A stretch of 64,000 nucleotides of DNA from Minisyncoccota bacterium (GTDB lineage: Bacteria > Patescibacteriota > Minisyncoccia > Phycocordibacterales > UBA918), in contig JAWKSP010000003.1 in the NCBI GenBank assembly GCA_041389025.1, forward strand, positions 4,065 through 68,064, in the 5' to 3' direction. The position numbers were made by a program, and so were the translations under genes. The notes beneath the pieces were generated by a model. The model saw only the letters and a program-made list of their open reading frames with translations. It had not been told where the DNA came from and searched no databases. Each line of letters opens with the position of its first letter. The first letter of the stretch is position 1. This document shows, piece after piece, positions 1 to 64,000 of the stretch.

Positions 1-62
1 GGTGTTACTTCCTCAGCGATGGTGTGTAGGGCAGGGTGATTTTCCGGCACTAATTTAGTCAT
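1..62 (-). CDS. Partial CDS at the window edge (N-terminus only). Possibly peptide deformylase, reading MTKLVPENHPALHTIAEEVTP on the minus strand.
   Basis: Reverse-complement of 1-62 starts with ATG and reads like the Def N-terminus (pdp.L....a..V). A priA-def arrangement is common. The rest of the gene lies outside the window. Confidence 0.3.
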   Translation of the reverse strand, partial: MTKLVPENHPALHTIAEEVT

Positions 63-105
63 AATTAAACATTATTATTTTCGAAAAATAACACATTTTT
101 ATTAC

Positions 106-2001
106 TTAGACAATACGATTTGGATCAACTTCGATTTTTATATAAGGGGGTAAACTTTTTAGTAATTCAACAAAATTAGTAATTTTCTCACGGTCGCCGG
201 AAAGCCTAAAAAGAGCATAGCGTAAAATCTTATTTTCAGAGGAAAGTGGATTGTTGTAGAAGTGACCATCGTATTTTTGGGTAACTTTTTTTATTAAGTC
301 TTCAGTCTCTTTAACAACGTTTTTATTGCCGGACCAGCTAAGTAAAAAGAAAGTAGAGAAAGAAGGATAGTTTAAACTTTCCCGTAAAGCTAATTCGTCG
401 TGATAAAAACTGTCCAATTGTCCTTGTTTGGCATATCGTAGTAAGTCGTCTGGTTTGGATCTGGTTTGTACTAAAACTTCTTTGTGAGAGATATCACGAA
501 GTTGAAGGAGTAATCTAAAAGTATCTTCATCAGCGCGCCAAGTTGGAATGGTGCGGGTAGCGTCCATAGATATTACGGCACTTAAATTAATACCTTTAAT
601 AGTCAGATAAGGTAAAGTCATTTGAGTACCAACCAAAATCACACCTTTATTGTCATAGAAATCACCGATTATTTTTTTGGCTTTTTGTCTAGTGCTAGCG
701 GTTTGCCCATCAAATAAAATCACTTTGTGGTTGGGAAAAATTTCTTTACATTCATCGTAGACGTGTTGAATTCCAATACCGCGTTGTTTTAATCGCCAAG
801 AACCACAGCTGTCACAAGTGTCAGCTGCTCGAACTCGTCGTCCAGAAGTACTACTAACAAACCAACGTTGTTCGTCACCTTCTTTGTTGTAGGTTCTGAG
901 TAGGGAGTAGGGAGTGTGAGAATCGGGGCAGCGGAAAATATAATTACAATCAACACAGTTTACGACAGGAGCAATTCCTCTTCTAGCTCCATACAAAAAT
1001 ACTCGACCTCTAGCTTCTAAGGTGCTGTTCATGCGTCTTTTTAGTTCTGGTGAAAACAATGCAAAGGGTGTGTTGGGAGTGGATTTATCTTTTTGTTCAA
1101 TAATTGTAAAGGGAGTAGGAAAGGCAATCCGTTTGGTTTCTTGGCTGTGAGTGGTATAAAACTCAAAACGACGTCGATGCTCATCTTCAGCTCGGGGCAA
1201 AATATCACCCATCAATAAGCTTCGACCAGTTACTTTGGCGTGTTTTATGATAGCGGTTCGGTGGTCTAAATAAGGTCGAGTGCGGTTTTTGTATAAGTGA
1301 CTAGCTGACTGTTCAACTATGATTGATAGTAGATCCACTCGGTCTAAGTAAGTGTGTGAGGGGGTGGTAATAATAACTTTAGCTAAGCTGGTATCTTCAA
1401 AAGCTTTATAAGCGGCTTTTCGTTCAGTTTTATTTTGATATGGAGAAAATTTTACAATTCGATCTTCAATACCATGTGATAAATGTTTTTCAGCATATTC
1501 AAGATCAATAGAGTTTGGTACAACAAACATAACTGAACCACGCTTAGCTAAAGTACTTCTGATATGGGTACGATAAGCGACATAGCGTTCTTCTATTCGG
1601 GCCGTAATAACTTGTGGGGTGGAATCTTCTTCGTGGGTAAGGGTGGAGACGGTGGGGTAATTGTATTGACCGTCTTTTACTTCCGGTGGGAGAATTTGAT
1701 AAAGAATGCCTCCTACTGAACTTGGATAAATTTTGGTTAATTCATTGGCGGTTTTACGTAAGCAGTCAGGAATAGTGGTGGTGTCAGCTTGGGTGGGAAG
1801 TTTGCGTAAAGCAAAACCAGCTCCTTTTAAGCTAGTTTTTGAGTCACTGGCAGATTTGGAGTTGGTGACAATTGCTCGATGTTCTTTGCCTCTAATTGGT
1901 ACTTTGATAAAGGTACCGATTGGGTAATCGGTACTACTAAAATAGGACAAAGTATCTAATTTAGTACCTTTGATAAGCGGAATTACCTCAATCACAAACA
2001 T
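106..2001 (-). CDS. priA: Primosomal protein N' (replication restart helicase PriA)
   Basis: 631 aa with a DEAD/DEAH helicase core and the PriA-typical Cys4 zinc-binding insertion (CVDCNYIFRCP...CDSCGS). Confidence 0.85.
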   Translation of the reverse strand: MFVIEVIPLIKGTKLDTLSYFSSTDYPIGTFIKVPIRGKEHRAIVTNSKSASDSKTSLKGAGFALRKLPTQADTTTIPDCLRKTANELTKIYPSSVGGILYQILPPEVKDGQYNYPTVSTLTHEEDSTPQVITARIEERYVAYRTHIRSTLAKRGSVMFVVPNSIDLEYAEKHLSHGIEDRIVKFSPYQNKTERKAAYKAFEDTSLAKVIITTPSHTYLDRVDLLSIIVEQSASHLYKNRTRPYLDHRTAIIKHAKVTGRSLLMGDILPRAEDEHRRRFEFYTTHSQETKRIAFPTPFTIIEQKDKSTPNTPFALFSPELKRRMNSTLEARGRVFLYGARRGIAPVVNCVDCNYIFRCPDSHTPYSLLRTYNKEGDEQRWFVSSTSGRRVRAADTCDSCGSWRLKQRGIGIQHVYDECKEIFPNHKVILFDGQTASTRQKAKKIIGDFYDNKGVILVGTQMTLPYLTIKGINLSAVISMDATRTIPTWRADEDTFRLLLQLRDISHKEVLVQTRSKPDDLLRYAKQGQLDSFYHDELALRESLNYPSFSTFFLLSWSGNKNVVKETEDLIKKVTQKYDGHFYNNPLSSENKILRYALFRLSGDREKITNFVELLKSLPPYIKIEVDPNRIV

Positions 2002-2108
2002 AAAGGGTATTGTACCAAAATCGCAACAAACCGTCAGGTTTGAGATTTTTTAAAATAAGAAATCTCACTTGGGAAAGTGAGATTCTAGTGACTTCATACC
2101 TTATTTAG

Positions 2109-2435
2109 TTATTTTAAAGTATGAAATAAGATTGATTGCCGTATTTCTGATACAAGCAGATCGTCTGTCTTTAAAAAGTAAAATGCGAACAACAAGATGA
2201 TAAATATTTTATTGAGTAGAAAAGCAAAGGCTACCACCTCACTATAATTGTTTGAAATTTTTCTTTTGATAAATATTTCCACACAGTACAAAATCACTGA
2301 TAGCACTGTAATTCCGGGTAATTTTAATACCTCTGACTGTAGATAATAGGACAAATATACCAAGACTGATATTGACATTAGTGATGTTACAAGAAACAAT
2401 ACTTTTTGTTTGCAAACATTATCTTCTCCTATCAA
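2109..2435 (-). CDS. Small hydrophobic hypothetical membrane protein
   Basis: 108-aa ORF with two or three predicted TM helices and no recognisable domain. Confidence 0.35.
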   Translation of the reverse strand: MIGEDNVCKQKVLFLVTSLMSISVLVYLSYYLQSEVLKLPGITVLSVILYCVEIFIKRKISNNYSEVVAFAFLLNKIFIILLFAFYFLKTDDLLVSEIRQSILFHTLK

Positions 2436-2487
2436 GAATGAACAAAAACATTTTTATAATAATATATAAAAAATGTTTTGTCAACTT

Positions 2488-4005
2488 TTAAAATTCATCT
2501 AAATACTTAATTTGAGCGCCGAGCGAAGCGAGGCGCTCTACTAGGTTTTCATAACCACGGTTGATACTGTAGATATTGCGAAGCACACTGTGTCCCTTAG
2601 CGCCAAGCATGGCGATGAGAAGGATGGTGGCCGGTCGTAAGGCTGGGGGACAGATAAGCTCGGCTGGTTTTAAGATAGTCGGACCGTTAATATAGATACG
2701 ATGTGGGTCAGCTAGTACTGTATCAGCTCCTAGTTTATCTAACTCGGTAAAATAAATAGCGCGTTTTTCGTAAACCCAGTCGTGAATCAGAGTTTGACCA
2801 GTAGCTTGGGTAGCGATAACGGCAAAGAAAGGTAGGTTATCAATATTTAAGCCAGGATATACTGCCGGATGGATTTTTTCGTGTAAGGCTACTAACTTTG
2901 ATGGTTTGGTAGTTATATCTACTAGCTTAGTGACACCATTATGGCTAAAGTAAGGTTTTGATTTTTTGTATTGGAAACCCATTTTTTCTAATTTTAGAAG
3001 CTCTAGTTCAAGAAATTCAATTGGACAACGAGTTATAGTAATGGCTGAGTTGGTTACAATGGCGGTAGCTAAGAAAAACATACTGTCAGTTGGATCTTCT
3101 GATAATGTGTATTCAATATCTTTTTTTATATTTTTAACTCCGGTTACTTTAAGAGTGGTAGTTCCAATACCTTCAATTTTGACTCCTAAAAGTTGTAGGA
3201 AACCACAAACTTCTTGCACCATGTAGTTGGCGGTAGCATACTTAATAGTGGTGGTTTCCGGCCGGCCGGCGGCGGCAAAAAGAGCGTTTTCGGTGACAGT
3301 GTCTCCTGATTCATAAAGAATTATCTCGCCGGCCGGCCGGCTTTTTGTTTCGACTTTAAAGGAGTCATCAGTGGTTTTTATATGGACACCAAAATTTTCT
3401 AAGGCGTAAAAATGAGGTTTAACCGTACGGCTGCCGAGTTTACAGCCTCCAGATTGTGGTAATGAGAAAGAGATGAGTTGGTGAATAAGTGGCCCTATGA
3501 ACATTACAATACTACGAGTGCGTTTAGCAGCTTCAACATCTATTTTTGTTAGAGAAAGTTTTTTGGGTGGAGTGATTTTAATTGAGTTGTCTTGCCATTC
3601 TACTTTTACACCAATACTTTCCAGTACTTCGATAATACGATGCACTTCTTCGATACGTGGCATACGGTGCAGGGTAGTGGTACCTTGATTTAAGAGACTG
3701 GCACAAAGTAAAGCCACAGCACCGTTTTTGGAGGTATTGGTTTCAATTTTGCCTTTTAGTTTATGTCCACCTTCTATTTCTACATTTACAGTACCAGGGG
3801 AAAGGGTGATGAGGTTTTTGCCCAATGCCTTACTAATTCGTTTTAGCATGTCAGCACTTAGGTTTTGTTTACCGCTCTCGATACGAGCGACGGCACTTTG
3901 AGTGGTGTTTAGTAATTTTGCTAAGTCGGTTTGGGTTAAACCTTTGGTTTCTCTTAGGTCGGCAATTTTGTTTCCAATATTTATCATAATGATAGAGTAT
4001 AGCAT
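2488..4005 (-). CDS. murA: UDP-N-acetylglucosamine 1-carboxyvinyltransferase (MurA) carrying an N-terminal XRE-family helix-turn-helix domain
   Basis: Residues 1-65 are a Cro/C1-type HTH (GLTQTDLAKLLNTTQSAVARIESGKQNLS). The remaining ~435 aa align end-to-end with MurA: catalytic Cys loop GGCKLGSRTVKPH and C-terminal RGYENLVERLASLGAQI. Confidence 0.85.
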   Translation of the reverse strand: MLYSIIMINIGNKIADLRETKGLTQTDLAKLLNTTQSAVARIESGKQNLSADMLKRISKALGKNLITLSPGTVNVEIEGGHKLKGKIETNTSKNGAVALLCASLLNQGTTTLHRMPRIEEVHRIIEVLESIGVKVEWQDNSIKITPPKKLSLTKIDVEAAKRTRSIVMFIGPLIHQLISFSLPQSGGCKLGSRTVKPHFYALENFGVHIKTTDDSFKVETKSRPAGEIILYESGDTVTENALFAAAGRPETTTIKYATANYMVQEVCGFLQLLGVKIEGIGTTTLKVTGVKNIKKDIEYTLSEDPTDSMFFLATAIVTNSAITITRCPIEFLELELLKLEKMGFQYKKSKPYFSHNGVTKLVDITTKPSKLVALHEKIHPAVYPGLNIDNLPFFAVIATQATGQTLIHDWVYEKRAIYFTELDKLGADTVLADPHRIYINGPTILKPAELICPPALRPATILLIAMLGAKGHSVLRNIYSINRGYENLVERLASLGAQIKYLDEF

Positions 4006-4015
4006 ATATGCTATA
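3998..4015. promoter_or_regulatory. 18-bp perfect palindrome TATAGCATATATGCTATA overlapping the HTH-murA start codon. Candidate operator.
   Basis: The sequence is its own reverse complement. It sits over the ATG (4003-4005, minus strand) of a gene that itself encodes an XRE HTH domain. Confidence 0.4.
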
Positions 4016-4123
4016 CAGTGCCAAAGATAAATAGTGGATTATAGCTGACGGTAGTCTTAGTGACACCTTAATGATACTTTGTAGTTTTTGGGAAAAGGGG
4101 TACTATAGTGTATCAATATTGAC

Positions 4124-5137
4124 ATGAGTTGGAATTTTACCCCAAAAATTGGAATTGATCTTGGTACGACCAGTATTTTGGTATTTGTCCCTGGGGAAGG
4201 GGTGGTACTTAATGAACCATCGGTGGTAGCCGTATCCGATGATAATAAAGTATTAGCGGTTGGAGCAGAGGCTAAGCGTATGATTGGTCGTACTCCTGAT
4301 ACGATTAGAGCTTATAGACCAATGAAAGACGGAGTAATTGCTGATTATCGAGTGACGGAAGCGATGCTTCGTTATTTTCTTCATAAGTCTTTGGGGAAAT
4401 TTAATATTTTTAAACCAGATGTGATGGTATCGGTGCCGGCTGGGGTAACTTCGACTGAGAGACGGGCGGTGGTAGAAGCGACTATAAAAGCTGGTGCTAA
4501 AAATGCCTATGTGGTAAAAGAACCAATTTTAGCGGCAATTGGTGCCGGTATACCAATTTATGAACCACAAGGACATATGATAATAGATATCGGTGGTGGA
4601 ACTATCGATGTGGCGGTGATTTCCCTAGGTGGAATTGTGGCTTCTAATTCAGTAAAATGTGCCGGTAACCGGATTGATGTAGCAATTGTGGACTATGTAA
4701 AGAAAACTCGTAATTTATCTATTGGTGAAAAGACTGCTGAGGAGATAAAGATAAAAATCGGTTCAGCTTTACCTTTAGAGGAAGAATTGGTGATGGAAAT
4801 AAAAGGTCGTGATGTAGTATCTGGCTTGCCACGAGTAACTGAAATGCGTACTAATGAAGTGGTACGAGCGATAAATCGTGAATTAAGAGAAATGATAAAA
4901 GCGATAAAGGATGTATTTCAAGAAACACCACCAGAATTAGCTTCAGATATTATTGATGGCGGAATAATTATGACTGGAGGTACTTCACAACTAAGAAACT
5001 TTGCCGAATTAGTCAAGCGTCGTACCGGAGTAAAAGCTAAGTTGGCTGACCAAGCCTTGTTTTGTGTGGTAACCGGTACTGGTGTGGCTCTTGAACATTT
5101 AGACACGTACAAACAAACAGTATTAGCTAAAAGATAG
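4124..5137 (+). CDS. Actin-like rod-shape protein MreB paralog (Mbl-like)
   Basis: IGIDLGTTSILVF...NEPSVVAV phosphate-1 motif with the MreB/actin fold throughout. It is a second copy, distinct from the mreBCD-linked mreB at 17910. Confidence 0.85.
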   Translation: MSWNFTPKIGIDLGTTSILVFVPGEGVVLNEPSVVAVSDDNKVLAVGAEAKRMIGRTPDTIRAYRPMKDGVIADYRVTEAMLRYFLHKSLGKFNIFKPDVMVSVPAGVTSTERRAVVEATIKAGAKNAYVVKEPILAAIGAGIPIYEPQGHMIIDIGGGTIDVAVISLGGIVASNSVKCAGNRIDVAIVDYVKKTRNLSIGEKTAEEIKIKIGSALPLEEELVMEIKGRDVVSGLPRVTEMRTNEVVRAINRELREMIKAIKDVFQETPPELASDIIDGGIIMTGGTSQLRNFAELVKRRTGVKAKLADQALFCVVTGTGVALEHLDTYKQTVLAKR

Positions 5138-5187
5138 AGACGGGGATAGTCTAAATAATTTTAGTGTATTTAAGCTAAAATAACCAT

Positions 5188-7929
5188 ATGTCTGAAGGAA
5201 TACCAAAACAATTCACTACTCCGGAGGAGGAGATAGCTTATTTGCGTGAACAAATAGCCAAACGCGAACAAGAGCTTTTAGCCAGAACACCTGAAGTCGA
5301 CCAATCTGATGTAGAAGCAGTTGGAAAACAAGAGATTAGAGAGTACGCTAGTTTTACTCCCAAAATGGTTCTAGAGAAAAATCATCAGCTGAAAGATACT
5401 GCTATTGCTATATCCGCTGAACAAGTCAGTGTCGCGTCTGATCCTGTAGAAGAAATCATGCAAGTTGCGACAGAGAAAGGAATTAAAAATGCTCTAACCG
5501 TTTTAGAAAAAATAGATAATGCTTATTTGGTCGATGAGGTACACCGTCGATTGGTTGAATATATTAAATCAGGAGTAGAGATGCAGGACTTAAAGGAGGG
5601 TACGCCAGCTTGGCATGTTCTTCACATGACTTTGTATGAAGTGACTTTGCCGGAGACAAAGTCAGTTAATGGACGTGAATATCAGTTAGCTGAGCTTATT
5701 GGTATGATGGAGCAGTTGTTTGCTGGCTTGCGAACAATTGGTTCAGAGCAATCACACAATCATTTTGCGATTGAAATTGCGGTGGCTGATAATAGCGACG
5801 ACATTGTTTTTTACGTGGCAATACCAAATAAGTTTGTAACTTTGTTTGAAAAGCAGGTTCTTTCCTTATTTCCGCATGCACAATTAATTCTCCAAGCTCA
5901 CGATTACAATATTTTTGTCGATAATGGTACTACTATTGTGTCTGAGGTTTCTCTTAAAAAACATCCGATTTATCCGGTGAAAACCCACGACAGTTTCGCT
6001 TCTGATCCCTTATCGGTGATTTTAAATGCTTTTTCAAAAATTGAACGAGAAGGTGGTGGAGCAGCGGTGCAAATATTGGTACGCTACCCGCAAAAAGAAT
6101 ACCGTAAAAGCTATGAAGGGGTCATAAAAAATATGCAAAAAGGTATGAAAGCCGGCGATGCCATTTCTCGTAGCTCACTTGGCGGTGAAATAATGGCCTC
6201 ACTGTCTGACTTTGTGTTTAGTAAATCAAACAAAGACGAAAACAAGGAAGTTGACTCAGATAAAATCCAGCTGTTCGGACAAAAAATAAAATCAGATATA
6301 GTGGAGACAAACATCCGTTTGGCGGTATCAGCTAGAGAAATTTCACGAGCAGAAGATATTTTAACCGAAATCGAATCCACTTTTCATCAATTTTCTTTGG
6401 TGGACGGCAACAGTTTTACCTTCAAGCGAGTAAGAGGAGGTTCGTTACGTCAGGCGGAACGACAATTTTCTTTTCGTGAATTTTCCAAGCATATTATCTT
6501 GCCGTTGTCTCTGACAGAGTTGTCTACCGTTATTCATTTACCTGCCAATGGCATCGCTTCTTCACCGCAGTTCAAGCAATCTCATGTAAATACCGCTCCG
6601 GCACCGACCGATATGCCGACCGAAGGTACTCTTCTTGGTATCAACACCCATCGCAATGTAGAGCGAAAAATCTTTATTACCGATGAAGATCGGGTACGAC
6701 ACTTCTATATTATCGGACAGACCGGTACCGGTAAGACATCATTGATGAAAAATATGATTGTGCAGGATATCGAGAGAGGCGATGGGGTGTGTATGATCGA
6801 CCCACACGGCACTGATATCGAGGATGTTTTAAGCGCGGTGCCGAAGGAACGTGAGCAGGATGTGATTTATTTTGATCCGTCACGACTAGATAAGATTGTC
6901 GCCTTAAACATGCTTGAGTATGACACGTCCAAGCCGGAACAAAAAACTTTTGTGGTCAATGAACTTTTTTCCATTTTCCAAAAGCTTTATGGTGGTAATC
7001 CTGAGTCAATGGGCCCAATGTTTGAGCAATATTTTAGAAATGCCACTTTACTAGTAATGGAGGATCCAGATAGTGGTAATACACTGATGGATATATCTCG
7101 GGTGATGGCTGATGCCAAGTACCGCAAAATGAAGTTGTCCAAGGCTACCAATCCGGTGGTGGTGCAATTTTGGAGTGAAATAGCTACCAAAGCCGGTGGT
7201 GAGGCTTCTCTGGAAAATATTGTGCCATATATTGTGTCTAAGTTTGATGTCTTTACCGCCAATGACTACATGCGACCGATTATCGGTCAGCAAAAATCCG
7301 CTTTCAATTTTAGACAAATAATGGACGAACGGAAGATTCTTTTGGTTAATTTATCCAAGGGTCGTTTAGGTGAAATAAATGCCAACCTTATTGGTATGAT
7401 TATTGTCGGAAAGATACTAATGGCGGCTTTGTCCCGGGTAGATGACCAAACTCGTGGCTTCCCACCTTTTTATTTGCATATGGATGAGTTTCAAAACGTA
7501 TCTACCAATTCTATTTCGGCGATTTTGTCTGAGGCTCGAAAATACAAACTCGGCCTTACAATCGCCCATCAATTTATCGCTCAGTTGGAACCGAGTATTA
7601 AAGACGCGGTGTTTGGAAACGTCGGTTCAATGGCTACTTTTCGAGTGGGAGCAGAGGATGCGCAGTTTTTAGAGTCACAATTTTCTCCGGTGTTTGGCGT
7701 AAATGACCTTATTAATATACCTAATTACAATGCGATAGTCAGGATATTAGCAAATGGTACGCCGACCAAGCCTTTTAATTTACGCACCATGCCTCCGGCA
7801 AAACTAGATCCAACCAGAGCAAATGCTCTCATTGACCTCAGTTATAGCCGATATGGACGATCAAGAGAGGAGGTGGAGGCGGAGATATCCGCTAGATATG
7901 CCAAAGAACCACCGGTTGGCTTAACTTGA
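5188..7929 (+). CDS. Large P-loop ATPase with a type IV secretion VirB4/VirD4 (TraC/TraG)-like C-terminal domain
   Basis: Walker A YIIGQTGTGKTSLMKNMI and Walker B-like HMDEFQNV. The C-terminal pattern RKYKLGLTIAHQFIAQL...VFGNVGSMATFRVG matches the T4SS ATPase family. There is no N-terminal TM segment and the N-terminal ~450 aa are unassigned. Confidence 0.55.
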   Translation: MSEGIPKQFTTPEEEIAYLREQIAKREQELLARTPEVDQSDVEAVGKQEIREYASFTPKMVLEKNHQLKDTAIAISAEQVSVASDPVEEIMQVATEKGIKNALTVLEKIDNAYLVDEVHRRLVEYIKSGVEMQDLKEGTPAWHVLHMTLYEVTLPETKSVNGREYQLAELIGMMEQLFAGLRTIGSEQSHNHFAIEIAVADNSDDIVFYVAIPNKFVTLFEKQVLSLFPHAQLILQAHDYNIFVDNGTTIVSEVSLKKHPIYPVKTHDSFASDPLSVILNAFSKIEREGGGAAVQILVRYPQKEYRKSYEGVIKNMQKGMKAGDAISRSSLGGEIMASLSDFVFSKSNKDENKEVDSDKIQLFGQKIKSDIVETNIRLAVSAREISRAEDILTEIESTFHQFSLVDGNSFTFKRVRGGSLRQAERQFSFREFSKHIILPLSLTELSTVIHLPANGIASSPQFKQSHVNTAPAPTDMPTEGTLLGINTHRNVERKIFITDEDRVRHFYIIGQTGTGKTSLMKNMIVQDIERGDGVCMIDPHGTDIEDVLSAVPKEREQDVIYFDPSRLDKIVALNMLEYDTSKPEQKTFVVNELFSIFQKLYGGNPESMGPMFEQYFRNATLLVMEDPDSGNTLMDISRVMADAKYRKMKLSKATNPVVVQFWSEIATKAGGEASLENIVPYIVSKFDVFTANDYMRPIIGQQKSAFNFRQIMDERKILLVNLSKGRLGEINANLIGMIIVGKILMAALSRVDDQTRGFPPFYLHMDEFQNVSTNSISAILSEARKYKLGLTIAHQFIAQLEPSIKDAVFGNVGSMATFRVGAEDAQFLESQFSPVFGVNDLINIPNYNAIVRILANGTPTKPFNLRTMPPAKLDPTRANALIDLSYSRYGRSREEVEAEISARYAKEPPVGLT

Positions 7930-7957
7930 TATGGTAGAATGATAAAAATTTTAACTT

Positions 7958-10900
7958 ATGAGTATGGAGAAATTTGGAGATAATAAAGGAAATAGATCGG
8001 ATGAAATTGTGAATGCTGAAATTATTTCAGAAGGTAGTGGACCAATTGGTTCTGGTGAGAGAAATGTTGTAAATGAAAATAACAGTCAAGAGAATCCAGA
8101 TAAGACTCAAGAAGCCAGCTCAGAAAAAGAGTCAAGTCTAGAAATCGAAGCGGAGCAACTTGATGATTCGGAGCAAGAGTTTGCTGATGCAGAAGGCAGG
8201 TTTAAAGCAATAAAAGACACTGCTGAGAAACTAAAAAGTGCAGTACCAGAAATATATAGTCATTTAAATTCAGCCGATTCAGCTATCAGTGCTTTTAATA
8301 ATATCAGAGAATCTGATGAAAGAATTAGAAAAAATTATATTTCAAGGTATCTTGGTGTTTTAAACCGAGCTATAAAGTCAATCAATGAATTAATTGATGA
8401 GAATAAAGATAAACTAGAGACGCAAGGTGATCAAGATCAGAAAGAGGAAGAAAAGGTTGGGCGGAATAATGATAGAAAATCAGAAAATAGTAAAGAGAAA
8501 AGTTCTCATCAGAAAGGACTGGTGGAGGCTTATGTTAATAAGTTCAATAAAATTTTTACAAAAAAATTTGGTAATTTAGACACCTTGGATAACACTGACC
8601 GTGGAAATCCAAATGGTCTGCCTGAGTATTTGATTAATGCAATAAAGGCTTTTAAAGCAAAAGAGGCTGAGGTTAAAAAATGGATAGCAAACACTGATTC
8701 TACAACCCAAAATTCAATAGTTGGTGTACAAACTTTACAAAATTTTGTAGCCGAATTAAGGGATTTAAAACATGCTACTCATGAAGCGCATACAAGATAC
8801 ACTAGAGAGAAGCTGGGTCTAGATAATTCAAAAGAGAGTGAAGATCTTGAAGTAAAAAAATCAGAAATTATCTCAGGGTTTAGTTCAGTTGAGTCTAAGT
8901 TTGAAAAAATAGCAGGTAATGCTAAAAGTACAGTTTCAAATGAAGATTTTCAGAAACTTAAGCCCGATGCAAGACGTGTTATTGAAGCGGGTAGAAATGC
9001 TATAAAAGAATTTAATGAATTAGCCAAAACCGAACCGACTGAAGAAAACTTAAATCAGCTAGAAGGAAAAAAGAGAGAGTTAGAATCTGTGATTGCCAGT
9101 TTGGCAAAAAAAGTTGGTGAGATGGAAGGAGTAGAAAAAGATACCGATAAAAAAACAGAAGAAGCTAATGAAGCTGAAAATGAAAAAGGGGATAACGGAA
9201 AAGAAAATAATGAAGATGTAAAATCAAAAAGTGATGATACTCGCACTGAAAATAATGGTGTAGTGGTTGATGTAGAAGAAAAACCAAAAGAAGAAATAAG
9301 TGTTGAGAGTGAAGACGTGGTGGCTGATGAAGAGGTTGTTGAAGGTCTGGAGTTAGATGAGGGTGAAAAAAAAGAAGTTGGAACAAACGAAGAAAAAGAT
9401 AATAAAGAAATTTTTCAAGCTGAAAGAAAGGAATGGTATGAAGCTAGGAAAAAATATTATGAAGATAAAAATGCCTACAATGAAGCGGTAGAGAGTTTTT
9501 ATAAAAATAGAAACTGGTTTGGAAAGGTGGCAGATAGCGCTAAAAGTTTTTTTGGCTTAAAACCAAAATTGCCAGAAGGAATTACTAAACTAGAAAATGA
9601 ATTTAAAAAATCTAGAAGCTCGTACGCTCGTGGTTTGGATTCTGTTTTGAAGAAACGGGCTATAGAAAAAAATACAAATTACGCGGGATTTGACGAAAAG
9701 GACAGTGAAGGTAATTCTACTAAAGCTTCAGACAAGATAAAACAGTTGTTTACGCGTAAGTTTGTTTTGCGTCCAAGTAAAGAAATATTGGATTTACAAA
9801 AAACTGAGATTCTAATTGAAGGACAAGTTGAGGCTGTAGGCAGGGTAATGACTAAGTTGAAAGAAAGTAAATGGTATGTACGAGGTGGAATTATAACTGG
9901 TGCGGCAATATTAGGTACAGCTAGTGGAGGTTTGTTGGCTGGAGGTTTGGCGGCGGCAACGGCTGGTTCTCGTATGGCTATTGGAGTTGGATCTGGTGTA
10001 GCTGCTGGTTGGTTGGCTGATAAAGGAATGAGTTTTAGGGTGAATAAAGCCGAAGCAACAGCTAAGGAGCTTATGGAAGGAAGTAATTTTTCAGTAGCTG
10101 ATATTGATAATTATGAAGAGGAGGTAATGCAAGCCTTACGAAAAGCCAAAGCTGCTCAGAGCCAAAGAACCGCTGCTATAGCAACCGCTGGTTTGGCTGG
10201 TGGTTTGGTTGGTGCCTACAACGCTCCTGATTCTATTGCTGGAGTTACGGATGTGACTGAAAAGGTTTCAGGTGGTTCGGGTGGTGTGGTCGGCGATGTT
10301 GTTTCTGGTGAAGAAATTACAAAAAGTATAAAAGAAGTACTGCACAAAATTGATTTAGGGGAAGATATACCTAATGACACCGCTGGTACCGAAACCGGCA
10401 TGGAGGTGGTTGATGATGCTAAAAAAGTAGTCGAAGAAAGCGTAGAACCGTTGACTAAAGAACCTGTAGAAATAATTAATAAATTAAATGTACCAATTTA
10501 TAACTTAAATGAGGTTGGGCAGTTCTATAACCACTTACATAATATTTCTATTACCGGCGCTGAAGGTTTGGAAGTGGATCAGTTGAGTCAAGTGAAGCAG
10601 TTTATACAACTTAAAGCCAACGACATCTTGTCTGGTGAACCGCACATGACGCCGCAAAAACTCGGTGCAGAATTACAGTCGTTACTGGAGAAGAAGTTTG
10701 GTGAAGAAAGTTGGTGGCAAGAGTCACCGATTGATAAGGTGGATATTGGTAATATAACCAAAGTTGGTTATGATTCTTATGTAGACGTTGACTCTTTAAA
10801 TAAAGATACCGCTCCTATAACCATAGAAACTGAAGTGGGAGAAACTGAAAATATTAGTAGCAATATTTACGAAGTGCAAGCCGGTGATAAGCTTTGGACC

Positions 10901-12130
10901 ATCATGGAAGATCAGTATGGTGATATTTTAAATAAACTACCAGAATCTGAGCATAATGAAGTTTTAGCTAAGTTGTTTAACAACGCCAAAACCAATCCGG
11001 AAATTATAGAAGCTCTGGGCTTAAAGGAAGGGGCTAACTTAGATTTGATCTATCCGGATGAAAAAATAAATATTGGTCCACTTGGTGAAGAGTTGAAAAG
11101 AATTATTGAATCAGAAGTGGATGGTCTACCAGTAAAAGGAGTCACTGGTGCGGTCAATATAGAAGCTGACGGACCAAGTGAGAAGATAGCAATTAACTTT
11201 GCTAGAGATGGAGTAGATAATCCATTTGCCACATCTGACACACTTCCAGTGGTTGAAAAAAATACCAACGGAACTGAGTTTATTGGAACAAAGGAAGAAA
11301 TAATACAGTTTGCGGTCAAAACTGGTACTCCAACTGAACTGACTTTAAGGATGAACGAGTTTGTGCAACAAACAGCCTCAGAAATATTGGCAAAAAATCC
11401 AAATATGGATGCAACTTCTTTCAAAAATGCTGTCTGGCAAGCGTTTACTAATGAATTTAAGGCTGAGCTTAATGGTAGCAACCAAATGATTCTGGCTTTT
11501 GAACCAAAGCCGGAAGTTTTTACGTCGCAAGCTACAAACAACATACCTCCACCACCACCCGGTAGTCCTGTTGGTGGAGTGCCACCAGATTTTGCTGGAC
11601 AATCTTCTGGTTCGCAAGAAATACCTCAAGGTCATGTTGAGATGACACAGGGGGTGGTTAATAATGGAATTGATATTAATAATATTAATATGGCTACTTC
11701 GGTAGAAGATTCTAACCTAAATCAAATGAGGGCTGAAATATTTGAAAAACCAGAAAACTTTGAGTCAACCGTCCTCAAATTTGCTGAAACGCACGAAGAT
11801 AATACTAGAAGTATTCTTGATTTTGGAAAGGATAGTGTTTTTGAAGTAGCTGGTGACATGAAAATAAATGACTTGGAACAAATTGTTGATCAGGGTAAGG
11901 AAGCTACTGAATCGTATTTTAACGATAACGGAGTCGATATAAAATACGAAACATTAGTTGCTTGGTTAAATGATTATGTAGATCAAGTTCGTTATGATCC
12001 GGTCAATAATCCAAATGGTTTATTGGTAACAGAAAATACTTCTTTACGTAACTTAGTGGAAAGAGACATCGTTATTTCAGCGTGGATGGAAAAACATAAT
12101 GGATCGGTAGGTAACGTTAATGTAGCTTAG
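7958..12130 (+). CDS. Giant (1390 aa) acidic coiled-coil protein with a central Gly/Ala-rich TM hairpin region, a LysM-like segment and a Pro-rich linker
   Basis: Uninterrupted ORF. E/K-rich coiled-coil N-terminal half. Hydrophobic GGIITGAAILGTASGGLLAGGLAAATAG and AAIATAGLAGGLVGAY segments. YEVQAGDKLWTIMED...IYPDEKINIG is LysM-like. PPPPPGSPVGGVPP linker. Confidence 0.7.
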   Translation: MSMEKFGDNKGNRSDEIVNAEIISEGSGPIGSGERNVVNENNSQENPDKTQEASSEKESSLEIEAEQLDDSEQEFADAEGRFKAIKDTAEKLKSAVPEIYSHLNSADSAISAFNNIRESDERIRKNYISRYLGVLNRAIKSINELIDENKDKLETQGDQDQKEEEKVGRNNDRKSENSKEKSSHQKGLVEAYVNKFNKIFTKKFGNLDTLDNTDRGNPNGLPEYLINAIKAFKAKEAEVKKWIANTDSTTQNSIVGVQTLQNFVAELRDLKHATHEAHTRYTREKLGLDNSKESEDLEVKKSEIISGFSSVESKFEKIAGNAKSTVSNEDFQKLKPDARRVIEAGRNAIKEFNELAKTEPTEENLNQLEGKKRELESVIASLAKKVGEMEGVEKDTDKKTEEANEAENEKGDNGKENNEDVKSKSDDTRTENNGVVVDVEEKPKEEISVESEDVVADEEVVEGLELDEGEKKEVGTNEEKDNKEIFQAERKEWYEARKKYYEDKNAYNEAVESFYKNRNWFGKVADSAKSFFGLKPKLPEGITKLENEFKKSRSSYARGLDSVLKKRAIEKNTNYAGFDEKDSEGNSTKASDKIKQLFTRKFVLRPSKEILDLQKTEILIEGQVEAVGRVMTKLKESKWYVRGGIITGAAILGTASGGLLAGGLAAATAGSRMAIGVGSGVAAGWLADKGMSFRVNKAEATAKELMEGSNFSVADIDNYEEEVMQALRKAKAAQSQRTAAIATAGLAGGLVGAYNAPDSIAGVTDVTEKVSGGSGGVVGDVVSGEEITKSIKEVLHKIDLGEDIPNDTAGTETGMEVVDDAKKVVEESVEPLTKEPVEIINKLNVPIYNLNEVGQFYNHLHNISITGAEGLEVDQLSQVKQFIQLKANDILSGEPHMTPQKLGAELQSLLEKKFGEESWWQESPIDKVDIGNITKVGYDSYVDVDSLNKDTAPITIETEVGETENISSNIYEVQAGDKLWTIMEDQYGDILNKLPESEHNEVLAKLFNNAKTNPEIIEALGLKEGANLDLIYPDEKINIGPLGEELKRIIESEVDGLPVKGVTGAVNIEADGPSEKIAINFARDGVDNPFATSDTLPVVEKNTNGTEFIGTKEEIIQFAVKTGTPTELTLRMNEFVQQTASEILAKNPNMDATSFKNAVWQAFTNEFKAELNGSNQMILAFEPKPEVFTSQATNNIPPPPPGSPVGGVPPDFAGQSSGSQEIPQGHVEMTQGVVNNGIDINNINMATSVEDSNLNQMRAEIFEKPENFESTVLKFAETHEDNTRSILDFGKDSVFEVAGDMKINDLEQIVDQGKEATESYFNDNGVDIKYETLVAWLNDYVDQVRYDPVNNPNGLLVTENTSLRNLVERDIVISAWMEKHNGSVGNVNVA

Positions 12131-12151
12131 TTTATTCGTTAAGACTTTTTT

Positions 12152-12466
12152 ATGATAAATTCATCAGACGAAAATGAAAAAGAATTAGAAGAAAATGAAG
12201 GTGTTCAAGTCGAATTGACGGAAGAAGAGGCGGAGTTTGCCGGAGAGATTGGTGACACTATCTTTGAGAGTGCTTTGATTCGGTATATGGCCGGTGAGTC
12301 TCCGGAAACAGTGGAAGAGTTTGAGACATTTATAAACCTAAACGCCAAAGCGGAGGATTTGCTGGAAAAACTTTATGAAAAATATCCTGAGTTTGGAAAA
12401 ATTCTAGATGAGGAGGCTTTGGCGATGAAAGAAGAGATAGATTCTTTCTCTGATGAAACTAAATAA
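12152..12466 (+). CDS. Small highly acidic hypothetical protein
   Basis: 104 aa, E/D-rich, no known motif, co-directional with the giant gene. Confidence 0.45.
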   Translation: MINSSDENEKELEENEGVQVELTEEEAEFAGEIGDTIFESALIRYMAGESPETVEEFETFINLNAKAEDLLEKLYEKYPEFGKILDEEALAMKEEIDSFSDETK

Positions 12467-12537
12467 AATAGCAAGGCAACAAAACTCACAGGCAGATTGA
12501 TGTTTCTTTTTTTAGATAATGATATTATTGAGGCAAT

Positions 12538-14283
12538 ATGAGCGACAAAAGTTCTTTAACCGTTTTTGATTTTAGTACACAGGCTGGTTTACGATCTGTT
12601 TTGGCAGCCGTTAGACAAAGTGAATTACCAGCTGAAGAGAAAAACCAATTAAAGGATTTAGTTTTACTTTATACTAGTGGTGGAGCTGATGAGTCAGTTC
12701 GTATTACTTTAGAAAAAAAGCTTTCTTTACATCAGTTAAAGCCGGTGGTTAATATTGTAAACAAAGAAAAGGAACAAAAAGTAGAAGAAAAACCAGAACG
12801 AACTCTGTCTTTTGGTAGTTATCGTCCGGTACCGGCCTTTTCTTTGCCGATCATAAAGGACACACCTGTGAAAGAGATCACTACATCTAAAAGAGAAGCA
12901 GAAAAAGATGTGGTTCAACCAAAAGATAATACATCTACAAAATCAGAACCGACTAAATTGGTCTCACAATCACCGGTGGAAGCTGAAAGCAAAGATAAAC
13001 ATAGGATAATTGACGAGGAGGAAGTACCTGAGTCGGTAGAATTAAAAAAAGCGCCGGAAATAAAAGAAAGGACGACTAATGAACTAAAACCAAATATTCT
13101 TACTTCGGTATCAAGATCAGGTTCTCAAGAGGCAGGTGAACCTGTGACTATAAAGGAAGAGCTTAAAATAAAAGAGCCTGTGTCGGTATCATTAGAAAAA
13201 GTTGTTCAGGCTCCACTTGAAACAAATTCTCCAAAGTCTAACCAAAGTCAGTCAATTGATAAATCTGACACAAATTCTAGTTCACCTACTACCACAAAGC
13301 ACTTAAACCGAATTCGTGAAATCAAGTCAATGGTTAATAAGAAGGTTGGCAACCCGGTTAATTTAGTTGATATAAACAACGAAGTTGGTAGAGAGTATAT
13401 GAATGCTTTACTTGAAGCTATGAAGAGCCTTGGTGGTGGACGCTCTGGTGAGTTGGAAAAAGCTATGGAAAGGTTGGAGCAGGCATACTTAGCGGTTGAA
13501 AAAGCTGTTTCTGAAAAGAGTCAACAGGTTTCGAATGATGGTTTTAAAAAAGATTCTGAAGATAAGCTTGGAGCACAATTTCAACCAAAGGAAGTTGATC
13601 AAAGTTTAGAAAATAATTTACCTAAAACTCGGATCGTTGATGAAACCACTATTCCTTATGCTACTGATAATTTAAATAATGAGAAAAACAACAACTCTGA
13701 TGATCGGTGGTTAAATAATAATGAGTCTGAACCAAAAAAATCGGTAGAGCAATCAGTAAAGGTGTCTAAATCAGTGTCTGTGCCAACGTCTGATAAATCA
13801 CAGCCTATTAACACAGAAAATGTACCAAGTCCAAATCAATTTTCGTCGGTTAATTCACCTAGAGTTGCTTCAATTGCTGAGCAAGTAAGAAATCTAACAC
13901 CTGATGACTTACCGAAAACCAAACACACTTCTGCTGAGGCAATGGCAAATCCACTGTATGTACCGGAGGTTGATGACGGATTGGAACAACTTTTGTCTGA
14001 TTGGCCTTTGTTTAAAAAAAGCGGTTTGTTTGGTACTGGGCCAAAAGGTTCAAATCACCCACTTTTTAAGCAAATTTCCGGCTTACAAATACCTATTATT
14101 TTAGCGGGAAGATTTGAAGGTTCAAATCAAGAAATCAGACAAAGTATCACCGACTACATGAATGGTTGGCGTTATGAACAAGGAATTATTTACGATAAGG
14201 GTGAAACTTTTGAAGTTTATCTAAGAAGAGTTATTAAGCATATACTCGATTCACAAAAACAAAAAACTCCAGCTCGTGTATAA
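12538..14283 (+). CDS. Hypothetical protein with a S/K/E-rich low-complexity centre and a conserved-looking C-terminal domain
   Basis: 581-aa ORF. The C-terminal ~110 aa (SGLFGTGPKGSNHPLFKQISGLQIPIILAGRFEG...) are non-repetitive. No match was recognised. Confidence 0.55.
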   Translation: MSDKSSLTVFDFSTQAGLRSVLAAVRQSELPAEEKNQLKDLVLLYTSGGADESVRITLEKKLSLHQLKPVVNIVNKEKEQKVEEKPERTLSFGSYRPVPAFSLPIIKDTPVKEITTSKREAEKDVVQPKDNTSTKSEPTKLVSQSPVEAESKDKHRIIDEEEVPESVELKKAPEIKERTTNELKPNILTSVSRSGSQEAGEPVTIKEELKIKEPVSVSLEKVVQAPLETNSPKSNQSQSIDKSDTNSSSPTTTKHLNRIREIKSMVNKKVGNPVNLVDINNEVGREYMNALLEAMKSLGGGRSGELEKAMERLEQAYLAVEKAVSEKSQQVSNDGFKKDSEDKLGAQFQPKEVDQSLENNLPKTRIVDETTIPYATDNLNNEKNNNSDDRWLNNNESEPKKSVEQSVKVSKSVSVPTSDKSQPINTENVPSPNQFSSVNSPRVASIAEQVRNLTPDDLPKTKHTSAEAMANPLYVPEVDDGLEQLLSDWPLFKKSGLFGTGPKGSNHPLFKQISGLQIPIILAGRFEGSNQEIRQSITDYMNGWRYEQGIIYDKGETFEVYLRRVIKHILDSQKQKTPARV

Positions 14284-14291
14284 TAAGTCTA

Positions 14292-14942
14292 ATGATAACT
14301 TCCCACCATGCTTTTATTTGTTACTCTGATCTAGATAAAGAAGACTGCACTGAACTTTTTATTGATTATGTAAATAGAGATGATCTTGATTATTTCGAAA
14401 TAGAAGTTTTTGGTATTAGAGAAGCAAGGGAACTCATAAACAAAGCTTATCGAAAACCAGTTGCTGGTAAGTATAAAATAATCACTGTTAAAACTACAAA
14501 AATTACTACTGAAGCAGAGCAGGCTATGCTAAAGATTTTAGAAGAACCACCAACTTCGGCTATATTTTTCTTTATCATACCTCCTGATTGTTTTTTATTA
14601 CCGACACTAAGATCTAGATTTTTACTTTATGAACATCAGTTTACAAATGAAGATAACAAGGAAAGGTTTCTTATTAATCAAGAGTTTACAAACTTTGCTG
14701 AAAAAAAATACAAAGAGCGTATGGAAATAGTTACCATAAATATAACTAAAAAAGACGAAAAATGGATTTTTAAAATGAAAGAAGGTTTAACTTTAAGCGT
14801 ATCTAAACTTAAATATAAACTTAAGCCAAGTGTACTAACTAAGCTAAATATGATATTAATGACCTTAAATACTAGAGGTGCTTCCAATAAAATGTTGTTG
14901 GAAGAATTGGCTTTGGTTTTACCGGAAGAAATTAAACTTTAA
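14292..14942 (+). CDS. holB: DNA polymerase III delta-prime (HolB)-like clamp-loader subunit, short form
   Basis: MLKILEEPPTSAIFFFI...LPTLRSRF matches the clamp-loader sensor-1/SRC motifs. There is no Walker A and the protein is only 216 aa. Confidence 0.55.
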   Translation: MITSHHAFICYSDLDKEDCTELFIDYVNRDDLDYFEIEVFGIREARELINKAYRKPVAGKYKIITVKTTKITTEAEQAMLKILEEPPTSAIFFFIIPPDCFLLPTLRSRFLLYEHQFTNEDNKERFLINQEFTNFAEKKYKERMEIVTINITKKDEKWIFKMKEGLTLSVSKLKYKLKPSVLTKLNMILMTLNTRGASNKMLLEELALVLPEEIKL

Positions 14943-14959
14943 TAATTTTATTTAATTTT

Positions 14960-15502
14960 ATGGATTTAGAAACAGAAAAAAAATTAAGAGAAGTAACAGA
15001 ATGGTTAACTAAGGAGTATTCCGGTATTAGAACCGGTCAGGCCAGTGTGGCTTTGCTTGATAACGTGAGTGTAGAGAGTTATGGGGCGAGAGTGCCGGTG
15101 CAACAAGTTGGTTCGATTAGTATTGAGGATGCACGAACCTTGCGAATTGCTCCTTGGGACACAGGCCAAATAGTAGCTCTTGAAAAAGCGATTCAAGAAG
15201 CTGATTTAGGAGTATCTATTGCTACTGATTCAGCTGGAGTCAGAGTGATTTTTCCGGAGCTAACCAGTGAGAGAAGAGTTCAATTGACGAAATTAGCTAA
15301 AAGCAAGCTGGAGGATGCGCGAGTTTCAGTAAAAGCGATTCGTGATGATTTGATGAAGGATATTGATAAACAATTTAAAAATGGTGATTTGGGTGAAGAT
15401 GAAAGGTTTTCATTGCGTGACGGTGTTCAAGAGATGGTTGAAAATACTAATAATAAATTAGAAGCTTTATTTGTAAGTAAAGAGAAAGAGCTTGAAAAAT
15501 AG
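14960..15502 (+). CDS. frr: Ribosome recycling factor
   Basis: 180 aa. LTSERRVQLTKLAKSKLEDARVSVKAIRDD is the classic RRF signature. Confidence 0.9.
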   Translation: MDLETEKKLREVTEWLTKEYSGIRTGQASVALLDNVSVESYGARVPVQQVGSISIEDARTLRIAPWDTGQIVALEKAIQEADLGVSIATDSAGVRVIFPELTSERRVQLTKLAKSKLEDARVSVKAIRDDLMKDIDKQFKNGDLGEDERFSLRDGVQEMVENTNNKLEALFVSKEKELEK

Positions 15503-15514
15503 TGTTATAAATCT

Positions 15515-16615
15515 ATGTCAATTATTTTATTTCTTTTAGTTTTATTTGTTCTTATTTTAGTGCATGAGTGGGGGCATTTTATAATGGCTAAAAAAACTGG
15601 AATGCGGGTGGATGAGTTTGGTATCGGTTTTCCACCAAAGATGTTTGGGATCAAAAAAGGTGAGACCGAATATACTTTCAATGCTTTACCGATTGGTGGT
15701 TTTGTAAGGATATTTGGTGAAAATTTAGAAGCTATTCCAGACAGCGAAGGTGACAAAAGTAGAGCTTTTGGTTCAAGACCCAAATGGGCGCAAGCTGTGG
15801 TTTTGGTGGCAGGAGTTGCTATGAATGTTATTTTTGCTTGGTTTCTGTTTTTTATTGCTTTCACTATTGGTACACCAACTGCGGTAGAGGAATCAAAAGC
15901 TTCTGATGAGGCGGTTTTGTATGTGACTGGGATATTACCGAATAGTCCCTTAGAAGATAAGTTACCGCTTGGTGTCGAGATTACAGAAGTAGCTAGTGGT
16001 GAAGATTTTTTATCAAAACCTACTCCAACCACTTTTTCTGAATTTATTCAAAATCATCCAAATGAATCAGTAAATGTTACTTTCAAAGAGACTACAGATG
16101 ACTATACTACTATTACAGTCGAACCAAAGACTGGTTTGATTCCAAATGATGAGACTAAGGTGGCTGTTGGAGTTTCTTTGGCGATGGTGGAAACGGTTGA
16201 TAGAAGTTTTTTTGAGGCCTTGAGTGATTCTTTCTCAGCTACTATTAATGGTCTTAAAAACATTATAGTTGGTTTGTCAGTCTTGGTAGTTGGAGCTTTT
16301 ACCGGAACTTCTGATTTGTCACAAGTGGCCGGTCCGGTCGGTATCGTTGGTATGGTTGGTGATGCAGCTGAAGTCGGTATAGTCAGTCTGCTTATTTTTA
16401 CCGCGATAATCTCTTTGAATTTAGCGGTTATTAATCTTTTACCAATACCGGCTTTGGACGGAGGTCGTTTGGTGTTTGTGGCAATTGAGGCTGTTACTAA
16501 AAAAGAAATTAACCCAGTTTGGGCAGGACGTGTAAACGCGGTTGGATTTATTTTACTCATGATATTAATGGTGGTGGTGACATATAATGACATTATGCGT
16601 ATAATTACTGGTTAA
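15515..16615 (+). CDS. rseP: RseP-type site-2 zinc metalloprotease (M50)
   Basis: HEWGHFIMAK HExxH motif, multiple TM segments and the LNLAVINLLPIPALDGGRL motif. Confidence 0.85.
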   Translation: MSIILFLLVLFVLILVHEWGHFIMAKKTGMRVDEFGIGFPPKMFGIKKGETEYTFNALPIGGFVRIFGENLEAIPDSEGDKSRAFGSRPKWAQAVVLVAGVAMNVIFAWFLFFIAFTIGTPTAVEESKASDEAVLYVTGILPNSPLEDKLPLGVEITEVASGEDFLSKPTPTTFSEFIQNHPNESVNVTFKETTDDYTTITVEPKTGLIPNDETKVAVGVSLAMVETVDRSFFEALSDSFSATINGLKNIIVGLSVLVVGAFTGTSDLSQVAGPVGIVGMVGDAAEVGIVSLLIFTAIISLNLAVINLLPIPALDGGRLVFVAIEAVTKKEINPVWAGRVNAVGFILLMILMVVVTYNDIMRIITG

Positions 16616-16628
16616 TGAATTTAAAACT

Positions 16629-17894
16629 ATGCGACAGTCAAAATTATTTAACAAAACCAGACGAGAAGCACCGGCAGATGAACAAGCTAAAAATGCCCAG
16701 TTATTAATCAGAGCCGGCTTTGTACATAAGGAAATGGCCGGTGTTTATGCTTATTTACCACTTGGTCTTAGGGTGCTTGAAAAAATCAAAGCTATAGTTA
16801 GAGAAGAAATGGATGCGATTGGTGGCCAAGAATTAATAATGACTTCTCTTCAAAAGAAAGAGTTATGGGAAAGAACCGATCGCTGGGATGATGAGAAAGT
16901 GGACGTATGGTTTAAATCTGAACTTAAAGCTGGTGGTGAAGTTGGTTTTGGTTGGAGTCATGAAGAACCGATTGGTGAAATGGTTAAAAACTACATTGCT
17001 AGTTATAAGGACTTGCCAATTTATGTCTACCAGTTTCAGACCAAGCTTAGAAATGAACTAAGAGCTAAAAGCGGTATTATGCGCGGGCGCGAGTTTGTGA
17101 TGAAAGACTTGTATTCTTTTTGTGTAGACGGAGAAGATCATAATGTTTTTTATAATTCAGTTATCAATGCCTATAATCGGGTATTTGAAAGAGTGGGTAT
17201 TGGTGAAGATACGTTTACTACTTTTGCTTCCGGCGGAGCTTTTACTGAATTTAGTCATGAATTTCAGACTATATGTGACGCTGGCGAAGACTCTATTTTT
17301 ATTAATCGTGACAAAAAAGTTGCTATCAATAGCGAGGTTTTAAATGACGAAACTCTAGCAAAATTGGAAGTAAAAAAAGACGAGTTGGAGGAGGTGAAAA
17401 CGGCTGAGGTTGGCAATATCTTTAACTTTGGTCGGCAAAAAGCTGAGGATATTGGACTTTATTACAAAGATGAAGAGGGAAATGATATTGCGGTTTGGAT
17501 GGGTTCTTATGGAATCGGGATCACTCGATTAATGGGGGTAATAGCGGAAAAGTTTTCTGATGATAAAGGTTTGGTTTGGCCGTCCTCCATTGCTCCTTAT
17601 CAATTACACTTGGTTGGTTTAAATATGGAAGACGGGGCAATTGCTGACTGGGCCACTGGTATTTACATGAATTTGGTAGATAGGGGAAGTGAAGTATTGT
17701 TTGATGATCGTGATCTAAGAGCTGGTGAAAAATTTGCTGATAGTGATCTAATGGGTATTCCTTATCGAGTGGTTTTGAGTAAAAAAGCTAAAGAAGAAGG
17801 TAAATTTGAAGTGGTAAATAGAGCTACTGGAGAAATAAAATATTTGAATGAAGATGAATTGTACGCAGATTTTGATACTAACCTTGATACATAG
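16629..17894 (+). CDS. proS: Prolyl-tRNA synthetase, short form lacking the editing insertion domain
   Basis: ProS N-terminal signature (APADEQAKNAQLLIRAGFVHKEMAGVYAYLPLGLRVLEKI) and class II motifs. The 421-aa length is shorter than canonical bacterial ProS. Confidence 0.85.
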   Translation: MRQSKLFNKTRREAPADEQAKNAQLLIRAGFVHKEMAGVYAYLPLGLRVLEKIKAIVREEMDAIGGQELIMTSLQKKELWERTDRWDDEKVDVWFKSELKAGGEVGFGWSHEEPIGEMVKNYIASYKDLPIYVYQFQTKLRNELRAKSGIMRGREFVMKDLYSFCVDGEDHNVFYNSVINAYNRVFERVGIGEDTFTTFASGGAFTEFSHEFQTICDAGEDSIFINRDKKVAINSEVLNDETLAKLEVKKDELEEVKTAEVGNIFNFGRQKAEDIGLYYKDEEGNDIAVWMGSYGIGITRLMGVIAEKFSDDKGLVWPSSIAPYQLHLVGLNMEDGAIADWATGIYMNLVDRGSEVLFDDRDLRAGEKFADSDLMGIPYRVVLSKKAKEEGKFEVVNRATGEIKYLNEDELYADFDTNLDT

Positions 17895-17909
17895 TACAAT
17901 CTATAACCA

Positions 17910-18983
17910 ATGAATTTTTTTACCAACAAAGTAAATAAACTATTGTCAATGGTGTCAACAGACATGGCGATTGATCTTGGAACAGCCAATATTTTGGTTT
18001 ATGTAAAGGATAAAGGAATTGTTTTAAATGAACCGACAATTGTAGCAATAAATAAGAAGACTGGACAATTGGTCGCAGTTGGGCAAGAAGCAAAATTTAT
18101 GCAAGGTCGCACTCCACAGCATATCGAAGTGATAAGGCCTTTGGTAGATGGGGTAATTTCTGACTTTGAGGTGACAGAAGAAATGCTTGGATATTTAATA
18201 AATAAAGTACAAGGTGATGTTCGTTCTTTTGTGGCTCCACGTATGCTGATTGGTGTTCCTTCGGGAATTACCAATGTAGAAATGCGGGCGGCTCGTGATG
18301 CAGCTAAAAATGCCGGTGCTAGAGACGTGTTCTTGATAGAGGAGCCGATGGCGGCAGCAGTGGGAGCAAAGCTACCTATTAATAAAGCAGCTGGCAATAT
18401 GATTATTGATATTGGTGGCGGTACAACTGATATTGCTGTTATATCTTTAAATGGAATTGTGGTAGCAAAAAATTTACGAACGGCTGGTGACCATCTAAAC
18501 TCAGCGATTGCTTCTTATGTTCGGGATCAATTTAAGGTTTATGTGGGTGATAAGACAGCTGAGGAGGCAAAAATTGCTTTAGCTTCAGTGCGAGAAGGTG
18601 GAGGTGAAAATGAGATGGTGATTCGAGGTCGTGATGTCATGACTGGTCTACCAAGAGAGGTTATTATTACAGCTAATGATGTTAAGGATGCAGTAGCTGG
18701 ACAAATTGATGGTATTATAGAATCGACTAAGGCCGTACTTGAAAAAACTCCACCAGAAGTACTGTCTGATGTTATGCAACGAGGTATACATGTCTGTGGT
18801 GGTGGTGCATTGATACCGGGATTGTCTGGCTTGCTTGAAGAGAACTTGCAGGTACCAGTAATTATTGTACCGGACCCTTTGCGCTCAGTGATTAGAGGGG
18901 CGGGAGTGGTGATCGAGAATTTCGAATCATATGAAGAAATACTTATCGACAACGAGGGGGAATTATCATCTTACTCCACATAA
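17910..18983 (+). CDS. mreB: Rod shape-determining protein MreB
   Basis: MAIDLGTANILVYV...NEPTIVAI motif. It is followed directly by mreC, mreD and pbp2. Confidence 0.9.
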   Translation: MNFFTNKVNKLLSMVSTDMAIDLGTANILVYVKDKGIVLNEPTIVAINKKTGQLVAVGQEAKFMQGRTPQHIEVIRPLVDGVISDFEVTEEMLGYLINKVQGDVRSFVAPRMLIGVPSGITNVEMRAARDAAKNAGARDVFLIEEPMAAAVGAKLPINKAAGNMIIDIGGGTTDIAVISLNGIVVAKNLRTAGDHLNSAIASYVRDQFKVYVGDKTAEEAKIALASVREGGGENEMVIRGRDVMTGLPREVIITANDVKDAVAGQIDGIIESTKAVLEKTPPEVLSDVMQRGIHVCGGGALIPGLSGLLEENLQVPVIIVPDPLRSVIRGAGVVIENFESYEEILIDNEGELSSYST

Positions 18984-19953
18984 ACAAAAAAGACGAAAAC
19001 GGTGGTTAATCCTAGTAATTGTCTTTATAACAGTTGGTTTAGTTTTTCCTTGGTTTATTTCAAAAGTATCTGAGGTGGTAATGTATCCGGTGCATTCGGT
19101 GGTCGGTTGGATAAAAAATTCTGATGATGCAATACCAGTTTATTTACGTTCTCGCAATGAGTTATTGGCTGAAATAGAGCAAATTAAAGCGGAGCAAGAA
19201 ACAAAAAATGGTACTCAACTAACAATCAGAAAGTTATTGGATGAAAATATTGCATTAAGGTTAATGCTTGGAGTTTCTACTTCAACTGATAGAGTGGTGG
19301 CTAAAGTATTATCAAGACCGAATACTTTGGCTTATGATTTTTTACAAGTCGATCAAGGAGAAAAACAAGGAGTGAAAGTAGGGGCGGCTGTTTACTCTGG
19401 TTTGGATTCGGTGGTGGGTGTGGTGGTGCATGTGGCTGAAGAATATTCTTTTGTCGAACTTTTTACATCTCCTGGTTTTCGGTCAACTGCTTTTGTGGTT
19501 GGACCAAATGTATTTAGTACTCTTGAAGGAATGGGAGGTGGTATAGCTAGAGTGCATCTTCCTCAGGGTTTGAGTCTCACGGATGAACAGATTGTATTAT
19601 TGCCTGGGGTGTTTGATGGGGTCTATGGTGAAATTGTGTCGGTGGAGAACCATCCCACTCAACCGGAACAGTATGGTTATGTATCTCCGGCTGTGGCGAT
19701 GAGTAGTTTGTATTTTGTGTCTATTGATAAAAAAGTTATTAGCCTAAAGACTACTGAAGAAATAAAAGACGAGGTAAAGGAGATGGTTAGAGAGAAAACT
19801 CGTTTAGATAAAGATTTTGTTGATGCTATAAATTTTGCTGAGGAAGAATTGGTTGATGACTTTGAGTTGGCTACCACCAGTGCTGACATAGTTGAAGATA
19901 TAGATAATTTAAATATTGAAGAGACCGAAAACAGTTCAGTTACTGATTTATAA
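18931..19953 (+). CDS. mreC: Rod shape-determining protein MreC (the start coordinate is uncertain because the ORF overlaps the mreB 3' end)
   Basis: N-terminal TM segment, a coiled-coil segment and an MreC beta-domain-like region (GLDSVVGVVVHVAEEYSFVELFTSPGFRS). Position is between mreB and mreD. Confidence 0.7.
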   Translation: MKKYLSTTRGNYHLTPHKQKRRKRWLILVIVFITVGLVFPWFISKVSEVVMYPVHSVVGWIKNSDDAIPVYLRSRNELLAEIEQIKAEQETKNGTQLTIRKLLDENIALRLMLGVSTSTDRVVAKVLSRPNTLAYDFLQVDQGEKQGVKVGAAVYSGLDSVVGVVVHVAEEYSFVELFTSPGFRSTAFVVGPNVFSTLEGMGGGIARVHLPQGLSLTDEQIVLLPGVFDGVYGEIVSVENHPTQPEQYGYVSPAVAMSSLYFVSIDKKVISLKTTEEIKDEVKEMVREKTRLDKDFVDAINFAEEELVDDFELATTSADIVEDIDNLNIEETENSSVTDL

Positions 19954-20227
19954 AAATACTATGTTATTAAGAATATTTATATTTTTGTTAATAGCTTCAT
20001 TGTCCATAAGTCCTTGGTATTTTTTTGCTGTCCCTTTTGTTATTTGGTATCTATTTAATTTTTCCGGTTATGAGTTAATTATTTTAGCTATTTTGATTGA
20101 TGGTTATTTTGGAGCTTTCTATAACTTCCCTTACCTTAGTGTTGGTGTTTTAGTAGTGGTTTTTTTGGTTGATTTCATCAAACCATCATTATTGATGTAT
20201 ACTAAAAATAATGAAGTGGTTTCGTAA
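19916..20227 (+). CDS. mreD: MreD-like small polytopic membrane protein
   Basis: 103 aa, entirely hydrophobic, in the mreBCD operon position. Confidence 0.5.
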   Translation: MKRPKTVQLLIYKNTMLLRIFIFLLIASLSISPWYFFAVPFVIWYLFNFSGYELIILAILIDGYFGAFYNFPYLSVGVLVVVFLVDFIKPSLLMYTKNNEVVS

Positions 20228-21953
20228 AAAAAAGAGATCTAATATCGAGTTAGACGAAGTGTTGTTGGATGCTTCAAATTTACTCGGTTTAAATCTCGAT
20301 AAACTTGAAGGAAAAAGAGAGTTGTCGATTTCTAAATACAGCATATATGGTGTTGGAGCAGTTTTTACTTTGGTGGCAGTAGTTTTTTTGTTTAAGGTCT
20401 ATGATCTTCAGGTGGTTAGAGGAGCTGAATTAAGCGCTGTAGCTGAAGCAAATAGTATTGATCGAGATACTATTATTGCTGAGAGAGGAGTTGTTTATGA
20501 CCGGAATAATGAAATGGTAGTTTGGAATGAGGTAGATGAAAGAGGAGTTTATGATTTTCCGATTCGAGCTTACACTGACAGACTTGGTTTGGGACAGGTG
20601 CTTGGTTATGTTAGTTATCCTAAAAAAGACAATCGAGGATTTTATTACCGAACCGAATACATTGGTCGGTCTGGTGTAGAATCAGCCTATGATGAGACTT
20701 TGAAAGGGGTAAACGGACATAAGGTGGTAGCTACTGATGCCTTAAACAACGTTGTTAGTGAGCATGCTTTAGCTAATCCAGAATCGGGTAATGAAATACA
20801 TTTATCAATAGACGCTGAGTTATCTGAGGCAATGTATCAAATAATATCAACCTCTAGTGCGCAAGCTGGTTTTCGTAGTGGGGCGGGAGCAATTATGGAT
20901 GTGAAGACCGGTGAACTTATCGCTCTTACCAGCTTTCCAAGCTATGATCCGGAAATAATGGCTGATGGTTATGAGGTTGATATTATTCAGCAATATAATG
21001 ATGATGAACGACTACCATTTTTAAATAAAGTAGTCAGCGGTGCGTATACACCAGGATCAATTGTAAAACCTTTTGTAGCTTATGCAGCTTTAGCGGAAAA
21101 AGTAATCAGTCCCAATAAAGAGATTTACAGTAATGGTCAAATTGTTATACCAAATCCATATAATCCAAGTAACCCGTCTCGTTTTACTGACTGGCGTGCG
21201 CATGGGTCTATGACGATGCGAGAAGCTATCGCTTTTTCTTCAAATGTATATTTTTATATCGTCGGTGGTGGATTACCAAAAAACGCGGTGCCACAAGCTG
21301 GCGTTACTAGTCCAATGACCGGTCTCGGTATAACCAAGATGGCAAAGTATTACCGTTTGTTTGGACTTGGTTCTTTGACTAATATAAACATTGCTGAAGA
21401 GCAAGCTGGAGTAGTACCAGATCCAGAGTGGAAAAGAAAAGTGTTTGACGATGATTGGCGTTTGGGTGATACCTACTTTACAGCAATCGGACAATTTGGT
21501 TTTTTAGTTACACCAATCCAAATGCTGAGAGCTTATGGTGCTTTGGCAAATGGTGGATATTTATTGTCTCCACATGTTATAAAAGGTAAGCAGGGTGATT
21601 CTGTTAATTTGAATCTAGATTCAGACTATTTACAAATCATACATGAAGGTATGCGAAAAACAGTTAATTATGATGGTGGAACTGCTAGAGCTTTAGAACG
21701 AAAAGATGTGGCGGTGGCTGCTAAGTCTGGTACAGCAGAGATCGGTGCGGGTAACGCCTATGTAAACTCTTGGGCGGCGGGATTTTTCCCTTATGAGGAT
21801 CCTAAGTACGCTTTTATCCTTATGATGGATAGAGCGCCACGTAGTAACGCGCTTGGTGCCACCAGAATTATGGGGGATGTGGTAGAATGGATGTCGAAAA
21901 ACCGACCGGAGTATTTAGGAATCAAAGAAGCCAAAATAAGCGGTGAAGAATAA
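20211..21953 (+). CDS. mrdA: Penicillin-binding protein 2 (elongasome transpeptidase)
   Basis: N-terminal TM segment and the transpeptidase motifs SxxK (GSIVKP), SxN (FSSNVY) and KSG (AKSGTAE). Confidence 0.85.
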   Translation: MKWFRKKKRSNIELDEVLLDASNLLGLNLDKLEGKRELSISKYSIYGVGAVFTLVAVVFLFKVYDLQVVRGAELSAVAEANSIDRDTIIAERGVVYDRNNEMVVWNEVDERGVYDFPIRAYTDRLGLGQVLGYVSYPKKDNRGFYYRTEYIGRSGVESAYDETLKGVNGHKVVATDALNNVVSEHALANPESGNEIHLSIDAELSEAMYQIISTSSAQAGFRSGAGAIMDVKTGELIALTSFPSYDPEIMADGYEVDIIQQYNDDERLPFLNKVVSGAYTPGSIVKPFVAYAALAEKVISPNKEIYSNGQIVIPNPYNPSNPSRFTDWRAHGSMTMREAIAFSSNVYFYIVGGGLPKNAVPQAGVTSPMTGLGITKMAKYYRLFGLGSLTNINIAEEQAGVVPDPEWKRKVFDDDWRLGDTYFTAIGQFGFLVTPIQMLRAYGALANGGYLLSPHVIKGKQGDSVNLNLDSDYLQIIHEGMRKTVNYDGGTARALERKDVAVAAKSGTAEIGAGNAYVNSWAAGFFPYEDPKYAFILMMDRAPRSNALGATRIMGDVVEWMSKNRPEYLGIKEAKISGEE

Positions 21954-22006
21954 AAATTTGACCGACTGGCTTAAGTAAGTATAATTGGGTAAATTTTTTA
22001 AAGCAT

Positions 22007-22477
22007 ATGAACGATACACAAGCATTTTTAACCGCAGAGAAGTTTGAGGAACTAAAAAAGGAACTTGAACATCTAAAAACCGTTAGACGTAAAGAGGTAG
22101 CCGAATCATTAGAATACGCGAGAAGCCTTGGTGACTTATCAGAAAACGCTGAATACCAAGAGGCTCGTGATATGCAAGCGGCGATTGAGGAAAGGATTGG
22201 TTACTTAGAAAAAGTTATAAAAGAGGCTAAAATTGTTGCTCATGAAAAGAAGGGTGGAGTGGTTGGGCTTGGATCAGTAGTTTCTATTCAAAAAGATAAA
22301 GAAAAAGATACTCGTACTTACACTATCGTTGGTTCAGATGAAGCTAATATTCATGAACATAAGCTTTCTTACTTATCACCGCTAGGTGAAGCCTTGATGG
22401 GTAAGAGTAAAGGTGATGACTTTACCTTTGACACTCCGGCTGGGAAGCAGAAGTATAAGGTGCTTAAGGTAGAGTAG
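22007..22477 (+). CDS. greA: Transcription elongation factor GreA
   Basis: 156 aa with the GreA N-terminal coiled coil (GDLSENAEYQEARDMQAAIEERI) and an FKBP-like C-terminal domain. Confidence 0.9.
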   Translation: MNDTQAFLTAEKFEELKKELEHLKTVRRKEVAESLEYARSLGDLSENAEYQEARDMQAAIEERIGYLEKVIKEAKIVAHEKKGGVVGLGSVVSIQKDKEKDTRTYTIVGSDEANIHEHKLSYLSPLGEALMGKSKGDDFTFDTPAGKQKYKVLKVE

Positions 22478-22514
22478 TGATTGAAAAAAATGCACGGCAA
22501 GATCCTGTGCTATG

Positions 22515-22551
22515 AAAAGCGGGACAATCTCTGATTGTCCCGCTTTTCATT
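22515..22551 (+). terminator. Rho-independent terminator after greA
   Basis: aaaagcgggacaat / attgtcccgctttt, a 14-bp stem with a 5-nt loop followed by a T-run. Confidence 0.7.
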
Positions 22552-22582
22552 TTCTACTTTTTCAGCTAAACTGTCTTTTATT

Positions 22583-24076
22583 ATGTCATCACTGGAAGAA
22601 ATTCGCGAGGAGCGTTTGAAAAAGAAAAAAGTCTTAGAAGGAGCCGGAGTTAATCCGTATCCGGCTGAGTGTAGTCGAACTCATGAAATATCCGATATTA
22701 TAAATCACATGGCTGATCTTCTCGAGAGTCAAGCGGTGGTACGTTTGACTGGGAGAGTAATGGCTTTGCGTCGACATGGTGGCTCAGCCTTTATTGATTT
22801 GTTTGATGGTACGACTCGCTTACAATGCTTTATTTCCAGAGATAAGATAGGTGAAGACTCTTATAAACTTTTTATCGATAGTGTAGACATCGGTGACTTC
22901 ATAGAGTGTGTAGGTAGTATGATAACGACCAGACGGGAAACTTACGCTCTTTCTCTTACCGAATGGAAGATGCTCACTAAGTCACTACAAGCTATTCCGT
23001 CAGAGCATTTTGGATTAAAAGACGACGATGAGCGTTATCGAAAGCGTCATTTAGATTTACTGTTAAATGATGAACTGCGAGATTTGTTTATTAAAAAAGC
23101 TCGCTTTTGGCAAACGATTAGAAATTTCATGATTGAACATGGTTTCTTAGAAGTGGAGACTCCTTATCTTGAAGTAACTACCGGCGGAGCAGAGGCTAGA
23201 CCATTTATGACTTATCATAATGATTATGATATGGATGTTTATCTTCGTATTTCAATTGGTGAGCTTTGGCAAAAGCGTCTAATGGCGGCTGGTTATCCCA
23301 AAACTTTTGAAATTGGACGAGCTTTTCGAAACGAAGGTACTAGTCCGGAGCACTTACAAGAGTTTACCAATCTAGAATTCTATTGGGCCTACGCCAATTA
23401 TCGAGATGGTATGAAGTTGGTACGTGAACTTTACCAGAAGATTGGCCTAGAGGTGTTTGGTACTACAAAATTTTCGGCTCATGGACATGAGTTTGATTTA
23501 GCAAATGAATGGGTGGAAATAGATTATGCGGAGGAAGTGGAAAGGCAAACTGGAGTTGATATATTTGTAGCTAGTGAGGAAGAGATAAAAAGTAAACTAG
23601 CTGAATTGAATGTAAAGTATGATGGGGACACAAGAGAAAGGCTGATCGATACTTTGTGGAAGTATTGTCGTAAAAGTATCACTGGACCGGCTTTTCTTAT
23701 TAATCATCCGATTACTGTAGCACCTTTAGCCAAAGCTCGAGCTGACGGAAAAACAGTGGAAATGTTTCAGCCAATAATTGCCGGTAGTGAAGTGGGGCGG
23801 GGATATAGCGAGCTTAATGATCCAATTGATCAAAAACAAAGGTTTGAAATTCAACAACAACTGATTGAACGTGGTGATGATGAGGCTATGATGCCAGACT
23901 GGGAGTTTGTTGAAATGCTTGAGCATGGTATGCCGCCAACTTGTGGTTTTGGTTTTGGTGAACGTTTATTTGCATTTTTAGCTGGGAAACCTATCCGTGA
24001 GACCCAGTTATTTCCGTTAATGAAGCCGAGGGAAAAAGATGTGAGTGAACGCGGTGCTGAAGTAAGTGGAGAATAG
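22583..24076 (+). CDS. lysS: Lysyl-tRNA synthetase (class II). The start is set at an internal ATG downstream of the greA terminator.
   Basis: OB-fold N-terminal domain (RLTGRVMALRRHGGSAFIDL) and class II motifs (FRNEGTSPEHLQEFTNLEFYWAY). The 22535 start given in the track overlaps the terminator hairpin. Confidence 0.9.
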   Translation: MSSLEEIREERLKKKKVLEGAGVNPYPAECSRTHEISDIINHMADLLESQAVVRLTGRVMALRRHGGSAFIDLFDGTTRLQCFISRDKIGEDSYKLFIDSVDIGDFIECVGSMITTRRETYALSLTEWKMLTKSLQAIPSEHFGLKDDDERYRKRHLDLLLNDELRDLFIKKARFWQTIRNFMIEHGFLEVETPYLEVTTGGAEARPFMTYHNDYDMDVYLRISIGELWQKRLMAAGYPKTFEIGRAFRNEGTSPEHLQEFTNLEFYWAYANYRDGMKLVRELYQKIGLEVFGTTKFSAHGHEFDLANEWVEIDYAEEVERQTGVDIFVASEEEIKSKLAELNVKYDGDTRERLIDTLWKYCRKSITGPAFLINHPITVAPLAKARADGKTVEMFQPIIAGSEVGRGYSELNDPIDQKQRFEIQQQLIERGDDEAMMPDWEFVEMLEHGMPPTCGFGFGERLFAFLAGKPIRETQLFPLMKPREKDVSERGAEVSGE

Positions 24077-24091
24077 TTATAGTTGAATATA

Positions 24092-24128
24092 AAAAACCGA
24101 TGGATTTCTTTAGGAATCCATCGGTTTT
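24092..24128 (+). terminator. Rho-independent terminator after lysS
   Basis: aaaaaccgatggatt / aatccatcggttttt hairpin with a T-run. Confidence 0.7.
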
Positions 24129-24189
24129 TGTATACATTTTAGATAGTTTATTAAAGTTATACCCATTTTTTCATACAAAGTAGTTGCTA

Positions 24190-24235
24190 GTGGGATGAAG
24201 TGGTGTAGAATATAGGTGTGGTGGGAGATAGTGGT
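24190..24235 (+). promoter_or_regulatory. Array of GTGG(G/T) boxes with ~10-bp phasing upstream of mraZ. Candidate MraZ operator plus promoter.
   Basis: GTGGG at 24190, GTGGT at 24200, GTGGG at 24221 and GTGGT at 24231, with a TAGAAT -10-like element at about 24206. MraZ is known to bind phased GTGGG repeats in its own promoter. Confidence 0.5.
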
Positions 24236-24264
24236 ATGTTTCTAAAAAATGAAATATACTGAGG

Positions 24265-24330
24265 GAGTGAGTTTCCGAATCCGCCACAACCGTCTCCACA
24301 TTAGGTTGCGGTTGGTTCGGAGACTCACTC
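24265..24330 (+). other. Long imperfect hairpin (17-bp outer stem plus 6-bp inner stem) in the mraZ 5' leader
   Basis: GAGUGAGUUUCCGAAUC pairs with GGUUCGGAGACUCACUC (two G-U wobbles). The inner pair is CAACCG/CGGUUG. There is no trailing U-run, and it ends 14 nt before the mraZ ATG. Confidence 0.45.
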
Positions 24331-24343
24331 AAACTATCGAGTT

Positions 24344-24778
24344 ATGTTAATCGGCGAACACAAGCATACGTTGGATCCCAAGAAAAGGCTGTCCTTACCG
24401 TCTAAATGGCGTAAGGAACTTGGGAAAAAGCTAGTGGTAACCCGAGGACTCGATAACTGTCTCTTTGTATATCCGCTCCGTGAGTGGCAGAAGATCACTG
24501 AAAAAATTGGTCAACTGCCACTCGGACAGGCGGATACAAGAAGTTTCAATCGATTCTTCTTGTCAGGAGCAGTAGAAGTGGAGGTAGATTCAGTTGGACG
24601 TATTCTCGTGCCAGACTTTTTGAAAGATTTTGCGCACCTAGGTACAAGCGTTGTGCTTGCAGGTATACATGATCGTATCGAAATTTGGGATGAGGAAAGA
24701 TGGACTGAGTACAAACGCAAGATTGAAATCGAAGCTGATTCACTTGCTGAAAAACTCGGTGAAATAGGTGTCCTATAA
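24344..24778 (+). CDS. mraZ: Transcriptional regulator MraZ
   Basis: 144 aa, MLIGEHKHTLDPKKRLSLPSKWR with the double SpoVT/AbrB-like MraZ fold. It is the first gene of the dcw cluster. Confidence 0.9.
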   Translation: MLIGEHKHTLDPKKRLSLPSKWRKELGKKLVVTRGLDNCLFVYPLREWQKITEKIGQLPLGQADTRSFNRFFLSGAVEVEVDSVGRILVPDFLKDFAHLGTSVVLAGIHDRIEIWDEERWTEYKRKIEIEADSLAEKLGEIGVL

Positions 24779-24794
24779 AGCTACTAAATTCTGT

Positions 24795-25712
24795 ATGACC
24801 AAACACATTACCGTTTTAGAAGACGAAGCAGTTTCTATCCTAAATTTAAAATCTAATAGCGTGGTGGTAGATGCAACTTATGGCGGTGGCGGTCATGCTC
24901 TAAAAATCTGTCAACAGTTAAGCGAGAAAGGTATTTATATTGGTATAGATATCGATGAGCAAGCTTTTGAAAATAGAAAAACAGAATTAAAACTTACTAA
25001 ACCGACTAAACATCTAATTAACGATAATTTTTCTAACTTTGAGAAAATATTAAGCTCTTTAAATATAAAAAAAGTAGATGCAATATGAGCTGATTTAGGT
25101 TGGAGAACTGATCAGTTCGAACTAGGAGGCAAAGGGTTTTCTTTTGATAAGGAAGAACCATTATTGATGACTTTTGGCGCAACCGATAAATATTTATTTA
25201 CTGCACATGATCTGGTTAATGGTTGGGCGGAAGAGGATATTGCAAATGTCATATATGGCTATGGAGAGGAAAGATACGCTAGGAGGATTGCTAAAGCGAT
25301 TGTTAAACATAGACAAGTAGAACCAATCAAAACTGCTAAAGAACTAACAGAAGTTATCAAAACAGCTGTTCCATTAAGTCGATCAAAAATTAATCCGGCT
25401 ACTAAAACTTTTCAGGCATTAAGGATTGCTGTTAATGATGAATTGTTGATTTTAGAAAAATTTATTGATTCAAGTAGTACCTTTTTGGCTGATGAGGCAG
25501 TGTTAGCCATTATAAGTTTTCATAGTCTTGAAGATAGGATTGTAAAACTGAAATTTAAAGAATTGGCTAATAGTGAAAATTTTTCACTTTTGACAAAAAA
25601 ACCTATTACTGCCACAGAGGATGAATTATTACTAAACAAAAGAGCTCGTAGTGCAAAACTTAGAGCAATAAAAAAGACTGAAAACAAAGATGAAGAAAAA
25701 ATTTTTAAATAA
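24795..25712 (+). pseudogene. rsmH: 16S rRNA m4C1402 methyltransferase RsmH (MraW), interrupted by a single in-frame TGA at 25086-25088 with no frame change
   Basis: The upstream part carries the SAM motif (VVDATYGGGGHA). Downstream, the same frame reads ADLGWRTDQFELGGKGFSF, matching the RsmH DLGVSSxQLDxxxRGFSF motif. The two ORFs are separated only by the TGA. Confidence 0.7.
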
Positions 25713-26001
25713 ATATGATAATTTTATAACACCGACTTGTTTGGTAATACTTTTTTGTGCGGTGATTTTGTATATGTATTTTCTAAGTCTTTCAGTTATG
25801 CATGTGGTAATGCGTAAAGAGGCCTTAAATAATTTAAATGAATTACAAGCAAAAATTGCTAAATTAGAATCCTCCTACATAGAAGCTCAATATCAAATCA
25901 GTAGTAAAGTTTCTACTATTGAAGGTTTTAGTGAGACTAGTAATAAAATATTTGTTAATTTGTCTGATGATAGTTTGGTGCTTAATACCGAGGTGCGGTA
26001 G
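25690..26001 (+). CDS. ftsL: FtsL-like cell division protein
   Basis: 103 aa with one TM segment then a coiled coil, positioned between rsmH and ftsI as in dcw clusters. Confidence 0.5.
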   Translation: MKKKFLNKYDNFITPTCLVILFCAVILYMYFLSLSVMHVVMRKEALNNLNELQAKIAKLESSYIEAQYQISSKVSTIEGFSETSNKIFVNLSDDSLVLNTEVR

Positions 26002-26010
26002 TGTAATGTT

Positions 26011-27726
26011 ATGAGAAAGCAGATGGTGGTTAGGGTTAGAATTATTACCGGAGTGGTTTTGATGTTGGCACTTTTTTTGGTATTGAGACTTTATAATTTG
26101 CAAATAACACAAAGTGAGGCTTATTTAGAGAAGGCTGATCGGCAATATGTCTATACAAAACAAGATTTATATTCACGTGGTTCGATATTTTTTACTACTA
26201 AAGATGGAGAAAAAGTTTCTGCAGCCTCAATCGGTTCTGGTTATTTATTAGCCTTTAACCCTAGTCAGATAGTTGATTCCGGTGATGCTTGTAATAAGCT
26301 TGAGACTTTTTTGAGTATAAGTAAAGACGAATGCAAAAGAAAAGCTACCCTTGAAGGGCGAACTTATGTTGAAATAGAAACAACTTTAACAGAGGAACAG
26401 ATGGAACAAATATCAGATTTGCATATTACTGGTGTGTATTTATATAGAAATCAGTGGCGATATTATCCGGCTAATGATTTATTAGCAAAGACCATCGGTT
26501 TTATTGGTTATACTGATGAGGACGATAAACTTAGAGGTAAGTATGGTCTGGAAAGATATTATGATGAGATCTTATTTCAGGAAAACCAAGTCAGGTCAGT
26601 CAATTTTTTTGCTGAGATTTTTACTAATTTAGGTGATTTGGTTTACAAAAAAGATGAAGAAGAAGATGGTGATATTGTCACCACTATTGAACCAACAGTA
26701 GCTAGGATGTTGGATAATATCTTAAGGGAAACAAATGAAAAATATGACAGTAAAATGACTGGGGCCATAATTATGAATCCGCAGAACGGTGAGATATATG
26801 CTATGGATACTGTGCCGGGATTTAATTTAAATAATCGAGCAGAGGCAACGGTAGAAGATTTTCGTAATCCTTTGGTTGAAGATGTTTATGAATTTGGATC
26901 AACAATAAAAGCGCTCACTATGGCGGCTGGTCTTGATAGTGGAGCGGTCACACCCCACTCAACTTATGATGATAAAGGTTTTGTGACTTTGGATAAATTT
27001 ACTATTAGAAATTTTGACGGCCGTGGTCGTGGGGTGGTTGATATGCAAGAGGTGCTCAATCAATCTTTAAACACCGGGGTGTCCCATGTTGTAAAACAAA
27101 TGGGAAAGGATAAATTTAGGGATTATTTTTTAAGTTTTAAGCTTGGTGGTGAGACAGGGATAGATCAGCCAAACGAAATTTATGGTCTGGTTGAAAACTT
27201 AAATTCACCGCGTGATGTAGAATATGCCACTGCTTCTTTTGGTCAAGGTATTGCACTTACACCGATAGCTGTAACCAGAGCTTTGGCAATTCTGGGTAAT
27301 GGTGGCCATTTGGTTACACCACACATTGCTTCTTCAGTTCAATATAAAGATGGAACAGTCAGAGAAATTCGTTATCCACAAGGGAAGCAAGTAATATCAA
27401 AAGAAACTAGTGAAGAAATATCTCGAATGTTGACGATAGTGGTTGATGAAGCACTGGCTTATGGTGAATATTCTATGCCAAATCACACCATTGGAGCCAA
27501 AACCGGTACGGCGCAGATCGCCAATCCAAACGGTAAAGGTTATTATGAAGATCGTTTTTTGCATTCATTTTTTGGCTATTTTCCAGCTTTTGACCCAAAG
27601 TTCATTGTTTTCATGTATACTGTAGAGCCGAAAGGAGTTAGTTATGCGTCTCAAACTTTAACTGAACCCTTTATGAATATAACCAAGTTTTTAATAAATT
27701 ACTATAATGTTCCACCAGATCGTTAA
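26011..27726 (+). CDS. ftsI: Penicillin-binding protein 3 (FtsI, divisome transpeptidase)
   Basis: N-terminal TM segment and the SxxK (GSTIKA), SxN (SLNTG) and KTG (KTGTAQ) motifs. Confidence 0.85.
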   Translation: MRKQMVVRVRIITGVVLMLALFLVLRLYNLQITQSEAYLEKADRQYVYTKQDLYSRGSIFFTTKDGEKVSAASIGSGYLLAFNPSQIVDSGDACNKLETFLSISKDECKRKATLEGRTYVEIETTLTEEQMEQISDLHITGVYLYRNQWRYYPANDLLAKTIGFIGYTDEDDKLRGKYGLERYYDEILFQENQVRSVNFFAEIFTNLGDLVYKKDEEEDGDIVTTIEPTVARMLDNILRETNEKYDSKMTGAIIMNPQNGEIYAMDTVPGFNLNNRAEATVEDFRNPLVEDVYEFGSTIKALTMAAGLDSGAVTPHSTYDDKGFVTLDKFTIRNFDGRGRGVVDMQEVLNQSLNTGVSHVVKQMGKDKFRDYFLSFKLGGETGIDQPNEIYGLVENLNSPRDVEYATASFGQGIALTPIAVTRALAILGNGGHLVTPHIASSVQYKDGTVREIRYPQGKQVISKETSEEISRMLTIVVDEALAYGEYSMPNHTIGAKTGTAQIANPNGKGYYEDRFLHSFFGYFPAFDPKFIVFMYTVEPKGVSYASQTLTEPFMNITKFLINYYNVPPDR

Positions 27727-27734
27727 ATCAGATT

Positions 27735-29021
27735 ATGAAAGATTTTTTTAAAAAAATAGTAGTTCAAATACTCACTTTAGAAGCTAGAATCGTTTTAAAA
27801 AAACATAAACCAACTATTATTGCTATTACTGGTAGTGTCGGAAAGACTTCCATGAAAGACGCTATTTATAGTATTTTAAAAAATCATTACGTAACTAGAA
27901 AAAGTGAAAAAAGTTTTAATTCAGAAATTGGTATACCTTTAACTGTGCTTGGTTTACCAAATGCTTGGCGAAATCCTTTTTTGTGGCTTAAAAATATTGT
28001 TGACGGTTTCTTTATCGCTTTTTTTAGTAAAGATTATCCAGATTACTTAATTATAGAAGCTGGTATTGATAGACCAAGAGATATGGAACATTTAACTGCT
28101 TGGCTTAAACCACATGTGGTAGTGTTGACTAGATTTCCAGATGTACCGGTTCATGTAGAATATTTTTCTAGTCCAGAGGCGGTAATTGAAGAAAAAATGA
28201 AATTACCACTGGCTTTAGACGCTGACGGAATAGTTATCTATAATCATGATGATGAAAAAATAAAAGAGAAGTTAACAGAAATTAGACATAAAGCAATCGG
28301 TTTTAGTCGTTACTTGGAATCACATTTTACGGCCAGTAAAGATGTTGTTTTTTATAATGATGATGTACCAAGTGGTGTTTCTTTTGTTTTAAAAAACCTC
28401 CAAGAGCAAGTTGAGGTTAAAGTTAACGATGTAGTTGGTCTGCAGTCAGTCTATACGGCCACGGGTGCCATCGCGACCGCTGTGTCATGTGGCGTTTCCT
28501 TGAATGAAGCAGCTAAAGCTATGGTCCATCATGCGTCACCGGCGGGAAGAATGAAGATTGTTAAAGGTATCAAAGGATCAGTTATTATTGATGATACATA
28601 CAATTCGTCTCCGGCAGCTTGTAAACAAGCCCTTATTACTTTAAAGGAAATAAAATATGCCAAAAGAAAGATTGCAGTACTTGGCGATATGTTGGAACTG
28701 GGTCGATTTTCGGCTAACGAACATGAAGCGGTTGGTGAATTAGTAGCTAAAACTGCTGATATTCTGATTACAGTTGGAGTGCGAGCTAGGAGAATTGCTA
28801 AGACTGCTTTGGAAAATGGTCTTACTGATAAAACTGTTTTACAATACGATGATTCGCTTAGAGCTGGTAAAGAGTTACAAAATTATCTTCAGTCCGGAGA
28901 TGTGGTGCTGGTAAAAGGTTCGCAAGGAATTAGGGCAGAAAAGATAGTTGAAGAAATTATGCAAGAACCAGAGAAAGCCGGTGAGTCGTTGGTTAGACAA
29001 GATTCTTTTTGGAAAAATTAA
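27735..29021 (+). CDS. murF: UDP-MurNAc-tripeptide--D-Ala-D-Ala ligase (MurF)
   Basis: Mur ligase P-loop (IIAITGSVGKTSMKDAI) and the MurF-type DDTYNSSP motif. Confidence 0.75.
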   Translation: MKDFFKKIVVQILTLEARIVLKKHKPTIIAITGSVGKTSMKDAIYSILKNHYVTRKSEKSFNSEIGIPLTVLGLPNAWRNPFLWLKNIVDGFFIAFFSKDYPDYLIIEAGIDRPRDMEHLTAWLKPHVVVLTRFPDVPVHVEYFSSPEAVIEEKMKLPLALDADGIVIYNHDDEKIKEKLTEIRHKAIGFSRYLESHFTASKDVVFYNDDVPSGVSFVLKNLQEQVEVKVNDVVGLQSVYTATGAIATAVSCGVSLNEAAKAMVHHASPAGRMKIVKGIKGSVIIDDTYNSSPAACKQALITLKEIKYAKRKIAVLGDMLELGRFSANEHEAVGELVAKTADILITVGVRARRIAKTALENGLTDKTVLQYDDSLRAGKELQNYLQSGDVVLVKGSQGIRAEKIVEEIMQEPEKAGESLVRQDSFWKN

Positions 29022-29077
29022 TTTTAGTGAAAATCAAAGATGACGAAATGGTATTAAATATGATATAGTCAAGCATT

Positions 29078-29392
29078 ATGTTTGGAAAATTAAAACAATT
29101 TGCCCTGAAAAAGGTGCTTGAATCACAACTTAAAAACGTGCCGGAAGAACAAAGAAAAATGATCATGGAGATGATTGAGAAAGACCCAGCTTTGTTTGAA
29201 AAAATTGCCAAAGAAATGCAAGAGGAAATGAAAAAAAATGGCAATAATCAAATGGCCGCTGCTCAGAAAGTTCTGCCAAAGTATCAACAGGAAATTTTGA
29301 CGGTAATGAGTCCAGAAATGCGAGAACAATTAATAAAAATGCAAATGGGGGCTCAAGGACAATTTAATGCGGATGGTTCAATTCGTAAATAA
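29078..29392 (+). CDS. Small K/E/M-rich hypothetical protein
   Basis: 104-aa ORF with its own terminator downstream and no recognised motif. Confidence 0.4.
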   Translation: MFGKLKQFALKKVLESQLKNVPEEQRKMIMEMIEKDPALFEKIAKEMQEEMKKNGNNQMAAAQKVLPKYQQEILTVMSPEMREQLIKMQMGAQGQFNADGSIRK

Positions 29393-29404
29393 ATAGTAAT
29401 CAAC

Positions 29405-29434
29405 AAGACAGTCAATAAATATACTGTCTTTTTG
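29405..29434 (+). terminator. Rho-independent terminator
   Basis: aagacagt / actgtctt stem followed by TTT. Confidence 0.55.
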
Positions 29435-30034
29435 GTTATACTATTAGATATGAATGAAAATAAGAAAATTCTACTTATTTGTGGTCATCCGAACGCTGAC
29501 TCATTAACTGGTGATATGATCAGCTACTATCAACTAGCGGCTGAAGAGGTTGGGTATGATGTGCAACGGGTAAATTTAGGAGAGTTGAATTTTGATCCAG
29601 TTTTACGCAAAGGTTATAAAGAGATACAGTCTTTAGAACCAGATTTGGTTTCTTTACAAGAAAAAATACTATGGGCTGACCATTTGGTAATTGTTTATCC
29701 AAACTGGTGGTGTAGTATGCCGGCCCTGCTTAAGGGTATGTTCGACCGGATCTGGTTACCGGACTTTGCTTTTAGTTTTGTTGATGAAAAAAAGAAAAGA
29801 GAAAAGAAGTTAGAAGGTAGAACAGCACGGGTAATTATTTTATCAGGTTTTGAAACACCGTTTAAAACTTGGTGGAAGTACGGTGATTTTACCAATGAAA
29901 TACAGTACGGAATTTTAGATTTTGCCGGTATCAAGACTAGTGTAACGGCTATGGGTCCGTGTGAGCAAGTGGATGAAAAAAGACGAGAGAAATGGGAAAG
30001 AGAGGTGGCGGAATTGGGTAAAAAAGGTATATAA
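29432..30034 (+). CDS. Flavodoxin-like fold NAD(P)H-dependent oxidoreductase (MdaB/KefG/NQO-type)
   Basis: KKILLICGHPNADSLTGDMIS...HLVIVYPNWWCSMPALLKGMFDRIW matches the Flavodoxin_2 family. Confidence 0.7.
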   Translation: MVILLDMNENKKILLICGHPNADSLTGDMISYYQLAAEEVGYDVQRVNLGELNFDPVLRKGYKEIQSLEPDLVSLQEKILWADHLVIVYPNWWCSMPALLKGMFDRIWLPDFAFSFVDEKKKREKKLEGRTARVIILSGFETPFKTWWKYGDFTNEIQYGILDFAGIKTSVTAMGPCEQVDEKRREKWEREVAELGKKGI

Positions 30035-30057
30035 TAAAAGGTAGAAACAAAACAAAA

Positions 30058-30092
30058 GCAACTTTTTGCCATTGACAAAAAGTTGCTTTTGT
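30058..30092 (+). terminator. Terminator hairpin overlapping a TTGACA -35 box for the downstream lipoprotein gene
   Basis: gcaactttttg / caaaaagttgc 11-bp stem with a T-run. TTGACA is at 30073-30078 inside the right arm. Confidence 0.6.
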
Positions 30093-30142
30093 GATATCAT
30101 ATATTTAAATTTGATTAACATTTTTAGGTCGGGAGGCCCAAA

Positions 30143-30481
30143 ATGAAAAAAGTTCTTTTAGTAATTTTTTTGGTGTCACTGCCATTTTTGACAGGCTGTG
30201 GCCCGTTGCCGTATTACCCTACTAGTGTCCATGGTGGTATCCATGGTGGTGTATACCCTAGTGGAGTTGGGTACGGTAGGGTAGGTTACCCTGCCCACGG
30301 CGACTACCGCCCAATGAGGCGAGGGACGTCATTTAATTTTCCCGAAAGTGTTCAACACTTTCGGGGTAGGGTAAACGCCGTTGGGAATTTTCCAAATCAC
30401 GTCCCTACTCATGTAGGGAGAGATGGAATGTTTAGAAATAAGGGTGGATACACCCTTCCTCCACCGACACCAAGGTGGTAG
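30143..30481 (+). CDS. Gly/Pro/Tyr-rich small lipoprotein
   Basis: Signal peptide with an LTGC lipobox followed by GGIHGGVYPSGVGYGRVGYP repeats. Confidence 0.6.
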   Translation: MKKVLLVIFLVSLPFLTGCGPLPYYPTSVHGGIHGGVYPSGVGYGRVGYPAHGDYRPMRRGTSFNFPESVQHFRGRVNAVGNFPNHVPTHVGRDGMFRNKGGYTLPPPTPRW

Positions 30482-30486
30482 TGGGC

Positions 30487-30520
30487 GCGTTGTGTAAGAG
30501 GTTTTACACAACGCGTTTTA
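30487..30520. terminator. Bidirectional terminator between convergent genes
   Basis: gcgttgtgtaa / ttacacaacgc stem flanked by A/T runs on both sides. Confidence 0.6.
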
Positions 30521-30527
30521 TAAATTT

Positions 30528-31466
30528 CTAATACACCTCCCGTAACATCTTTACATGTTCTTCATAACTGTTAGAACAATGAAAACCACCATACTGATCA
30601 TGAAAATAAAACAGACAGTCGGTTACGCGAGGATTGAGAGCTGCTACCACCGCTTCTGGCGAAGGGTTGGAAATCGGTATTGGTGGCAGACCGGTATTTT
30701 TATAAGTATTAAAAAGTGAGTCGATATACTTATCGTTAGGATTAACTTTAGGCCACCATGTCGGTTCGTACGGGTTGCTACCACGTACGTACTGTAAGGT
30801 AGCGTCGAGCTGTAGCGGCATATCAATAAAAATCCGGTTCCAAATAATTCCTGAAATGTAACGCATGTCATTAAAATCGTAAGCTTCACGTTCTAGCAAG
30901 GAAGCAATGATCAGTGTCTCCTTTAAAGAAACTTTATTGCTTATATCATCACTATAACGAGCGTATATTTCGTTACTGAATTTTTGATTTAAAGTATCAG
31001 CTAAAGTGGTGGGATTGATATCTTTATCTACTACATAGCGACCTGGAAAAAATTTTCCATCAGCTAGAATTGGTTTATTGTTAGTAATTAATTTAGCAAA
31101 CTTTTCTCTTTCTTCTTTTGACCAGTTTAAAATGTCACCAAAATTTTTTATAATTTCTTCTTTTCTTTCACCAGGGTAAATTACTAGAGTACGACTGCGT
31201 GGTGAAGCTAATAATTGATAAAATTTAGTTTGGGTTAAATCGTTTAAAAGTCGATCAAACCATTGTTCGGGACGATAATCATTTTTGGCTAAATTCAAAT
31301 ATTTGTTAGCAAAATTTTCCACTTCAGGATTTTCAATAATTTCTTTTTTGTCCGGATAAACTCCTAAAGGGAAAGGCTCAACATTGATTTTTGTAACCAA
31401 CCGTTCCTTAGGATTAGGATCTTTTTTTATCGTGAAGGTAGAAAAGGTAAATAAAATCAAAAGCAA
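30528..31466 (-). CDS. mltG: Endolytic murein transglycosylase MltG (YceG-like), copy 1
   Basis: LIIASLLEREA...LQLDATLQY...NPYEPTWWP...GLPPIPISNPSPEAVVAALNP are YceG-family motifs. Confidence 0.8.
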   Translation of the reverse strand: MLLILFTFSTFTIKKDPNPKERLVTKINVEPFPLGVYPDKKEIIENPEVENFANKYLNLAKNDYRPEQWFDRLLNDLTQTKFYQLLASPRSRTLVIYPGERKEEIIKNFGDILNWSKEEREKFAKLITNNKPILADGKFFPGRYVVDKDINPTTLADTLNQKFSNEIYARYSDDISNKVSLKETLIIASLLEREAYDFNDMRYISGIIWNRIFIDMPLQLDATLQYVRGSNPYEPTWWPKVNPNDKYIDSLFNTYKNTGLPPIPISNPSPEAVVAALNPRVTDCLFYFHDQYGGFHCSNSYEEHVKMLREVY

Positions 31467-31637
31467 AAAAGCGGTACAAAAACCAAAGTCAGTTTGGCTG
31501 AACGCTTAAATTTTCTGGTGTACCTTTTAGTAATTCCTAATCTTCTGAACTTTCTTGGTAAACGCATGTTTTTATAATTTTACACTATTACCAATAAAAT
31601 TTATTATAGTTGAATAATGGTGTGTTAGTATGTTGTC

Positions 31638-32474
31638 ATGCAAAGAAGTTTCGGACGTGAAATAGCAAGCGTGATCCTTAGAGTTTTTGCGGTGGTGCTT
31701 ACAGTTATTTTAATAATTGTTTCAATTGGGACATGGTATAGCTATGATGGTATTAGTGATGGTTGGTGTAATGTAGCGATATTTCCGATCGAAGGGGTGA
31801 TAGTACCATACAAGGCATATGATCAATTTCCGCTAATAGTTACCCCAAATGCGATTAGGGACTTTATTACACAATCGGAAAACGACTCTTATATACAGGC
31901 AATAATGTTTGAAATAAATTCTCCTGGCGGTACACCGGTAGCATCAGAGCAGATCAGTGAAGCTATAAAGACTTCTACTCTACCGACTTTAAGTTTAATT
32001 GGTGACATTGGAACGTCAGGTGGGTATCTGGCGGCTTCTGCAGCTGATCGGGTAATAGCTTCACCGATGTCTGATGTTGGCAGTATTGGGGTGACCATGT
32101 CCTATACTGAAGAATCAAAGAAGAATGAAGAAGAAGGTGTTACCTTTGTTCAATTGTCAACTGGTGAGTTTAAGGACGCCGGTAATCCAAACAAGCCTTT
32201 AACGGAGGCTGAGCGAACTTTATTTGAAAAAGATTTACAATTGATTCATGATCAATTTGTAAAAGAGGTGGCAGAAAATCGTGGTAAAGAAATTTGGGAA
32301 ATCCAAGCTTTAGCCGATGGTTCAGCGGTGACTGGTGGAGAGGCCTTAGATAAAGGATTGGTTGACCGATTGGGAGGTCGAGAAGTGGCTAGAGAAGAAT
32401 TAGCTAATATGTTGAATTTAAATATCAATGAAGTAACTTTTTGTGAATATCAAGGAAGTTTATTGCCGTTCTAG
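31638..32474 (+). CDS. sppA: Signal peptide peptidase SppA (S49, 36K type)
   Basis: N-terminal TM segment, INSPGGTPVASE...GDIGTSGGYLAASAADRVIASPMSDVGSIGV with a ClpP/crotonase fold. Confidence 0.8.
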   Translation: MQRSFGREIASVILRVFAVVLTVILIIVSIGTWYSYDGISDGWCNVAIFPIEGVIVPYKAYDQFPLIVTPNAIRDFITQSENDSYIQAIMFEINSPGGTPVASEQISEAIKTSTLPTLSLIGDIGTSGGYLAASAADRVIASPMSDVGSIGVTMSYTEESKKNEEEGVTFVQLSTGEFKDAGNPNKPLTEAERTLFEKDLQLIHDQFVKEVAENRGKEIWEIQALADGSAVTGGEALDKGLVDRLGGREVAREELANMLNLNINEVTFCEYQGSLLPF

Positions 32475-32522
32475 GTTTGATTATTTGCTTTGTAATACCT
32501 TGTTTGTTAACATGAGTGTATT

Positions 32523-32750
32523 ATGAAACGTCACTATGTATTCGGGAGTCTTTTTGCCGAACCATCACTGATTGAAGGTGTGGGTAGTGTTGTAGATATT
32601 GGAGCTACAATGCAAAGATATAATGAATCAATGTCTGAAAAAGAAGCTGATATTATTGCTCTAAAAAACGATTGGATGGCTGTCGGTGAAGATCTAGATA
32701 AATCCATTAAAAACTATGAGCAAAAAGAAGAAGAATCAAAAAACAGTTAG
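32523..32750 (+). CDS. Small hypothetical ORF
   Basis: 75 aa. It overlaps the next ORF in another frame and coding is uncertain. Confidence 0.25.
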   Translation: MKRHYVFGSLFAEPSLIEGVGSVVDIGATMQRYNESMSEKEADIIALKNDWMAVGEDLDKSIKNYEQKEEESKNS

Positions 32751-33171
32751 ATCTTTACCTCATTCGTTTAATAATTCTCCAAATGAAAGAGGGGTTGTAG
32801 TTCACAAGCAACACGTAAGGCATTCATTTTCTGGCCCATTACCGCATCCTGATGTGTTACATAGATTTGAAGAAGTTTCGCCTGGAGCGGCGGAAAGGAT
32901 TATAAAAATGGCTGAAGAACAATCTTCACACAGACGTAATCTTGAAAAGAAAGTAATTGAGTCTGATATATATCGTTCAAAATGGGGTCAAATACTTGGT
33001 TTTATAATTGCAATTGTTGGTTTGTCTGTATCGGCTGTAATTGGAGTTTTTGGTAATCCGGTGGCAGGAAGTATTATGGGAACAGGAACAGTTGCTGGAC
33101 TGGTTTGGGTTTTTATGTACGGCAGTCGCCTTAAATCTGAAGAATTAAAAGAAAAAAAAGAAGATTTATAG
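32716..33171 (+). CDS. DUF2335-like membrane protein
   Basis: SGPLPHPDVLHRFEEVSPGAAERII followed by two TM helices. The start codon is uncertain. Confidence 0.5.
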   Translation: MSKKKKNQKTVRSLPHSFNNSPNERGVVVHKQHVRHSFSGPLPHPDVLHRFEEVSPGAAERIIKMAEEQSSHRRNLEKKVIESDIYRSKWGQILGFIIAIVGLSVSAVIGVFGNPVAGSIMGTGTVAGLVWVFMYGSRLKSEELKEKKEDL

Positions 33172-33206
33172 TAAATTTATAATTAAAATGTTACGCTAGC
33201 CACCAT

Positions 33207-34304
33207 ATGTCATTATCTGTTGGAATTGTCGGGTTACCAAATGTTGGTAAATCTACTTTATTTACCGCTCTCACTAAAAACGAGGTGCTGATTGCTAATT
33301 ATCCGTTTGCTACGATTGATCCGTCGGTAGGAGTTGTAGCGGTGCCTGATGGGCGATTGGCGACTTTGTCCGCTATTTCTGGTTCATCAGAAATTATTCC
33401 CGCGGTAGTGGAGTTTGTTGATATTGCTGGGTTGGTGCAAGGAGCTTCAGCGGGTGAAGGACTTGGTAATAAATTTTTGGCAAATATCCGCGAAACCGAT
33501 ATGATTGCGGAAGTGGTGCGTATCTTTGAAGATAGTGATGTACATCACGTGGCAGGAGGAGTGAATCCACTTTCTGATATAGAAGTAATTAACCTCGAAC
33601 TGATTTTGGCTGATGCGGAGACAGTGAGTAAAAGATTGGGAAATGTAGAGCGTGACGCGAAGCGAGGTGACAAGGAGGCGGTAATGGAGAAAGAACTTTT
33701 GGCTAGACTTTTGCCACATCTAGAAGCTGGTAAACTGGCTAACTCGTTTGAAATGTCAGATGATGAAAAAAAGATTGTCAGACACTTGCATCTTTTAACC
33801 ATGAAGCCTTTCTTGTATGTTTGCAACAAAAAGACCGATGCTTTTAACTTGGATGAACAAAATGATGACCGATGGCAAGATCTCTTAAATTTTTTCGAGA
33901 CAACCGGAGCGGAGTATGTGGTGGTGGATGCCGGAATGGAGCATGAACTTCGTGACATGTCAGAAGAAGAAAAGAATGATTTTCGTCGTGAGTATGGTGC
34001 GCAAGATAGTGGGGTAGAGAGTCTGATTCGTGCTTGTTATCACCGACTTGGTCTCATGAGTTACTTCACGACTGGTGAGAAAGAAACCAGAGCTTGGACA
34101 GTACCAATCGGCTCTTTGGGGCCAAAAGCAGCAGCGGCTATCCATACTGACTTTGAGAAAAAATACATCCGGGCGCAAGTAGTGACTTTTGATGATTTAG
34201 TACAGGCAGGCTCGCTCGCTAAAGCTCGTGAACAAGGCAAACTTCGTACTGAAGGGAAGGAGTATGTGGTACAAGATGGAGATGTGATTGAATTTTTGAT
34301 ATAA
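33207..34304 (+). CDS. ychF: Ribosome-binding ATPase YchF (Obg-family)
   Basis: G1 motif GIVGLPNVGKSTLF plus a TGS C-terminal domain. Confidence 0.9.
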   Translation: MSLSVGIVGLPNVGKSTLFTALTKNEVLIANYPFATIDPSVGVVAVPDGRLATLSAISGSSEIIPAVVEFVDIAGLVQGASAGEGLGNKFLANIRETDMIAEVVRIFEDSDVHHVAGGVNPLSDIEVINLELILADAETVSKRLGNVERDAKRGDKEAVMEKELLARLLPHLEAGKLANSFEMSDDEKKIVRHLHLLTMKPFLYVCNKKTDAFNLDEQNDDRWQDLLNFFETTGAEYVVVDAGMEHELRDMSEEEKNDFRREYGAQDSGVESLIRACYHRLGLMSYFTTGEKETRAWTVPIGSLGPKAAAAIHTDFEKKYIRAQVVTFDDLVQAGSLAKAREQGKLRTEGKEYVVQDGDVIEFLI

Positions 34305-34359
34305 GACGATTTATAGATCACTTTACTGGCTCCTTTGCTGTTATACTAAACTAATAATT

Positions 34360-35097
34360 ATGAACACGGAAATTTTGGTATATATACTACTTGGCTTTTC
34401 CTCGTTCTTTTTTGTGGTTGTACCAATGTCGGCGGCGGTGGTTTTAAATCCTTTGTTATCACTTATTGTTGAGCCACATACAGCTATAGGTCTAGTGGCG
34501 TTCTTTTTTATGGTGAATAGTTTGGTAAAAACAATAGTCTTCCGAAAAGATGTTTTGCCGAAATATATAAAAAAGATGTTACCAATATCGATAGTTATGG
34601 CAATGATCGGTACTTATGTTGTCGGTCTTGTTTCATCAATGATGCTACTTGTACTGATATTCATTATGTCAGCTTATTTTCTCCTTAAGAAAATATATGA
34701 AATGTACAATGTACAAGAGAGACGTAAAAATATACATGAACCAACTTTAGTGATAGTAAGTATAATTTCAGGTTTTATGCAGGGTACTGGACTTGGTGCG
34801 GGTGGTGCGTTGCGAAAAGTGTATTTATTGTCTGAAAACATTAGCTTGCAGCAAATGCATGGCACAACATCTCTCATAAGTTTCGTTGTTCTGTCCTTTG
34901 CCTTCCTTGTGCGTCTAGAGACAGAACAACTAACTTTAGATCAAGTAATACCTATTGTATACATTGTTCCAATTATAATAGTTGCTACTTTGTTTGGTAA
35001 AAAAGTCTTGGGAAGGTTGTCTAAAAAGACCGCTGATGTAATAGGTATTATAGCTATGCTTCTAATAACGGTCTTTTTAGGGGTTAGTTTGTTTTAA
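34360..35097 (+). CDS. TSUP (TauE/SafE)-family membrane transporter
   Basis: Seven or eight TM helices with the SGFMQGTGLGAGGALRKVYLL Gly-rich motif typical of DUF81/TSUP. Confidence 0.55.
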   Translation: MNTEILVYILLGFSSFFFVVVPMSAAVVLNPLLSLIVEPHTAIGLVAFFFMVNSLVKTIVFRKDVLPKYIKKMLPISIVMAMIGTYVVGLVSSMMLLVLIFIMSAYFLLKKIYEMYNVQERRKNIHEPTLVIVSIISGFMQGTGLGAGGALRKVYLLSENISLQQMHGTTSLISFVVLSFAFLVRLETEQLTLDQVIPIVYIVPIIIVATLFGKKVLGRLSKKTADVIGIIAMLLITVFLGVSLF

Positions 35098-35104
35098 TCT
35101 CTGC

Positions 35105-35161
35105 ACCGAAGGGAAGGAATACGTGGTGCAGGACGGAGACGTGATTGAGTTTTTGATATAA
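35105..35161 (+). repeat. Orphan duplicate of the last 19 codons plus stop of ychF (TEGKEYVVQDGDVIEFLI*), diverged only at synonymous positions
   Basis: Aligns to 34248-34304 with 7 mismatches, all third-codon-position and synonymous. It has no start codon and lies directly after the TSUP gene stop. Confidence 0.8.
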
Positions 35162-35228
35162 ACCACCTTTTGCTTGACAAAACTATTTAAATATGCTATT
35201 ATTTAAATAGTTCAATCATTGAAAAAAG

Positions 35229-35573
35229 GTGAAAAAAATGGTTATTACTATTAATAAAGAAAAAGATAAAGTTACTTTTTATCTATTAATGTCAATTTTT
35301 GCTTTAACTTTAACCGGTATCTTACTGGTAGGAGCAAATATTTTAGCTTTTATTTTAACCTATTCAGGTCCATTCTTGATCCTGGCTTTGATTTTTGCAT
35401 TGCTTCGTGCGGTGTTTATAGTTAAAGGAAGGGCGGTGAGGAGTAAAAATAAAAAGATGAAATACGGAAAATTGGCAAATAGATTTGGTCTTTTATCTAA
35501 GGTATCGCTATACATAACCTTAGCTTTGGTTTCTGTAGCATTGATCCTTACACTTTTTGATTTCATTTTTTAG
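35229..35573 (+). CDS. Small membrane protein (3 TM)
   Basis: 114-aa hydrophobic ORF followed by two terminators. Confidence 0.4.
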   Translation: MKKMVITINKEKDKVTFYLLMSIFALTLTGILLVGANILAFILTYSGPFLILALIFALLRAVFIVKGRAVRSKNKKMKYGKLANRFGLLSKVSLYITLALVSVALILTLFDFIF

Positions 35574-35595
35574 TTTTAGTCCTTTAATCGGGAGA

Positions 35596-35644
35596 GTGCT
35601 ATCTTATACATATCTAGTATGTGCACTAAGATAGCGCTTTTTTA
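35596..35644 (+). terminator. Rho-independent terminator (12-bp stem, large loop)
   Basis: agtgctatctta / taagatagcgct followed by TTTTTT. Confidence 0.55.
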
Positions 35645-35660
35645 ATACTTCATATTACAA

Positions 35661-35696
35661 AAACCTCGCAAATAATTTGCGAGGTTTGTTTTTTTT
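35661..35696 (+). terminator. Rho-independent terminator
   Basis: aaacctcgcaaa-taat-ttgcgaggttt followed by T8. Confidence 0.7.
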
Positions 35697-35780
35697 ATAT
35701 TGTCTAGTAATGGTTAGCAAATTTATGTTACTCTATGATTAAGCGACTTAGTGTTCATTAAATTTTAGAGGAGGTTTATT

Positions 35781-35969
35781 ATGCCGTTACCTTCGGTTGA
35801 GTTAGTGCTCTTAATCTCGTTAATTCTTATAGGAATTATACTTTGGTTTTTTAGGTCAAAACCAAAACCTTGCCCATATTGTAAAAGTATCGAAACTGAA
35901 GTTATACAGCGTAACGAGAGAAGGTGGATTTTGTATTGTAGGGATTGTAGTAAAAGCAGTGGTTTGTAA
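35781..35969 (+). CDS. Small membrane-anchored zinc-ribbon protein
   Basis: Strong SD (agaggagg). One TM segment then CPYC...18...CRDC. Confidence 0.45.
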   Translation: MPLPSVELVLLISLILIGIILWFFRSKPKPCPYCKSIETEVIQRNERRWILYCRDCSKSSGL

Positions 35970-36115
35970 AAAGTATCTGTTCATTAACTAAAAAATAACC
36001 CCGACTACTTTGTAAAGTGTCGGGGTTTCTGATGTGATGTCTATGTTTTAGACTTTGGGATTATAATATATTTTATTTATTTTCGTCAAATTAAGAGGGT
36101 TTTTGGTTTGAAAGT

Positions 36116-36385
36116 TTAACTCAAGTTACTCGGAGGATTCATTTTTTGAACTGGGCTGATTACATTTGGATTCCATTCGGCGGTTATTTCACCATGTTCT
36201 TTTTCGAATTCGGCTAGTTGGTGGGTAAGGTACTGCTTTAGTCTTTTGGCGTGCTGTGGGGTGAGTGAATAAATAGTGCCTTGGTTGCCTGAGCTTAGAG
36301 CCATCACGAAATATTCTGGGGTAAATCCGACATTAATGCTCTCACAAAATAACTTTGGGGCTTTTTTCAAATCTTCTGGTTTCAT
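36116..36385 (-). CDS. DUF3467-like small protein
   Basis: NVGFTPEYFVMALSSGNQGTIYSLTPQHAKRL resembles the DUF3467 pattern. Confidence 0.45.
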   Translation of the reverse strand: MKPEDLKKAPKLFCESINVGFTPEYFVMALSSGNQGTIYSLTPQHAKRLKQYLTHQLAEFEKEHGEITAEWNPNVISPVQKMNPPSNLS

Positions 36386-36573
36386 ATAAATCCATTATCT
36401 CATAAAATTAAGTAAAACAAAAAACAAAAATATGACCTTAGGGGGGGGAGGTTACGACGGAAAATGTTGTCTCTCGGTTATTTTCTGTATAAATTAATTA
36501 GCACAGGTATCAGTTTTTAAAGTTACAAACAAAATCTTGAATTAGTGTTATTTCTTTAGGTTATAATAACGGC

Positions 36574-37713
36574 ATGGAAAAAGAAGATGATCTTACTTCA
36601 GATAAATATAAAACCTACAGCATAAAAGAGAGTGCTGAGGAAGAGTTGATGTCTGCGCAAAAGTCTTTGTTAAAAGTAGTTTTGTTTTTTGTTACTCTTT
36701 CTTTTATTTCTTTTGCTTTAGTTCGGGAAATTGAAGTGTTCGTACTCCCTTTTATTATAGTGATGCTACTTTTTATATTTTATCTCATAAATACTTTTTT
36801 AATTTATTGGGATAGAAGAAGAAAATTCTGGGATATAGTAGCTTCGATTCATGATTGGGATTTGGGTTTTAAGTTTGAAAATGAAGCCAATTTTCTTTTC
36901 GGTAAAGGAAAAACTTTCTCTGCCAATTACATTAACGGTAAGTTTGCTGATGCTGGATTTCATATTTTTGAATTAGTTGGAAGAAGATCTCCGTTTACAG
37001 CTTTTGTTTTTGAATTGGACAAGAAATTTCCCCATTGTTATCTAGATAGAAAAGATAATAAATACAGTAGGACAAATGAGTTGATACCACTAACAACTAT
37101 CCCACCTCAGTTTGCTAAGTTTTATGAGCTCCATGTTCCAAAGAAGTATGAGATTGAATTGTTGCAAATATTTAACATAAACACTTTAGCCTACTTGCTT
37201 GATAGTAATACGAATTATGATGTTGAGTTATATGAAAATAAATTAATTATCATACATAAACATCGTTTTGATTCGGTAGAAGAATTCGAAATTGAAATAC
37301 AAAAAGTTGAAAAACTTTATAATCAAATGAAAGGAGATTTAAAGACTTTTAGTTACTCTAAGATTGGTGACTTATCTCCTATGTTGGATGAGGTGAAAGT
37401 AGATCAATATAAGAGGTTGTATGGATTGAAAAAGGTAATATTTTCTTTTATATCTTCTATTATTTTTGATAGTAGAGTAACAAATGAAAAGTTGCTAAAA
37501 CTTACACGATACTTTTTACTAATACAAATAATAATTTTTATAATAATTACTTTGTTGTTTTTATTAGCTATTTTTATCGAACCTTCTTTTTTTGACTATA
37601 ACATTACTTTACCCTTTATAATTTTAATAGGCGTCCTTGCTTATATTTCACTTATTCTTAAGTCATGGTATGAGATAAGGACTTCCAAAAGATATAAGCA
37701 TTTGACCAAATAG
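36574..37713 (+). CDS. Hypothetical polytopic membrane protein
   Basis: 379 aa with TM segments at both ends and a soluble middle. No motif was recognised. Confidence 0.5.
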   Translation: MEKEDDLTSDKYKTYSIKESAEEELMSAQKSLLKVVLFFVTLSFISFALVREIEVFVLPFIIVMLLFIFYLINTFLIYWDRRRKFWDIVASIHDWDLGFKFENEANFLFGKGKTFSANYINGKFADAGFHIFELVGRRSPFTAFVFELDKKFPHCYLDRKDNKYSRTNELIPLTTIPPQFAKFYELHVPKKYEIELLQIFNINTLAYLLDSNTNYDVELYENKLIIIHKHRFDSVEEFEIEIQKVEKLYNQMKGDLKTFSYSKIGDLSPMLDEVKVDQYKRLYGLKKVIFSFISSIIFDSRVTNEKLLKLTRYFLLIQIIIFIIITLLFLLAIFIEPSFFDYNITLPFIILIGVLAYISLILKSWYEIRTSKRYKHLTK

Positions 37714-37765
37714 CATTTTCCACATTCTACAAATTTATGGCATACTGTCATTTGTAAATAAGCTT

Positions 37766-40700
37766 ATGCATAAAAAATTTGATTCAAGCGCCATTGAGAA
37801 AAAGTGGCAGGAAATTTGGGAAGAGGAGGGGATTTATAATGTTGGCGCGCGTGATACCAGTAAAGAGAAAGAATACGTGCTGATCGAGTTTCCTTATCCG
37901 TCTGGGAATCTCCATATAGGACACTGGTATACATATGCAGTGCCTGATATTTATGTGCGTTACCAAAGAATGAATGGCAAGCAAGTCTTGTTCCCGATGG
38001 GGTTTGATGCTTTTGGGTTGCCGGCGGAAAACGCGGCTATTAAGCGGGGACTGGATCCAAAAGGTTGGACTAATGACAACATTGCTTACATGAAAAACCA
38101 GCTGAAGAGCATGGGTAACGCTTTTTCTTGGGATAAAACTACGAGCTCGACCGACCCTGAATACTACAAATGGACCCAGTGGATGTTTACGCAATTTTTT
38201 GAAAACGGGATTGCTTACCGTGGTAAGGGGGTGGTTAACTGGTGTCCAGGGTGTAACACAGTGATTGCTAACGAGCAGGTGGTGGCTGGGAAAGATGGAG
38301 ACGAGTGTGAACGCTGTGGACACAAGATTGAAAAGAAAGAAATGCCACAGTGGATGCTAAAGATCACTGAGTACGCCGACAGACTGGTAGATGACTTGGA
38401 TGAAATTGATTGGCCGGAGCATATCAAAGAAGCGCAAAGGCAGTGGATTGGCAGAAGTAAAGGAGCGGAGATTGATTTTAAACTAAACCTACCGACTTAC
38501 AGCGGACAAGTGCTGTTTGCTTCCAATAATAAAGGAAAGTTGGCGCGTATGCGGAAGCTGGTCGCTGAGACTAGTTTGGATATAACTCTTATCTCATTAG
38601 AAGAAGCGGGAATTACTGATACTGAAGTTGTGGAAGACGAGAACGACTTGGCTTTAAACGCCAAGAAGAAAGCTTTGCACTTTGCTAAGCAGACTGACTT
38701 GCCGGTCTTGGCGGACGACACGGGTTTTTTTGTGGCCGGTGAAGAGCTTGATCCGGTGACGGTAAAGCGGAATGCTTTGGCTGGTATAGATGAAAAGACT
38801 CTTACGATAGAAGAGGTGGGAGAAAAGATGGTGGTGTATTATGCAGAGATTGCAAAAAAACACGGTGGAGAAGTGGAAGCAGAATGGAAGAATGCCCTTT
38901 GCTTAGTGATGGATGGACAAGTATATATGTCAGAAGGGGTACGGCCGGTGATTTTGACTGATGAAGCTGTCGGAAACTATGATCCATATCTGCCGGTGCG
39001 GGCTTTGTATAAAGCCAAAGCGACCGGTAAGCATGCTTTGACTCATAATGAAGAAGAGGAGCTAATGGAACTTCAGCCTATCACTGACGCGATTGAAAGA
39101 GTGTTTGAGCCGAAAGTAACTGTCTTTACCACTCGGCCTGACACTCTTTATGGAGCGACTTATATGGTATTGGCACCAGAACATGCTCTAGTAGAGAAAA
39201 ATAAAGATAGGATTGAAAACTGGAGTGAGGTAGAAGCTTACATAAAGCAAACTAAGCAAAAAGACGAGCAGGACAGACTAGATAACACCAAAGAAAAGAC
39301 CGGAGTGAAGCTCGAGGGGATTATGGCGACCAATCCAGCCAGTGGCGAAGAAATACCAGTCTACATTGCTGACTATGTACTCGGTGGCTACGGTACCGGA
39401 GCTATCATGGCGGTACCGGCGCATGATGAGCGAGACTTTGCTTTTTCTTACAAATATAAAATTTCTAAACCGAAAGAGGTTATAAATATTCAAAAAGAAA
39501 TCAACGAAAAAGTTTTGAATCGTGGAAATGGTGTAGGTGTTGTTCATTGGGATCCTGAGATGATACAAATAACAGATTTGAATACTGGAAAAATATTGGG
39601 ATTTAAGTATAGGTTAGGTGATGTAAGTTGTCATACTTGTTACGGTAAATTAATAAACTCCGCTGAATTTGACGGTATGAACTCCGAAGAAGCAAAATTA
39701 GCTATTACCGAAAAAGTGGGTGGACGGATGACAAATACCTACCGTTTGCGCGATTGGTCTATTGGTCGACAGCGTTATTGGGGGGTACCAATCCCGATTG
39801 TATATGACTCGAGTGGAAAAGCACATGTAGTACCAAAAGAGCATTTACCGTGGACTTTGCCTGAAGATGTGGACTTTACCCCAACTGGTGAGCCACCACT
39901 GGCTAAGAGTGAAGCTTTGAAAAAAAGAACCGAAGAAATCTTTGGTAAAGGTTGGACACCGGAAGTGGAGACTATGGATACGTTTGTGGATTCGTCTTGG
40001 TATTTCTTGCGCTACTTGGATAATAAGAACGATGACGAGCTGTCGTCTTTAGAAAGACAGAAAGAGTGGATGCCGATCGATCTATATTTTGGTGGAGCGG
40101 AGCATACCACTATGCACCTGCTGTACTCACGTTTTTGGCAGAAAGCTTTGTATGACCTAGAGTTGGTGACTGAAAAAGAACCGTACAAGAGGCGAGTGAA
40201 TCGTGGGCTTATCCTTGGTCCCGATGGTAACAAGATGAGTAAGAGTAAAGGAAATGTGATTGATCCGGATGAGCAAGTAGCTAGAGTGGGAGCTGATACG
40301 GTCAAGATGTACCTAGCTTTTATGGGGCCGTATGAGGGAGCTAATTATCCGTTCGATTTAGGGGGAATTGCTGGTATTAGGCGCTTCTTGGAGCGAGTTT
40401 ATGGACTTGATGATCATGTCAAAGACGAAGAAGATGAGAAAACTACCAAACTTCTGCATAAAACTATCAAGAAAGTAAGAGAGGATATTGAGAATTACAA
40501 GTTCAATACCGCGATTAGTGCCATGATGGTGTTTGTAAATCACACTGAAAAGTCTGGTTTGACTAAAGATTCCTACCTGGCTTTCCTTAGACTTATGGCT
40601 CCATTTGCACCGCATGTGACGGATGAGTTGTGGCGACCGGAAGGGAAAGGACAGTCAGTACATATAGATAGTTACCCGGTAGCTGACGAAAAGTTGATGG

Positions 40701-40897
40701 TGGATGATGAGGTGACTCTAGGGGTGCAGATTAACGGCAAGCTCCGCGGTCAGGTGACGATTTCTCCAACGGCTAGTGAAGAAGAAGCTAGAAAAGCGGT
40801 AGAAAGTAATGAGGATCTACAAAAACACTTGGCTGATAAAGAAATTGTTAAATTCATTTATGTGCCAAAGAGGATTGTTAACATAGTGGTGAAGTAG
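37766..40897 (+). CDS. leuS: Leucyl-tRNA synthetase carrying a ~210-aa Ham1/RdgB (ITPase)-like domain inserted just upstream of the CP1 editing domain
   Basis: HIGH (NLHIGHWYTY) and KMSKS (GNKMSKSKGN) motifs. Canonical WIGRS.G.EI.F and TVFTTRPDT flank residues ~241-449, which contain VLFASNNKGKL, LPVLADDTGF and GNYDPY matching RdgB/ITPA motifs. Confidence 0.9.
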   Translation: MHKKFDSSAIEKKWQEIWEEEGIYNVGARDTSKEKEYVLIEFPYPSGNLHIGHWYTYAVPDIYVRYQRMNGKQVLFPMGFDAFGLPAENAAIKRGLDPKGWTNDNIAYMKNQLKSMGNAFSWDKTTSSTDPEYYKWTQWMFTQFFENGIAYRGKGVVNWCPGCNTVIANEQVVAGKDGDECERCGHKIEKKEMPQWMLKITEYADRLVDDLDEIDWPEHIKEAQRQWIGRSKGAEIDFKLNLPTYSGQVLFASNNKGKLARMRKLVAETSLDITLISLEEAGITDTEVVEDENDLALNAKKKALHFAKQTDLPVLADDTGFFVAGEELDPVTVKRNALAGIDEKTLTIEEVGEKMVVYYAEIAKKHGGEVEAEWKNALCLVMDGQVYMSEGVRPVILTDEAVGNYDPYLPVRALYKAKATGKHALTHNEEEELMELQPITDAIERVFEPKVTVFTTRPDTLYGATYMVLAPEHALVEKNKDRIENWSEVEAYIKQTKQKDEQDRLDNTKEKTGVKLEGIMATNPASGEEIPVYIADYVLGGYGTGAIMAVPAHDERDFAFSYKYKISKPKEVINIQKEINEKVLNRGNGVGVVHWDPEMIQITDLNTGKILGFKYRLGDVSCHTCYGKLINSAEFDGMNSEEAKLAITEKVGGRMTNTYRLRDWSIGRQRYWGVPIPIVYDSSGKAHVVPKEHLPWTLPEDVDFTPTGEPPLAKSEALKKRTEEIFGKGWTPEVETMDTFVDSSWYFLRYLDNKNDDELSSLERQKEWMPIDLYFGGAEHTTMHLLYSRFWQKALYDLELVTEKEPYKRRVNRGLILGPDGNKMSKSKGNVIDPDEQVARVGADTVKMYLAFMGPYEGANYPFDLGGIAGIRRFLERVYGLDDHVKDEEDEKTTKLLHKTIKKVREDIENYKFNTAISAMMVFVNHTEKSGLTKDSYLAFLRLMAPFAPHVTDELWRPEGKGQSVHIDSYPVADEKLMVDDEVTLGVQINGKLRGQVTISPTASEEEARKAVESNEDLQKHLADKEIVKFIYVPKRIVNIVVK

Positions 40898-40924
40898 TAA
40901 TGGTAAGTGTCAGGACAGAAAAGT

Positions 40925-40953
40925 TTGACCTTTTTGTGTAGTCATGTTATAAG
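40925..40953 (+). promoter_or_regulatory. Sigma70-like promoter (TTGACC, 17-nt spacer, TATAAG)
   Basis: Consensus-like boxes about 45 nt upstream of the 40996 ORF. Confidence 0.45.
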
Positions 40954-40995
40954 TTAAAGTGAAATTTTAAGGAATTCACAAAAATAAACAAAAAT

Positions 40996-42018
40996 ATGAT
41001 TTCATTTAAACCAAAACAAATAACCAAAGCCCTACTCGGTGTTTTACCAGAGCGGGCGGCTGATGTTTTGACTAAGCGTTATGGCCTAAATACCGAAGGC
41101 CAAACCTCTACTTTGGAGGCAATTGGTCAATCATATGGTATTACCAGAGAACGAGTACGTCAGATTGAGAATTACGGTATTCAATCAATTCAACGTTCAG
41201 AAGAATATAAAAAACATTATGATCTGTTTATAGAAATGCAGAGTTTAATTGATAAGTTGGGTGGAGGAATGATTGCTGAAAATGTCTTACTTGATGAATT
41301 GACTAACGATCCAATTATCAGAAATCATATTTATTTTTTGTTAGTAGTGGGTGATCCTTTCTATCGCGGAAAAGAAAATTCTGATTACACACACCGTTGG
41401 TTTGTGGAAAGAAAAGTGGCTGATAATGTTGAAAAGGCTCTTAAAAAAGTTCAATCAACTTTAAGTACTGACGAACTAATTACTGAGCAAGAAATATTAA
41501 ACCGTTTTCGTGAGCATTTGGCTGAGGTTGGTCAAGATGATGAAAATGTACTACGACGTTGGCTTTTGATTTCAAAACAAATTGGTCGTAACCCGCTAGG
41601 AGATTGGGGGTTAGTCAGTAGCCCAAATGTTCGAGTGAAAGGTATCCGTGACTATGCTTATCTAGCGGTGAAGCGTCATGGTTCACCAATGCACTTTAAA
41701 GAAGTGGCTGAGTCTATTCAAAATCTATTTGGACACAAAGCTCATATAGCTACAACTCACAATGAACTAATAAAAGATAAACGTTTTGTTTTAGTTGGTC
41801 GTGGTCTTTATGCTTTGACTGAATGGGGCTATACTGCTGGTGTTGTCAAAGATGTGCTTCGTGAAATCTTGGCTGAGGAAGGTCCTTTAACTCGTGATGA
41901 ACTTATAGATAAAGTACGAAAAGAAAGGTATGTAAAGGATAATACAATCGTGGTAAATCTGCAGGATGTTAATCTTTTTAAACGATTAGCCAATGGAACT
42001 TATACTTTGGCTGAGTAA
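40996..42018 (+). CDS. Sigma-70 region-4 (HTH) domain protein with a C-terminal domain of unknown function
   Basis: The N-terminus TLEAIGQSYGITRERVRQIENYGIQSI is a sigma-70 r4 signature. Sigma regions 2 and 3 were not detected. Confidence 0.6.
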   Translation: MISFKPKQITKALLGVLPERAADVLTKRYGLNTEGQTSTLEAIGQSYGITRERVRQIENYGIQSIQRSEEYKKHYDLFIEMQSLIDKLGGGMIAENVLLDELTNDPIIRNHIYFLLVVGDPFYRGKENSDYTHRWFVERKVADNVEKALKKVQSTLSTDELITEQEILNRFREHLAEVGQDDENVLRRWLLISKQIGRNPLGDWGLVSSPNVRVKGIRDYAYLAVKRHGSPMHFKEVAESIQNLFGHKAHIATTHNELIKDKRFVLVGRGLYALTEWGYTAGVVKDVLREILAEEGPLTRDELIDKVRKERYVKDNTIVVNLQDVNLFKRLANGTYTLAE

Positions 42019-42034
42019 AATTGCAAGAATTTAA

Positions 42035-42077
42035 AAACAACACTCACAGACTGGTCTGTGAGTGTTGTTTTTTTGTA
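42035..42077 (+). terminator. Rho-independent terminator
   Basis: aacaacactcacagac / gtctgtgagtgttgtt 16-bp stem followed by T7. Confidence 0.75.
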
Positions 42078-42094
42078 GTACAATAACAAAACAA

Positions 42095-43423
42095 ATGTCA
42101 GATTTATTTGGATCAATATTTCACTCCATTGCCGGACCACTTTTGGTGTTTATAGGTTTTTTTGTGATGTATAAAGCAATGGGTGTTTTTGGGGTAGATT
42201 TTTCACCGATCGCTTCTATTGCTTTAGCCCTTACTCCTATTTGGTTGCCACTTACTCTCTTCTATATTACTTACGACCGTTGGATGTGGTATGTGCGACT
42301 AAAATTTACTATTGATAATGGTCGTACCACTTTAAGGCTTCATTTACCACAAGAGGTTTTAAAATCACCGGAAGCCATGGAGAGTGTCTTTACACACATT
42401 CACAATGTACAAACTCCTGATAATTTAATGCAGTCATACATAGATGGTAAACATCCGCTAATCTTTAGTTTTGAGTTGGTTTCAATCGGAGGTGAGATTC
42501 GTTTTTATATAAATGTACCAACCAAAAAAACTAAAAATGCTGTTGAGGCTCAGTTGTATGCTCAGTACCCAGGGATTGAGATTGTTGAGGAACAGTTTGA
42601 TTACACTGATGAAGTAACTTGGAATCCGGATAAGTATGAAATGATGGTTTTTCATATGGGCAAAAAAGAAAATGAAGTTTTACCAATTAAGACTTATATT
42701 GATTTTGGCTTGGACAAAATGCCTAAAGAAGAAGAAAAATTTGAGCCGATGGCAGCTATGATCGAGCAAATTTCTAAAATAAAACCATACGAAAGGGTTT
42801 GGGTACAATTTTTAGTGGTTCCACATACTAAAAAAGCTTTTAAAAACGGTTATTTGGTTTATAAAAAACCAACTTGGGAAGGGGCGGCGCAGGCAGAGGT
42901 GGAAAAAATAATGAAACGCGACAAAAAAACAACTACCGACCAAGATACCGGCGAAAAACAAACCAATCTAACTCCGCTGGAAAGAGAAAAGGTGACGGCT
43001 ATAGAAAGAAATGTTGGAAAATATGCTTACGAAACAACAATAAGATGGGTGTATATAACTGAGACTGGTAAATTCGATGGTGACATTATTGGGCCGATTA
43101 TCCGTACTTTTGCTCAGTATGACATCATGAATAGAAACGGAGTAGGGGTTCGCTGGAGAACTGATTTTAATTATAATTTTATCTCCGATCCTTCTGGCAG
43201 AAAGAAAGCTTACTGGAAAAAAGAAGAATTGATGGATTATAAATTACGTGAATATAATATACGTGATAAAAGAGATTATGCTGACAAACCAAAAGTTATG
43301 TCGGCCGAGGAATTGGCGACGATGTTTCATATTCCCGGTAGTACAGTGATAACTCCGTCAATGCCTCGTATCACTTCCACTCGCAAGGAAGCTCCGAGTA
43401 ATCTACCGGTTGGTAATTGGTAA
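42095..43423 (+). CDS. Membrane-anchored hypothetical protein
   Basis: Two N-terminal TM helices then a ~350-aa soluble domain ending ELATMFHIPGS. The start is set downstream of the terminator. Confidence 0.5.
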   Translation: MSDLFGSIFHSIAGPLLVFIGFFVMYKAMGVFGVDFSPIASIALALTPIWLPLTLFYITYDRWMWYVRLKFTIDNGRTTLRLHLPQEVLKSPEAMESVFTHIHNVQTPDNLMQSYIDGKHPLIFSFELVSIGGEIRFYINVPTKKTKNAVEAQLYAQYPGIEIVEEQFDYTDEVTWNPDKYEMMVFHMGKKENEVLPIKTYIDFGLDKMPKEEEKFEPMAAMIEQISKIKPYERVWVQFLVVPHTKKAFKNGYLVYKKPTWEGAAQAEVEKIMKRDKKTTTDQDTGEKQTNLTPLEREKVTAIERNVGKYAYETTIRWVYITETGKFDGDIIGPIIRTFAQYDIMNRNGVGVRWRTDFNYNFISDPSGRKKAYWKKEELMDYKLREYNIRDKRDYADKPKVMSAEELATMFHIPGSTVITPSMPRITSTRKEAPSNLPVGNW

Positions 43424-43493
43424 TACCGTAAGACCATCGAGGCTTACTTAGTAAACCAAAACTTCATGTTATACTTATAACTCTTAGCAATTT

Positions 43494-44522
43494 ATGGAAG
43501 ATGAATTTATAATCGAAAATCCGTCTGAGACTGATAATTCGTTTTTCAATAAAGAAAAAAATAGCCAAAAAGTGGGTAAGCGAAAATTTTTTTTGACCAC
43601 TTTCTTTCTTTTGATAATTTTTAGTGTCATTTTTATCTACTACTTATTATTACCACCAAAAACTTTTCCGATTAACAGTGAAGTGGAGATTATAAGTGGT
43701 GCGACAGTGGAAGATGTGGCGGAGTTAATGAAAGAAAAGGGTTTTGTTCGATCAAAATCTATTTTTTACCTATATTTTGTTCTATTTGAGGACGCCACAA
43801 CTATTAAAGCCAGTATTTATGCTTTCTCTGAACCTTTAACGGTGCCAAATCTAGCTTCTGAATTAACTCTTGGTAATTATTCCCATAATTTAATAAAATT
43901 TACCCATATTGAAGGGGAGACGGTGGAGGAAATGGCTGTGCATGCTACTGAGGTTTTGCCAAATTTTAACCCTGATAATTTTGTTGATAAAGCAAAAGAT
44001 TTAGAGGGAAAATTATTTCCCGATACTTATATGGTGCCGGTTACCTACAATGAAGAAGAGTTGTTAAATTTACTTTTACAGACTTTTGATGAGAAATTAG
44101 AACCATTAAAAGAAAAAATTGATGATCATAATTTATCCTTAGATCAAATCATCATTCTTGCTTCTATTTTGGAACGTGAGGCTAATAGTGGTGAAAGTAT
44201 GGGTATGGTTTCTGGTATTTTACAGAACCGTATGAGGATTGGTATGCCATTACAGGCTGATGCATCGATTGGTTATGTATTAGATAAACCTTTATCACAG
44301 TTAACCGCCGAAGATTTAAAAATAGAATCTCCTTATAATACTTATTTAAATGTTGGTCTGCCTCCAACACCAATTGGCAATCCTGGTTTAGAGGCTATCA
44401 CTGCTGTACTTGAACCAACAGAGACAGAGTATTTATTTTATATTACTGGTGATGATGGTAATTTTTATTATGCAAAAACTTTTGAAGAACATAAAAGAAA
44501 TATTGCTAATCACTTGCGCTAG
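43494..44522 (+). CDS. mltG: Endolytic murein transglycosylase MltG (YceG-like), copy 2
   Basis: ILASILEREA...LQADASIGY...SPYNTYLNVGLPPTPIGNPGLEAITAVLEP. Signal-anchor at the N-terminus. Confidence 0.8.
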   Translation: MEDEFIIENPSETDNSFFNKEKNSQKVGKRKFFLTTFFLLIIFSVIFIYYLLLPPKTFPINSEVEIISGATVEDVAELMKEKGFVRSKSIFYLYFVLFEDATTIKASIYAFSEPLTVPNLASELTLGNYSHNLIKFTHIEGETVEEMAVHATEVLPNFNPDNFVDKAKDLEGKLFPDTYMVPVTYNEEELLNLLLQTFDEKLEPLKEKIDDHNLSLDQIIILASILEREANSGESMGMVSGILQNRMRIGMPLQADASIGYVLDKPLSQLTAEDLKIESPYNTYLNVGLPPTPIGNPGLEAITAVLEPTETEYLFYITGDDGNFYYAKTFEEHKRNIANHLR

Positions 44523-44530
44523 GTGATGGT

Positions 44531-44603
44531 GTTTGAGGGAAATTAGAGCGTTTTGGGTTTTTGCTTGGGGGGCTCTAAACCAAAACGCTCTAATTTCCTC
44601 AAA
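44531..44603. repeat. Long inverted repeat (25/26-bp arms, one bulge) with a 22-nt loop and no U-run
   Basis: gtttgagggaaattagagcgttttgg ... ccaaaacgctctaatttcctcaaac, located between mltG-2 and mnmA. Confidence 0.7.
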
Positions 44604-44656
44604 CTGTAGACTATAGACGAATTAGATTTTCTTTGTTAGCGTGTAGTGTTATTACT

Positions 44657-45721
44657 ATGGATAAGAAAAGAAAAGTATTTGTTGGACTATCCGGTGGAGT
44701 GGATTCATCGGTAGCCGCTTTACGTCTTATAGAACAAGGTTATGATGTAACCGGTGTTTTTATTAAAGTTTGGCATCCGGATTTTTTAGTTTGTAATTGG
44801 GAAGAAGAAAGACTTTCTGCTATGCGGGTAGCTGCGCATCTCGATATACCGTTTCTTACTTGTGATGCTGAAGCTCGGTATCGTGATGATGTGGCACAAT
44901 ATTTTATATCAGAATATGTGGCGGGAAGAACTCCAAATCCAGATGTAATGTGTAATAGACATATAAAGTTCGGGTCATTTGTTGATTTTGCTAAAGCTCA
45001 TAAAGCCGATTTTATAGCAACCGGACATTATGCACGAAGAATTGACAAAAACGGCAAAGCGCAACTCTGCCGTGGTATAGACAAGGGTAAAGACCAATCT
45101 TACTTTTTGTGGACTCTTACCAAAGAACAACTAGAATACACTTTGCTTCCGGTTGGTGATTCTGAAAAAGAGGTAATCAGAAAAGAAGCAACTAGCGCCG
45201 GTTTGCCAACTGCTACAAAAAAAGACAGTCAGGGAGTTTGTTTTTTGGGCCATATAGATATTCCTGATTTTATTTCACATTTTACCGAACTAAAGGAAGG
45301 AAATGTTTTAAACGAGACAGGAGAAGTAATTGGTAAACATCGGGGGGCGGTTGTCTACACCTTGGGGCAAAGACACGGTTTTGTTGTTGATACTAAAGAT
45401 GATCAACGTTCGGTTTATTATGTGAAAGCTAAGAATATAGATAAAAATACTATTACGGTTAGTACTGATAAACCAGTTTTAGAAAAAACAAATACATTAC
45501 TTTTAATAAATACTGTTTTAAGAGAAGATCTGATTGTGGGGGAAAAAGTACAAGCTCAGACCAGATATCGACAAGAACCGTTTGTGGTTGAGGTAACTAA
45601 TTTTAAAGATAATAAACAAATTGAATTGAAGCCAGAAGATGATATTGAAGCAGTAGCTAAAGGTCAGTCTTGTGTATTATATAAAGATAATCTTTGTCTC
45701 GGAGGTGGTATTATAGCTTAA
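44657..45721 (+). CDS. mnmA: tRNA-specific 2-thiouridylase MnmA
   Basis: PP-loop VFVGLSGGVDSSVAA, catalytic Cys residues and an OB-fold-like C-terminus. Confidence 0.9.
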   Translation: MDKKRKVFVGLSGGVDSSVAALRLIEQGYDVTGVFIKVWHPDFLVCNWEEERLSAMRVAAHLDIPFLTCDAEARYRDDVAQYFISEYVAGRTPNPDVMCNRHIKFGSFVDFAKAHKADFIATGHYARRIDKNGKAQLCRGIDKGKDQSYFLWTLTKEQLEYTLLPVGDSEKEVIRKEATSAGLPTATKKDSQGVCFLGHIDIPDFISHFTELKEGNVLNETGEVIGKHRGAVVYTLGQRHGFVVDTKDDQRSVYYVKAKNIDKNTITVSTDKPVLEKTNTLLLINTVLREDLIVGEKVQAQTRYRQEPFVVEVTNFKDNKQIELKPEDDIEAVAKGQSCVLYKDNLCLGGGIIA

Positions 45722-46554
45722 TGTCGATAAAAATAACTAAAGCTGATGGTAGTACTGAATATTTCAAAGTAGAAAAATTGCGTCGCTCATTACGTCGTTC
45801 CGGAGCTGGAAATGATGAGGTAAAAATGGTGGTTGATAAAATCATGGGAGAAATCTATGAGGGAATGCGGACTCAAGAAATATATCGTCGTGCATTTGAG
45901 TTATTGCGAACCGATGAAAAAAGGTCGGTAGCTGCCAGATATTCTTTACGTCGAGCTTTATTTAGTTTAGGGCCAACCGGATTTCCGTTTGAAAGGTTTT
46001 TGGCAAGGTTGTTTGAATATGACGGTTACAACATAAGAACCGGTATCACTATTCATGGTCGGTGTGCACCGCATGAGCTGGATGTAGCTGCTTATCATGA
46101 TACACACAGCTTTGTTGGCGAGGCTAAATTCCACGCAAGACCAGGCATAAAAACTGATTTGCAAGTAGTGATGTATTCCTACGCCAGACTTTTAGATTTA
46201 CAAGAGAAATCCATTTGTAACGAGGCAGTTTGCGGTATAAAAGAATTTTGGTTGGTAACAAATACAAAATTCACTTCTACAGCCGAAAGATATGGTGAAT
46301 GTGTGGGAGTAAAAATGCTCAGTTGGGATTATCCACGACGTGACAACCTACACGATCGTATCCAGCGAGCTAAGATTTATCCAATTACTGTCATACAGGG
46401 TTTGTCTATGAGTCAGATCACTACTCTTATCAGTCACGATATTATAATTTGCAGTGATTTATTAAAAAAGCCACATATATTGAGTAGCTTACACATATCT
46501 AGCAATAAAAAAGAGAGGGTAATGCAGGAAGTAGAAGAGATCTGTGGTAAATAG
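45721..46554 (+). CDS. ATP-cone domain fused to an Mrr-like (PD-(D/E)xK) restriction-endonuclease-fold domain
   Basis: N-terminal ATP-cone (IKITKADGSTEYFKVEKLRRSLRRSG). The middle region has an Mrr_cat-like ELDVAAY...GEAKFH D/E-x-K motif. Confidence 0.55.
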   Translation: MSIKITKADGSTEYFKVEKLRRSLRRSGAGNDEVKMVVDKIMGEIYEGMRTQEIYRRAFELLRTDEKRSVAARYSLRRALFSLGPTGFPFERFLARLFEYDGYNIRTGITIHGRCAPHELDVAAYHDTHSFVGEAKFHARPGIKTDLQVVMYSYARLLDLQEKSICNEAVCGIKEFWLVTNTKFTSTAERYGECVGVKMLSWDYPRRDNLHDRIQRAKIYPITVIQGLSMSQITTLISHDIIICSDLLKKPHILSSLHISSNKKERVMQEVEEICGK

Positions 46555-46600
46555 GCGTTTAAAATTCATTTCTTGTCAAGATTAAGCCTGTTTTGTCATG

Positions 46601-46609
46601 TGCTATAAT
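46601..46609 (+). promoter_or_regulatory. Extended -10 promoter element TGCTATAAT
   Basis: TGnTATAAT about 40 nt upstream of the ATG at 46650. Confidence 0.4.
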
Positions 46610-46649
46610 TCAGACATTACTATATTCATTCAGAAAATCAAAAAGTAAC

Positions 46650-47228
46650 ATGACAGAAGAAAAGCAAGAAGGACAAAAAACAGTAGTTTCATTTATCGTT
46701 GGTCTACTAATTGGTGGGCTTTTGGTGTGGGCCTTTTCCGGTCCAAGTACTGAAGCTCCAGATGAGAAAATGGACGATGAAAAAGAACAAACGGAAGACA
46801 AAGAAGATAATAGTTCAAATGTAGATGAATCAAAAACTAGTGTTGACGGAGATGCGATGTCGGCTAGTGTAACAAAATCAGTTACTACTAAAAAAGACGA
46901 ACCAAAATTATCAGTAGGTGACGGTAAGGTGGTGGTAAACGACCAACCAGCTTCTGCTTCAATCAAGATGGAAAGTGCCACCTATCCGGTTAGTGAAGGT
47001 TGGATTGGAGTACGTGAGTACAACAATGGTCAGCTTGGCTATATTTTGGGAGTGGTACGCTTTAGTGAAGAGCAGGGATTGGTACCAAGTGACATAATAT
47101 TACAACGAAGTACAACTGCTGGAAGAGAATATGCGGTGGTAGTATATGAAGAAAACGGCGATCGTTCTTTCAATTTAGCTGATGATAAGCAAATTGATAC
47201 TATCTTTGCTACTTTCAAGGCTGAGTAA
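46650..47228 (+). CDS. Membrane-anchored acidic hypothetical protein
   Basis: N-terminal TM segment (VVSFIVGLLIGGLLVWAF), an acidic linker and a C-terminal beta-rich domain. Confidence 0.5.
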   Translation: MTEEKQEGQKTVVSFIVGLLIGGLLVWAFSGPSTEAPDEKMDDEKEQTEDKEDNSSNVDESKTSVDGDAMSASVTKSVTTKKDEPKLSVGDGKVVVNDQPASASIKMESATYPVSEGWIGVREYNNGQLGYILGVVRFSEEQGLVPSDIILQRSTTAGREYAVVVYEENGDRSFNLADDKQIDTIFATFKAE

Positions 47229-47254
47229 GATTAACTAGGTCTTAGAATTTAAAG

Positions 47255-47296
47255 AAAATAGCGGTTGGCTAAAGCCAACCGCTATTTTCTTTTAAG
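47255..47296 (+). terminator. Rho-independent terminator
   Basis: gaaaatagcggttggc-taaa-gccaaccgctattttc followed by TTTT. Confidence 0.8.
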
Positions 47297-47337
47297 CTTG
47301 CAGTAACCGTATAACAATAAACTTACTTGCAACGCTA

Positions 47338-47366
47338 TTGACTAAAAGTCAATTTAATGTTATATA
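47338..47366 (+). promoter_or_regulatory. Sigma70-like promoter (TTGACT, 17-nt spacer, TATATA)
   Basis: Consensus-like spacing upstream of the 47420 ORF. A GGAGG SD lies 8 nt before the ATG. Confidence 0.5.
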
Positions 47367-47419
47367 TTAGGTCGAAGTAGAGTTGTTTCTAAACCGCTAA
47401 TTACCTTTGGAGGTAAGTA

Positions 47420-47824
47420 ATGGAAAAAAATCAAAAGCCAAAAAAAACAGCCTTTGAACGGATTAAAGGGTTGAAATTTTTCAAAAAATCCAAAATATGC
47501 TTTGTTCTTAAACCTAAGAACAGAGAGTATTTTGAAAAATTATTTGAATTTCTTAAGCCTAAACAAAAAAAAGAAATTTTAGCTGAGATGTCGAAATTTG
47601 AGGCAACTACCGGCGAATGGAAGTTTCTGGCTGAAAAATTTAAAAGCGAGCACTTAAAAAAATTTGCTTTTAAAATGTTTAAGGAAGTGGCTGCAGAAGC
47701 TATTACCGAAGTTTCTGTTGAGATTGATCAGTTTGTTGATCGTATTGATTTAGGTGACCCTGAAGAAAGAAAAGTGAATTTTTTCAATAAGTTTTTTGCC
47801 AGAATGAAAAAAAAGTCAGCTTAA
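47420..47824 (+). CDS. Small lysine-rich hypothetical protein
   Basis: 134 aa with a strong SD and no recognised motif. Confidence 0.5.
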   Translation: MEKNQKPKKTAFERIKGLKFFKKSKICFVLKPKNREYFEKLFEFLKPKQKKEILAEMSKFEATTGEWKFLAEKFKSEHLKKFAFKMFKEVAAEAITEVSVEIDQFVDRIDLGDPEERKVNFFNKFFARMKKKSA

Positions 47825-47845
47825 TCAACTTAACGTTTGGCTCAA

Positions 47846-47888
47846 AATCCCATACATCAAATACAGCATGATGTATGGGAGTTTTTAT
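47846..47888 (+). terminator. Rho-independent terminator
   Basis: tcccatacat / atgtatggga stem followed by TTTTT. Confidence 0.6.
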
Positions 47889-47918
47889 TATATTAAAGCA
47901 AAATGTTATACAGCCTAT

Positions 47919-48707
47919 ATGGCAGAATTTAAAAAACGGTATAATCCCAATCGAAATTTTGATTGGAACTATGGTGGGGCTAACTGGAAGTTATCTCGCT
48001 CAAAAATTGAATTATTTACCGAGTGTCCGCGGTGTTTTTATTTGGATAACAAACTAGGCACAGCTCGTCCGCGTGGACCGGCTTTTACCCTAAACGTAGC
48101 AGTAGATGAATTATTCAAAAAAGAATTTGACGCTTATCGAGAAAGAGGAGAGAAGCACCCGCTTATTCTTGAAAATAAAATAGACGCCGTACCGTTCAAG
48201 CATGAAAAAATGGACGAATGGCGTGATAATTTTACTGGTATTACTTATAAGCATGAACCGACTGGTTTTATAGTGTCTGGTGCGGTAGATGATATTTGGG
48301 TAAAACCAGATGGTAGCTTGATTGTGGTTGATTATAAAGCTACTTCAAAAGAAGGGAAGATAGAAACTTTAAGTGACAGTGCGTGGGAAGATTCATACAA
48401 AAGACAGATGGGAGTCTATCAGTGGTTGTTGGAGAAAAATGGCTTTGTGGTAGATAAAACCGGCTATTTTGTCTATGCCAACGCTTTAAAAGACGGGGAT
48501 AGTTTTGACGATACTTTGGTATTTGAAACTACTCTAGTGCCTTGTGAGGGAGAAAACGACTGGATAGAAGAAACTTTGCGAAAAATTAAAACAGTTTTGG
48601 ATAGTGGTGATATACCACCGAGTGGTCAAGACTGTGAGTATTGTCCATACCGTGAGGCAGCTGGAAAAAAACTATTAGCAATACATCATGCCAACAAGAA
48701 AAAATAA
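47919..48707 (+). CDS. PD-(D/E)XK nuclease of the Cas4/RecB-like family with an Fe-S-type Cys cluster
   Basis: N-terminal CPRC, core D...VVDYK motif and C-terminal CEYCPY, i.e. the Cas4/AddB-nuclease Cys arrangement. No cas genes are nearby. Confidence 0.6.
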   Translation: MAEFKKRYNPNRNFDWNYGGANWKLSRSKIELFTECPRCFYLDNKLGTARPRGPAFTLNVAVDELFKKEFDAYRERGEKHPLILENKIDAVPFKHEKMDEWRDNFTGITYKHEPTGFIVSGAVDDIWVKPDGSLIVVDYKATSKEGKIETLSDSAWEDSYKRQMGVYQWLLEKNGFVVDKTGYFVYANALKDGDSFDDTLVFETTLVPCEGENDWIEETLRKIKTVLDSGDIPPSGQDCEYCPYREAAGKKLLAIHHANKKK

Positions 48708-48969
48708 AGAAACAGATAATTTTAAAGAAAAAGTGCGCGGGGTAGTGCGTAAAATTCCGGCCGGTCAGACTAAGTCATATGCTGAGGTGGCACGTCTGGC
48801 GGGACACCCTAAGGCTTATCGAGCAGTAGCCAATATAATGGCCGCTAATCATGATTCAACAGTGCCTTGTCATCGGGTAATTAAAAGTGACGGTAGTGTT
48901 GGTGGTTATAATGGTGGTGGACCGACAGCAAAATTGAAAAAATTATTAGAAGAGGGTTGGTTACCCTAA
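48688..48969 (+). CDS. Methylated-DNA-protein-cysteine methyltransferase DNA-binding domain protein (Ogt C-terminal domain only)
   Basis: The PCHRV active-site motif with the Cys retained, and an HTH AEVARLAGHPKAYRAVANI. Confidence 0.75.
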   Translation: MPTRKNKETDNFKEKVRGVVRKIPAGQTKSYAEVARLAGHPKAYRAVANIMAANHDSTVPCHRVIKSDGSVGGYNGGGPTAKLKKLLEEGWLP

Positions 48970-49023
48970 TTGAGGCAAAAGATTATTCACTAAACTGGAT
49001 TAGGGTGGTAAACTAGAGATGTT

Positions 49024-49623
49024 ATGTACTCCTATCGAATAGAGCAAGCGGTGCGGGCGGCTTCTGTGCTTCATAAAGATCAGTTACGAAAAGGCTCTAT
49101 GCCTTTTCCGTATATTACTCACTTGATAGCCACTGCTTTTACTTTACTTGATTACACTGATGATGAGGATGTGGTGATAGCGGCCTTGCTACATGATACT
49201 TTAGAGGACACTGACTACACAATTGATGAGTTGCAAGAAGATTTTGGTGGTAGGGTTAGGGAGATTGTGGAAGCGGTAACCGAACCAAAATATAAAGGTG
49301 AACATAAGTTAAATTGGCGGGAAAAGAAAGATACTTATGTAAAGCAATTGAAACACGCTCCACAAGAAGCCCTTCTGGTGGCGGCAGCCGATAAGATTCA
49401 TAATTTTCGTACGATTGTAGAAGATTATACCGACGACTATAACCGTTATGTGCAAGATTTCGGTAATAATTTTGAAGATAGATTAGAAGTCTATCAAGAT
49501 ATTTCTGACGTAATAAATAATCGCTTGCATAGTCCGATTAAAGATGAATTTAATCATGTTTTCGAACAGTTTAAAAATTTTTTACAGGATATAATTGACA
49601 CCGATGAGGTTATCTATGATTAA
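49024..49623 (+). CDS. HD-domain phosphohydrolase (RelA/SpoT-type HD, small alarmone hydrolase-like)
   Basis: H...HD...LHDTLEDT motif arrangement typical of the (p)ppGpp hydrolase HD domain. No synthetase domain is present. Confidence 0.7.
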   Translation: MYSYRIEQAVRAASVLHKDQLRKGSMPFPYITHLIATAFTLLDYTDDEDVVIAALLHDTLEDTDYTIDELQEDFGGRVREIVEAVTEPKYKGEHKLNWREKKDTYVKQLKHAPQEALLVAAADKIHNFRTIVEDYTDDYNRYVQDFGNNFEDRLEVYQDISDVINNRLHSPIKDEFNHVFEQFKNFLQDIIDTDEVIYD

Positions 49624-50908
49624 GCATAAAGATTTTAATTTTATAAAAACAGTACAAGATATAAGTGAGTATAGTCTAAAAACAAATCGTCTCACGGTAT
49701 TGTATAAACACATTCCTGATACTGGGGTAATAACCAGTAATATTGTGTATTTAGCTGGAGCTCGTGACGAACTTATAGGTGAAACAGGAGTGGCACATAT
49801 GCTAGAACATATGGTTTTTAAACCAACCAAGTACGATAAAGAACGTGGTTTAAAGGATTCGGGAGCCATGAACTTTGAACGAAATACCGGCTCGGTTTTA
49901 AATGCTAATACTTGGAAGGATCGAACTTGCTATTATTTTTCGTATCGGAAGGAAAATTTTTCCAGAGTCTTACAAATTGAAGCTGAAAGGATGCAGGATG
50001 TTTTGCTTATTGATGAAGAATTTAAACCAGAACGTACAAATGTACTTAGTGAGTATGATATGTATAACGGTGAGCCGGAGTTTGCACTTTCGGTCGCTAT
50101 GGTTGGTACTGCTTACCATTCACATCCATACGGTCATGAGACAATTGGTTTTCGTGAGGATATTGAACGTTATACCACTGAAAAATTACAGCGTTTTTAC
50201 AAACGTTTTTATAGTCCAAATAACGCTACTCTAATAGTGGTTGGTGATATAGATGAAAAGTCTGTTTTGGATAAGGTAGCTGATTTGTTTAAAAATATAG
50301 CACCTGATCCAACGGTAGAAGATAGACCGGTAACGGTAGAACCAAAACAGGAAGGGGTAAGAAGGGTGGAGGTGGTACGTGCTGGTAATACCAATATCCT
50401 AGCCATTGGAGTTAAACATGGAGGATTTCCAACTAAAAATTGGTTTGAGACGATGCTTACTTTTAAGATGTTGGCAGGTGGAGCTGACAGTCTTTTTGGT
50501 AAACATTTGGTTGACACAGGATTGGCTTCAGCTGTGTCTTTTATGCAAGAGCCTACCAAGGATGAGAATTTAGGTATTATTTACATAACCTTAGCTGGTA
50601 AAACAAAGTCAGAAAAAATCGAAGAAAAAGTTCTACAGCTAATAAAAAATATTGACCAAAAGTGGCTTAAAAAACGCTTGAAAACTACAGTAGCAAAAGC
50701 TATCAGTAGTGAACTTTACGGTCGTGATAGTAGCTTAGATATTGCCGGAGAAATGACTGAGTATATTGCTTCTGGAGATTGGTCGACCTACTTTAAGACT
50801 AAAGAATTGTTAAGTAAAATTACTGTAAAAGACATTGAAAAAAATATTCAAGAATTATTTACTGAAACCAAGATGACGATTGGAAATTATAAAAGCTTCA
50901 AACAATAA
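49616..50908 (+). CDS. M16-family zinc peptidase (active subunit with HxxEH)
   Basis: HMLEHM inverted zincin motif and M16 N- and C-domains. Confidence 0.8.
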   Translation: MIKHKDFNFIKTVQDISEYSLKTNRLTVLYKHIPDTGVITSNIVYLAGARDELIGETGVAHMLEHMVFKPTKYDKERGLKDSGAMNFERNTGSVLNANTWKDRTCYYFSYRKENFSRVLQIEAERMQDVLLIDEEFKPERTNVLSEYDMYNGEPEFALSVAMVGTAYHSHPYGHETIGFREDIERYTTEKLQRFYKRFYSPNNATLIVVGDIDEKSVLDKVADLFKNIAPDPTVEDRPVTVEPKQEGVRRVEVVRAGNTNILAIGVKHGGFPTKNWFETMLTFKMLAGGADSLFGKHLVDTGLASAVSFMQEPTKDENLGIIYITLAGKTKSEKIEEKVLQLIKNIDQKWLKKRLKTTVAKAISSELYGRDSSLDIAGEMTEYIASGDWSTYFKTKELLSKITVKDIEKNIQELFTETKMTIGNYKSFKQ

Positions 50909-50912
50909 AATT

Positions 50913-52199
50913 ATGGAAATCAAAACTACAGATTACGATAACTTCAAATGCAGTGTTGTAGCCAAAGATACACCAGTAGTTTCTGTTATCATAACCGCTG
51001 ATTTACACGCCAGTAACTCACCACAAAACACTTTAGTTGGTGAACTTTTGACTGACTTATTGTTGGCTGGAGCTGGAAAATACAGTCGAGATGATTTTTT
51101 GCAGGCGGTAGCGGCTTTAGGTTCAAGTATAAACGTCTCGTTTAGTCAAGGACGACTGACTATTTCGTTAAAGTCATTAGCAGAGAATCTCTCTAAGACT
51201 TTAAAACTATTAGAAGTAGCTATCACAAATCCAACTTTTTCAACTTCCGAATACAAGCGAGCCACAAAGACTGTTAAAAATTCTTTAGAATTATATAAAG
51301 AAGAAGCGCGTACTTTGGCGGAAGATGCTTTAAAACGGTCTTTTTACGGAGAAACTGACCGACATTATCGGTATGAGCCGGTCGATTTAATTAAAGCATT
51401 AAATAAAATAAAATTAACTGATATAAAGAGTCTGCATAAAAGTTTTTTGACCACTTTTTGGTTTGTAAGTATCGGCGGTAACAAAAAATCAGTTAAAACT
51501 ACTTTGAGCTTATTTAAAAGACTAAAGAAGAAACCAGTTGTACCAAAAACAAATATGGCAATCGCTGTTTTAGCGGAAAAGAGTAAGAAGTCTAAAGTTT
51601 TAGTTGAGTTAGTGTCGAGTAAACAAAACGTAGAATTTTCTATTGGCGGGCATTTGCCTTTTGTTTTGGGGGATAAAGATTTTATGGCTTTTACCTTTGG
51701 TTTGACGGTTTTAGGTAAGTGGGGAGGGTTTGCTGGTCGATTAATGAGTACAGTACGAGAAAAAGAAGGACTTACTTATACAATCTATGCTCGAACAGAA
51801 GGTGTATCGAAAACTGAAACTGGCTATTGGCGGATTCTGACTTTTTTCGCACCAAAAGATGCGGTAACAGGAGTAAAATCAACTTTACGTGAAATTAAAA
51901 AAATTTATCAAGAAGGAATTACAGAAGAAGAGTGGGGTAGATTTAAAGAAATTTTAAAGACTGGAGAAGCTTTAAGTTATGATTCTTTAGCTGGAACAGT
52001 CAGTTTGGTGCATAGTGCTTTAGTATCAGGTATAGATTACGAAGAGTACAAAAAATATCAAAAAATGCTTTATGAGGTTTCAAGAGAGGATATAAATAAA
52101 ACCTTAAAACAATATCTGCTTCCAGAAAATGTTGTTATAAGTGCTGCCGGACCGATTGATAAGAAATTGGAAAAAGAGTTAAAGATGGTAATAAAATAA
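50913..52199 (+). CDS. M16-family peptidase partner subunit (no zinc motif)
   Basis: M16 fold similarity without HxxEH. This is the typical pairing downstream of the active subunit. Confidence 0.65.
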   Translation: MEIKTTDYDNFKCSVVAKDTPVVSVIITADLHASNSPQNTLVGELLTDLLLAGAGKYSRDDFLQAVAALGSSINVSFSQGRLTISLKSLAENLSKTLKLLEVAITNPTFSTSEYKRATKTVKNSLELYKEEARTLAEDALKRSFYGETDRHYRYEPVDLIKALNKIKLTDIKSLHKSFLTTFWFVSIGGNKKSVKTTLSLFKRLKKKPVVPKTNMAIAVLAEKSKKSKVLVELVSSKQNVEFSIGGHLPFVLGDKDFMAFTFGLTVLGKWGGFAGRLMSTVREKEGLTYTIYARTEGVSKTETGYWRILTFFAPKDAVTGVKSTLREIKKIYQEGITEEEWGRFKEILKTGEALSYDSLAGTVSLVHSALVSGIDYEEYKKYQKMLYEVSREDINKTLKQYLLPENVVISAAGPIDKKLEKELKMVIK

Positions 52200-52302
52200 A
52201 ACATCACTAGATGTATTTATAAATCAACAATATATAAAGTGTTAAAAAGATTTATCTGTTATTTCATATGTTAAAATTTTAAGGTGGCTATATAGAAATA
52301 TT

Positions 52303-52539
52303 ATGATAAAAGAAGAGAGTGGTTTTAAAATATCTTATGCTTTGTCCTTAGCTTTGCAACTAGGTTTTTTAATAGCTTCTTCCATCGTTGGTTTTTTAGG
52401 AATAGGTCTTTGGTTGGATAGTGTTTTTGAAACTGGGCCAACGTTCTTGTTGCTCGGACTTGTATTGGGTGTTGTGACTAGTGTATATGAATCGTATTCT
52501 TTAATGAAGCCTTTTACTAAAGTTAAGAATAAAAAATAA
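52303..52539 (+). CDS. Small membrane protein preceding atpB (AtpI/AtpZ-like)
   Basis: 78 aa with 2 TM helices, located at the head of the atp operon. Confidence 0.4.
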   Translation: MIKEESGFKISYALSLALQLGFLIASSIVGFLGIGLWLDSVFETGPTFLLLGLVLGVVTSVYESYSLMKPFTKVKNKK

Positions 52540-52541
52540 TT

Positions 52542-53279
52542 GTGTTAGATATAAATCTTCAGGCTGAGTACGTCATTGATCTATTCGGTTTTTACGTAAC
52601 CAATACTTTCTTAACCACTCTTGTAGCCAGTTTTCTTTTAATATTTTTAGCTACAACACTTTATGCTTACAGAGATAACAAAAAAAACTTTTTTGTAAAA
52701 AGTTGGCAGATAACTATTTACGAACTCTTGAAGCTGACCGACTATGTGACTGGTGATAGAAAGTTATCCAAAAAAATATTTCCAATTGTTGCAACTTTAT
52801 TTCTTTTTGTTTTTGTTACTAATCTAATCGCACTTATACCAGGTTTTTTGGGCTCTTTTTACGTTGATATAAATGATGAACATTTATCTTTATTTAGGTC
52901 CCCAAACAGTGATCTTACTACCACTTCAGCTTTAGCTATAATTGCTGTCTTTTCTATACAATATTTTTCAGTAAAGATGATAGGGTTAGCTAATTATATA
53001 AAAAAGTTCTTTAATTTAAGTGGATTTTTACCTTTTATTTTAGGCTTATTTGAAGCTATGTCTGAATTACTACGTATTTTGTCATTCTCATTTAGACTTT
53101 TTGGTAATGTTTTTGCCGGAGAAGTTTTGTTGACTGTAATTCTTTTTATAACACCTTTAATATTACCAGTACCATTTATGGTGTTGGAGGTTTTTGTTAG
53201 TGTTATTCAAGCCTTTATATTTTGTATACTTACTCTTACTTTTATCAGGCTTAGTGTTTCAAAGCATTTAGTAGGATAA
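52542..53279 (+). CDS. atpB: F0 ATP synthase subunit a
   Basis: Conserved SFSFRLFGNVFAGEVLL (essential Arg) near the C-terminus. Polytopic. Confidence 0.85.
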   Translation: MLDINLQAEYVIDLFGFYVTNTFLTTLVASFLLIFLATTLYAYRDNKKNFFVKSWQITIYELLKLTDYVTGDRKLSKKIFPIVATLFLFVFVTNLIALIPGFLGSFYVDINDEHLSLFRSPNSDLTTTSALAIIAVFSIQYFSVKMIGLANYIKKFFNLSGFLPFILGLFEAMSELLRILSFSFRLFGNVFAGEVLLTVILFITPLILPVPFMVLEVFVSVIQAFIFCILTLTFIRLSVSKHLVG

Positions 53280-53340
53280 CTTTTAAAAATCAGAATAACA
53301 CTTTGTTATACTAATCGTGTAGAGAAGTAAGATAGTTTTT

Positions 53341-53556
53341 ATGACACAAGATCCATCAGCGTTCACTATGGCAATCGGAGCTATTGGCCCCGCTCTTGCT
53401 ATTGGTATGATTGGAGCCGCCGCTCTCTTAGCAATGGCTAGAAATCCAGAAATTTCCGACAAGATTCAGGTAGCAATGATAATCGCCATTGCTTTTGCTG
53501 AGGCTATAGCAATTTATGTATTAGTAATAGCCTTAATACAAAAATTTGTTGGTTAA
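53341..53556 (+). CDS. atpE: F0 ATP synthase subunit c
   Basis: 71-aa hairpin with a GxGxGxG N-terminal helix (AIGPALAIGMIGAAA) and a carboxylate in the C-terminal helix. Confidence 0.85.
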   Translation: MTQDPSAFTMAIGAIGPALAIGMIGAAALLAMARNPEISDKIQVAMIIAIAFAEAIAIYVLVIALIQKFVG

Positions 53557-53601
53557 AATCAATCTACTGTCCGTTTACGTGAGACTTAGTGCATCTTTAT
53601 T

Positions 53602-53970
53602 ATGCATTTGCTAGGTACTTTAGGAATAAATATATGGCTTTTAATTGCGCAAATTATAAACTTTGCGCTTTTGTTGTGGATAATGAATAAGTTAATTTAT
53701 AAACCTTTAATCAATCGAATCGAAAAAGATGAGGCTATTATCGATAAAGCCCTTAAAACTGAAGCCGCTTTAGTTGAAAAAGAAAAAAAACTAGAACAAA
53801 AGCAAAAGCGTTATGAAACTAAGTTTAAAAATAAAGCAAAATTAATAATTTCAGAAGCTGAAGAAATAGCTGAAGAAATAAAAAAGACAGCCAAGGAAGA
53901 AGCGGAGCAAGAAAAGTCATCGGTATTAGCACAAATTCATCAGCGTTTACGTGAAGTTGATAGACTATGA
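53602..53970 (+). CDS. atpF: F0 ATP synthase subunit b (short)
   Basis: One TM segment and a long K/E-rich helix. At 122 aa it is shorter than typical b subunits. Confidence 0.7.
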   Translation: MHLLGTLGINIWLLIAQIINFALLLWIMNKLIYKPLINRIEKDEAIIDKALKTEAALVEKEKKLEQKQKRYETKFKNKAKLIISEAEEIAEEIKKTAKEEAEQEKSSVLAQIHQRLREVDRL

Positions 53971-55425
53971 AAGACAGTGTGTCTAAAATTGGAAAAATAG
54001 TTTCTTTTTATGCTGGGGTGGCTAGCATAAAGGGTTTAAAAAATGTTTTTGTACATGAGGTTTTGAATGATGAAAATAACCAGCCAGCGGCAGTTGTGAT
54101 TGGTTTTGATAACGAATACGTGGAAGCACTTTTTGTAGATGAAAATTTTGATATAACCAAACCTGTATATGCTTCCGGTAAACCGTTCTCCATTTCGGTT
54201 TCTGATGCTTGGTTGGGTCGAGTGGTGGACGGGTTTGGTCGTTCGATTGATGGTTTTGCTCCGATTCCCGAGGGTAAAGAAATGTCAGTTTTTCTTCAGG
54301 CACCACCATTGATTCATAGAAAACCAATTACCAGACCGTTGATTACCGGAATTAAGATAATAGATGCTACCTTGCCTCTAGGCCGTGGTCAAAGAGAGTT
54401 AATTATCGGTGATAGAAAACTAGGTAAAACTACTTTAGCTACTGATGTGGTTTTAAATCAAAAAAAATCCAAAGATCCAGTTTATTGTGTTTATGTTTTA
54501 TGTGGACAAAGAACAGCAAAATTAGTTAATTTAAAAAAGCAACTAGAAAAAAACAATGCTACTACCTATACTATCGTCATAGCTGCTTTAGCGAGTGATT
54601 CTTATTTATCACAATATTTGGCTCCTTTTGTGGGTTGTACTATAGCTGAACATTTTCGTAATACTGGTCGTGATTCTTTGGTTGTTTATGATGATTTGTC
54701 AAAACATTCTAAGGTTTATAGAGACGTGTCACTTATTTTAAGACGTGTACCTGGTCGCGAGACTTACCCTGGAGATATATTTGCTTTACATGCTACTTTA
54801 CTTGAACGAGCGGCTCAATTATCGGATGATCAAAGTGGAGGTTCTTTGACGGCTTTACCGATAGTTGAAACTTTAGAGGGTGATATTACCGCTTTTATAC
54901 CAACTAACATTATATCGATTACCGATGGTCAGATTTATTTAGAAAAAGGGCTGTTTAGAAAGAAATATTTACCAGCGGTAAATATTGGTTTGTCGGTTTC
55001 AAGAGTAGGAGCGGTAGTGCAACCGCCGGTATTAAAATCTGTTCTGGGTGGAATTCGTTTAATTTTAGCTCAACACAAAGAGTTACAAAAGTTGTCTCAA
55101 CTTGAGACTGTGGTCAGTGAAGCTGCTAAAACAAATATTCATCGTGGAGATTTACTTTTAAAAATTTTAACTCAACCAAAACATACTTTGGTTACTTTTC
55201 CTGAACAAACTATTTTATTTTATGCAGTTGAAAGTGGTTTTTTTGATGATTTGTCTGAAAATGAGTGGTTAGATTTTATGCATTTTTTCCTCAGTTTATT
55301 AAGGAGTCGTTATCAGAAGGTCTTACAAAGTATAGCTTTAGGAGTTTTTGATGATAAATCAAAAATGAAAGTTAAAGCCATCGTTGATGATTTTAAATCA
55401 GAGTTTATAGTGCAAAAGAAACAAT

Positions 55426-55448
<23 letters not shown>
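53967..55448 (+). CDS. atpA: F1 ATP synthase alpha subunit
   Basis: GRGQRELIIGDRKLGKTT Walker A in the alpha context, with alpha-type N- and C-terminal domains. Confidence 0.85.
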
Positions 55449-57631
<2,183 letters not shown>

Positions 57632-57635
<4 letters not shown>

Positions 57636-57865
57636 AATGCTCTATCTCCAAATTAAAGACTACAACAATCATTGACGATGTTTTTAATGTTACAGTTCCA
57701 ACTTCAACTGGAGAAATAAACATCAGATCAAACCATGCTGAATATTACGGGGTTACAGTAACAGGTAACGTATTGGTGATAAAAAATGATCAAACCAAAC
57801 AAACTTTCGGTATAGATTCAGGGATTTGCATGGTAAAAGATAACGAAATTTTGATTATTCAATAA
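57632..57865 (+). CDS. atpC: F1 ATP synthase epsilon subunit, beta-sandwich domain only
   Basis: 77 aa in the operon-terminal position with an epsilon-N-domain-like pattern. The C-terminal helical hairpin is absent. Confidence 0.55.
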
Positions 57866-57895
57866 GATATGTGTTCATTATTTATGCTACCTAGA

Positions 57896-57966
57896 TTGAC
57901 AGACTAATCTAAGAAGTGTATTTAAACTACATTTGCTATTGACATTTTAGTAAAAAAGTGTATAAC
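57896..57966 (+). promoter_or_regulatory. Two tandem sigma70-like promoters (TTGACA-17-TATTTA and TTGACA-16-TATAAC)
   Basis: Both have a TTGACA -35 and share an aagtgtat spacer/-10 context upstream of the 58023 ORF. Confidence 0.45.
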
Positions 57967-58022
57967 ATTTAAGAATTTGTAATTTGATTTTCAGATAAAA
58001 CTTTTAAAAAAGGAGGCTGAAA

Positions 58023-58496
58023 ATGCCAATGTTCATGTTTGAAATCGTGCAATCTGTCAAAGGTTCTCCTAATCCATCAGTTTATGATGAAGGATTGTCG
58101 TATACACCAGAACTTAGCGGAGCAGCTATGGTTGTTTACTGGGAATTTTTAAACGAAGAGGTTGCCAAAAAACACATAATAATAACAGATCATATAACCG
58201 AAAAAATTCCAGCTAGTGATAATCCTATTTGGTCTAAATACAGACAACTTGGTTCTGGTCTTGATATTTTTTATATCAAGCAACTGACTCCAGAAGAGGA
58301 GCTTGAGGTCAAAATGGCCATGGCTCGGGTGTTGTATAAAATGTATTTTGAGCTACTAGATCAGGAAACATTTGAAAGATTAACCGGACTAACGGTTAGT
58401 GTGGAAACATTGACGGAGCCAACAGCGCGAGAAAAAGGCCTTTTTTATAAAGAAATAAATGAAATAGTAGCTGAGGAATTTTACTGTGCTGTATAG
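58023..58496 (+). CDS. Hypothetical protein
   Basis: 157 aa with a strong SD (aaaggaggctgaaaATG), followed by a terminator. No motif was recognised. Confidence 0.5.
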   Translation: MPMFMFEIVQSVKGSPNPSVYDEGLSYTPELSGAAMVVYWEFLNEEVAKKHIIITDHITEKIPASDNPIWSKYRQLGSGLDIFYIKQLTPEEELEVKMAMARVLYKMYFELLDQETFERLTGLTVSVETLTEPTAREKGLFYKEINEIVAEEFYCAV

Positions 58497-58516
58497 GTAG
58501 TGAAATTCCTTAGTTA

Positions 58517-58559
58517 AACCGATATTGCGTTACTTAGTCACACAATATCGGTTTTTTTT
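58517..58559 (+). terminator. Rho-independent terminator
   Basis: aaccgatattg / caatatcggtt stem followed by T8. Confidence 0.75.
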
Positions 58560-58564
58560 GTTTC

Positions 58565-58632
58565 AATCCTCGCAAAATTGCCTTATTTAGTATAGTATAA
58601 TTTGGTTTTAGACACTTACGTAGTATTTTATA
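58565..58632 (+). repeat. Left copy of a 68-bp imperfect direct repeat carrying promoter-like boxes (TTGCCT...TATAAT)
   Basis: aatcctcgcaaaattgccttatttagtatagtataatttggttttagaca...gtattttata. About 85% identical to 61804-61872. Both copies start right after a terminator T-run. Confidence 0.8.
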
Positions 58633-58659
58633 CAAAAGTTTTATTGATACACCATAATG

Positions 58660-58688
58660 TTGACTTATAAGCAAATATATATTATATT
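58660..58688 (+). promoter_or_regulatory. Sigma70-like promoter (TTGACT, 17-nt spacer, TATATT)
   Basis: Consensus boxes about 85 nt upstream of the 58771 ORF. Confidence 0.45.
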
Positions 58689-58703
58689 CGCGTGAGTAGG
58701 TTA

Positions 58704-58740
58704 AAGCCTTTTTCGAAAGGTTTTGTTATTTTTTGTTTTT
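58704..58740 (+). other. Leader hairpin plus U-rich tract (terminator/attenuator-like) in the 5' UTR of the 58771 gene
   Basis: AAGCCUUU-UUCG-AAAGGUUU (8 bp, one G-U) followed by uguuauuuuuuguuuuuu. It lies between the promoter and the SD. Confidence 0.4.
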
Positions 58741-58770
58741 TGAATTGTAATTACTTATTAGGAGATTGAG

Positions 58771-59391
58771 ATGAGTTCAAAATCATCGCAACAAAAAAAT
58801 GTTAAAGTCAAAATTCTGATTCGTGGAATTTACCCAATACTTATGAATCCAGCTACGGAAGAGCTATTAAACCAACTTCCCGGAGCAGGTATATCGGCGG
58901 GGGCAAAGAAACCGAATAAAGACAGGACTCGTGAAGAGATTGCGGAAAGTCGAGTGATTCGAGATAAGAAGACAAAGAAAGTCGGTATTCCTGTCGAGTA
59001 CATGTATTCTTGTCTTAAGGAGGCGGGTCGTCATGTAATCTTTGAGGGTAAGAAGAAGATTTCTACCGCTGATTCTACTTTATTGTTTTCGTTTATGTCT
59101 ATTGACGAGCAATTTTTTCCGTTTATTGATCAAGATAGCGGTTATGAAATAGATGTTAGACGCGGAGTTAATCGTACCACCAAAGGCGCACAAGCAATCG
59201 TGCGTCCAAGGTTCGATACTTGGGCTTTTTACCTTACTATTGAGGTCGACACCAATGAAATCAATCTGGAAAAAGTCCGTATGGTGTTTGATCAGGCTGG
59301 TAAGAAAATTGGCTTGGCGGATTTTCGCCCTACCTGTAATGGGCCTTTTGGTCGGTTTGTGGTGGAAGAATGGAAAGAGATAAGTGCATAA
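58771..59391 (+). CDS. Hypothetical 206-aa basic protein; weak resemblance to a RAMP/Cas6-like Gly-rich C-terminal loop
   Basis: SD aggag. N-terminal beta-strand-like VKVKILIRGIYPILMNP. C-terminal IGLADFRPTCNGPFGRFVV Gly-rich segment. The Cas6/RAMP resemblance is an unverified guess. No confident homology. Confidence 0.5.
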   Translation: MSSKSSQQKNVKVKILIRGIYPILMNPATEELLNQLPGAGISAGAKKPNKDRTREEIAESRVIRDKKTKKVGIPVEYMYSCLKEAGRHVIFEGKKKISTADSTLLFSFMSIDEQFFPFIDQDSGYEIDVRRGVNRTTKGAQAIVRPRFDTWAFYLTIEVDTNEINLEKVRMVFDQAGKKIGLADFRPTCNGPFGRFVVEEWKEISA

Positions 59392-59468
59392 GGTGCTGTA
59401 CTGTACGGTACTGACCTGTGCGGTACGGTAAAGTAATCTGAAGTACTCTAGTCAACTCTTTTCTAAGG

Positions 59469-59559
59469 AGCTCGGTCCCTGTGAAGTCCAACTTCACAAA
59501 CCGAGCTATGTTCCGAGGATGTGTATCCTCGCTGATGATTCCGAAAGGATGAAAACAGA
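59469..59559 (+). ncRNA. Structured module A: 16-bp bipartite hairpin, AUGUUC linker, 6-bp hairpin (loop UGUGUA), CUGAUGA, 3-bp GAAA-tetraloop hairpin, GAAA
   Basis: AGCUCGGU...UGUGAAGU-CCA-ACUUCACA...ACCGAGCU. Then CGAGGA-UGUGUA-UCCUCG CUGAUGA U-UCC-GAAA-GGA-U GAAA ACAGA. Confidence 0.55.
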
Positions 59560-59636
59560 ATCATATAATGTATAGGCTCTCTCGTGAGGCGTACTGTCTG
59601 GTACTGCTTTGTACCGAATTGTCCCGTGAAGTGCGG

Positions 59637-59724
59637 ATCCGTGTCCCTGTGCTTCTGCATAAACACGGATAGCTCTCAAGGTGTGTACCTTGACTGATGA
59701 TCCTAAAAAGGTGAAAGTAAAAGA
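59637..59724 (+). ncRNA. Structured module B: diverged copy with compensatory changes in both small helices
   Basis: AUCCGUGU...ACACGGAU hairpin, AGCUC linker, UCAAGG-UGUGUA-CCUUGA CUGAUGA U-CCU-AAAA-AGG-U GAAA GUAAAAGA. Both small helices covary relative to module A. Confidence 0.55.
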
Positions 59725-59805
59725 AATTCACACAGTCTCGTATTTTAAGCTTTTGACCTGTTTAGATGCGTGTACAGCCGTGAAGACTAGTATTCTCTTC
59801 TTTGG

Positions 59806-59908
59806 AGTCTGGTCCCTTTAAGTTATATTCATAAAATATAACTTAAAAACCAGACTATGTTCCGAGGATGTGTATCCTCGCTGATGATTCCGAAAGGATG
59901 AAAACAGA
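59806..59908 (+). ncRNA. Structured module C: the 3' 52 nt are identical to module A, while the upstream hairpin has a different, fully compensated sequence
   Basis: AGUCUGGU/ACCAGACU outer stem (A has AGCUCGGU/ACCGAGCU). The inner stem is 12 bp, UUAAGUUAUAUU/AAUAUAACUUAA, unrelated to A's. The AUGUUC...GAAAACAGA core is then identical. Confidence 0.55.
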
Positions 59909-59950
59909 GGTATTTTGAAAATCAAATATTCTCAAAACAGGAGAGAAATT

Positions 59951-61738
59951 ATGAAACATCTTGCTCAATTTTTTCCGTTTGAGCGTTATCCGTCAATGAC
60001 AGATAATCAAGAAGCAGCCTTTAATTTTCTGGATAGTAATCAAAATGGTGGTATTATCGAAGCTCCTACCGGTACTGGTAAGACATCAATCGGTTATACT
60101 TGGCTGTCTTCATTCAAAGGAACTCGTTTCTATTTGGTGCCAAATAAAACTTTGGTACAGCAAGTAGTAGCGATGTTTCCCGATACTAAACCAATGTACG
60201 GACGTAACGAACATTCGTGTCTGTATTACAAGGATCGTGATTTAAGAGCTGATGAGGTGCCTTGTTCGTTATTGCGTAATTGTCCTCATAGGGTACTTGA
60301 AAGTGGTGAAACATATAGTCCTGGTTCAACTCCTTGCCCGTATTTGAAACAAAAGTACGAGGCTGGTTTGGGTGGGGGTATTATAGTTGCTACTTACGCT
60401 TTTTATTTTTACTCTGTTTTTCTGTTAAGACAGTTTACACCGACAGCTGTAGTAGTAGATGAGGCGCATTCGATTGCTAGAAGTATACGAGCAACTCTAG
60501 AATTTCGTATTACTGACCGTAAGCTTGTTTCTATTATTAAAACGCTAAAATCAGTAAAAGCAAAACAGGCTGGATTGATGGAAAAGTTTTTAAGTGAAAT
60601 GAAACTTGTTGTAAAAAAGCGTTCGCCTGGCAAGAGAACCTCAGATTCTATATTGTCGTACGATGAAATTGAACGTCTACTTAAGTGTCTTAACAGCATG
60701 GATATCAAAGAAATACGCAATGACATTAATAATGCTGTTCGTAAGTCTATTATCAGTCCGGTAGATGATTTTGAGATGTTAAAACAGTTAGACGTTATAA
60801 CTCGTGAACTTTATCGATATGTTAAGTCTTTAGGGTTTTCCCTGCCGCCTAAGCAAGAAAAAAGTAAAAAAAGACTTAATCCACTCGCTTTTACTTATGC
60901 CTTTTGGACAAGGAAAAAAGAGGGTGACGGTAGTGTTTGCTGTGAACTTATTGTGAAGGATCATTTTGTAGCTGGTCTTATAAAAGCTATGCTTCCAGCG
61001 AACTGTCTGGCGTGTTCTGCAACTATTGTTGATCCTAAAATGCTTTCATTTGAAACTGGAATTGAGGGTAAGTTTTTATCCTTGGGTTCAGGTTTTGATA
61101 ATGAAAAAACAGCGGTATTAATGCCAACAGATACACCAAATCTGGCGGTTAAAGAGCGGAATAAAAAAGATGTTACTAAGGCAATACGTCTTATGGTTAG
61201 GTCTGCTAAAGATTTAGCTCATGAAAACAAGCGTTCAGTTATTTTAGTTGTGTCTGAACTGGAGAGGCAAAAGGTATTGAAGTTTGCCACAGAAGAAGGT
61301 TTGACAGTAGTGTCTAACAATGAGAAGGAGAGTGCCAGACAAGCAATTTCACGCTTTGTTCAAGGAGAGGGGATGTGTTTGGTAGGTACTGTTGCTAATT
61401 ATGGTCAGGGTATAGATTTACCTGATGGTATGGCACCGGTCATTTTCTATTTTCGTCCAGCCTACCCTAATCCCAATGATCCGCAAACTGTATTTGAAGA
61501 AAATAGATACGGTAACGCGAGATGGGGTATATGGAATTGGCGAGTTATGATCGATCTCTTACAAGTACGAGGAAGAAACGTTCGTTCTGTAAGTGATAAA
61601 GGTGTAACAATACTGGTATCACAACAGTTTAGGCGGTTTGCCCGCACAGCTCTTCCAGAATGGCTTAGACCAGCCTATGTTAACGATAAAAATTTTGCTG
61701 AATGTTTATCTGAGGCAAAAAGAATAATTGATAGTTAG
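59951..61738 (+). CDS. XPD/DinG (Rad3)-family Fe-S cluster DNA helicase
   Basis: Walker A IIEAPTGTGKTS, DEAH-type VVVDEAHS, a four-Cys cluster between them (CLYY...C...C...C) and the helicase C-terminal_2 motifs (VGTVANYGQGIDLPD...GR..R). Confidence 0.75.
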   Translation: MKHLAQFFPFERYPSMTDNQEAAFNFLDSNQNGGIIEAPTGTGKTSIGYTWLSSFKGTRFYLVPNKTLVQQVVAMFPDTKPMYGRNEHSCLYYKDRDLRADEVPCSLLRNCPHRVLESGETYSPGSTPCPYLKQKYEAGLGGGIIVATYAFYFYSVFLLRQFTPTAVVVDEAHSIARSIRATLEFRITDRKLVSIIKTLKSVKAKQAGLMEKFLSEMKLVVKKRSPGKRTSDSILSYDEIERLLKCLNSMDIKEIRNDINNAVRKSIISPVDDFEMLKQLDVITRELYRYVKSLGFSLPPKQEKSKKRLNPLAFTYAFWTRKKEGDGSVCCELIVKDHFVAGLIKAMLPANCLACSATIVDPKMLSFETGIEGKFLSLGSGFDNEKTAVLMPTDTPNLAVKERNKKDVTKAIRLMVRSAKDLAHENKRSVILVVSELERQKVLKFATEEGLTVVSNNEKESARQAISRFVQGEGMCLVGTVANYGQGIDLPDGMAPVIFYFRPAYPNPNDPQTVFEENRYGNARWGIWNWRVMIDLLQVRGRNVRSVSDKGVTILVSQQFRRFARTALPEWLRPAYVNDKNFAECLSEAKRIIDS

Positions 61739-61767
61739 TTGTAAAATTTAAGATAACTTTATCTTGA

Positions 61768-61802
61768 ATGGCAAGGAGTTTTTAACTCCTTGCCATTTTT
61801 TA
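61768..61802 (+). terminator. Rho-independent terminator after the helicase gene
   Basis: atggcaaggagtt-ttt-aactccttgccat followed by T6. Confidence 0.8.
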
Positions 61803-61803
61803 T

Positions 61804-61872
61804 AATCCTCGCAAAATTACTTTATTTAGTATAGTATAATTTGGTTTTAAACAACCTAAGTGGTATTTTATA
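61804..61872 (+). repeat. Right copy of the 68-bp direct repeat, abutting the alaS start codon
   Basis: aatcctcgcaaaattactttatttagtatagtataatttggttttaaaca...gtattttata. The alaS ATG is 10 nt downstream. Confidence 0.8.
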
Positions 61873-61881
61873 TTTGAAATT

Positions 61882-63828
61882 ATGAGTGGGAACGAAATCA
61901 GACAAAAATATTTGGAATTTATGGAGAAAAATGGTCACGCGGTCATACCGTCGGCTGCTTTGGTGCCCGAGAATGACCCAACTACGCTGTTTACCGGTAG
62001 TGGGATGCAGCCTTTGATTCCGTATTTGCAGGGTGAGGCGCACCCCAACGGGGTGCGCCTCACGGACTCTCAAAAATGTTTCCGCGCCAATGATATCGAA
62101 GAAGTGGGAGACAACCGTCACACTACTTTTTTTGAAATGCTTGGTAACTGGTCTTTGGGTGATTATTTTAAAAAAGAACAGTTGCGGTGGTTTTTTACCT
62201 ACCTAGTAGACGAGGTTGGACTTGATCCAGAGCGTATCTACGTCACTGTGTTTGCGGGAGACGAGAGTCTGGGTATTCCGGCTGATGAAGAATCGGTGGC
62301 TATTTGGCAAAAATTATTTAAAGAAAAGGGAATTGAAGCCAAAGCGGTGCATGTTGGGAGTGAAGAAGCAGGTTATGAGCTTGGTATGCAAGGTGGGCGT
62401 ATTTTCTACTATGACGCTGGTAAAAACTGGTGGAGTCGTTCTGGTACACCAGATAAGATGCCGGTAGGAGAGATTGGGGGTCCTGACAGTGAGGTTTTTT
62501 ATGATTTTGGTCCAGAATATGCCACTCATCCTGATTATAAGGATAAAGCGCCACATCCAAACAGTGACTCAGGACAGTTTGTGGAAATCGGCAACTCGGT
62601 CTTCATGGAGTATGTGAAGCAGGAAGATGGTAGTTTTACTAAGTTACCACAGCGTAATGTTGATTTTGGTGGCGGCTTAGAGCGTATTGCGGCGGCTAAA
62701 AATAACGACCCAGATATATTTAAGATAGATTTGCTGTGGAATGTGGTAGAAAAAATAGAAAATTTATCTAAGCGTACATACAAAGATAACTTAGTGGCTT
62801 TTCGAGTAATTACTGATCATATTCGGGGAGCAGTTTTTTTGATTGCCGATGGTGTCTTGCCCAGCAATACTGATCAAGGTTATTTTGTACGTCGTCTTTT
62901 ACGTCGCTCAGTCCGTTTTGCCGATCAGTTAGCGGTGCCGGCGGGGAAGTTTGCTGAGTTGGCAGCTGGAGTAATTGATACTTATGGTGAACATTATCCA
63001 GCCCTTAAGACTAAGGAAAAGGAGATTGAGTCAGTAATTGCTAAAGAAGAAGAGCAATTTAGAAGTACTTTAGAAAGTGGTCTGAAGCAGTTTAATAAAA
63101 TTTCCTTACAGGTACACGTGACTTCCAAGGAGGTTGATGGGAAGAAGGTGATCGATAAAAGTGTAGCACCAGTGGCAAAAAAAGCGATTAGTGCACAAAA
63201 TGCTTTTGATCTATACACTACTTATGGTTTTCCGATTGAACTCACCGAGGAGATTGCGACAGAGAAAGGCTTGGTGGTGGATCGAGTTGGTTTTGAAAAA
63301 TTGATGTTAGAACATAGAGATAAATCACGCGTTGGAGCCGAACAGAAATTTAAAGGAGGCTTGGCTGATCATTCAGAAAAGGTAGTGCAGTATCATACGG
63401 TTACTCACTTGCTGTTAGCTGGTCTCCGCAAGGAACTTGGTGATCATGTGCATCAAGCCGGCTCAAATATCACTGGTGAGCGCTTACGCTTTGATTTTAC
63501 GCACCCTGATAAGGTTCCTCGTGAGGTTTTGGATAAGGTAGAGGAGTATGTTAACAATGCCATTAAAATTGGTGGGGAAGTAACAATTGAAATGTTACCA
63601 AAGGAGGTGGCACAAGCCGATAAGACTATCGAAGCTAGTTTTTGGGAGCGATATCCGGATGAAGTTAAAGTTTATACTATCAAAGGAGCTGATAATACAG
63701 TGTTTTCTAAGGAGTTATGTGGCGGACCACACGTGAAAAGATTGGCAGAAATTTCTGGAAATTTTAGGATAACAAAAGAAGAATCTTCCTCGGCTGGAGT
63801 GAGAAGAGTTAAGGCGGTTTTGGAGTGA
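61882..63828 (+). CDS. alaS: Alanyl-tRNA synthetase (catalytic, tRNA-recognition and editing domains; no C-Ala domain)
   Basis: Class II catalytic core, editing-domain HxxxH (HTVTHLL) and CGGPHV zinc motifs. It ends at 648 aa. Confidence 0.9.
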   Translation: MSGNEIRQKYLEFMEKNGHAVIPSAALVPENDPTTLFTGSGMQPLIPYLQGEAHPNGVRLTDSQKCFRANDIEEVGDNRHTTFFEMLGNWSLGDYFKKEQLRWFFTYLVDEVGLDPERIYVTVFAGDESLGIPADEESVAIWQKLFKEKGIEAKAVHVGSEEAGYELGMQGGRIFYYDAGKNWWSRSGTPDKMPVGEIGGPDSEVFYDFGPEYATHPDYKDKAPHPNSDSGQFVEIGNSVFMEYVKQEDGSFTKLPQRNVDFGGGLERIAAAKNNDPDIFKIDLLWNVVEKIENLSKRTYKDNLVAFRVITDHIRGAVFLIADGVLPSNTDQGYFVRRLLRRSVRFADQLAVPAGKFAELAAGVIDTYGEHYPALKTKEKEIESVIAKEEEQFRSTLESGLKQFNKISLQVHVTSKEVDGKKVIDKSVAPVAKKAISAQNAFDLYTTYGFPIELTEEIATEKGLVVDRVGFEKLMLEHRDKSRVGAEQKFKGGLADHSEKVVQYHTVTHLLLAGLRKELGDHVHQAGSNITGERLRFDFTHPDKVPREVLDKVEEYVNNAIKIGGEVTIEMLPKEVAQADKTIEASFWERYPDEVKVYTIKGADNTVFSKELCGGPHVKRLAEISGNFRITKEESSSAGVRRVKAVLE

Positions 63829-63833
63829 TGGAT

Positions 63834-63898
63834 AGTGGGTGGATAGTATAAAATGGCCGCGGGCTTTGCCCGCGGCCATTTTATACTATCCACCCACT
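63834..63898. terminator. 31-bp perfect inverted repeat with a GC-rich core (bidirectional terminator-like), 3' of alaS
   Basis: agtgggtggatagtataaaatggccgcgggc-ttt-gcccgcggccattttatactatccacccact. Confidence 0.6.
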
Positions 63899-63939
63899 AA
63901 ATTTATTAAAATTCTAAATTTTAGTATAATAAAGCCACT

Positions 63940-64000
63940 ATGGCTCTTTTTTCTTCGGAAGACGAAACAAAATACGGAGTGATTATAGATATTGGGTCGG
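63940..64000 (+). CDS. 5' end of a downstream ORF (MALFSSEDETKYGVIIDIGS...), possibly an actin-like-fold ATPase
   Basis: ATG at 63940 in frame to the window end. The VIIDIGS phosphate-1-like motif is only a weak hint. Confidence 0.25.
   Translation, partial: MALFSSEDETKYGVIIDIGS

What the first reader, a model, noticed from the sequence alone, without database searches (positions are those of the whole stretch)
59392..59950. Three covarying structured-RNA modules with an invariant CUGAUGA...GAAA core between an unknown protein gene and a DinG helicase gene
The 560-nt spacer holds three related units (59469-59559, 59637-59724, 59806-59908). Each has a long upstream hairpin, a short linker, a 6-bp hairpin with loop UGUGUA, CUGAUGA, a 3-bp tetraloop hairpin bracketed by U...U, then GAAA. 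Base-paired positions vary with compensation (stem 1 CGAGGA/UCCUCG versus UCAAGG/CCUUGA; stem 2 UCC/GGA versus CCU/AGG). The upstream hairpins of A and C have unrelated sequences but both pair perfectly. The unpaired CUGAUGA, GAAA and UGUGUA are invariant. That is the signature of selection on RNA structure, not of a protein-coding or simple repeat element. The core matches the hammerhead-ribozyme catalytic core (CUGAUGA-helix II-GAAA), but I could not close a convincing stem III or cleavage triplet, so the ribozyme assignment is unproven. No RT, integrase or cas genes are present, so it does not fit retron, integron attC or CRISPR.
Basis: seen in the sequence. Interest (0 to 1): 0.85.

Follow-up and report, generated by a model that had tools for sequence, protein, structure and literature searches.

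The report
Hammerhead-processed guide-RNA array of a VIPR system
The three RNA modules are real type III hammerhead ribozymes that most likely cut apart a small array of guide RNAs for a CRISPR-related "VIPR" system (a minimal RAMP protein plus a DinG/XPD-like helicase) in a Candidate Phyla Radiation (CPR) bacterium; 2026 preprints describe this kind of system, so it is a new member rather than a new kind.

Summary
The spacer 59392-59950 holds three units, each with a hairpin, a 6-bp stem with loop UGUGUA, CUGAUGA, a short stem II and GAAA.

They are UGUU/AACA in units A and C and GCU/AGU in unit B, with cleavage after C59513, C59675 and C59862. Across 27 homologous units, 15 of 17 base pairs covary. 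A covariance model built without the window finds exactly these three sites (E 1e-16 to 7e-12).

The "unknown protein" (58771-59391) is a Vipr homologue (E 2.5e-14 to the solved SUSP1 Vipr) with a Cas7-like RAMP fold. Upstream of each hairpin lies an ~85-nt tract of 5-nt repeats, NG(U)NN, which is the vrRNA guide code. The "long hairpin" is the vrRNA 3' tail.

The cassette vipr, array, Fe-S-type DinG/XPD-like helicase recurs in at least 25 CPR loci in different neighbourhoods.

bioRxiv 10.64898/2026.04.26.720920 already reports VIPR systems, hammerhead-interspersed vrRNA arrays and helicase accessory genes. This is therefore a new member of a known but very recent kind. No target was found, and cleavage remains untested.

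The parts
58660..58688 (+). Promoter-like site (TTGACT-17-TATATT) upstream of vipr; candidate start of a single vipr-array-helicase transcript
   Evidence: Consensus scan only. No other + strand promoter-like site lies between here and 59979.
58771..59391 (+). vipr gene: 206-aa minimal RAMP (Vipr homologue)
   Evidence: A profile of 37 homologues hits PDB 36pp_D 'SUSP1 Vipr protein' at E = 2.5e-14 over residues 7-196. The AF2 model has pLDDT 88. Best Foldseek hits are Csm3/Cas7 of type III-A and type VII complexes, E about 5e-7. Invariant residues are R145-P146 and the G-loop G181..D184-F185-R186-P187..G191-F193-G194. There is no Pfam hit; phrog_4652 matches at E = 3e-18.
59392..59476 (+). vrRNA-1 guide tract: 17 pentamers N-G-U-N-N starting right after the vipr stop codon (GGTGC TGTAC TGTAC GGTAC TGACC TGTGC GGTAC GGTAA AGTAA ...). 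The last two pentamers form the 5' strand of the tail stem.
   Evidence: Register analysis. The GT-in-phase score of 9 is the highest of 25,566 windows of 85 nt on both strands.
59469..59507 (+). vrRNA-1 3' tail hairpin: 8-bp outer stem, CCC/A internal loop, 8-bp inner stem
   Evidence: MFE fold, z = -4.6. The outer stem covaries between units A, B, C and L008.
59509..59557 (+). Hammerhead A (type III). Stem III 59509-59512/59554-59557; predicted cleavage between C59513 and C59514.
   Evidence: Alignment A2 and pair counts. Independent model R2: 65.8 bits, E = 3e-16.
59560..59644 (+). vrRNA-2 guide tract. Clear pentamers run from about 59575 (... CGTAC TGTCT GGTAC TGCTT TGTAC CGAAT TGTCC CGTGA AGTGC GGATC CGTGT), in the same register relative to the CCC bulge.
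   Evidence: GT-in-phase score 8, second highest in the window.
59637..59670 (+). vrRNA-2 3' tail hairpin (8-bp outer stem, CCC/A loop, 5-bp inner stem)
59672..59718 (+). Hammerhead B (type III). Stem III is only 3 bp (59672-59674/59716-59718); predicted cleavage between C59675 and U59676.
   Evidence: Model R2: 50.8 bits, E = 7e-12.
59729..59813 (+). vrRNA-3 guide tract (17 pentamers, more degenerate than tracts A and B)
   Evidence: score 6; only about 0.4% of windows score 6 or more
59806..59856 (+). vrRNA-3 3' tail hairpin (8-bp outer stem, CCC/A loop, 13-bp inner stem)
   Evidence: inverted repeat I3; z = -5.6
59858..59906 (+). Hammerhead C (type III), identical in its core to A. Predicted cleavage between C59862 and C59863, which leaves the ribozyme body on the 5' end of the helicase mRNA.
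   Evidence: Model R2: 67.5 bits, E = 1e-16.
59951..61738 (+). vap-type accessory gene: 595-aa SF2 helicase of the DinG/XPD kind with four invariant cysteines (C90, C105, C111, C129) between Walker A and the DEAH box
   Evidence: Pfam Helicase_C_2, ResIII and DEAD. PADLOC typeIV_DinG PDLC01439, E = 6e-41 over the full length. NCBIfam DinG/YoaA/rad3 only 1e-9 to 4e-11. Cysteines invariant in 20 of 20 homologues. Found next to vipr in every CPR locus long enough to show it.
61766..61798 (+). Intrinsic-terminator-like hairpin (15 bp plus a T run) after the helicase gene; likely end of the operon

Best explanation
The region 58660-61798 is a chromosomal VIPR (Viral Interference Programmable Repeat) cassette of a Candidatus Paceibacterota (CPR) bacterium. 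It consists of the vipr gene, a three-unit vrRNA array, and a DinG/XPD-like helicase accessory gene.

Shown here:
- Protein X is a Vipr-family RAMP.
- Each unit consists of (i) an ~85-nt tract of 5-nt repeats N-G-Y-N-N, (ii) a conserved-structure tail hairpin, and (iii) a type III hammerhead whose three helices covary and whose catalytic core is intact.

Inferred:
- The cassette is transcribed as one RNA from about 58690 to 61798.
- The hammerheads cut co-transcriptionally after C59513, C59675 and C59862. Each vrRNA therefore ends just after its tail hairpin with a 2',3'-cyclic phosphate, and the ribozyme body stays on the 5' end of the next fragment (the last one on the helicase mRNA).
- The 5' ends are then trimmed back to the part protected by protein.

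By homology with SUSP1 VIPR (bioRxiv 10.64898/2026.04.26.720920 and 10.64898/2026.04.26.720927):
- One Vipr protomer binds each pentamer.
- It flips out the G-Y bases and presents the two variable bases.
- These read double-stranded DNA with one target base skipped per pentamer.
- The filament marks the target.

Speculative: the Fe-S helicase is recruited to unwind or clear the target, presumably DNA of a phage or other mobile element.
For: Vipr membership:
- The HMM profile of 37 homologues matches PDB 36pp_D at E = 2.5e-14 over residues 7-196.
- In that alignment, SUSP1 residues reported to hold G2, G1 and Y3 (R138, D177, W178, R179) fall on R145, D184, F185 and R186. These are invariant or nearly invariant in this family.
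- The predicted fold is Cas7/Csm3-like.

Guide tracts:
- All three tracts share one register relative to the tail bulge. Position 2 is G in 34 of 51 pentamers (p about 4e-9) and position 3 is T in 32 of 51, while positions 4 and 5 vary.
- Tracts A and B score highest of 25,566 windows of 85 nt.
- The same register holds in related loci (G 139 of 258, T 150 of 258, positions 4 and 5 near uniform) and in L008.

Hammerheads:
- In 27 units from 11 loci, 91.5% of cells are paired against 34-49% when the partners are slid. Fifteen of 17 pairs show changes on both sides.
- Stem III was not used to select the units, and 6 of its 7 pairs show compensatory changes.
- C3, U4, G5, A6, G8, A9, G12-A14 and A15.1-U16.1 are invariant, and H17 is never G in 27 of 27 units.
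- Leave-out model R2 finds only the three window units.
- Rfam RF00008 reaches its gathering score in homologous locus L025, 48.8 against 48.5 bits, and gives 25.9 bits in L008.

Cassette:
- vipr, a 0.4-2.6-kb non-coding array and the helicase occur together in at least 25 CPR loci. In the loci whose neighbours were listed the flanking housekeeping genes differ.
- A promoter-like site lies before vipr and a terminator after the helicase, with none in between.

Literature: VIPR systems, hammerhead ribozyme-interspersed vrRNA arrays (confirmed there by small-RNA sequencing) and helicase or nuclease accessory genes are described in the preprint.
Against: - Rfam's Hammerhead_3 model gives no hit on the window's own units, even at E <= 10.
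- MFE folding predicts stems I and II and the tail but not stem III. It pairs CUG of the core with CAG downstream instead.
- Stem III is only 4 bp in A and C and 3 bp in B.
- Positions 10.1/11.1 are U.U in all three window units instead of the G-C described as highly conserved in canonical hammerheads (PMC4209133).
- The first G of the GGY motif is poorly conserved here (T 21, G 11, A 10, C 9), so the SUSP1 recognition code may not transfer exactly.
- No target was found with the 1-nt-skip rule in the window, in viral contigs or in metagenomes. One metagenome scan found nothing. The other gave 9 hits, none extending significantly beyond the ten pentamers the pattern forced; the one examined further (L094) is antisense inside a permease-like membrane-protein gene.
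- There are no expression or cleavage data for this organism.
- I could not see the preprint's figures or tables, so the VIPR type of this clade is unknown.
Confidence: 0.85

Rival explanations
1. The hammerhead-like modules no longer cleave. They serve as structural or protein-binding handles of the vrRNAs, for example a kink-turn-like G.A/A.G/U.U motif, and the RNA ends are made by host RNases.
For: - U.U replaces the canonical G10.1-C11.1 pair in all three window units and in 15 of 27 related units.
- Stem III is very short here.
- Rfam gives weak sub-threshold matches to box C/D sRNA sR55 (E = 0.13 and 0.52).
- Some copies elsewhere carry core changes, such as CCGAUGA in L016 and L027i.
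Against: - Every catalytic-core position is invariant in the 27 units of alignment A2, including those with no role in a kink-turn (C3, U4, A14, U16.1).
- H17 is never G.
- All three helices covary, including stem III, which a binding handle would not need.
- U.U and G-C alternate within single arrays (L017, L022), as expected for a tolerated variant.
- The preprint reports small-RNA sequencing support for processing in hammerhead-interspersed arrays.
Confidence: 0.07
2. The hammerheads are generic operon-processing ribozymes between two genes, as reported in other bacterial and phage operons, and are unrelated to guide RNAs. The 5-nt periodicity upstream would be incidental.
For: From my own knowledge, not checked here: tandem hammerheads between genes have been reported in bacteria and prophages. 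No target of the putative guides was found.
Against: - The periodicity is in one fixed register relative to the tail in all three units and in independent loci. It has conserved G-Y and variable N-N, exactly as defined for vrRNAs.
- It is the strongest such signal in the 64 kb.
- The neighbouring gene is a Vipr homologue.
- Sister loci keep the tracts and tails but lack hammerheads, so the tracts are the constant part and the ribozyme the variable part.
Confidence: 0.04
3. It is an unconventional CRISPR array of a reduced type IV-like system. The repeat would be tail plus hammerhead, the spacers the intervening tracts, with Cas7-like and CasDinG-like proteins.
For: - The best PADLOC match of the helicase is a type IV-associated DinG profile (E = 6e-41).
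- Protein X has a Cas7-like fold.
- The units repeat at 162 and 187 nt.
Against: - No cas1, cas2, cas5, cas6 or csf1 genes are present among the neighbours.
- The 'spacers' are 5-nt periodic, not free sequence.
- tblastn of the helicase against 72,556 plasmids gives no match. From my own knowledge, type IV-A loci are mostly plasmid-borne.
- The second type IV DinG profile matches only weakly (1.7e-5).
- Foldseek's top hits are Csm3 and type VII Cas7, not Csf2.
Confidence: 0.02
4. It is a cis-regulatory leader of the helicase gene, or remnants of a mobile element's terminal repeats.
For: The array lies directly upstream of the helicase start codon, and the cassette sits in different neighbourhoods in different genomes.
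Against: - The number of units varies (2 in L008, 3 here, at least 9 in L027), and units also occur downstream of the helicase (L017, L032).
- No transposase or integrase is present.
- No similar DNA is found in the phage collection.
Confidence: 0.02

Closest known systems
VIPR systems (Vipr RAMP + vrRNA + vap gene), including 'hammerhead ribozyme-interspersed arrays'; bioRxiv 10.64898/2026.04.26.720920 and 10.64898/2026.04.26.720927
   Same: - A Vipr homologue of about 200 aa with a conserved thumb arginine and G-loop D-(F/W)-R-P.
- Guide tracts of 5-nt repeats with conserved G-Y and variable N-N.
- A structured 3' tail.
- A two-gene cassette with an accessory gene; helicases are listed among the accessory genes.
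- Hammerheads between vrRNAs.
   Different: - The characterised systems (SUSP1, P. fulva; type II) are phage or prophage borne, have a pseudoknot tail, a strict GGY motif and DNA-binding accessory proteins.
- This one is chromosomal in a CPR bacterium, between the atp operon and alaS.
- Its tail is a bulged hairpin.
- The first G of the motif is relaxed, and SUSP1 H17, which reads G1, aligns with Asn26 here.
- It carries an Fe-S-type helicase.
- The preprint's hammerhead examples are from types I and V. Whether this helicase clade is one of them could not be checked.
Hammerhead ribozyme type III (Rfam RF00008)
   Same: - Topology: stem III open, stems I and II capped.
- Full catalytic core, A15.1-U16.1 and H17.
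- Loop 1 and loop 2 have invariant bases (UG.. and .AAA), which suggests a tertiary contact.
   Different: - U.U at 10.1/11.1 in the window units.
- Stem III is only 3-4 bp and abuts the vrRNA tail helix (one unpaired A between them).
- The window units score below the reporting limit of RF00008.
Type IV-A CRISPR-Cas (Cas7 filament plus CasDinG helicase)
   Same: An RNA-guided RAMP filament is encoded next to a DinG-family SF2 helicase, and the helicase's best defence-profile match is 'typeIV_DinG'.
   Different: - No CRISPR array and no Cas5, Cas6 or Cas8-like genes.
- No BLAST-level similarity to plasmid-borne helicases.
- Four invariant cysteines are present. From memory, CasDinG has only a vestigial Fe-S domain.
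Type III and type VII Cas7 (Csm3) backbone subunits
   Same: They are the best structural matches of the protein X model: RRM core, thumb and G-loop.
   Different: - Only 12-17% sequence identity.
- Protein X acts without the other effector subunits.
- Its repeat is 5 nt rather than 6 nt.
Synthetic ribozyme-gRNA-ribozyme (RGR) cassettes for Cas9 guides (recalled from memory)
   Same: Self-cleaving ribozymes release guide RNAs from a longer polymerase transcript.
   Different: RGR cassettes are engineered, with a hammerhead 5' and an HDV ribozyme 3' of each guide. Here a single natural hammerhead lies 3' of each guide.

Membership tests
Hammerhead ribozyme, type III | Conserved core C3-U4-G5-A6-N7-G8-A9 and G12-A13-A14 | tested here: met
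   CUGAUGA and GAA are exact in all three window units and invariant, except N7, in the 27 units of alignment A2.
Hammerhead ribozyme, type III | A15.1-U16.1 pair and a non-G nucleotide (H17) 5' of the scissile bond | tested here: met
   The U-A pair is invariant in 27 of 27 units. H17 is C, A or U in 27 of 27 units and C in the window.
Hammerhead ribozyme, type III | Three helices around the core supported by covariation, with helix III open | tested here: met
   91.5% of cells are paired against 34-49% for slid controls, and 15 of 17 pairs show changes on both sides. In stem III, 6 of 7 pairs are compensatory. In the window itself stem III is only 3-4 bp.
Hammerhead ribozyme, type III | G10.1-C11.1 pair closing stem II | tested here: not met
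   The window units have U.U. Eleven of the 27 related units have G-C and 15 have U.U. This pair is highly conserved but not universal in natural hammerheads (PMC4209133, PMC2837043).
Hammerhead ribozyme, type III | Score at or above the Rfam RF00008 gathering threshold | tested here: not met
   There is no hit on the window at gathering or at E <= 10. A homologous unit in L025 reaches 48.8 against 48.5 bits, and L008 unit b scores 25.9 bits.
Hammerhead ribozyme, type III | Site-specific self-cleavage | not testable with these tools
   Requires in vitro transcription or RNA end mapping.
VIPR system | Vipr protein: a minimal RAMP with thumb and G-loop, homologous to characterised Viprs | tested here: met
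   E = 2.5e-14 to PDB 36pp_D (SUSP1 Vipr) over nearly the full length. The fold is Cas7-like. R145, D184, F185 and R186 align with SUSP1 R138, D177, W178 and R179.
VIPR system | vrRNA with at least 4 tandem pentamers of YNNGG or a related consensus (conserved G-Y, variable N-N) | tested here: met
   Each unit has 17 in-register pentamers. G is found at position 2 in 67% and T at position 3 in 63%, with positions 4 and 5 variable. The first G is relaxed, so the pattern is closer to the 'YNNNG' variant named in the preprint.
VIPR system | Conserved structured 3' tail after the repeat tract | tested here: met
   A bulged hairpin with a covarying 8-bp outer stem and a CCC/A loop is present in all three units and in L008. 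It differs from the SUSP1 pseudoknot.
VIPR system | Minimal locus with an adjacent accessory (vap) gene and no CRISPR array or other cas genes | tested here: met
   The helicase lies directly downstream here and in at least 25 CPR loci. The neighbours are the atp operon and alaS.
VIPR system | Vipr-vrRNA complex that binds DNA by the gapped (1-nt skip) code, with an identifiable natural target | tested here: inconclusive
   No target was found in the window, in viral contigs or in metagenomes. CPR phages are poorly sampled, and the search required 10 perfect pentamers. Biochemistry is not testable here.
CRISPR-Cas type IV | CRISPR array plus Csf1, Cas7, Cas5 and Cas6 effector genes | tested here: not met
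   Only one RAMP gene is present. The repeats are not CRISPR-like; the minus-strand CRISPR-DR25 hits are weak (E = 0.94 and 0.17) and fall on stem II. There are no further cas genes.

The most novel reading that the evidence does not exclude
The CPR clade (vipr, array, Fe-S DinG/XPD-like helicase) may be a distinct, uncharacterised VIPR branch in three respects:
- The recognition code is relaxed to N-G-Y-N-N. The G1-reading residue is replaced, so the pairing or skip rule could differ.
- The hammerhead is fused to the guide's tail helix: a 3-4-bp stem III stacks on the tail, with U.U at 10.1/11.1. Ribozyme cleavage could then be coupled to tail folding or Vipr loading.
- The helicase is the effector, which would be a functional parallel to, or an evolutionary link with, type IV-A CRISPR interference.

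In HH-less sister loci the place after the vrRNA tail where the hammerhead would sit holds a different conserved hairpin module with no Rfam match. That module could be another processing element.
Probability: 0.2. Interest if true: 0.65.

Novelty: new member of a known kind. Interest (0 to 1): 0.45.

Why it matters
VIPR is a months-old discovery: an RNA-guided DNA-recognition system proposed to predate CRISPR. This locus gives a compact natural example (about 3.1 kb) from an ultra-small CPR bacterium.

In it, guide maturation appears to need no protein, because hammerheads do the cutting. The accessory gene is an Fe-S helicase whose role in VIPR is still unknown.

It offers defined, testable cleavage sites and three natural guides. 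It also carries a relaxed repeat consensus that could show how far the recognition code can vary.

For genome annotation, it shows that spacers containing a CUGAUGA...GAAA core next to a small unannotated gene should be checked for 5-nt periodic guide tracts and Vipr-like RAMPs.

Tried and rejected
- Rfam, whole window at gathering and the spacer at E <= 10: no hammerhead hit. Only chance-level hits to CRISPR-DR25, box C/D sR55 and miRNA families.
- tRNA or tmRNA: none in the window.
- DNA similarity of 58700-60400 to 50,697 phage records: none. Exact-protein look-up of protein X: not on record.
- Kink-turn or box C/D reading of CUGAUGA-U...U-GAAA: rejected. G-C replaces U.U in relatives, and core positions irrelevant to a kink-turn are invariant.
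- Target prediction with the 1-nt-skip rule:
  - No hit above shuffled controls in the window.
  - Three 10-pentamer patterns found nothing in viral contigs.
  - The metagenome scan for guide B found nothing.
  - The scan for guide A gave 9 hits with 4-8 of 14 further bases matching (chance is about 3.5). Four of the 9 are the same locus (near-identical sequence), and in L094 the match lies antisense inside a permease-like membrane-protein gene. I rejected these as chance matches.
- Period-5 power of G alone as a detector in relatives: the signal is uneven, with 0-14% of windows above the background 99th percentile. Register-anchored counts were clearer.
- A second high GT-periodicity site at 30201-30295 is a Gly/Tyr-rich coding ORF, not a vrRNA.
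- Helicase against PDB sequences gave no hit at E <= 0.001, and against plasmids gave no tblastn hit. A close relationship to solved or plasmid-borne CasDinG is therefore not supported.
- Strain-level array turnover: contigs carrying identical Vipr proteins (L001-L003, L004-L006) have 100% identical arrays, so this test was uninformative.
- The preprint's supplementary tables and figures are not held, so I could not assign the VIPR type.
Full report
**1. The observation**

The repeat finder returns the 35-nt core three times, at 59520, 59682 and 59869. Copy B is 74% identical to copies A and C. CTGATGA-N12-GAAA occurs exactly three times in 64 kb, all here. With up to one mismatch there are 7 matches against 2.07 expected, and 0 of 100 shuffles reached 7.

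There are no tRNAs and no Rfam family at gathering. At E <= 10 the spacer gives only chance-level hits to CRISPR-DR25, box C/D sR55 and miRNA families, and no hammerhead family.

**2. The ribozyme closes**

- In A and C, U59509-G-U-U59512 pairs with A59554-A-C-A59557, and C59513 is H17.
- In B, G59672-C-U59674 pairs with A59716-G-U59718, and C59675 is H17.

The protein-based searches described below brought in related loci. A pattern scan of these found 24 more units with the same layout, always on the strand of the neighbouring genes. In those units stem III is 6-7 bp (for example UUCUGAU/AUCGGAA).

On the 27-unit alignment, the three-helix structure has 91.5% of cells paired against 34-49% when the 3' partners are slid by 1-3 columns. 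Fifteen of 17 pairs show changes on both sides, and no shuffle reaches the observed covariation score.

I selected the units by requiring stems I and II, so those two helices are biased. Stem III was not used for selection, and 6 of its 7 pairs show compensatory changes; the seventh is the invariant A15.1-U16.1 pair.

All core positions are invariant in the 27-unit alignment, and H17 is never G (27 of 27; chance about 4e-4). The first two bases of loop 1 (UG) and the last three of loop 2 (AAA) are also invariant, as expected for a loop-loop tertiary contact.

A covariance model built from 26 units of other loci, with no window sequence, finds exactly the three window units on both strands (67.5, 65.8 and 50.8 bits; E = 1e-16 to 7e-12) and nothing else up to E = 10.

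Rfam's Hammerhead_3 reaches its gathering score on the homologous unit of L025 (48.8 against 48.5 bits) and gives 25.9 bits on L008 unit b.

Caveats for the window's own units:
- Stem III is only 3-4 bp.
- Positions 10.1/11.1 are U.U rather than the G-C that is highly conserved in canonical hammerheads. U.U recurs in 15 of 27 units and alternates with G-C within single arrays.
- MFE folding predicts the tail, stem I and stem II but not stem III.
- In the window and L008 the tail helix ends zero or one nucleotide before stem III. Coaxial stacking on the tail could compensate for the short stem, but that is inference.

**3. The context changes the meaning**

The window is a chromosome of a Candidatus Paceibacterota (CPR) bacterium (P0001 at 100% identity). 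It carries the ATP synthase operon upstream and alaS downstream of the cassette.

The 206-aa protein has no Pfam, NCBIfam or PADLOC family, but it has 38 homologues. Their profile matches one solved structure, 36pp_D "SUSP1 Vipr protein", at E = 2.5e-14 over nearly the full length.

The AF2 model (pLDDT 88) is most similar to Csm3/Cas7 subunits of type III-A and type VII CRISPR complexes.

The helicase (59951-61738) is an SF2 DinG/XPD-type enzyme.
- Pfam gives Helicase_C_2, ResIII and DEAD.
- The best defence profile is typeIV_DinG, E = 6e-41 over the full length.
- Housekeeping DinG, YoaA and rad3 models give only 1e-9 to 4e-11.
- Four cysteines between Walker A and the DEAH box are invariant in 20 of 20 homologues. 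From my own knowledge, that is where XPD/DinG helicases carry their Fe-S cluster.
- It has no BLAST-level relative among plasmids and no phmmer hit in the PDB.

**4. VIPR**

Two 2026 preprints describe Viral Interference Programmable Repeat systems. These consist of a Vipr protein of about 20 kDa (an early-branching RAMP), vrRNAs made of 9-16 YNNGG pentamers followed by a conserved 3' tail, and an accessory vap gene.

One Vipr protomer binds each pentamer. It sequesters G1, G2 and Y3 and presents N4 and N5, which pair with DNA while every third target base is skipped.

[quoted passage not shown] It also states that types III-V carry predicted nucleases or helicases.

**5. The guide tracts are here**

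I anchored the sequence upstream of each tail on the CCC bulge. All three tracts (59392-59476, 59560-59644, 59729-59813) then fall into one 5-nt register:
- Position 2 is G in 34 of 51 pentamers.
- Position 3 is T in 32 of 51.
- Positions 4 and 5 are variable.

After correction for the five phases, p is about 4e-9 for G and 1e-4 for T. Tracts A and B have the highest in-phase GT scores of all 25,566 windows of 85 nt on both strands. Only about 0.4% of windows score as high as tract C.

The same register and composition hold upstream of the tails in related loci (G 139 of 258, T 150 of 258, positions 4 and 5 near uniform) and in the closest relative L008, which carries different N-N bases.

Position 1, the first G of GGY, is relaxed here (T 21, G 11, A 10, C 9). 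In the profile alignment, SUSP1 H17, which reads G1, aligns with the nearly invariant Asn26. The residues that read G2 and Y3 are conserved.

The hammerhead sits between one vrRNA and the next.

**6. The cassette**

The order vipr, then a 0.4-2.6-kb non-coding array, then the helicase recurs in every CPR locus long enough to show it (at least 25 loci; one, L028, is divergent). In the loci whose neighbours were listed, the flanking housekeeping genes differ.

Vipr homologues outside the CPR (Proteobacteria, Planctomycetes and others) lack this helicase.

Hammerheads occur in 12 of about 30 CPR arrays. The others keep the tracts and GGGGC...GCC tails but have a different hairpin module after the tail and no Rfam ribozyme.

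In the window a promoter-like site precedes vipr (58660-58688) and a strong terminator-like hairpin follows the helicase (61766-61798), with neither in between. This fits one precursor RNA cut by the ribozymes.

**7. Mechanism**

Shown:
- Vipr homology and RAMP fold.
- Periodic guide tracts and covarying tails.
- Intact, covarying hammerheads.
- Conserved gene order.

Inferred:
- A single transcript is made and self-cleaves after C59513, C59675 and C59862.
- The vrRNA 3' ends are the 5' strand of stem III with a cyclic phosphate.
- The ribozyme bodies are carried on the 5' ends of the next vrRNA and of the helicase mRNA, and the 5' ends are then trimmed.

By homology: a Vipr filament forms on the pentamers and reads DNA in a gapped manner.

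Speculative: the helicase is recruited to the bound target.

**8. Targets**

[quoted passage not shown] One metagenome scan found nothing.

The other metagenome scan returned 9 hits that do not extend significantly beyond the forced part. Four are the same locus (near-identical sequence), and in L094 the match lies antisense inside a permease-like membrane-protein gene. I treat these as chance. The targets remain unknown.

**9. Verdict**

However, the element is the processing part of a VIPR guide array, a kind of system already published as preprints in April-June 2026, including the hammerhead-interspersed architecture and helicase accessory genes. This locus is a new member of that kind.

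Its particular features remain open:
- The CPR chromosomal setting.
- The relaxed N-G-Y-N-N code.
- The hairpin tail abutting a minimal stem III.
- U.U at 10.1/11.1.
- The Fe-S helicase.

I could not check the VIPR type of this clade because the preprint's figures and tables are not held.

Noticed in passing
window 57240-57420: The ATP synthase beta gene is split (56274-57287 and 57375-57635, same frame). The sequence reads as if one base were missing near 57268 (TATCAGCT where TATCCAGCT would give GIYPAVD) and the frame is restored near 57390. Two compensating indels therefore put about 120 nt out of frame. This is either an assembly or polishing error or a real lesion.
   Followed up: partly
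window 30201-30295: This is the only other place in the window with a high in-phase GT pentamer score (8). It lies inside ORF 30143-30481, which encodes a Gly/Tyr-rich small protein, so it is coding low complexity and not a vrRNA.
   Followed up: yes
L002 6700-7560; L007 6600-7400; L004 6600-7330: Sister arrays of the same vipr-helicase cassette have pentamer tracts and GGGGC...GCC tail hairpins but no hammerhead. Many units instead carry a conserved long imperfect hairpin after the tail (UCUUUCC-GAG ... AT-rich loop ... CNAGAAAGA). It has no Rfam match. It could be another processing element, a terminator/promoter pair, or a protein-binding site.
   Followed up: partly
L017 7854-7940; L032 7103-7160: Hammerhead units also occur downstream of the helicase gene, so arrays can flank the helicase on both sides. 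L017 5594-5680 and 7854-7940 carry about 29-nt insertions relative to the 58-nt model.
   Followed up: no
L016 5626-5683; L027 5882-5939: Some array copies have a core change (CCGAUGA or CCGACGA, that is U4 to C), and one has a disrupted stem II. These are possibly decaying, inactive ribozyme copies within otherwise intact arrays.
   Followed up: no
L028 (helicase 3761-1992 on the minus strand, vipr 4046-4612): In one CPR locus the helicase lies upstream of vipr on the opposite strand, instead of downstream on the same strand.
   Followed up: no
L029 (contig CAYMCA010000062.1): A bin labelled Candidatus Woesearchaeota archaeon carries the same vipr-array-helicase cassette as the CPR bacteria. 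This is either a binning error or transfer across domains.
   Followed up: no
window 58023-58496: A 157-aa ORF just upstream of the cassette has no family in Pfam, NCBIfam, PADLOC or PHROGs and no homologue in any of the 86 related loci. It is probably not part of the system.
   Followed up: partly
MG592631.1 28110-28658 (hit H1): Vibrio phage 1.266.O._10N.286.52.F9 encodes a distant homologue of protein X (27% identity, annotated hypothetical). This fits the viral distribution reported for Vipr. Protein X also matches phrog_4652 (unknown function).
   Followed up: no
window 1-64000: GC skew is positive in every 2-kb bin of the window (cumulative skew rises monotonically), and in the part inspected (54000-64000) the long, family-matched ORFs are all on the + strand. 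The window therefore lies within one replichore with strong strand bias.
   Followed up: no
window 59696-59717 (minus strand); L008 2249-2270 (minus strand): The reverse complement of hammerhead stem II plus its flanks gives weak matches to Rfam CRISPR-DR25 (E = 0.94 and 0.17). I judged this a coincidence of a short hairpin flanked by GAUGA and UUUC.
   Followed up: yes

Follow-up and report, generated by a model that had tools for sequence, protein, structure and literature searches.

VIPR (Viral Interference Programmable Repeat) was first reported in 2026 and, in the accessible portions of the two preprints, is proposed to be older than CRISPR and to use a gapped RNA code for DNA (10.64898/2026.04.26.720920, 10.64898/2026.04.26.720927). 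Its guide RNA, the vrRNA, is defined in the accessible text of the first preprint as 9-16 tandem pentanucleotide repeats with a GGY (or related) core and a variable NN (10.64898/2026.04.26.720920). The filament and the R-loop triplex of VIPR are described in the second preprint (10.64898/2026.04.26.720927). As far as the accessible parts of both go, the characterised systems are phage systems with DNA-binding accessory proteins only, and the role of the accessory helicases and nucleases is stated as unknown (10.64898/2026.04.26.720920, 10.64898/2026.04.26.720927). Arrays interspersed with hammerheads, and vap genes for helicases or nucleases, are already named in the portion available of the first preprint, which also gives sRNA-seq confirmation of hammerhead arrays at other VIPR loci and distinguishes seven VIPR types (10.64898/2026.04.26.720920).

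Other systems are close enough to be compared. In type IV-A CRISPR, a DinG-family SF2 helicase, CasDinG (Csf4), stands beside a nuclease-less Cas7-type filament-forming RNA-guided complex. DinG acts after R-loop formation in this system, and the Fe-S domain of CasDinG is only vestigial. TIGR-Tas also has non-CRISPR tandem guide-RNA arrays, in phages and parasitic bacteria, and uses Nop-domain Tas proteins and dual-spacer tigRNAs. Patescibacteria have tiny genomes and few CRISPR systems. In the engineered ribozyme-guide-ribozyme arrangement for CRISPR guide release, tandem ribozymes are placed between guides.

The locus analysed in this study belongs to the very recently described VIPR kind and lies in an ultra-small (CPR) bacterium. 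Like the described VIPR systems (PDB 36pp), it has a small single-domain RAMP, a homologue of SUSP1 Vipr, with the G-rich loop; tandem pentanucleotide vrRNAs of about 14-15 repeats with a G-pyrimidine core, variable dinucleotides and a structured 3' tail; and a minimal two-gene locus with an adjacent vap gene and neither a CRISPR array nor further cas genes. The systems that have been characterised (type II, SUSP1 and the P. fulva prophage) are phage-borne, with a DNA-binding vap1 and a GGY-NN consensus, whereas the present one is chromosomal in a CPR bacterium, has an NGY-NN (YNNNG-like) consensus and a nested-hairpin tail, and is paired with an Fe-S XPD/DinG-type helicase. Very probably, the helicase gene is the Vap-type accessory gene of a VIPR system on the chromosome of a Paceibacterota (CPR) bacterium.

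The Vipr gene and the helicase gene

In the window, which is the whole stretch of 64,000 nucleotides analysed, a 3.2-kb module consists of vipr, three vrRNAs with hammerheads and, last, the helicase gene. The vipr gene (58771-59391, + strand) encodes a 206-aa single-domain RAMP (Cas7-like) with a C-terminal G-rich loop, GLADFRPTCNGPFGRF. A family profile of 37 homologues matched PDB 36pp_D, 'SUSP1 Vipr protein', with an E value of 2.5e-14 over profile positions 7-196; the single 206-aa sequence matched the same entry at 3e-4, and it also matched phrog_4652 (2.7e-18). In the homologue alignment the loop GLGDFRPxxRGPFGRF is invariant or near-invariant. The AF2 model of the protein (pLDDT 88) found, among its best 50 Foldseek matches, mostly type III Csm-complex chains (Cas7-family Csm3) and type VII Cas7. 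By sequence, the 206-aa protein is thus a Vipr-family RAMP.

The helicase ORF runs on the + strand from the ATG at 59951 to the stop at 61738 (595 aa). An alternative start, the TTG at 59915, would lengthen the product to 607 aa; since AGGAGA lies 8 nt 5' of the ATG and the homologues begin at the equivalent position, the ATG was taken as the start. The translation contains Walker A (APTGTGKT), DEAH (VVVDEAH) and, between motifs I and II, the four-Cys region CLYYKDRDLRADEVPCSLLRNCPHRV...CPYL. Of the four cysteines, C90, C111 and C129 do not vary among 26 aligned family members, and C105 is at least 90% conserved. Pfam assigned Helicase_C_2 (4e-15), ResIII, DEAD and, weakly, DEAD_2. The AlphaFold model (pLDDT 88.9, pTM 0.87), with an arch insertion and HD2, superposes on the DinG/XPD structures 6fwr, 4a15, 9p55 and 6ro4 with TM scores of 0.66-0.75. 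The preliminary description had recognised an XPD/DinG-family Fe-S helicase from its Walker A, DEAH and four Cys, and translation, Pfam and the structure model bear this out: the product of 59951-61738 is a genuine XPD/DinG-fold Fe-S helicase. At NCBI, the two genes are currently labelled 'hypothetical protein' (vipr) and 'helicase C-terminal domain-containing protein'.

A promoter-like site (TTGACT-17-TATATT, 58660-58688, + strand; a consensus match only) lies upstream of vipr, and an intrinsic-terminator-like hairpin with a T run (61766-61798, + strand) closes the module. No convincing terminator was found between vipr and the helicase gene. The module is surrounded by housekeeping genes, the ATP synthase operon and alaS. 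It is bracketed by direct repeats, the left copy (58555-58632, about 78 nt) duplicating the promoter/5'-UTR block of alaS and the right copy (61796-61872) stopping 9 nt short of the start codon of alaS (61882); the two are 87-90% identical. Direct repeats around the module in the window and in a related locus (L002, identical to L016) point to insertion. Shorter repeats (43-46 nt) flank two other loci (L035 and L037); in L040 and L051 the flanking repeats occur in several copies and could belong to the array. Flanking direct repeats were dropped as a general rule.

The same pair of genes was found elsewhere. Of the loci retrieved with the helicase, 39 have enough flank, nearly all of them labelled Patescibacteria, and in 38 of these a Vipr gene is present no more than 5 kb from the helicase gene; loci fetched via the Vipr protein contained the helicase in three of three distinct cases. 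The survey of homologues proposed earlier thus showed that Vipr and the array recur beside the helicase in unrelated neighbourhoods. The suggested accessory rather than repair-operon context holds; the term 'stand-alone', by which the helicase had been described, does not, since the helicase gene comes second in a conserved VIPR module of two genes and an RNA array. A 157-aa ORF (58023-58496) was considered as a third component and rejected, being without a homologue in any related locus. A search of the array gaps of related loci for other conserved genes gave only small, sporadic clusters.

Guide RNAs and predicted hammerhead ribozymes

The structured RNAs that had been noticed next to the helicase gene are real. 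Between 59392 and 59914 there is a gene-free stretch of 523 nt with three structured units, whose folding z-scores against shuffles range from -3.9 to -5.7. Three vrRNAs lie in 59392-59862, each with 14-15 'NGY-NN' pentanucleotide repeats and a nested-hairpin tail. This consensus is relaxed from GGY-NN and is compatible with the 'related consensus' YNNNG given in the accessible part of the preprint.

All three vrRNAs are on the + strand. The repeat tract of vrRNA1 (59392-59466) begins right after the vipr stop codon and has 15 units of 5 nt (GGTgc TGTac TGTac GGTac TGAcc TGTgc GGTac GGTaa AGTaa ...); its identity at lag 5 is 0.53, versus about 0.2 at other lags. Its 3' tail (59467-59513, z -4.9) comprises a nested hairpin (AGCTCGG / TCCC bulge / TGTGAAGT-cca-ACTTCACA / CCGAGCT) and the 5' strand of hammerhead stem III. 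The tract of vrRNA2 (59575-59644) has 14 units (GGCtc TCTcg TGAgg CGTac TGTct GGTac TGCtt TGTac CGAat TGTcc CGTga AGTgc GGAtc CGTgt), and its tail hairpin (59635-59675, ATCCGTGT ... ACACGGAT, z -3.9) overlaps the last two repeats. The tract of vrRNA3 (59734-59803) has about 14 more degenerate units (AGTct CGTat TTTaa GCTtt TGAcc TGTtt AGAtg CGTgt ACAgc CGTga AGAct AGTat TCTct TCTtt), with a periodicity weaker than in vrRNA1 and vrRNA2, and is followed by a nested-hairpin tail (59804-59862, z -5.7). The nested-hairpin tail is present in all three vrRNAs and in two related loci (L090 and L008), and its outer stems co-vary. Only two tracts with at least 8 of 12 in-phase xGYNN units were found in 64 kb on both strands; both are in the array, and vrRNA1 is one of them. 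In 48 related loci, 218 repeat tracts share the strand of the genes and 5 run opposite to it, while haloarchaeal control loci gave 2 on each.

Each vrRNA is followed by a predicted type III hammerhead ribozyme on the + strand: HH1 (59509-59557; TGTTC^ CGAGGAT-GTGT-ATCCTCG CTGATGA TTCC-GAAA-GGAT GAA AACA), with cleavage predicted after 59513; HH2 (59672-59718), after 59675; and HH3 (59858-59906), identical in sequence to HH1, after 59862. All three stems of HH2 differ from those of HH1 and HH3 through compensatory changes. The type III core (C3-A9, G12-A14, A15.1-U16.1, H17) and three helices are present in all three copies. They resemble the type III hammerheads of RF00008 in CUGAUGA, GAAA, the U-H site and three co-varying stems, and differ from them in their minimal loops and in a non-standard 10.1/11.1 pair, which in all three is U.U in place of G-C. 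Among the 30 distinct copies of a 33-copy alignment (below), this pair is standard (G-C or G-U) in 21 and non-standard (mostly U.U) in 9.

Altogether 36 hammerhead copies were found, all on the gene strand and solely in these Vipr/helicase loci. In an alignment of 33 copies, pairing is seen in 92.5% of cells, against 63% in shuffles and about 40% with the partner slid; 14 of the 17 pairs of this alignment show compensatory changes, and the core is invariant. All copies had been pre-selected by the scanner, which required at least 4, 3 and 3 pairs in the three stems. Rfam Hammerhead_3 scored the copies of L008 at 42.7-45.7 bits (E about 1e-8), under the gathering score of 48.5, while the copies in the window did not reach RF00008 and were unlisted even at E 10. 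At the gathering threshold Rfam gave no family in the whole window, and ARAGORN gave no tRNA there. A permissive Rfam scan of 57800-60000 returned only chance-level matches to C/D sRNA, miRNA and one CRISPR-DR, and neither Rfam nor Tandem Repeats Finder detected a CRISPR array in the window. The sequence features above suggest that the guide RNAs appear to self-excise through the predicted hammerhead ribozymes. As in the engineered ribozyme-guide-ribozyme design, the tandem ribozymes between guides would free unit-length guides; the arrangement here is natural, not engineered.

Proposed mechanism and alternative readings

The module would be transcribed as one RNA, with its start at the promoter near 58660 and its end at the terminator (61798). 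Hammerhead cleavage after 59513, 59675 and 59862 would then yield, in order, the vipr mRNA together with vrRNA1, vrRNA2, vrRNA3 and the helicase mRNA; HH3 is the copy that would part the helicase mRNA from the array. Each repeat would be bound by one Vipr protomer, giving a helical filament that displays the NN dinucleotides. By homology with the SUSP1 and P. fulva work, the filament would read dsDNA with one base skipped between dinucleotides and open an R-loop. The Fe-S helicase may be recruited to the ssDNA exposed at the bound site, where it would translocate 5'-3' and unwind or clear the target past the filament footprint, resulting in stronger silencing of the invading element.

Targets were searched for under several pairing rules. 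In the window, no self-target above chance was found under 0-, 1- and 2-nt skip rules, and with a skip of 3 the array itself was the sole match. Eight scans of IMG/VR and one metagenome scan gave chance-level matches only: ten-repeat exact patterns had 0 matches in IMG/VR, and eight-repeat patterns had 32 and 11, whose upstream repeats matched at chance level (best 7/12). One metagenome match (L092) with 13 of 15 dinucleotides was rejected as a target; it is antisense to a Val/Ala/Gly-rich membrane segment on a GC-rich contig and is probably due to chance.

It is worth asking whether the locus could be something other than VIPR. The helicase could be a DinG/XPD-type repair helicase with a housekeeping function in CPR bacteria, placed beside an RNA element by chance. 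Its homologues are indeed widespread in Patescibacteria (40-56% identity), and the neighbours in the window are housekeeping genes. It shares Walker A, DEAH, the 4-Cys cluster, the arch insertion and Helicase_C_2 with XPD/Rad3 and DinG/YoaA; it differs from them in being genomically bound to Vipr, in differing neighbourhoods, rather than to repair genes, and in the window and L002 the module is bracketed by direct repeats. Its scores are all far below the NCBIfam cut-offs (YoaA, 42.3 versus 680; rad3, 38.2 versus 247; two DinG models, 37.3 versus 598 and 34.1 versus 789), so that the orthology to housekeeping DinG/YoaA that would speak against an accessory role was not seen. A family search gave full-length members down to 460 bits, one outlier at 245 and other full-length helicases at about 130 or less; on these sequence scores the family is a discrete clade. 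At E<=1e-30 there were only 82 cluster representatives, fragments included, among 1.84 billion, so that the family is far too rare for a universal CPR gene; no homologue was found among 50,697 records of sequenced phages. We consider the housekeeping explanation very improbable. Equally improbable is a degenerate type IV CRISPR-Cas locus, in which Cas7/Csf2 and CasDinG/Csf4 remained after loss of the array and the other cas genes. The partner has a Cas7 fold, and the best PADLOC match of the helicase is 'typeIV_DinG, CAS-IV-A associated' (6e-41, full length). This profile (PDLC01439), however, gives haloarchaeal Rad3-like helicases 240-268 bits and the VIPR-linked family 139-150, and the match is therefore not Csf4-specific; the Csf4_0_IVA profile itself reached only 1.7e-5. 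The model is also no closer to CasDinG structures (TM 0.55-0.63) than to DinG or XPD, all four Fe-S cysteines are retained, and no CRISPR array, csf1, csf3 or cas6 stands alongside. Moreover, the small protein matches Vipr by sequence, and the arrays are RNAs of 5-nt repeats, not repeat-spacer arrays. The comparison with Csf4 in the preliminary description is thus apt as a functional analogy but does not extend to orthology. Least probable of all, and hardly credible, is another guide system with kink-turn (box C/D-like) RNAs such as TIGR-Tas, in which CUGAUGA...GA would be a k-turn. The window copies have, beside stem II, a G.A/A.G/U.U arrangement similar to that of a box C/D k-turn, and the weak best Rfam matches are archaeal C/D sRNAs (E 0.39-1.5). 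Neither protein, however, has a Nop or Tas-like domain, dual-spacer tigRNAs are not present, and the small protein matches Vipr; the standard 10.1/11.1 pair with the full hammerhead core in 21 of the 30 distinct copies, the co-variation of three stems and the Hammerhead_3 match in L008 also argue against a k-turn.

Within the VIPR reading, there is another possible interpretation of the role of the helicase, namely that it acts upstream of binding, either pre-unwinding the duplex for the gapped guide or stripping and recycling Vipr filaments. Domain profiles detected no nuclease domain in the helicase, which would agree with such a role, while in the closest analogy, type IV-A CRISPR, DinG acts after the R-loop has formed. 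The gapped guide has been argued to pair too weakly for unaided DNA invasion, and pre-unwound DNA gave complete filaments only, whereas normal duplex gave a range of intermediates (10.64898/2026.04.26.720927); on the other hand, the VIPR systems of SUSP1 and P. fulva need no helicase for binding and repression, according to the accessible part of the first preprint (10.64898/2026.04.26.720920). On balance we regard an upstream role as unlikely. We infer instead, from the analogy with CasDinG, which is recruited to the R-loop and extends interference, that the helicase may act on DNA opened by the Vipr-RNA filament.

Implications

The locus and its 40-odd relatives provide a compact example with two genes, three putative self-processing guides and no detected nuclease, and across Patescibacteria the XPD/DinG-type Fe-S helicase is coupled to Vipr almost invariably. 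The identification supplies an annotation handle for two genes with generic NCBI labels, and it makes a question testable, namely what the helicase contributes when a RAMP filament binds DNA under RNA guidance.

It is possible, although somewhat doubtful, that helicase-linked VIPR is the counterpart of type IV-A CRISPR, the Vipr-vrRNA filament marking the site for the Fe-S motor, which would unwind or clear the target over long distances, and that it is a principal RNA-guided defence in Patescibacteria. It would then spread as a cassette of 3 kb, inserting before housekeeping genes and duplicating their promoters. If this is true, the helicase would offer a direct route to how accessory enzymes sense the VIPR R-loop triplex, and the partnership of a RAMP filament with DinG would be older than, or independent of, CRISPR.

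The Fe-S helicase and its family

The helicase gene runs from an ATG at 59951 to a stop at 61738 on the forward strand and encodes 595 aa. Translation could also begin at a TTG (59915); the ATG was preferred because AGGAGA lies 8 nt upstream of it and homologues have the equivalent start. The Walker A motif, DEAH box and four cysteines claimed in the preliminary description are all present in the translation (APTGTGKT and VVVDEAH for the first two), and the cysteines are conserved in 26 relatives, C90, C111 and C129 being invariant and C105 nearly invariant. Pfam matches were Helicase_C_2 (4e-15), ResIII, DEAD and, weakly, DEAD_2. The AlphaFold model (pLDDT 88.9, pTM 0.87) was superposed on E. 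coli DinG with a TM of 0.74 and on archaeal and TFIIH XPD with 0.69-0.75, whereas CasDinG (Csf4, the helicase of type IV-A CRISPR) gave lower values of 0.55-0.63. From the motifs, conserved cysteines, Pfam domains and superposition, we concluded that the protein is a genuine Fe-S helicase with the XPD/DinG fold. Its NCBI record, from a Candidatus Paceibacterota MAG, is MEZ4104566.1, 'helicase C-terminal domain-containing protein'.

The NCBIfam scores for DinG, YoaA and Rad3 were 34-42 bits against cut-offs of 247-789. Housekeeping DinG, YoaA or Rad3 was therefore rejected, and the accessory helicase of the preliminary description does not turn out to be an orthologue of housekeeping DinG/YoaA. 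When solved structures were searched with the sequence, archaeal and eukaryal XPD came out best (E ~6e-18), followed by E. coli DinG (5e-10); CasDinG was absent among the matches listed. PADLOC matched the protein to 'typeIV_DinG, CAS-IV-A associated' at 6e-41, and the true Csf4 profile gave only 1.7e-5. The PADLOC match is not specific, since the profile gives haloarchaeal Rad3-like helicases (three tested) 240-268 bits and the present family 139-150, and the type IV DinG identity was rejected. The profile name can mislead annotation.

Among 1.84 billion cluster representatives, about 50 full-length members of this family scored at least 460 bits, with one outlier at 245, and other full-length helicases about 130 bits or less. 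Judged by these scores, the family, linked to the VIPR system treated below, is discrete. The closest proteins outside it, at 23-28% identity, include Rad3-like helicases of haloarchaea (23-26%) and hits in two Acidimicrobiales MAGs with similar scores; neither a Vipr gene nor periodic tracts were seen beside the haloarchaeal genes (loci L053-L089). No homologue was found in any sequenced phage searched.

Vipr protein and guide RNA array

Upstream of the helicase, on the same strand, an ORF at 58771-59391 encodes 206 aa without a Pfam, NCBIfam or PADLOC match. Its model, built on 37 homologues (pLDDT 88, pTM 0.82), matched only Cas7-family RAMPs in the PDB (E ~5e-7); among the best 50 matches, chains from type III Csm complexes predominated, alongside type VII Cas7. 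At the C-terminus lies a G-rich loop of the RAMP kind, GLGDFRPxxRGPFGRF. The one solved protein matched by sequence was 36pp_D, 'SUSP1 Vipr protein', found nearly full length with the family profile (E 2.5e-14) and at 3e-4 in a single-sequence search. The protein also matched the phage family phrog_4652 (2.7e-18) and, weakly, hypothetical proteins of Vibrio, Burkholderia, Gordonia and Pseudomonas phages. We concluded that it is Vipr, the defining protein of VIPR (Viral Interference Programmable Repeat) systems, which recognize DNA under RNA guidance (10.64898/2026.04.26.720920). NCBI lists it as a 'hypothetical protein' (MEZ4104565.1) of the same MAG. In its 5' leader, between a promoter-like site and the start codon, a 9-bp hairpin (AAAGCCTTT-TTCG-AAAGGTTTT) followed by a T-rich run (58703-58742) looks like a terminator or attenuator.

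A gene-free stretch of 523 bases separates vipr from the helicase and holds three repeated units. The guide RNAs of VIPR, vrRNAs, are defined by 9-16 pentanucleotide repeats of conserved GGY and variable NN and by a tail of conserved structure; variants of the consensus, YNNNG among them, are also allowed (10.64898/2026.04.26.720920). In contrast to this GGY core, the window repeat is a relaxed NGY-NN. The vrRNA1 tract, which starts directly after the vipr stop, has 15 units (GGTgc TGTac TGTac GGTac TGAcc TGTgc GGTac GGTaa AGTaa...) and a lag-5 identity of 0.53 versus about 0.2 at other lags. Those of vrRNA2 (from 59575) and vrRNA3 (from 59734, more degenerate) keep the same register and strand. 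Over the whole window and both strands, only vrRNA1 and vrRNA2 reached at least 8 of 12 in-phase units. Each tract leads into a nested hairpin, the outer stem of which co-varies between units. The preliminary description had placed structured RNAs beside the helicase, and these are the three vrRNA units with their tails and hammerheads, with folding z of -3.9 to -5.7.

Each tail is followed by UH^, a 7-bp stem I with a 4-nt loop, CUGAUGA, stem II, GAAA and stem III, a motif that by its sequence is a type III hammerhead; cleavage is predicted after 59513, 59675 and 59862. The Rfam scan did not detect the window copies, which are short-stemmed with U.U at the 10.1/11.1 pair; copies in a related locus, L008, scored 42.7-45.7 bits with Hammerhead_3 (E ~1e-8; gathering score 48.5). 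With our scanner, 36 copies were detected; every one was on the gene strand of a locus of the helicase-Vipr family, and 37 control loci had none. Aligned without gaps, 33 copies share an invariant core, with compensatory change at 14 of 17 pairs. Pairing was 92.5% (63% after shuffling, about 40% with the partner slid), part of it due to selection by the scanner, which demanded a minimum number of pairs; in stem I, 100% of cells were paired though only 4 of 7 pairs were demanded. Across the arrays of the window, L008, L011, L044 and L090 two forms occur, with canonical G-C or U.U at 10.1/11.1, which partly alternate along L008. All three window copies are U.U (59540/59551, 59701/59712, 59889/59900). 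With its adjacent G.A/A.G pairs, the U.U form also resembles a box C/D-type k-turn.

Conservation and boundaries of the module

Relatives of the helicase are numerous at 40-56% identity, and the named ones are all CPR/Patescibacteria. Most of the 42 close loci (one genome per species) carry such labels (Saccharibacteria, Paceibacteria, Kaiser-, Moran-, Komeili-, Doudna-, Andersen-, Kerfeld-, Wolfe-, Uhr- and Portnoybacteria); four with different labels, three 'Gammaproteobacteria' and one 'Woesearchaeota', are probably mis-binned MAGs. Of the 39 loci that have sufficient flanking sequence, 38 carry a Vipr gene no more than 5 kb from the helicase; it usually precedes the helicase in the same orientation, across a mostly ORF-free gap of 300-3900 nt. 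The helicase is present in all loci fetched through the Vipr protein. The context survey proposed in the preliminary description thus bears out an accessory setting, the flanking genes varying by locus (NUDIX/secD, recJ/RNase H, polA/tsaE and others), and the term 'stand-alone' has to be dropped for a helicase with a Vipr neighbour and a vrRNA array between them. The remaining locus, L042, has periodic tracts on the gene strand nonetheless; its Vipr gene may have diverged or lie at a greater distance. Across 48 loci, the gene strand had 218 NGY-NN tracts and the opposite strand 5 (2 and 2 in haloarchaeal controls); the tracts are located in the vipr-helicase gap and immediately after the helicase. 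Apart from these two genes, none was found to be conserved in the related loci. In many relatives (L010, L011, L018, L023, L047) the array runs on past the helicase, with up to 10+ tracts, as at 5889-6528 in L011 and 6860-10647 in L010 (3.8 kb without a called gene, at least three periodic tracts); the window lacks this downstream array.

Upstream of the module lie the ATP synthase operon and then a 157-aa ORF; alaS starts at 61882, downstream of the helicase. A direct repeat of ~78 nt (58555-58632 and 61796-61872; 87-90% identical) flanks the module. Because this alaS promoter/5'-UTR block stands on both sides, the 3.2-kb stretch looks like an inserted cassette. The clearest parallel is L002/L016, with shorter repeats in L035 and L037; in L002 the promoter/5' region of a NUDIX gene is duplicated around the module (5713-5764 and 9735-9786). 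The cassette appears to insert ahead of genes, copying their promoter. The 157-aa orphan ORF (58023-58496), between atpC and the module, is preceded by a separate promoter-like site and followed by a strong terminator (58516-58554); it had no Pfam, NCBIfam, PADLOC or PHROG match and no homologue in the related loci. In atpD (56274-57635), two compensating frameshifts ~125 nt apart (frame 0 to ...KGIY, a shifted stretch of 39 residues, frame 0 again) look like assembly indel errors rather than a true pseudogene.

Possible function and relation to known VIPR systems

The present analysis shows the parts of the module and their conservation. In the VIPR preprints, one Vipr protomer binds per repeat to form a helical filament, and the NN dinucleotides pair with DNA, one base being skipped, giving an R-loop triplex and transcriptional repression (10.64898/2026.04.26.720920, 10.64898/2026.04.26.720927). 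By homology, the same filament, skipped-base pairing, triplex and repression would be carried over to the window. The module may be read as a single operon transcript, because the only convincing terminator follows the helicase; hammerhead self-cleavage at the predicted sites would free the unit guides and separate the two mRNAs. The Fe-S helicase would then be recruited to DNA that is single-stranded where the filament is bound and, as a 5'-3' motor, would unwind or clear DNA beyond the footprint. CasDinG is the parallel, as it unwinds or clears DNA beyond the footprint in type IV-A. Alternatively, the helicase could help to open the duplex for a gapped guide that pairs weakly, or it could recycle filaments. 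According to the preprints, the function of accessory helicases is unknown (10.64898/2026.04.26.720920, 10.64898/2026.04.26.720927).

No vrRNA target above chance was found in the window, IMG/VR or metagenome contigs. The only exact match to 11 repeats of vrRNA1 dinucleotides under the 1-nt-skip rule (13/15 overall) was at 1996-2027 (-) of the metagenome contig Ga0105048_10163296 (L092). It is probably due to chance, since the contig, rich in GC, is not obviously of viral origin and the match is antisense to VSFFVAGVVVA, a low-complexity transmembrane segment in a membrane protein of 259 aa; the skipped bases of the match fall on codon wobble positions.

Seven VIPR types, with 25.5% of the loci situated on cellular chromosomes, arrays interspersed with hammerheads (shown for types I and V) and nuclease or helicase vap (accessory) genes in types III-V have already been reported (10.64898/2026.04.26.720920). 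The window locus therefore belongs to a known, very recent kind of system and is not a new kind. The available part of the preprint text makes no mention of the relaxation of the repeat to NGY-NN, the hammerhead variant with U.U, the discreteness of the VIPR-linked helicase clade, or the almost obligatory pairing, throughout Patescibacteria, of Vipr with an Fe-S helicase of the XPD/DinG type.
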